From: Chthonomonadaceae bacterium
Lineage (GTDB): Bacteria > Armatimonadota > Chthonomonadetes > Chthonomonadales > Chthonomonadaceae
Length of the DNA stretch: 20,630 nt
Assembly (NCBI GenBank): GCA_035650735.1
Contig: DASRGZ010000166.1
Coordinates: forward strand, 62,001-82,630
Direction of reading: 5' to 3'
Shown: positions 1 to 20,630 of the stretch, one piece after another
Layout of the letters: every line of letters starts with the position of its first letter
Numbering within the stretch: the first letter of the stretch is position 1
Program-made: the position numbers and the translations under genes
The notes under the pieces: model-generated
What the model saw: the letters and a program-made list of their open reading frames with translations, nothing else
Databases searched by the model: none
Told to the model about the DNA's origin: nothing

Positions 1-3000
1 GAGGCGGTTCTCCAGCGCACCGCGCCCCCGCAGGACCTCCTTCCCTACGTCTTTACCCTCGAAGCCGAGCGCCTGGTTGACCTGGACGAAGTGGTGACAC
101 GCCTGGTAGAGATGGGCTATGAGCCGGCCAGCACCGTCACCCGGCCCGGCGAGTTCAGCCGGCGCGGGGGCATTCTGGACGTGTTCCCCAGCACGGCGCA
201 AGCCCCGGTGCGCATCGAGCTCTTCGGCGACGAGGTCGAGAGCATCCGTCCTTTCGACGTGACCACCCAGCGCAGCACCGGCAGGCAGGCCCGCGTCGAG
301 ATAGCCCCGGCCCGCGAGATCCGCCTGACGCCCGCGCGCATCGCGCCGGCCCTGGTCGAGATCAAGGCCGCCTTCGAAGCGCGCAAGGCCGCCTTCGCCA
401 AAGAGGGCACCCGCGAGGCCCGCCAAGCCCTGGAGCGGCTGGCCGACCGCATCAATGCCGATCTAGCTCAGCTGGAGCAAGGCGCCTATTTCGACGGCCT
501 GGAGCAGTACTTCCCCTACCTCGTTCCCGAGCCCATCTGCGCGCTCAATTACCTGCGGCCCGAGGGCGTGGTCGTCCTGGATGAGCCCAACCAGATCCAA
601 GACCACTGGGAGCGCCTCACCGCCGACATCCAATCGGCGCGCGAGCGCCGCTGGGAGCGCGGCGAAGCCCTGGACGTCGAGGTCCATACCTGCGGCTATG
701 ACTGGCTGCTCAGGCAGTTGGAAACGCGCCCGACGCTGCTCCTGTCGCTGCTGGGCCGCGCGCTGGAAGGGCTGACGGTCCGGCAGCGCCTCAGCGTCAA
801 CTCCGCGCCCATGGAGTCGTACCGGGGCCGGTTAAACGCCCTGGCCGACGAGATCGGCGTCTGGCTCGCTAACGACTGCCGCGTGCTGATCGTCTCCGAC
901 CAGCCCTATCGCGTGCGCGAGATCTGCGCCGAGATGAAGCTGCCGGTGCAGCCCAAGGAAGCGCACATCGGGAACGCGCCGGGCCTGTTCGTCGCGCAGG
1001 GCCGCCTGCGCGCCGGCTTTAAGATCGGCGACATTCGCCTCTACCTGATCACCGACGCGGAGCTCTTCGGCAGCGCGCGCCCGGTCGTCAGCCGGCGGCG
1101 GGTGGCCGGCGGCGTGGCGATCTCGTCCGTGCTGGACCTGCGCGAGAACGATTACGTCGTCCACATCCATCACGGCATCGGCATCTATCGCGGGCTGGTC
1201 AAGCGCAAGACCGACGAGACCCTGCGCGATTACCTGCTGATCGAGTACCAGGGCGGCGACCGGCTCTACGTGCCCGCCGACCAGATCGACCGCGTGCAGC
1301 GCTATATCGGCGCCGAAGGCTCCCCACCCCAGATCAACAAGATCGGCGGCAACGAGTGGCAGCGCACCACGCGGCGCGTGCGGGAGCAGGCCCGCGAGAT
1401 GGCGGGAGAGCTTATCCACATCTATGCGGCGCGGCAGGCGGCGGAGCGCCCCTCCTACGGACAGGACACGACCTGGCAGATCGAGATGGAGGAGGCGTTT
1501 CCCTACGAGGAGACCCCCGATCAGCTGCGGGCCATCCGCGACGTCAAGGCCGATCTAGAATCCGACAAGCCCATGGATCGGTTGATCTGCGGCGACGTGG
1601 GCTTCGGCAAGACGGAGGTGGCCCTGCGCGCCGCCTTCAAGGTGGTCACGGCGGGCAAACAGGTGGCCATCCTCTGCCCGACCACGGTGCTCGCCGCGCA
1701 GCACCACTCCACCTTCAGCGAGCGGCTGGCCGCATACCCCATCAACATCGAGCTCCTCAGCCGCTTCCGCTCGCGCCAGGAGCAGGCGCAGACGGTCAAG
1801 GGCCTCAAAGAGGGTACGGTGGATATCGTCGTGGCGACCCACCGCCTGCTGAGCAAGGACGTGCAGTTCAAGAACCTGGGCCTGGTGATCGTGGACGAGG
1901 AGCAGCGCTTCGGCGTGGCGCACAAGGAGCGGCTCAAAAAGCTGCGCGCCTCGGTGGACGTGCTGACGCTGACGGCCACGCCCATCCCGCGCACGCTCTC
2001 AATGGCGCTCTCCGGCCTGCGCGACATGAGCGTCATCGAGGACCCGCCGGAGGGCCGCGCGCCCGTCATTACCTACGTCCGCGAGTACGACGACGACCTG
2101 ATCCGCGACGCCATCCTGCGCGAGCTGGAGCGCGACGGCCAGATCTATTTCGTCCACAATAAGGTCGAGAGCATCTATCACGTCGCCCAACACCTCAAGC
2201 GGCTGGTCCCGGACGTGCGCCTGGAGGTCGGGCACGGCCAGATGTCGGAAGAGGAGTTGGAGCGCGTGATGTATGCTTTCTATCATCACGAGTTCGATCT
2301 ACTGGTCTGCACCACGATCATCGAAAATGGCCTGGACATCCCCAACGTCAATACGATCCTGGTGGATAACGCCGACCACATGGGCCTGGCCCAGTTGTAC
2401 CAGTTGCGCGGACGCGTGGGCCGCTCCAACCGGCAAGCCTATGCCTACCTGCTCTATCGGCGGCACAAGCAGTTGAGCGAGGTCGCCGAGCAGCGGCTGG
2501 CGGCCATTAAAGAGTTCTCCGCGCTGGGCAGCGGCTACAAGGTGGCGATGCGCGACCTGGAGATACGCGGCGCGGGCAACCTGCTGGGCGCGGAGCAGCA
2601 TGGGGCGATGATCAGCGTCGGCTTCGACCTCTATTGTCAGCTGCTGGCCCAGGCGGTGCAGGAGCTCAAGGGTGAGGAGGTCACGGAGGACATCTTGCCG
2701 TCGGTGGACCTGCCCATCACCGCCCATATCCCCTCGGACTACATTCCGGGGGAAGCAGAGCGCATCTACTTCTATAAGCGCATGAGCGCCGTGCGCGAGG
2801 AGGCCGATATCGTCAACCTCCAGGCCGAGCTCGAAGACCGCTTTGGCGACCCGCCCCGCCCGGTCTGGGACGCGCTGGCGGTGCTGCGCCTGCGCCTGCG
2901 CTGCAAGGAGATCGGGATTTCCAGCATCAAAAGCGAACAGGCCAACGGTCGGCCCAGCGTCGCCATCAAATTCGCGCCGCACGTGCGCCTGACGCCCGAC

Positions 3001-3240
3001 GCCATCAAGCTGCTGACCTTCGCCTTCAAAGGCCACCGCTTCACCGCCGACGGTGTGATCGTGCCGCTGACCGGGCCGAAAGTGATGGCGCAGGTGGAGG
3101 AGATGGTCAAGGTGCTGGAGCAGGCGCTGGCAGAGGGCAAGAACGGCAAGGGGGCCAGGCAGGAGCCGGAGGGAGGCAATGGCCGCCGGGGAGCCCAAGG
3201 GCCGCGGCCTATCGAATCGGCGGGCCAACACCGCCGCTAA
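1..3240 (+). CDS. mfd: Transcription-repair coupling factor Mfd (5' end lies upstream of the window)
   Basis: Frame is open from base 1 (EAVLQRTAPP...). UvrB-homology segment (GEFSRRGGILDVF), RID/CarD-like segment (DYVVHIHHGIGIY), SF2 helicase motifs (CGDVGFGKT, VDEEQRFG, TATPIPRT, QLRGRVGR), TRG motif (RDLEIRGAGNLLG) and C-terminal TRCF domain. Confidence 0.98.
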   Translation, partial: EAVLQRTAPPQDLLPYVFTLEAERLVDLDEVVTRLVEMGYEPASTVTRPGEFSRRGGILDVFPSTAQAPVRIELFGDEVESIRPFDVTTQRSTGRQARVEIAPAREIRLTPARIAPALVEIKAAFEARKAAFAKEGTREARQALERLADRINADLAQLEQGAYFDGLEQYFPYLVPEPICALNYLRPEGVVVLDEPNQIQDHWERLTADIQSARERRWERGEALDVEVHTCGYDWLLRQLETRPTLLLSLLGRALEGLTVRQRLSVNSAPMESYRGRLNALADEIGVWLANDCRVLIVSDQPYRVREICAEMKLPVQPKEAHIGNAPGLFVAQGRLRAGFKIGDIRLYLITDAELFGSARPVVSRRRVAGGVAISSVLDLRENDYVVHIHHGIGIYRGLVKRKTDETLRDYLLIEYQGGDRLYVPADQIDRVQRYIGAEGSPPQINKIGGNEWQRTTRRVREQAREMAGELIHIYAARQAAERPSYGQDTTWQIEMEEAFPYEETPDQLRAIRDVKADLESDKPMDRLICGDVGFGKTEVALRAAFKVVTAGKQVAILCPTTVLAAQHHSTFSERLAAYPINIELLSRFRSRQEQAQTVKGLKEGTVDIVVATHRLLSKDVQFKNLGLVIVDEEQRFGVAHKERLKKLRASVDVLTLTATPIPRTLSMALSGLRDMSVIEDPPEGRAPVITYVREYDDDLIRDAILRELERDGQIYFVHNKVESIYHVAQHLKRLVPDVRLEVGHGQMSEEELERVMYAFYHHEFDLLVCTTIIENGLDIPNVNTILVDNADHMGLAQLYQLRGRVGRSNRQAYAYLLYRRHKQLSEVAEQRLAAIKEFSALGSGYKVAMRDLEIRGAGNLLGAEQHGAMISVGFDLYCQLLAQAVQELKGEEVTEDILPSVDLPITAHIPSDYIPGEAERIYFYKRMSAVREEADIVNLQAELEDRFGDPPRPVWDALAVLRLRLRCKEIGISSIKSEQANGRPSVAIKFAPHVRLTPDAIKLLTFAFKGHRFTADGVIVPLTGPKVMAQVEEMVKVLEQALAEGKNGKGARQEPEGGNGRRGAQGPRPIESAGQHRR

Positions 3241-3283
3241 AACAACAAGCGCCGCCGGTGCGTTACTCCGACGACGCTTGCTG
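3239..3283 (-). terminator. Intrinsic terminator-like hairpin of the candidate sRNA; may also act on mfd from the other side
   Basis: Minus strand CAGCAAGCGTCGTCGG-9 nt loop-CCGGCGGCGCTTGTTG-TTTT. It pairs fully with three G-U pairs on the minus strand, which are A-C mismatches on the plus strand. Confidence 0.7.
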
Positions 3284-3371
3284 GATGTCCCATCAGTGTG
3301 CCTGGGAACAAGTCTTCTGCCTGAAGCCAACAGGCAGAAAGTTAAGAAAGGGAATACCCTATGCTGCACAC
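3239..3371 (-). ncRNA. Candidate ~130-nt antisense/antitoxin sRNA
   Basis: Own sigma70-type promoter (3404-3376). The 5' end (3369-3345) is complementary to the RBS/start of the peptide gene (3633-3607). Internal hairpins at 3339-3315 and 3309-3287, and a terminal 16-bp hairpin (3283-3243) followed by TTTT. Confidence 0.7.
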
Positions 3372-3375
3372 TAGA

Positions 3376-3404
3376 AGTTTAGCATAGAAAGCTAGACTTG
3401 TCAA
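3376..3404 (-). promoter_or_regulatory. sigma70-type promoter for the candidate sRNA
   Basis: TTGACA (3404-3399), 17-nt spacer, TGn extended -10 plus TAAACT (3381-3376). Predicted start at about 3369-3371. Confidence 0.8.
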
Positions 3405-3458
3405 TGGATTGTTGGCAAGTCATGCCAGGAGCTAGAGCGCGCACCGTAGCGCCCTGGG

Positions 3459-3492
3459 GCGGCTGCCCTGGCGTTACCGCCAGAACAGCCGC
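3459..3492 (-). other. 15-bp stem with GUAA tetraloop immediately 3' of the small peptide gene
   Basis: Minus strand GCGGCTGTTCTGGCG-GTAA-CGCCAGGGCAGCCGC. Fully paired (two U-G) only on the minus strand; GNRA loop. Confidence 0.7.
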
Positions 3493-3498
3493 ACGGCG

Positions 3499-3615
3499 TT
3501 AACGCTTACGCCGCTTGTTCCGTTTGTCCCGCAGGTAGTCGAGCAGTCTTGAACCGAAGTTCAGCACTGCCGCTGCCAGCGCCAGAACAAGCTCCCAAGT
3601 GCGCTCGTGCAGCAT
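3499..3615 (-). CDS. 38-aa small membrane peptide, type I toxin-like (MLHERTWELVLALAAAVLNFGSRLLDYLRDKRNKRRKR)
   Basis: ATG at 3615, strong SD AAAGGAG (3631-3625) 9 nt upstream, TAA at 3501-3499. Hydrophobic core followed by a strongly basic tail. Below the ORF-track size cutoff. Confidence 0.75.
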   Translation of the reverse strand: MLHERTWELVLALAAAVLNFGSRLLDYLRDKRNKRRKR

Positions 3616-3676
3616 ACAGGTTTTCTCCTTTCTACCCCGGCAAATTGACCTGGCTAGGGTCGCGACCGAGGTATAA

Positions 3677-3707
3677 ATAGTAAGACATACGTGCGCTCTG
3701 TTGTCAA
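3677..3707 (-). promoter_or_regulatory. Possible promoter of the small peptide gene
   Basis: TTGACA (3707-3702) with TACTAT (3682-3677); the 19-nt spacer is long, hence the modest confidence. Confidence 0.4.
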
Positions 3708-3726
3708 CTCAGAAGATAGACAGAGG

Positions 3727-3783
3727 TATAATAGTTTGGCGCTTGATCGCTCTGCGCAGGCCGCGATCCGGCCTGCGAGAGCG
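3727..3783 (+). promoter_or_regulatory. Probable pdhA -10 box and 5' leader hairpin
   Basis: TATAAT at 3727-3732 with no good -35 at 17 nt. Hairpin CGCTCT-G-CGCAGGCCG-CGATC-CGGCCTGCG-AGAGCG at 3748-3783. SD GAGGAGG at 3837-3843. Confidence 0.45.
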
Positions 3784-3853
3784 TTAGCTATATGCAGAGG
3801 CGGCAACACCTGCTAGCCGACTGCGCCCCCTGAGAAGAGGAGGAAAAAACGGG

Positions 3854-4864
3854 ATGGCGAAAGCCGCAACAAAAGGCGCCCCCAGCGGTCTGGACCGCGA
3901 GACGTCTTTGGAATTGTTTCGTATCATGCTTCTCATTCGCCGCTTTGAGGAGCCTTGCGATAGGTATTATCGTGCGGGCAAGATGGGCGGCTACGTCCAT
4001 TACTATATCGGCCAGGAGGCGATTGCCGCCGGCATCGTTCCGCTGCTGAGGCCGGGCGATTATATGCTCTCCCACTACCGCGATCACGGCCACGCGCTGG
4101 CCATCGGCACCGAGCCGCGCCGCATCATGGCGGAACTGTTCGGGCGGGCTACCGGATGCGCGCACGGCAAGGGCGGCTCCATGCACCTTTACGATGTCGA
4201 GCATGGCTTTCTGGGCGGTTACGGCATCGTCGGCGGCAGCGTCCCGCTTTCGGTCGGCGCCGCCTTCGCGCTCAAGTACCGCAACCAGCCCAATGTCTGC
4301 GCGACTTTCTTCGGCGATGGCGCCATGCAGCAGGGCGCGGTCCACGAGGCGATGAACATGGCCGGGCTCTATAAAGTGCCCTGCCTGTTCATTCTGGAAA
4401 ATAACCGCTACGCCATGGGAACCTCGGTGGAGCGCCACTCCTCCCAGACCGATTTCGTTAAGCGCGTCACCAACGCCTACAATATCGCGGGCGAGCGCGT
4501 GGACGGCATGGATGTGCTGGCCGTGCGCGCTGCCGCCGAGCGTATCCTGGATCAGATGCGCGAGACAGGCGAGCCCTACTTCCTGGAGGCGATGTGCTAT
4601 CGCTACGTCGGGCACGGCTACGCCGATAACCCCCAGCAGCAGAAGTTCTACCGCACCGAGGAAGAGATCGAGCGGTACCGGCAGCGCGATCCCATCGCGA
4701 CCTACCGCCAGCAGCTATTGGAGTCGGGCGTGGCGACGGAAGAGGAACTTGAGGCGATGGATGAGGAGATCAAGGCTATTGTCACCGACGCCATTGAGTT
4801 CGCCGACAACAGTCCCTTCCCCTCGCCCGATAGCCTCTATGAGGATGTCTATACGGATATTTAA
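3854..4864 (+). CDS. pdhA: Pyruvate dehydrogenase E1 alpha subunit
   Basis: TPP-binding GDGA...ENN motif, YIGQEA, HYRDHGH, GKGGSMH; followed by E1 beta and E2. Confidence 0.9.
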   Translation: MAKAATKGAPSGLDRETSLELFRIMLLIRRFEEPCDRYYRAGKMGGYVHYYIGQEAIAAGIVPLLRPGDYMLSHYRDHGHALAIGTEPRRIMAELFGRATGCAHGKGGSMHLYDVEHGFLGGYGIVGGSVPLSVGAAFALKYRNQPNVCATFFGDGAMQQGAVHEAMNMAGLYKVPCLFILENNRYAMGTSVERHSSQTDFVKRVTNAYNIAGERVDGMDVLAVRAAAERILDQMRETGEPYFLEAMCYRYVGHGYADNPQQQKFYRTEEEIERYRQRDPIATYRQQLLESGVATEEELEAMDEEIKAIVTDAIEFADNSPFPSPDSLYEDVYTDI

Positions 4865-4867
4865 GCA

Positions 4868-5038
4868 ACCTAACCCCCCAGCCCCCTTCCCTCATAGGGA
4901 AGGGGGTGGAGCAAGGCTATGCCTGCTCCTGCTAGCTCTGTCTTTCCGAATCATCGAGAAGAGCAGAGGAGAGAATAGCGAGCGTACTAACCTGGGTCAC
5001 CCCCTTCCCTTGTAGGGAAGGGGGCCGGGGGGTTAGGT
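4868..5038. repeat. ~170-bp palindromic intergenic element with terminal inverted repeats that are themselves hairpins
   Basis: ACCTAACCCCCCAGCCCCCTTCCCT-CAT-AGGGAAGGGGGT at the left and ACCCCCTTCCCT-TGT-AGGGAAGGGGGCCGGGGGGTTAGGT at the right; further hairpins inside. Confidence 0.85.
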
Positions 5039-5052
5039 CAGGAGATAATGAA

Positions 5053-6045
5053 TTGGCGATAATGCGATATTCGGAAGCGCTCCGCACAGCCATGATCGAG
5101 GAGATGGAGCGCGACCCCAATGTGTTTGTCTGCGGTGAGGAGGTCGCCCAATATCAGGGCACGTTCCGCGTCACCGAAGGCATGTACCAGCGCTTTAAGG
5201 ACCAGAATCACGGCCTGCGCGTCCTGGATACGCCCATCAGCGAGGCCGGTATCGTCGGCCTGGCGACCGGGGCGGCGATGGCGGGCCTGCGCCCCGTCGC
5301 CGAGTTCATGACCTGGTCGTTCGCGCTGGTAGCGATGGACCAGATCATCAACCATACGGCCAAAATTCACTACATGAGCGGCGGCGAGGTCCGCGTTCCG
5401 GTCGTTCTTCGCGGCCCGGCGGGCACAGGCAATCAGCTCTCCGCGCAGCACTCGCAGAGCCTGGAAGCCTGGTACGCCCACGTGCCCGGCCTCAAGGTGG
5501 TCATGCCCAGCACGCCCAGTGACGCCAAGGGCCTGCTCAAAACCGCCATCCGCGACGATAACCCGGTCATCTTTATGGAGCACGCCGGCCTCTACTCACG
5601 GCGCGGCGAGGTGCCGGACGACCCGGAGTTCCTCATTCCCTTCGGCGTGGCCGACATCAAGCGCAAAGGCGAGGACGTCACCCTCGTCACCTACTCGCAC
5701 TCCGTCTGGATCTGCCTGGCGGCGGCGGAGAAGCTGGCGGCGGAAGCGGGCATTGAGTGCGAGGTGATCGATATCCGTACGCTCGTGCCGCTGGATATCG
5801 AGACGGTGCTGGCCTCGGTGCGGCGCACTAACCGGGCCGTCGTCGTGCATGAGGAGTGGAAGAACGTCGGGTTTGGCGCGGAGCTGGCCAGCCGCATCTA
5901 CGAGGGCGCGTTCGATTACCTGGATGCGCCGGTGGAGCGTGTCGGCGGGCCATTCGTGCCCATGCCCTACTCCAAGCCTCTGGAGCGCGCCGCAATTCCG
6001 CATGAGGACGACGTGATCGCAGCCGTCAAGCGCGTCCTAGCATAA
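5053..6045 (+). CDS. pdhB: Pyruvate dehydrogenase E1 beta subunit
   Basis: TTG start with AGGAG SD (5040-5044); motifs GEEV, DTPISE, RPVAEFM, AQHSQ, EVIDIRTL. Confidence 0.9.
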   Translation: MAIMRYSEALRTAMIEEMERDPNVFVCGEEVAQYQGTFRVTEGMYQRFKDQNHGLRVLDTPISEAGIVGLATGAAMAGLRPVAEFMTWSFALVAMDQIINHTAKIHYMSGGEVRVPVVLRGPAGTGNQLSAQHSQSLEAWYAHVPGLKVVMPSTPSDAKGLLKTAIRDDNPVIFMEHAGLYSRRGEVPDDPEFLIPFGVADIKRKGEDVTLVTYSHSVWICLAAAEKLAAEAGIECEVIDIRTLVPLDIETVLASVRRTNRAVVVHEEWKNVGFGAELASRIYEGAFDYLDAPVERVGGPFVPMPYSKPLERAAIPHEDDVIAAVKRVLA

Positions 6046-6049
6046 CAAC

Positions 6050-6153
6050 AAGGATGAAGGATGAAGGATGACAAGGGCAGAGGCCTTTCTTCCTTCCTCC
6101 GATGAAAAGAGCAAGGGCTTTTCTTCATCCTTCATCCTTCATCCTTCATCCTT
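6050..6153. repeat. Inverted arrays of a tandem heptamer: (AGGATGA)3 ... (TTCATCC)4
   Basis: AGGATGA x3 at 6051-6071 and TTCATCC x4 at 6124-6151, directly before the pdhC SD (AAAGGAG). Confidence 0.9.
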
Positions 6154-6166
6154 TAAAGGAGAGAGT

Positions 6167-7528
6167 ATGGCGGAAGTACGGATGCCCAAGATGGGCGACG
6201 GTATGGAGGAAGGGACGATCCTTTCCTGGCTGAAGAAAGAGGGCGATCCGATCAAGGAAGGCGAAGCCATTGCCGAGGTGGAGACGGACAAGGCCAACGT
6301 AGAGATACCGGCAGAGGAGTCGGGCGTCCTGACCCAGATCGTCGTTGGGCCCGGGCAGACGGTGCCGGTCGGGGCCGTCATCGCCCAGATCGGAGCGCCC
6401 GGCGCGACGGCGGCAACCGGAAACGGCACGCAGGCTCCTGGCGCGGGCGCGCCTGTGGCGGAGCCGCGCCGTCCCACCCCTGAGCAGAAGGTGCCGGAAA
6501 CGGAACCGGTGCGCAGCGCGGAAGGCGCCGGCGTGGCGCGGGAGGAGAGCACGCTGGCCTCGGAAGCGAGGACGCCTATCGAGGCCGAGGCGGGCGTCCC
6601 GGAAACGGAGCGCGTGCTGGCTTCGCCGCTGGCCCGGCGCATGGCGCGGGAACTGGGCATCGATCTGGCTCGCCTGCGCGGCACCGGTCCCGGCGGCAGC
6701 ATCCGCAAGCGCGATATTGAGGCTTATCAGGCCACCGCGCAGCAGCGCCCGCCCGCCGCGCCGGTCGCCCTGCCGGAACCGACGCCCGCTGCCCCCGCTG
6801 CTCCGCGTGTGGCGCCGCCGGCACCCGCGCCCGCTCCCGCCGCGCAAGAGATCAAGCCGAGCAAGATGCGCGAGGCCATCGCCCGGCGCACGGTGCAGAG
6901 CAAGCAAACCATCCCGCACTTCTACGTTACGATGGTGATCGAGATGGACCGCGCGCTGGCGCTCTTAAAGGAGCTTAACGCCGACGCTCCCGACAACAAG
7001 ATCACCGTCAACGATATTATCGTCAAGGCGTGCGCGGTCGCCCTGGGCAAGGTGCCGCAGGTCAACGCCACCTGGACCCCGGAGGGAACGATCCGCCAGT
7101 ACCGGGAGGCGCATATCGGCGTCGCGGTCGGAATCGAGGAGGGACTGATCATCCCGGTGGTGCGCAACTGCGAGAGCAAGACGCTGCGCCAGATCTCGGC
7201 GGAGGCGAAGGCGCTCATTGCGAAGGCGCGCAACAACCAGCTTAAGCCGGAAGAGTATAGCGGCGGCACGTTCAGCACCACGAACCTGGGCATGATGGGC
7301 GCGGATGAGTTCCTCGCCATCATCAACCCGCCGGAGGCGGCGATTTTGGCTATCGGGGCCATCGCGCGCGAACCCGTTGTCGTCGGAGAGAGCGATGAGA
7401 TTGCCATCCACTCCCGCATGAAGGTAACTCTTTCTGCCGACCACCGCGTCCTGGATGGCGTGGTGGCGGCGAAGTTCCTCCAGGAGGTCAAGCGCGCCCT
7501 GGAAGCCCCCTTCGCGCTCGTCTCCTGA
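6167..7528 (+). CDS. pdhC: Dihydrolipoamide acetyltransferase E2 with a single lipoyl domain
   Basis: ATG 6167 after AAAGGAG. Lipoyl motif ETDKA, E3-binding domain (ASPLARRMARELGIDL...GTGPGG), Ala/Pro linkers, catalytic DHRVLDG. Confidence 0.92.
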   Translation: MAEVRMPKMGDGMEEGTILSWLKKEGDPIKEGEAIAEVETDKANVEIPAEESGVLTQIVVGPGQTVPVGAVIAQIGAPGATAATGNGTQAPGAGAPVAEPRRPTPEQKVPETEPVRSAEGAGVAREESTLASEARTPIEAEAGVPETERVLASPLARRMARELGIDLARLRGTGPGGSIRKRDIEAYQATAQQRPPAAPVALPEPTPAAPAAPRVAPPAPAPAPAAQEIKPSKMREAIARRTVQSKQTIPHFYVTMVIEMDRALALLKELNADAPDNKITVNDIIVKACAVALGKVPQVNATWTPEGTIRQYREAHIGVAVGIEEGLIIPVVRNCESKTLRQISAEAKALIAKARNNQLKPEEYSGGTFSTTNLGMMGADEFLAIINPPEAAILAIGAIAREPVVVGESDEIAIHSRMKVTLSADHRVLDGVVAAKFLQEVKRALEAPFALVS

Positions 7529-7546
7529 CCTCCCTACGAAACGCAA

Positions 7547-7590
7547 GCCCCCTCCCTGGTCGATCAGCGAGGGGGCCTTTTGCTTTCTAT
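7547..7590 (+). terminator. Intrinsic terminator after pdhC
   Basis: GCCCCCTCCCTGGT-CG-ATCAGCGAGGGGGC stem followed by T-rich CTTTTGCTTTCT. Confidence 0.75.
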
Positions 7591-7625
7591 TGCCTTCCAA
7601 TCCCTGTTGCGTCACGAAGGCACGA

Positions 7626-8107
7626 TTAAGGGGTAAGAAGACGTACGGTTACCGTCGGGGCTGTGGTCACGGCCTGATGTTGCATACCGACATCGAAGGT
7701 TACAAGCTCAACCGTTCGCGTCCGTGCTAACTCCTCCGCAAGCGCAATATAGAGGCCGTCTGCAGAGCGACTACAGCCATATGTGCCTCGTATCTGCTCC
7801 GCACGTCTGTTCAGCGCCGCATCTCCGCTCGGCGGTGGTAAAATCCCGTCATATTAATCTCTAAATCTTGGATCGCCAGCGTATGCTCTGTGGGTGTCAA
7901 TAAGCCTTGCTGCAATTTACCGCATAAGATATACAATGCCTCCGCAATAATGACACCCGACGCGTAGACTTCGTAGTTGTTCTGTAGGTAGTACGGAACC
8001 CACGCCAGCGCAATTGCGTACTTATCCACCTCCTTAGCGCAAAGCGCAATCAGGACGTTAGCATCTATTACTACGGCAGGTGGATTACTCGGTGGGGTCA
8101 TAGCCAT
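7626..8107 (-). pseudogene. PIN/VapC-family toxin, frameshifted near 7844-7853
   Basis: N-part VVIDANVLIAL...IIAEALYIL (frame of ORF 7811..8215) continues in a shifted frame as GILPPPSGDAALNRRAEQIRGTYGCSRSADGLYIALAEELARTRTVELVTFD...LLTP* (TAA 7628-7626), supplying the remaining PIN acidic motifs. Confidence 0.85.
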
Positions 8108-8453
8108 ACATCGCTCCGGCACGCGCTTCACGCAATAGCCGTTGAGTTTCGTCTCCCCCAAGTGTGAAGGGCATCTCGCGTTCCAGTTCCTCTGCCTTGC
8201 GTCGCGCAGCAGCAAATCGTTCTGCGGGAGTTAACGTTTCGTCCTTTGGCTTATCGTCTTCTGTAGATAGGTAGACACTCCCAGCCGTGTGGATCAATCT
8301 CACGCAGCCTGCTGCTGAGGAGATACGTCAACACCGTTGGGAGCGATTACCTGTAGATAAGCCAACGAGACGTACCCGACGCCCCCTCAATTCCTGCTCG
8401 TGCGCCATGATCTCTTCCCAGGTTCCTTCCCATTCTAGTTGCTGTGCCTCCAT
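8085..8453 (-). pseudogene. Putative antitoxin upstream of and overlapping the PIN gene, interrupted by a MITE
   Basis: ATG 8453 with GGAGG SD. Removing 82 bp plus one 8-bp TSD restores a 92-aa ORF (MEAQQLEWEGTWEEIMAHEQELRGRRVRLVGLSTEDDKPK...YDPTE). The insert carries an in-frame TGA at 8330-8328. Confidence 0.8.
8270..8351 (-). mobile_element. 82-bp MITE (family A, copy 1) with 8-bp target-site duplication
   Basis: Flanked by TGTAGATA at 8262-8269 and 8352-8359; imperfect ~24-bp TIRs starting GGTA; 80/82 identical to 13713-13794. Confidence 0.93.
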
Positions 8454-8463
8454 CGGTTTTTAC

Positions 8464-8490
8464 CTCCAGGAGCATTGGACCATAGGTTGC
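8464..8490 (-). repeat. 27-bp direct repeat, copy 1 (leader/RBS of the antitoxin gene)
   Basis: CTCCAGGAGCATTGGACCATAGGTTGC, 24/27 identical to 9594-9620. Confidence 0.75.
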
Positions 8491-8558
8491 AGAATACACT
8501 CTGGTGGCTGCTGCTAGAACGACGTTAGAGTTCCTTCTCCGGTAAGCTTCAATCTCAG

Positions 8559-9587
8559 CTACAGCGGCAACTGTCGAATATGTGTTCGTAACGCCTGCTC
8601 TAGATGAATCATCGCCTCGATCATCTTGTCGTGGAGACCGGGCCATTTCGACTCATCCTTATATCCGCCTAAGCGAATGATTTTCCCTATACGACATGCT
8701 CGCTTGCCATCTAGTTCCTGCCACTCCAAAGTATCACCAAAAGCCTGCTCGATTTCTGATTTTCTGGCTTCCAAGCTGTGGAAGATTTCTAGGTTTTCAC
8801 GCTCACTGCCGCGATCTATATATAGCTCCACGTAAGCATCATGCTGCCGGACAGCGTAATTGTAATTGAGTCCGCGTTTGCCTGATGACGTCCCAATCCA
8901 GTTATAGTATGAAGGCGATATCGTTGAGTGCAGGGTTGTCTTAGCCCTCGCGCGGTTCAATAACTCGGACCAGAAGCGGTGTCGCAGGTGATGACGCTCT
9001 GCCAACTCACGTTTCGTCTCACCAACCTCCTGACTCTCGGCGCTCGGGCCAACGATTAGCGTCAGGAAGGGTGCAGGTCGTGAGTCGTCTATCTGGGCGG
9101 CTTCTACCTTGAGCAAGTAGAAGCTCGTCGAGCGCGACTCGTTAAGCCAGCTTACGGCCCGAACATGCTCTTGACGCGGTTCTGCGACGATCCAAACAGC
9201 CACTTTTGCATCGAAGGCAGCCAGGTAAGTGATCAGCTTGCCAAGATGATCGCTCTTCTCCAACTGGTTCTCGATCACAACCGTACCGCCGTCGCCAGTC
9301 TCGGCCACGAGATCTACGCTAAAAGAGCCGACAGCCTGCTCGCGGCGGACATCGGTTAGCGTCAGGCCCAATATGTCGTTGAGAATATCAATGTTCTTCT
9401 GAAGCCAGGTGGTAAAACCGAGCGCTTCGTGCTGCCATACCTCACGCAAAGGTACACGACGCAGCCTGCCAATATTTGCAGAGGTGTTCCATGCCGCCTT
9501 ACCACCTGGAACTACCACTGCATTATGCGGTAGCTCCACATCCAGTTCCGAATGTGCGGGCATGATTGCAGGCTCGTCGTTTTCCAT
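8559..9587 (-). CDS. DUF4268-like protein with an N-terminal PD-(D/E)XK (NucS-like) nuclease segment
   Basis: ATG 9587 with GGAG SD. Motifs LREVWQHEA..FTTWL, VDLVA...VIENQL, HLGKLITY and a C-terminal FWSEL...YVELYI...LEWQEL...ACRI segment. Lower GC than the flanks. Confidence 0.8.
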   Translation of the reverse strand: MENDEPAIMPAHSELDVELPHNAVVVPGGKAAWNTSANIGRLRRVPLREVWQHEALGFTTWLQKNIDILNDILGLTLTDVRREQAVGSFSVDLVAETGDGGTVVIENQLEKSDHLGKLITYLAAFDAKVAVWIVAEPRQEHVRAVSWLNESRSTSFYLLKVEAAQIDDSRPAPFLTLIVGPSAESQEVGETKRELAERHHLRHRFWSELLNRARAKTTLHSTISPSYYNWIGTSSGKRGLNYNYAVRQHDAYVELYIDRGSERENLEIFHSLEARKSEIEQAFGDTLEWQELDGKRACRIGKIIRLGGYKDESKWPGLHDKMIEAMIHLEQALRTHIRQLPL

Positions 9588-9593
9588 AGATTT

Positions 9594-9620
9594 CTCCGGG
9601 AGCATTGGGCCGTAGGTTGC
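9594..9620 (-). repeat. 27-bp direct repeat, copy 2 (leader/RBS of the DUF4268-like gene)
   Basis: CTCCGGGAGCATTGGGCCGTAGGTTGC, 24/27 identical to 8464-8490. Confidence 0.75.
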
Positions 9621-9643
9621 GCGAAGGGGCTGTAAAGAGAGAC

Positions 9644-10426
9644 TTATCGCTGCCTCCTTGCCGGGGGGCCGGGCTTGGCCAGCGAGACGATGCGGCGCAC
9701 AACCGGATGGGTTTCGGGATGGGAGGCGGCATATTGGCGTAGCTCGGCCATGATCTGCGCGTAGGGAAAGCGACCACCTGGGCACCAGGTCAGGTTCACA
9801 TCGCGGTGGCGCTTGACCATTTCCGGGGGGATGTGGTACTCGGACATCAGCCGCTCACACAGCGAGATTATCGAGCGCACCTGCGCTGCCGTGGGTACGG
9901 AAGGCCGCCAATGCGGATTGCTCCGAGCCGAGAAGGCGCCGATCACGCAGATGCCGATCCAGTCGTTATGGGTGCGGGCGTGGGCGCCGGGGCAGTGATC
10001 GGGCCGGCCCTTCTGTATCGTGCCGTCCGGCAGAATAACGTAGTGATACGGGATATGGTAGGTTTTGCCCTCAAACTCGGTGGCCCAGCCAGGATGCCAT
10101 TCGGCGTAGATGCGCTCCAGCGTGGCAGCATTTAGAGGAACGCCGTCCACGCGGGCCGGCGTATCAGAGTGATGCAGCACGATGCCCGGCGGGTCGGGAT
10201 AGGCAAGCGGCAGCGGAGCCGACGGTGGGGCGGGAGGCACCTGCGCGTGCGGGGAGCGCCGCAGGGAGGGCACGCCCACGGCAATTGCGATCAGGGCGGC
10301 TATCCCCAGGATGAGGGTGATACGCCGACGCAGGCGCCGACGCCTCTTGCGCGCCTTCGGAGTATATCGCCGCCACTCTCCCCGCCTAACTCGCTTCCCA
10401 ACCCCCGGCTCCCCTACCTCTTGCAT
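9644..10426 (-). CDS. Membrane-anchored N-acetylmuramoyl-L-alanine amidase (Amidase_2/PGRP fold)
   Basis: Basic N-region, one hydrophobic helix and a Pro linker, then IVLHHS, YHYVI, GAHA and HRDV..TWCPG Zn-site motifs. Start chosen downstream of the promoter at 10518-10489. Confidence 0.85.
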   Translation of the reverse strand: MQEVGEPGVGKRVRRGEWRRYTPKARKRRRRLRRRITLILGIAALIAIAVGVPSLRRSPHAQVPPAPPSAPLPLAYPDPPGIVLHHSDTPARVDGVPLNAATLERIYAEWHPGWATEFEGKTYHIPYHYVILPDGTIQKGRPDHCPGAHARTHNDWIGICVIGAFSARSNPHWRPSVPTAAQVRSIISLCERLMSEYHIPPEMVKRHRDVNLTWCPGGRFPYAQIMAELRQYAASHPETHPVVRRIVSLAKPGPPARRQR

Positions 10427-10488
10427 GATTCCATCCCGCTTTGCGGCCTTTTCGCACGCTCTTGCCAGGCCCGCATCCTCTCTGTTGT

Positions 10489-10518
10489 ATTGTAGGCTCA
10501 TCCCGGCGGGCCTGTCAA
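10489..10518 (-). promoter_or_regulatory. sigma70-type promoter for the amidase
   Basis: TTGACA (10518-10513), 18 nt, TACAAT (10494-10489). Confidence 0.7.
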
Positions 10519-10661
10519 GGCCGATTTTATCCGCCTGGTGATCTCCCAGGCAGACCGCTATACTCGTCCTCCAGGGGAAGAAAGGGGCGTAAATAGCCTG
10601 TTTTTCTGACCTGAATTCGGCTATTTTCGTCATATTCCTTTACAAATTGTGTATGAACTTC

Positions 10662-10690
10662 TTGACACAAGGCACGTCTTAACCTATAAT
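10662..10690 (+). promoter_or_regulatory. Perfect-consensus sigma70 promoter for DeoR-glmS
   Basis: TTGACA (10662-10667), 17 nt, TATAAT (10685-10690). Confidence 0.88.
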
Positions 10691-10733
10691 GGGACAGGTT
10701 GGTATCTATTTCGGTGGGAGGTTGGTAGGGAAG

Positions 10734-11660
10734 ATGGCAGAACACGCAGATGTGCGCCGTATGCGAATGTTGGAACTGTTGGCCGAGTGCGAGGAGCCGC
10801 AAGACCTGGAGACCCTGGCGGCGGCCCTGCGCTGCGATGCGCGCACCATTCGACGCGATATCGATCAGTTGCAGCATATTCTCCAGCGCGTCCAGAACCT
10901 GGAGGTGCGGCGCGGCAGCGTGCTGGTTTCACGAGCGGGCTTTAGTCCCGGCTATTTTACGGATCATCTGGATCGCAACGTCGCCGCCAAAGAGGTCATC
11001 GCTCGGGCCATCGTCTCCTCCCTTCCCGACGACCTGGCCATCGCGCTGACGGCCGGCAGCACGCCCTATGCCGTCGCGCGTGAGATGCGCCGCGCCGCCG
11101 TCGAGGGCACGCCGCCGCATAACTTGATCGTCTTCACAAACAGCGTCCCGGCCCTGATGGAGCTGGTAGCGGCAGGCATCTCTACCGGCGTCCTAGGCGA
11201 AATCTACTCGCCGGAGGATTGCGCCTTCCACACTCCAGAGTTCCGCAGTGCCTTCCAGCCGGGGCTTGCCATCGTGGGCGCCAGCGGCGTGCTGTTCTCC
11301 CAACATGGGGCGCAGGCGGCGCTGGACCTGTTCTCCCACCGCGCGGAAGAGGCCGCGTTCATGAAGCAGCTTCTCGCCAACATCCCGGAAGTCATCGTCG
11401 CCGTAGACAGCACCAAGCTAGGGCGGCGCCATCCCTGGAGCTTCGGCGGCAGCGTCCTGGCCGGCAAGGGCGTGCGGCTTGTCACCGACCAATTGACGGC
11501 GGCGCAGCAGGAAGAGTTAGCTCAATTGGCGGCGCAGTTGGCCCGCAACGGCACCCGCCTGACCTTTGAAGCCATCTGGCCGGCCAGCGACACAGCCCCG
11601 GAAACATCCCTTACCCTTGTGCAGAGCCACGGCGCGCAGGCCGAAGCGGCGGAAGCCTAG
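10734..11660 (+). CDS. DeoR/GlpR-family transcriptional regulator
   Basis: N-terminal HTH (LAAALRCDARTIRRDIDQL) and sugar-phosphate sensor motifs (AKEVIARA, AGST, VFTNS, VDSTKLG). ATG 10734 because the ORF-track ATG at 10689 overlaps the -10 box. Confidence 0.85.
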   Translation: MAEHADVRRMRMLELLAECEEPQDLETLAAALRCDARTIRRDIDQLQHILQRVQNLEVRRGSVLVSRAGFSPGYFTDHLDRNVAAKEVIARAIVSSLPDDLAIALTAGSTPYAVAREMRRAAVEGTPPHNLIVFTNSVPALMELVAAGISTGVLGEIYSPEDCAFHTPEFRSAFQPGLAIVGASGVLFSQHGAQAALDLFSHRAEEAAFMKQLLANIPEVIVAVDSTKLGRRHPWSFGGSVLAGKGVRLVTDQLTAAQQEELAQLAAQLARNGTRLTFEAIWPASDTAPETSLTLVQSHGAQAEAAEA

Positions 11661-11692
11661 CCCTGCGCGAAAAGCCAGGAGAGAAACAGACT

Positions 11693-13543
11693 ATGTGTGG
11701 AATTACGGGCTACATCGGCGCGCGTCCAGCGGTCGAGACCGCGCTCAACAACCTGAAACGATTGGAGTATCGCGGCTACGACTCGGCGGGCATCGCCTAC
11801 CCCAGCCTCCGCCAGATCCGCGTTGTGCGGGCCGCCGGCAAAATCGCCAACCTGGAGCGCGCCCTGCTGGATCGGCCCCATGAGGCCCATATCGCCATTG
11901 CCCACACGCGCTGGGCCACGCACGGGCGTCCCTGCGAGGCCAACGCCCATCCCCACCGCGACTGTACGGGCCGGCTGGCCCTGGTGCACAACGGCATTAT
12001 CGAAAACTATGCCGAGTTGCGGCAGGAGCTTCGGGCGCACGGCCATGAGTTCCTCTCAGAGACGGATACCGAAGTCCTGGCACACCTAATTGAAGCCGAG
12101 TTGGATAAGGGCTATGCGCCAGGCGGCTCCTTTACTGCGGAGGAGGTGGCGGTGGCGGTACGGGCGGCCTTGAAGCGTGTCATTGGCTCCTACGCTGTGG
12201 CCGTCATCTGCCAGGATACGCCGGAGACGGTGTTTGTGGCGCGCAAGGACTCGCCGCTGGTGATCGGCTTGGGCCAGGGCGAGAACTTCCTGGCCTCCGA
12301 TATTCCCGCCGTGATGCGCTACACGCGCAGGGTCGTACTCCTGGAAGACGGCGATTTTGCGGCCATCACGACCGAGGGCGTGGCCGTGACCGACCTGGAG
12401 GGGAACTCGCTGGCGCGCGCGGTGCAGGAGATCACCTGGGACGACACAGCGGCAGAAAAGGGCGGCTATCCGCACTTCATGCTCAAAGAGATCTATGAGG
12501 GGCCGCGCACGGTGTGCGATACCCTGCGCGGGCGCCTGACCGAAACCGGCCACGTCGTCTTCCCCGGCCTGCCCCTCACGGCGGCAGACTGGGCGCGGTT
12601 CAAGCGCCTGGCTATCGTCGCCTGCGGCACCGCTTATCATGCGGGCGTGGTCGGCAAGCGGCTGTTCGAGCAACTGCTGCGCCGTCCGGTGGAGGTGAGC
12701 GTAGCCAGCGAGTTCCGCTATAGCGATCCACTGGTGGACCCGGAGACGCTGGTGATTCTGATCTCGCAGTCCGGGGAGACCGCCGACACGCTGGCGGCAA
12801 TGCGGGAGGCGAAGCGCAAGGGCGCGACCACGCTGGCCATCGTCAACGTGGTCGGCAGCACCCTGGCACGCGAGGCGGATGCGGTCCTGCTGACTCAGGC
12901 CGGCCCGGAGATCGGCGTGGCCTCCACAAAAGCCTACCTGGCCCAGTTGACGGCGATATCGCTGCTGGGGGTCTATCTGGTCCAGAGCGAGTCAGGGGTT
13001 GCAGCGCACGCCGAAATGGCCGCCGCCCTGCGGGAGTTGCCCACGCTGATTCAGCGTTGCCTGGAGCACGAGCCGGAGATCGCGGCCCTGGCCGAGCAAC
13101 TGGCCGGGCATAGCAGCTTCTTCTACCTGGGACGCGGCTACGATTATGCGGCGGCGCTGGAGGCGGCCCTGAAGCTCAAGGAAATTTCCTACCTGCACGC
13201 CGAAGCCTATCCCGCTGGCGAGATGAAGCACGGCCCGCTGGCTCTGGTCGAGCCGGGTGTGGCCGTCGTCGGCTTCTGCACCCAGCCTTCCACCAACGAG
13301 AAGATGGTGAGCAATCTCAAGGAGGTCAAGGCGCGGGAGGGAACGGTGGTAGCGGTCATCCGCGAGGGCGATACAGTTCCCGACTGCGCGGACGCGGTGA
13401 TCGCGGTACCGGCGACCCTGGAGGCACTGATGCCGGTGGTGGCGATGGTGCCGATGCAGCTTCTCGCCTATCACGTCGCCCGCGTCCGAGGCTGCGAGAT
13501 TGACCAGCCGCGCAATCTGGCCAAAAGCGTCACCGTAGAATAA
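11693..13543 (+). CDS. glmS: Glutamine--fructose-6-phosphate aminotransferase
   Basis: MCGI N-terminal nucleophile, LEYRGYDSAG, HTRWATHG, HNGIIENY, SQSGET, KHGP, C-terminal PRNLAKSVTVE; AGGAG SD. Confidence 0.98.
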   Translation: MCGITGYIGARPAVETALNNLKRLEYRGYDSAGIAYPSLRQIRVVRAAGKIANLERALLDRPHEAHIAIAHTRWATHGRPCEANAHPHRDCTGRLALVHNGIIENYAELRQELRAHGHEFLSETDTEVLAHLIEAELDKGYAPGGSFTAEEVAVAVRAALKRVIGSYAVAVICQDTPETVFVARKDSPLVIGLGQGENFLASDIPAVMRYTRRVVLLEDGDFAAITTEGVAVTDLEGNSLARAVQEITWDDTAAEKGGYPHFMLKEIYEGPRTVCDTLRGRLTETGHVVFPGLPLTAADWARFKRLAIVACGTAYHAGVVGKRLFEQLLRRPVEVSVASEFRYSDPLVDPETLVILISQSGETADTLAAMREAKRKGATTLAIVNVVGSTLAREADAVLLTQAGPEIGVASTKAYLAQLTAISLLGVYLVQSESGVAAHAEMAAALRELPTLIQRCLEHEPEIAALAEQLAGHSSFFYLGRGYDYAAALEAALKLKEISYLHAEAYPAGEMKHGPLALVEPGVAVVGFCTQPSTNEKMVSNLKEVKAREGTVVAVIREGDTVPDCADAVIAVPATLEALMPVVAMVPMQLLAYHVARVRGCEIDQPRNLAKSVTVE

Positions 13544-13712
13544 AATCAACCACCCGCTCCGCTAGGGACACAAAGGCACAGAGGAACAACAAAGACAGAG
13601 AAAAGCAAAGAGAAAGAGATAAGAGTTTTAGACAGGATTAACGGGACTTACAGGATTATACAAAGAGAGAGAAGCAGGACTTGTTCAGGTTTTTAAAATC
13701 CAGTTAATCCTG

Positions 13713-13794
13713 GGTAATCCCTCCCAACGGTGTGGACGTATCTCCTCAGCAGCAGGCTGCGTGAGATTGATCCACACGGCTGGGAGTGTCTACC
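13713..13794 (+). mobile_element. 82-bp MITE (family A, copy 2)
   Basis: GGTAATCCCTCCCAACGGTGTGGA...TCCACACGGCTGGGAGTGTCTACC; TIRs match 19/24; two differences from copy 1. Confidence 0.92.
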
Positions 13795-13926
13795 TAACCC
13801 AAGCTGCTACCTAGGAACACGTTTGAGAGCTACCTAGGAACACGTTTGAGAGAGAATCGCTCTGGAAACCGGCTTTTGCATCACCGTTTGCCTTCTCGAA
13901 GAGGCAAGGTAGCAACTTGAGTTACC
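13795..13926. mobile_element. Second MITE (family B) fused to MITE A; the composite 13713-13926 has an 8-bp TSD
   Basis: TIRs TAACCCAAGCTGCTACCT / AGGTAGCAACTTGAGTTA(CC) match 16/18; TAATCCTG duplicated at 13705-13712 and 13927-13934. Confidence 0.8.
13806..13851. repeat. Perfect 23-bp tandem duplication inside MITE B
   Basis: GCTACCTAGGAACACGTTTGAGA at 13806-13828 and 13829-13851. Confidence 0.95.
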
Positions 13927-14027
13927 TAATCCTGTAAATCCTGTCTAAAAGGTTGTTGTCTTTGTCTTTCTCCGTATGGCTTTTCCTCTGTGTCTCTGTG
14001 CCTCTAGCGTTAGCGGGTGGTTGATTC

Positions 14028-16265
14028 TTATGCCAGGCCGGCGCGGCGGCGCAGCAGCCACTCGGAGGTGAGCAGGCCGAGCAGCAGGGCAAGCACCCAG
14101 CCCCGATCCCAGGCGGTGCGCGGCTCCTCCTTGCGGACGGCAGCTTGCTCGGCGGCACGCAGCTTCTCCGGCAGGTTTTGCAGCGCATCCAGGCGCAATG
14201 CCTCGCCGCCACCAGCCTGGGCAATCTGGCGCATCAGCGCCGGATCGGCGGAGCGATTGGCGTCCTCCTCCTGACCGGGGTAGACGGTGAAGGCGGCGGA
14301 GGCCGGAACGGCCCTCCCCTGGCCGGGAGGCGGCGGCACGGTCGCAACGTACTCGCCCGGCAGCCGGGGCCGGAAGCTGGCGGTAAAATCGGCGGCATGG
14401 CCGTCGCCTTTGGCGCTAACGAGGGTGGCCGTCGTGCCGTCGGGCTGCGTGATGGTGATGATCGGTGGGGCGGCGGGCTGCGGGCCGCGCCGGTAGCCCA
14501 GGAAGTTGACCGTCTCCCGGCTGGAATAGGAGGTACGGTCGGTGCGCAAGGCGATGTTCTGGCCCGGCAGGAAGTCCGATTCGCTGACCAGCCAGCGGAT
14601 CGTCTGCGTCCAGAACTCGCTATAGACGTGGCTGTACTGCGCCAACTCCGGCGGCAGGAAGGCCCAGCGCCAGAGCCCCTGCCCCACCACCGCCAGTGTC
14701 TTTCCCTGGCCGTAGCGCTGATAGGCCAGCAGCGCCATCTCCTTAGCACTCTCGTCCGCCGCGCCCTCCGCGCGCGCCAGCACGACCGCCAGCGCCTTCT
14801 CTCCCTGCACGCGAGTCGCCGAGATGAGCGCGGGCAGCTTCCGCACGACCGTCTGCGCGTCCTGGCCGGTGGAGAAGGCGAAGCCGGGATGTAGCCGGCC
14901 CGCTTCGGTCAGGCGCAGGCGCGCGGCCTCGATCTCCTCATCGCCGAAAGCGACGGGCTCCAGCGCGCCCAGGCCCGGCGTGCGCTCATCGGCGCGGCCC
15001 CGTAGGAAGACCAGATTGCCGCCCCGGTCCCCCACCCACCGCTGCAGCGCCTCCGTCGCCGCCGCGTCAAAGAACTCCTCGTAGCCCTTGCCTAAGATGA
15101 TCACATCGTAGCGCGCGAAGTCCTCCACAGTGCGCGGCACGCGCAGGATGGGCCTATCGGCGCTGCCGCTCAGGGCAAAGTAGTGGTCGGCGGTCAGTTT
15201 GTAGAGGCAATCCAGGGTGACGGTCGGGTCTTCCCGCAGTGTCTGGGCCAGGAACTTCGCATCCCAGGTCGGGCGCCCTTCCAGCAGCAGCACGCGGGCA
15301 CGGCTTTCCATCACATTAAGGAAGACGTTGGCGCGGTTGTTGAGCTCGTTCGTTTCGTTGGGAGCCAGAGAGCAGGCCAGCGCGTAACGGTAGAACCCCT
15401 TGCGCGGCTCGGAGAGCGGAAACGCGACCGCGCGCCGCCCCGGCGTGACGATAAGGTTCCGCGACGCCACGCGCCGGCCCTCCCGAAGCAGGTCCACGCG
15501 CACCGGCGCGCTGCTAATTCCGGTATCGCGTATCTCCGCCCCGATCTCGACGGTCTGGCCGGGCGCGCTGAACACCTGCGGGCGCTTCGCCGCCACCAGC
15601 AGATCAGTCTCCTTCCTCTCCTGCCCAACGCAGGCGGTATAAACCCGGTAGCCAAGCGCCCTGGCGGCGCGGGCCGCATCCGGCGCATACTCCGTGCCGT
15701 TATCGCGCCCGTCGGAGACGAGGAGCAGCCCGGCGACAGCCTGAGCATCGCGCGGCAACGGATTGGCGCTGACGGCCTGCGCGATGGCGCTGCCGAGCGC
15801 GGTGCTCTTGCCGCCTGGCTCTGTCAGGGGAAGCAGCGCGCCAAGGGGCCGGGCCGTCGCGCGGGCGTCGAAGCCATAGAGACGCACCGCATAGCGCTGG
15901 CTCAGGGCGTCCAGCAGGGAGCGATTGGCGAGCACGGCACGCCTGGCGGCCTCCCAGCGGGTTTCGCGCCCGGGGCGGCCATCGGCGACATCGGCGGTCG
16001 CCATGCTGCGCGAGGTATCCAGGAGCAGGAGAAACGGGATTTTGCCGCGCGCCTGCGGCGCGGGCCGGCTGACCACCGGATTGAGCAGGAGGAGGGCCAG
16101 CAGCAGCACGACCGCCCCGCGCAGTGCCGGCAGGGCCGGATGCCGCCGAACGCGCTGGCGGAGTTCCCGGCGGGCATAGAGCAGGAACACGGCGCTCACC
16201 GCGATCAGGGCAAGCGCCGCCGTCTGTACCGGCAGAAAGGGAGGCTCAAAATGGAGCGGGATCAT
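14028..16265 (-). CDS. Membrane protein with a vWA (MIDAS) domain, an Ig-like segment and a GATase-like domain
   Basis: Two N-terminal hydrophobic helices, LLDTSRSM and LVSDG MIDAS motifs, [11 protein letters not shown]...YDVIIL segment, C-terminal TM ending [11 protein letters not shown]. Start overlaps the upstream stop (ATGA). Confidence 0.8.
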
Positions 16266-17842
16266 GCTTTCGCGGGAAAATATTCGTCCACGGTGGCGAG
16301 GGCAAAGTCGTCGCCGTGACTGCGCGTCGAGAGAGAGAGCAGCAGGGCGCGGGCCGTATCCAGGCTGGTCAGGCAGGGAACACCCATCTCCACGGAGGCG
16401 CGGCGGATACGCGCGGCCTCCCGCTCGATGCGCTTGTCGCTGGAGAGCGTATTGATCAGCAGATCGATCTGCCCGCTCTTGATAAGGTCTACGATGTTAC
16501 CCTCGCCCTCGTGCAGCTTCTTGACCGTCTGCGCCGGGATGCCTTGCGCCTGCAAATAGCGCGCGGTTCCCCCCGTCGCGAAGATGCGGAAGCCGAGTCT
16601 GGCAAACTCCTGTATGATCGGTACGGCCTCGGCTTTGTCGGCGTCGGCGATGGTGGCGATCATGGTGCCGCCCGTGGGCACGTCAATGCCGGAGGCGACC
16701 ATCGCCTTGTAGAGGGCGCGCGGATACTCGGTATCCAGCCCCATGATCTCGCCGGTGCTCTTCATCTCCGGCCCGAGGCCGATGTCCACCTGCGTCAGCT
16801 TGGCGAAGGAGAAGACGGGCGCTTTGACGGCGATGCTCTCCTGGTTCGGGTAGAGGCCGGACTTGTAGCCCTGCTCCCGCAGGCCCTTGCCCAGCATCAC
16901 GTGCGTGGCGGCTTTGACCATCGGAATGCCGGTGATCTTGCTCAGATAAGGCACGGTGCGCGAGGCGCGCGGATTGACCTCCAGCACCTGCGCGGTATCG
17001 GTCTCCTTATCAACGACGAATTGGATGTTCATCAGGCCGCGCACTTCCAGGCGGCGGGCCAGCAGCGTAGCGGTGCGCACGATCTGATCGATGACGGAGT
17101 CCGAGAGGGATTGCGGCGGATAGACGGCCATGCTATCGCCCGAATGGACACCGGCCCGCTCGATATGCTCCATGATGCCAGGCAGCAGGCAGTCCTCGCC
17201 GTCGCCGATCACATCCACTTCGACTTCCTTGCCGAGGATATACTTATCCACCAGGATCGGGGCTTTGGGCGAGACGTCCACAGCGTAGGCCATGTAGCGT
17301 TGCAGCTCCTCATGGCTGTAGACGATCTCCATCGCGCGCCCGCCGAGCACATAGGAGGGCCGCACGAGCACGGGATAGCCGATCTCTTCCGCAACTTGCA
17401 GTGCGGCGTCCGTGCTGGTCACCGCCCGCCCCGGCGGTTTCGGGATGCCCAGCTCACGCAGCACCTTCTCAAAGCGGTCGCGATCCTCAGCCAGGTCAAT
17501 GGACTCGTAGGAGCTGCCGAATATCTTTACGCCTGCCTCATGCAGCGGTCTGGCGAGATTGATGGCCGTCTGTCCGCCGAATTGCACGATAACGCCCTCC
17601 GGCTGCTCGCGGTCGAGAATGTTGAGCACGTCCTCAGCGGTCAGCGGCTCGAAGAAGAGGCGGTCGGAGGTGTCGAAGTCGGTAGAGACCGTTTCCGGGT
17701 TATTGTTGATGATCAGGGCGTCGTAGCCGGCCTCGCGCAACGCCCAGACGCAATGCACCGAGCAATAGTCGAACTCGATTCCTTGCCCGATGCGTATCGG
17801 CCCCGACCCGATAACGACGATTTTCTTGCGATTCTCCCTCAA
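16262..17842 (-). CDS. carB: Carbamoyl-phosphate synthase large subunit, C-terminal half only (ATP-grasp 2 + MGS-like domain), ~526 aa
   Basis: [89 protein letters not shown] start at 17842 with GGAG 8 nt upstream. Confidence 0.88.
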
Positions 17843-17889
17843 AAGCTTTTCTCCGTTCCATAGATACAAACCAGTTAAAGCTCTATTAG

Positions 17890-17965
17890 GCCGGGTACTT
17901 TCAGTGCCCGGCAAGCGCGCCGAGGTTGAAAACCCCGTCCTTGCCGGGCACTGAAAGTACCCGGC
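17890..17965. repeat. Inverted pair of REP-like palindromes (perfect 26-bp inverted repeat)
   Basis: GCCGGGTAC-TTTCA-GTGCCCGGCAAG (17890-17915) and its exact reverse complement (17940-17965). Confidence 0.92.
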
Positions 17966-18025
17966 TTGGGGGCCTTCGGCCAAGCGTCCTCGCGGACGGG
18001 TCAGATAGTCAGGCCGTTCCCTACC

Positions 18026-18454
18026 TTAATCAGCCTCTTCGCCGGTGTCTTCTAAGGAGGCCCAGGTTGAGCCTTGCGCATGATGCTGTTTTTGATTTTC
18101 AATATAGGCTATCACCATCTTGATATGGGGACGGCAAACGCTAAAAGCAGCGTAGCCTTCCTGCCAGCGAAACGCGCCCGTCTGGTTTCTTAAGTCGTTG
18201 AGGAAAGCGGAGGAGACGCCTTTTATCTGCTGCATCAGCTTTGCCGCCGAAACCTTGGCAGGTAGTTTGACCGCCAGAGGAACATGATCAGGCATCCCGC
18301 CAATAGCCAGCACCTGACAATCCAGCCGCCTGGCCTCCTGTTCGATACAGCGGTAGACCTCCCGTTCACTCTCCGGCGTTAGGAGAAGCTGCCGTCCGCG
18401 CGTTGCCCAGACAAAATGGAGATAGATTTCGGCCTTGCTGGATTGCCGCTGCAT
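18026..18454 (-). mobile_element. HUH/Y1 transposase (IS200/IS605 TnpA or REP-associated RAYT type), 142 aa, HUH motif mutated
   Basis: YLHFVWAT, GGMPDHVP (expected DHVH), IKGVSS, WQEGY, YIENQ..HH; ATG 18454 with GGGAG SD; flanked by REP-like hairpins. Confidence 0.88.
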
Positions 18455-18503
18455 GTTGTCTCCCGAATATTCCGTCTGTGTAGGATGCTCGCAGCCTTTA
18501 AGC

Positions 18504-18602
18504 TTTGCCGTCCTACTGGACGGCAAACCTGGCGTGGCAGGACCGTCCGCCAGGACAATTGGCCGTTAGGCCCTTGAGACGGGTACTTTCAGTACCCGTC
18601 TC
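18504..18602. repeat. REP-like hairpins upstream of the transposase
   Basis: TTTGCCGTCC-TACT-GGACGGCAAA (18504-18527; related CGTCC-TCGC-GGACG at 17985-17998) and GAGACGGGTAC-TTTCA-GTACCCGTCTC (18576-18602). Confidence 0.85.
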
Positions 18603-18613
18603 CGGCTCTCCCC

Positions 18614-19594
18614 TTACTGCGCCCGCAGCGAGATCACTTCCTGGACCGCCTGCTCCACGGCGTAGGTCTGCTGGTTCATCTGGGCAACCGTCTCGGCGAT
18701 CTCCTCGGCGGCCAGCGCCGCCTGCGGTTCCGGGCTGACCTGCATACGCGCCAGCGCGGATTGAGCCGAAGCCAGCGTGTGGATGATCGCCTCCTGCTGC
18801 ACGTTGAGCCGCTCCAGGCCCTGCTGGAGGGCGCGGGCGTTCTCCAGGCGCGCCGCGCACATCTGCAAGCTCTGCTGGAGCGACTGGCGCGTCACGTTGT
18901 CGGTGGCCTCATCCAGGCGGCGGCCCAGTGCGCCGTACTCTTCCTCTAATTCCTTGACCACGTTCGCGCCGAGCAGCGGCAGCAGGCTCTGGCGGCGCGT
19001 CTCCAGTTGGCGGCTGCTCTCCAGCAGGTCGTTGAGTTGCCGCAGGGTCTCGCGCACGGTCTGTTCCGCCTCCGGCGTGGCGTCCATACGGGCCAGCAGT
19101 AGCAGGGTATCACAGTAAACTCGTTCGGCGCGGGTAAGTCGGAGCAGCGGAAAGACGGCGCGCATCTCCTCCAGGCGCACCTCCTCGCGCAAGCGCGCCT
19201 TTTGAGTGGCCCGATGCGACCAGCGGACGCCCGATGTCAGCCCCGCCGCGAAGGTCACCAGGCCAGAGAGTACGCCCGCCTCCACCGAAACGGCGGACAG
19301 CATTCCGCCGATGGCAGCGCCGCCGCAGATCGGCCCGAACACGGTCGCGACTATGCGTGCGCTGAACTGCTCCTCCCGCTTCTTGCGGAGCTCAAAGGCG
19401 CGGCGCTCGTCCTCGGTCGGCTCGCGCTTGCGCCGCACCTGCAAGCCGCCCGCGTGGAACTGCCAGTTGAACGGGAAAAAGCCGCCCCAGTGGATGTCCT
19501 CCTGCAAGAACTCTTTGAGCGGCGCGCAAAGGCGGTCTTCGAGCGCCTGCGCTATCTGAGGGTCTATGTCGCTCAATCCGATCCGCATCGCCAT
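18614..19594 (-). CDS. Hypothetical membrane protein with a long C-terminal coiled coil
   Basis: 326-aa ORF with host-like codon usage; two Gly/Ala-rich hydrophobic segments followed by L/E/Q/R-rich helices. Confidence 0.7.
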   Translation of the reverse strand: MAMRIGLSDIDPQIAQALEDRLCAPLKEFLQEDIHWGGFFPFNWQFHAGGLQVRRKREPTEDERRAFELRKKREEQFSARIVATVFGPICGGAAIGGMLSAVSVEAGVLSGLVTFAAGLTSGVRWSHRATQKARLREEVRLEEMRAVFPLLRLTRAERVYCDTLLLLARMDATPEAEQTVRETLRQLNDLLESSRQLETRRQSLLPLLGANVVKELEEEYGALGRRLDEATDNVTRQSLQQSLQMCAARLENARALQQGLERLNVQQEAIIHTLASAQSALARMQVSPEPQAALAAEEIAETVAQMNQQTYAVEQAVQEVISLRAQ

Positions 19595-19664
19595 ACCCCA
19601 GGGGAAAAGGAGATTGTGCCTTTCCCTATTTGCGCGCCCACAAAAGTAGGGTGTCGGCTTATCC

Positions 19665-20468
19665 CTATTTGCGCCCCCATACCTGCGTCATCTGCGCCAT
19701 GCCGAACAGCCTCTCCTCGCCAACGGTCAGGGCGGCCATCTCCGCGACCAGCGCATCAATCTCCGCCTGCGTCGCCAGTCCCGCCGCGATCAGGGCCGGC
19801 GCGCTCTCGGCCAGCGTCCACTCCGGCAGCCGCCTGGCGTCCCCCCGCACAAACGCCGGCTGCGCCAGTGCCGCCTCCACATCCCGAAAGCCCGCCGATC
19901 TTACTATACCATAGAGCTTCCGACCGATCTGAAAATCTGCGCCGTGCCGCTCCCCAAGCTGCCGGTAGAGCTCAAAACAGCGGTCAAAGGCGGCAGAGGG
20001 CGGATAGCAGAAGGGCGAGGTAAAATCGCCGTCCTCCACCGCCAGGATGCCGCCCGGTTTCAGCAGGGCGCGCATCTCCGCGATGGCCTGGTCAGGACGC
20101 TGAATGTGCATAAGCATGAAGCGGCTGAACACCAGATCGAACGACTCGCGCTCTAACCCGGTGGCATAGGCGCTGGCGTTGACAAACCGGGCGTTGCTGT
20201 GTCCCGATTCTGCTGCCAACTTCCGCGCCTGCTCTATCTGCCCCGCGCTCACGTCCAGGCCGACAACCGCGCCTTCCGGCCCGACCTGCTCGGCCAGCCA
20301 GCAGGAGATAATCCCCGCGCCGCAGCCGATGTCGGCCACGCGCATCCCCGCCGCCAGGCCCGCCCGCCGCAGGAACGCCTCCGTGTCCGGGCCATGCACG
20401 CTGTGGACCACCCTCAGCCTGTCGGCACCCTCCTCCCCCGTTGCCAGTACGTAGCGCTCACTCATCAT
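19665..20468 (-). CDS. Class I SAM-dependent methyltransferase
   Basis: VADIGCGAG motif I, VVGLDVS, SFDLVFSRF, LKPGG. Confidence 0.9.
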   Translation of the reverse strand: MMSERYVLATGEEGADRLRVVHSVHGPDTEAFLRRAGLAAGMRVADIGCGAGIISCWLAEQVGPEGAVVGLDVSAGQIEQARKLAAESGHSNARFVNASAYATGLERESFDLVFSRFMLMHIQRPDQAIAEMRALLKPGGILAVEDGDFTSPFCYPPSAAFDRCFELYRQLGERHGADFQIGRKLYGIVRSAGFRDVEAALAQPAFVRGDARRLPEWTLAESAPALIAAGLATQAEIDALVAEMAALTVGEERLFGMAQMTQVWGRK

Positions 20469-20477
20469 TTTGATTTC

Positions 20478-20630
20478 ACCACCCGCTAACGCTAGAGGCA
20501 CGGAGACACGGAGGAGTCACGGAGAAAAACAAAGAGAAAAGCCCAGATTATTTAGACAGGATGGACAGGATTTTCAGGATTACACAAAGGTAGAGAAACA
20601 AGGCTTATCTGTGAGGTTGAAATCCAGTTC
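20478..20630. repeat. Second copy of palindromic repeat family C (truncated by the window end)
   Basis: ACCACCCGCTAACGCTAGAGGCACGGAGACACGGAGG...TTTTAGACAGGAT...AAATCCAGTT matches both arms of 13544-14026. Confidence 0.88.

Follow-up and report, generated by a model that had tools for sequence, protein, structure and literature searches.

What does the 613-nt stretch separating mfd from pdhA encode, and does one of its products control the other? The window analysed here is a stretch of 20,630 nucleotides from a soil bacterium of the Chthonomonadaceae (contig DASRGZ010000166.1, positions 62,001 to 82,630), and all the positions given below are its own. The best explanation that the sequence offers is that this gap would be a two-gene minus-strand module, in which a small-protein gene is followed by the gene of a non-coding RNA that may silence it.

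The small-protein gene beside pdhA

The first-pass annotation had proposed a minus-strand ORF at 3615-3499 preceded by a Shine-Dalgarno (SD) sequence, and we recovered it at these coordinates with an identical 38-aa sequence. The SD, AGAAAGGAG, is located at 3633-3625 of the minus strand, 9 nt 5′ of the AUG. The elements of the gene and of its mRNA are the following:

3677..3707, minus strand: putative mRNA promoter of the 38-aa ORF, with TTGACA at 3707-3702 and a weak -10-like TGTCTTACTAT at 3687-3677, read by eye
3634..3672, minus strand: 5′ UTR stem-loop ending just 5′ of the SD, from the MFE and centroid folds of 3672-3450
3607..3638, minus strand: predicted mRNA target site, from -23 to +9 of the mRNA, including the SD AGAAAGGAG and the AUG (3615-3613); inverted repeats I3 and I5
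3499..3615, minus strand: 38-aa ORF, MLHERTWELVLALAAAVLNFGSRLLDYLRDKRNKRRKR, predicted as a single long, basic-tailed helix
3459..3492, minus strand: post-ORF hairpin directly 3′ of the stop codon, without U-tract in the window; inverted repeat I2

When the mRNA is folded alone (3672-3450), the SD and the AUG are unpaired in both the MFE and the centroid structures, and the peptide mRNA of a sister species, G001, has an analogous 5′ UTR stem (CCUCGGU...ACCGAGG). The putative promoter at 3677..3707 failed the consensus promoter scan; the homologous loci of the peptide gene possess clear promoters at an equal distance from the AUG, scoring 10/12 each in G030, G012, and G017 and 11/12 in G023. 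As for the post-ORF hairpin, its G001 counterpart is followed by UUUUAUUUU.

Homologues of the peptide were found in 6/42 genomes of the family Chthonomonadaceae, spread over four genera. The peptide family is confined to Chthonomonadaceae, is invariably encoded divergently from pdhA, and amounts to 5 clusters among 1.84 billion protein representatives. L020 and L024, which came one each from the genome-contig and metagenome scans, were left out as false positives inside long ORFs; the metagenome scan pattern excluded the Ile of P0004 and P0005, and the loci of those two were left out. P0004 is a 61-aa prediction on one 2,510-nt contig, and its C-terminal 38 residues align to the peptide family. 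Genomes in which mfd and pdhA directly adjoin lack the gene, among them the relatives with the most similar PdhA, and the patchy presence of the gene (6/42) suggests that it is dispensable, a point which we count in support of the best explanation. The CDS is more conserved than its flanks, and the peptide codons of G017 and L022 differ by 3 synonymous and 0 non-synonymous changes. Judged by its sequence, the ORF represents a genuine gene that is conserved and whose family is unannotated. A family so tiny, under strong purifying selection and with a fixed place adjacent to pdhA, would have an interesting function even if the peptide were non-toxic.

The predicted downstream RNA gene and its match to the start region

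About 130 nt downstream of the 38-aa ORF, on the same strand and without overlapping it, lies a second candidate gene, in the tandem arrangement that the first-pass annotation had described. Its elements are listed here:

3376..3404, minus strand: small RNA promoter, TTGACA-17-TGcTAAACT, scoring 10/12 plus TG in the consensus scan
3239..3369, minus strand: predicted small RNA of ~131 nt, whose U-rich 3′ end abuts the mfd stop codon
3339..3369, minus strand: anti-start region of the small RNA, weakly self-paired, with nucleotide 1 as the first paired base
3340-3314, minus strand: hairpin 1, from the fold, with the conserved AAGACUUG next to it
3310-3286, minus strand: hairpin 2, absent in G001
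3283-3243, minus strand: putative terminator stem with UUUU next, read from the folds

The promoter, announced as TTGACA-17-TGnTAAACT, is indeed present at 3404-3376 and is the sole sigma-70-like match on both strands of 3000-4100 (shuffle mean 0.3); that of G001, at the same position, reads TTGACA-18-TATAAT and scores 12/12. The start site at 3369 is predicted from the promoter position, and the terminator at 3283-3243 is a reading of the folds, the consensus terminator scan of 3000-4100 having returned none. The fold of the small RNA has a z of -5.2, the window/G001 consensus structure contains compensatory pairs (1 in hairpin 1 and 3 in the terminator), and there is no conserved ORF inside the region. 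In the Rfam search of the window and five homologous loci no family reached its gathering score; the sub-threshold matches in 2900-4200 (ctRNA_pGA1 with 18.2 bits vs. 45, and others) were discarded as chance-level. Since its own near-consensus promoter follows a terminator hairpin, the small RNA is probably made independently of the peptide mRNA.

The 10-bp perfect seed over the AUG claimed by the first-pass annotation corresponds to a 10/10 inverted repeat (3360-3369 vs. 3607-3616), which is accompanied by a second arm of 16 nt at 75% (3345-3360 vs. 3618-3633). RNAduplex predicts 26 pairs in the window (24 Watson-Crick and 2 G-U) with an energy of -35.5 kcal/mol, joining nucleotides 1-30 of the RNA to positions -23 to +9 of the mRNA and covering both the SD and the AUG; as had also been noticed, the complementarity starts exactly at the predicted first nucleotide of the RNA. 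This energy was matched by 0/2000 dinucleotide shuffles of the RNA 5′ end (z -5.6), and, of the 558 windows compared across ±700 nt and both strands, none pairs better than the RNA 5′ end, in the window as well as in G001. At the level of the 6.5-Mb genome, where sites were ranked by plain duplex energy, the adjacent start region outranks every other non-self site in a set of 11,258 seed-bearing windows, by a thin margin (-35.5 vs. -34.6, -34.4, and -34.4 for the runners-up, which are unrelated GC-rich sites). The full-length RNA-RNA duplex energies were set aside because they ignore intramolecular structure and are high for all long GC-rich RNAs.

G001 has the same layout as the window, with its own downstream same-strand RNA gene. 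The G001 RNA forms 35 pairs with its own start region (-46.3 kcal/mol; 0/2000 shuffles, z -6.0) and, in both the window and G001, pairing begins at the predicted nucleotide 1, 7 nt past the -10 hexamer. The two start regions differ in the SD (AGAAAGGAG in the window vs. UAAGGGGGUG in G001), in the SD-AUG spacing, and in codons 2-6 (LHERT vs. TNTRI), and the 5′ end of the G001 RNA also differs from that of the window RNA. When the window RNA is crossed with the G001 start region, the energy is at the level of the shuffle background (-18.4), whereas the reverse cross, G001 RNA with window mRNA, still gives -34.3 via the conserved W-E-L codons. This in silico co-variation, which comprises two species, indicates that each RNA follows its own mRNA. 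Overall, the in silico data show the two genes and their pairing, which statistically exceeds chance and co-varies in a second species. Furthermore, the window and G001 are natural variants in which both partners differ yet match, and represent a ready-made compensatory-mutation design.

Homologues with a co-varying anti-RBS RNA, which the first-pass annotation had suggested looking for, are thus found in G001, but a same-strand RNA accompanies the peptide gene in only 2/6 peptide-bearing genomes, belonging to one genus. The conserved 3′ module of the RNA, sought across the family, is present in G000 and G001 only; two further near-matches to it that G000 contains are members of a repeat family unrelated to the RNA. 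In the other four genera, a scan for anti-start sequences over ±700 nt shows nothing that stands out. The two g12 genomes have a conserved opposite-strand promoter-like site instead of the same-strand RNA.

Proposed mechanism and alternative explanations

We consider it reasonably probable, judging from the sequence, that a dedicated RNA blocks the translation of a small, helical, basic-tailed protein in a type I toxin-antitoxin-like manner. Gene 1 would encode a 38-residue protein forming a single long helix, moderately hydrophobic in the middle and ending in a strongly basic tail, on an mRNA that would begin with a 5′ stem-loop and continue with an open, strong ribosome-binding site. Gene 2 would give rise to a non-coding RNA of ~131 nt, extending from its own near-consensus promoter to its own terminator, whose loosely structured first 30 nt would pair with the SD and the start codon of the gene 1 mRNA. 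The resulting duplex would block ribosome entry and possibly leave the mRNA open to degradation, much as type I toxin-antitoxin pairs work when the antitoxin is a neighbouring RNA that acts in trans. Among the traits of type I systems, the in silico analysis finds a small non-coding RNA preceded by a promoter of its own (promoters, structure, no ORF) and, in both species, an RNA complementary to the SD and the AUG of the candidate toxin gene. Transcription, repression and, above all, peptide toxicity are steps that we infer.

The toxicity deserves separate consideration. AlphaFold2 predicts a helix over residues 2-37 of the 38-aa peptide (pLDDT 83), and the net charge of the homologues ranges from +4 to +6. 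Their hydrophobicity is borderline, the best 19-residue Kyte-Doolittle mean being 1.26-1.80 in 6 homologues and exceeding 1.6 in 1/6. Pfam and NCBIfam profiles searched with 4 homologues at E up to 10 yielded no Fst/Ldr, TisB, Hok, Ibs, or other type I toxin, in line with the undescribed peptide family previously suggested, and PADLOC found no match. In the ESM Atlas feature search, the named cluster closest to the peptide is an Fst cluster, with a score of 0.79, below the lead level of the tool. The type I toxin-antitoxin-like character advanced by the first-pass annotation is retained as far as the gene, the RNA and the anti-RBS pairing are concerned, but not in terms of known toxin families, none of which matches. 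The motif LNFGSRLLDYLREKR is well conserved, the peptide, with identities of 53-68% vs. 57-61% for PdhA, evolves at a similar rate, the gene occurs in one copy at a fixed place on the chromosome, and the viral contigs searched for a peptide homologue contained none. Toxicity is counted less likely on account of the lack of a toxin-family match, the borderline hydrophobicity, the conserved motif, the PdhA-like rate, the single fixed copy, and the lack of a viral copy; the peptide could nevertheless be toxic, a possibility that we take seriously while leaning against it. More speculative, and rather unlikely in our opinion, is a new Armatimonadota type I toxin-antitoxin family in which a conserved toxin would be anchored beside pdhA and the RNA antitoxin swapped between lineages, being tandem, same-strand, trans-acting, and aimed at the SD and AUG in this genus and a convergent cis-antisense RNA in g12.

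The lack of a U-tract after the post-ORF hairpin of the window means that this complementarity may act in cis as well, within an mRNA that reads through the hairpin. Cis and trans action are mutually compatible. It seems unlikely that the cis effect is the only one, with an mRNA reading through to the 3243-3283 terminator and its 3′ part folding onto the SD and the AUG, so that the full-length mRNA is kept untranslated and the internal promoter is secondary or inactive. The MFE and centroid folds of 3672-3239 do contain a long-range helix joining the start region to its complement (z -9.3); however, in G001 the post-ORF hairpin is followed by UUUUAUUUU and, directly behind, by the perfect 12/12 promoter, and in both species the complementarity begins exactly at the start predicted for the internal promoter.

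Alternatively, the RNA could be a real regulator of other targets, matching its neighbour fortuitously, favoured by the ability of any CU-rich stretch to pair with an SD. Genome sites exist within 1 kcal/mol of the window duplex, six background windows outscore the G001 duplex (which would rank 7th of 16,042 windows with the G000 genome as background), and the RNA might have a second seed in another part, the conserved and unpaired AAGACUUG. We nevertheless find this explanation distinctly improbable, given that in two species with different sequences each adjacent start region is matched from nucleotide 1, with a chance of ~1 in 100,000 per pre-specified window as a rough estimate from the genome-wide ranking, and that the start region of pdhA, tried as a target and rejected, pairs at background level (-18.4 in the window and -27.1 in G001). 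Finally, it is very unlikely that there is no regulatory RNA at all and that 3239-3369 is a structured spacer with an inactive promoter-like site, either as a terminator region between convergent units or as a remnant of the abundant hairpin repeats of this genome. Indeed, although the stem CTGCCTG/CAGGCAG followed by AGAAGA is also a module of a genome repeat family, the 3239-3369 stretch is single-copy and without the core motif of the repeat, and G001 retains promoter, hairpin 1, and terminator in place with compensatory changes. A mobile element having the inverted repeats as its ends was ruled out, the 631-nt stretch being single-copy in the genome.

Comparison with known systems

A literature search turned up no publication dealing with small RNAs or type I toxin systems of Armatimonadota; if trans-acting silencing by the small RNA is true, the locus would provide, according to that search, the first concrete RNA regulator-target pair of this phylum. 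Armatimonadota lie outside the established type I hosts, which the abstract of PMC12390103 gives as Proteobacteria, Firmicutes, and Tenericutes only. The accessible text of that paper describes type I antitoxins as opposite-strand-encoded and presents a search method scanning the opposite strand only, whereas the RNA found here is same-strand, downstream, and non-overlapping. A tandem dedicated silencer RNA behind its target gene is outside the usual definition of a type I antitoxin and, if our reading is true, such a layout would be missed by standard type I finders limited to the opposite strand.

We take shoB/ohsC and zorO/orzO to be type I pairs with a neighbouring non-overlapping RNA. Of such pairs, the accessible text of PMC12390103 names tisB/istR-1 and dinQ/agrB. 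Like the neighbouring-RNA pairs, the locus combines a small helical protein whose ribosome-binding site is strong, a small RNA that lies next to it and has a promoter of its own, a limited and imperfect match to the 5′ part of the mRNA, and a narrow, patchy distribution; unlike them, its RNA would cover the SD and the AUG directly and its peptide is in no known toxin family. In systems of the hok/sok type a 5′-3′ long-range fold-back keeps the toxin mRNA inert, and the 3′ segment complementary to the translation start could similarly lock the full-length transcript, as the predicted fold suggests. Unlike in the hok/sok type, read-through of the post-ORF hairpin would be needed, against which the G001 U-tract argues, and no overlapping sok-kind antisense RNA is seen in this genus. 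With Fst/Ldr (PF13955) the peptide shares a similar size, a single helix, and the Atlas score of 0.79, but no Pfam match even at E up to 10.

OppZ and CarZ of Vibrio cholerae are, in the accessible text of PMC7398697, autoregulatory sRNAs from mRNA 3′ ends, which RNase E excises from the operon mRNA and whose amounts are coupled to that of the mRNA. As in their case, a downstream same-strand RNA is predicted here to pair with a transcript of its own locus and to inhibit translation. The RNA described here differs from OppZ and CarZ, as presented in that text, in having a separate near-consensus promoter (12/12 in G001) past a terminator hairpin, and in that its putative target is a 38-aa protein instead of a transporter or enzyme operon.

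Peptide gene and predicted RNA gene between mfd and pdhA

The 613-nt intergenic gap between the plus-strand genes mfd and pdhA hosts both the short ORF and the predicted small RNA (hereafter the RNA). The window belongs to contig C166, one of 224 contigs in an assembly of 6.5 Mb. The features are as follows:

up to 3240, plus strand: mfd, the upstream neighbour
3854-4864, plus strand: pdhA (pyruvate dehydrogenase E1 alpha), the other neighbour
3615-3499, minus strand: ORF of the peptide
9 nt 5′ of the ORF's AUG, minus strand: Shine-Dalgarno (SD) sequence AGAAAGGAG, by sequence reading
3340-3314, minus strand: hairpin 1 of the RNA, 10 bp, predicted fold
3283-3243, minus strand: terminator stem of the RNA, long and GC-rich, then UUUU, read from the fold

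Translation of the ORF gives the 38-residue peptide reported in the first-pass annotation. The fold predicted for its mRNA in isolation places a 5′ stem-loop at 3672-3634 and leaves the SD and AUG downstream of it essentially unpaired; as modelled, this site is open to ribosomes and to the RNA alike. The promoter proposed for the RNA, TTGACA-17-TGcTAAACT, lies at 3404-3376 on the minus strand and is the sole sigma-70-like match on both strands of 3000-4100. Folded alone, the RNA (3369-3239) has a weakly paired 5′ end and a fold z-score of -5.2, with a second predicted hairpin between hairpin 1 and the terminator stem. This stem is absent from the output of a consensus terminator scan of 3000-4100. 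A U-rich run follows it on the minus strand only, and it is therefore read as a terminator for minus-strand transcripts. The hairpin adjoins the mfd stop codon (both within 3238-3283) and, as the plus strand carries no U-run, mfd transcripts may continue, antisense, into the genes of the RNA and the peptide. Rfam returned no family at threshold for the RNA or the window. A 356-aa open frame starting at 3369 and running antisense through mfd was taken as an artefact of GC-richness.

The window's genome also carries a very abundant intergenic repeat whose core, AACCCTGCCGCTGYGGGG, occurs 158 times and is accompanied by variable GC-rich hairpin modules (e.g., L027:1470-1530 and L028:1330-1530), apparently a REP- or MITE-like family. 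Hairpin 1 of the RNA is similar to some of these modules, namely those built as CTGCCTG...CAGGCAGAAGA. On the plus strand, pdhA has an apparent leader of ~115 nt (3733-3853) behind a TATAAT at 3727-3732, without an Rfam match and conserved in the sister species G001 (about 70% identity across 3459-3860). The peptide and pdhA promoters stand back to back, centred on the palindromic TTGTCAA at 3701-3707.

Predicted pairing of the RNA with the peptide start region

The proposed 10-bp perfect seed was recovered by a repeat finder as an inverted repeat (3360-3369 vs 3607-3616), with a neighbouring 16-nt arm matching at 75%. The full pairing, put earlier at about 24 pairs, comes to 26 pairs by RNAduplex (24 Watson-Crick, -35.5 kcal/mol), RNA nt 1-30 covering the mRNA from -23 to +9. 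None of 2000 dinucleotide shuffles of the RNA 5′ end reached this energy (mean -19.0, best -31.1), and the RNA 5′ end was the best-pairing of 558 windows within ±700 nt on both strands. Genome-wide, the RNA gene's own opposite strand aside, the adjacent start region was top among 11,258 windows with a 7-nt seed. The margin is narrow, with unrelated GC-rich sites at -34.6, -34.4, -34.4 and -34.1, so that such an energy alone is expected about once in the 13-Mb search space; the weight of this ranking lies in the location of the site, not in its energy.

G001, of the same genus (PdhA 86% identical), shares the gene order: mfd comes first, the RNA and ORF follow on the other strand, and pdhA is last. 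The RNA thus lies downstream of the ORF on the same strand in both species, in the tandem layout first described. In G001 the ORF is followed by a hairpin and UUUUAUUUU, next to which lies a TTGACA-18-TATAAT promoter (12/12), the sole promoter match of the stretch. Hairpin 1 and the terminator can be aligned between the two RNAs, as can AAGACUUG, which is invariant; there is one compensatory pair in hairpin 1 and three in the terminator. Their 5′ parts are dissimilar, and likewise the ORF start regions: the window has AGAAAGGAG as its SD where G001 has UAAGGGGGUG, SD-AUG spacing is unequal, and codons 2-6 read LHERT vs TNTRI. On its own mRNA the G001 RNA covers positions -16 to +26 (35 pairs, 32 Watson-Crick, -46.3 kcal/mol), an energy reached by 0/2000 shuffles (z -6.0). 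Its 5′ end is again 1st of 558 local windows, and the duplex would come 7th of 16,042 with the window's genome as background. In both species complementarity begins at the predicted start site, as had been claimed, RNA nt 1 (defined as 7 nt past the -10 hexamer) being the first paired base. Cross pairing of the window RNA with the G001 target gave -18.4, equal to background; the reverse cross gave -34.3 because the first 8 nt of the G001 RNA match conserved W-E-L codons. Judged from these two species' sequences, both partners appear to have been altered with their match retained, as selection on pairing predicts.

The conserved 3′ module of the RNA occurs only in these two among 42 family genomes. 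The expectation that homologues carry a co-varying anti-RBS sequence holds in G001; in genera g12, g17 and g23, duplex scans around the ORF turned up no similar match to its start region. Both g12 genomes have, on the opposite strand, a promoter-like block just behind the ORF terminator, TCGCA-(18-19 nt)-TGCTATAAT (10/12 plus TG in G012), and a terminator-like hairpin just beyond the peptide promoter:

L016:1404-1433 and 1696-1722, plus strand: block and hairpin
L014, about 1690-1710 and 1381-1355, minus strand: block and hairpin

As a lead, these may bound a full cis-antisense transcript or, alternatively, a distal leader for pdhA. In the g17 lineage, GAACACGACATTATAGCATGAAGTGTCGGCGCAATGCAC lies about 170 nt 3′ of the ORF, identical in three diverged loci; its opposite strand reads TGCTATAAT, but it is also part of a hairpin:

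L015, about 1230-1270, with equivalents in L022 and L023, ORF strand: GAACACGACATTATAGCATGAAGTGTCGGCGCAATGCAC block

Conservation and distribution of the peptide

A profile search found the peptide in 6 of the 42 genomes (genera g1, g12, g17 and g23), and a phylum-wide sample in 5/401, every one in Chthonomonadaceae. Five small homologues occur among 1.84 billion cluster representatives; a sixth match, an 11-residue stretch within a 2,998-aa protein, was disregarded. Pfam, NCBIfam and PADLOC gave nothing relevant, and "hypothetical protein" is the sole name in any source, in line with the suggested undescribed family. At 6/6 loci a promoter lies ~90 nt 5′ of the AUG and the SD is strong, the window's own promoter being a weak match below what the promoter scan reported. 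Comparison of 37 codons between G017 and two metagenome variants shows 3 synonymous changes and no non-synonymous one; the CDS is 97% identical, the 5′ UTR 92% and the downstream part 85%. The peptide ORF is a real, conserved gene. AlphaFold2 predicts one helix (residues 2-37, pLDDT 83); the homologues have a best 19-residue hydrophobicity of 1.26-1.80 and a net charge of +4 to +6, and the best-conserved stretch has the consensus LNFGSRLLDYLREKR.

P0004, a third homologue of this genus's type, has a 61-aa call whose C-terminal 38 residues can be aligned to the family, given a Leu codon as start. In G023 (L017:1360-1500, minus strand) a tandem array of three 26-nt units, CGCTACGGGCGCGGCGTCCGCGTTGA, comes after the stop-codon region, the first overlapping the peptide's last codons, and a strong terminator lies beyond the third.

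The single-copy peptide gene is divergent from pdhA in 6/6 genomes, the AUG-to-AUG distance being about 230 nt at every locus but that of G017, where it is about 370 nt. pdhA is present in 40/42 genomes, and 26 of the 30 pdhA loci listed were examined (L044, L046, L047 and L056 were omitted as extra members of covered genera). Among these, 11 genomes besides the window's genome and G001 have the mfd C-terminus <900 nt from pdhA (gap about 170-410 nt), and the family-wide profile search found no peptide in them. Three of the 11, G015, G007 and G019, have PdhA 77-81% identical to the window's, whereas the peptide-bearing g12, g17 and g23 reach only 57-61%. At its fixed site the gene thus has a patchy presence and can be dispensed with, implying either loss on several occasions or acquisition by recombination. 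No homologue was found on viral contigs.

Mode of action and comparison with known systems

On the simplest reading, the RNA, made from a strong promoter, would occupy the mRNA from -23 to +9 and prevent initiation. The window's hairpin 3′ of the ORF is without a U-tract, and folding of a read-through transcript (3672-3239) predicts that start-region helix in cis as well; cis and trans modes may both operate there. For G001, a separate RNA is the likelier reading, given the U-tract and the perfect promoter. At the sequence level, the original observation is confirmed, and regulatory pairing is supported by the statistics and the second species. The toxin label for the peptide has evidence on both sides and is unproven.

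The ORF-RNA module would work like a type I pair but departs from that type in having the RNA on the ORF's own strand and a peptide that matches no known toxin family. Its logic, with a neighbouring non-overlapping RNA, is that of tisB/istR-1 and dinQ/agrB, examples given in PMC12390103. According to that paper type I antitoxins come from the opposite strand, and its abstract gives Proteobacteria, Firmicutes and Tenericutes as the phyla with established systems; in contrast, the RNA here is in same-strand tandem and the phylum is new to that account. Literature searches on Chthonomonas small RNAs and on type I toxins of Armatimonadetes/Armatimonadota found no relevant paper. OppZ and CarZ (PMC7398697) are the nearest known systems by layout: each is encoded 3′ of, and on the same strand as, the operon that it represses, and arises by processing of the mRNA, not by separate transcription.
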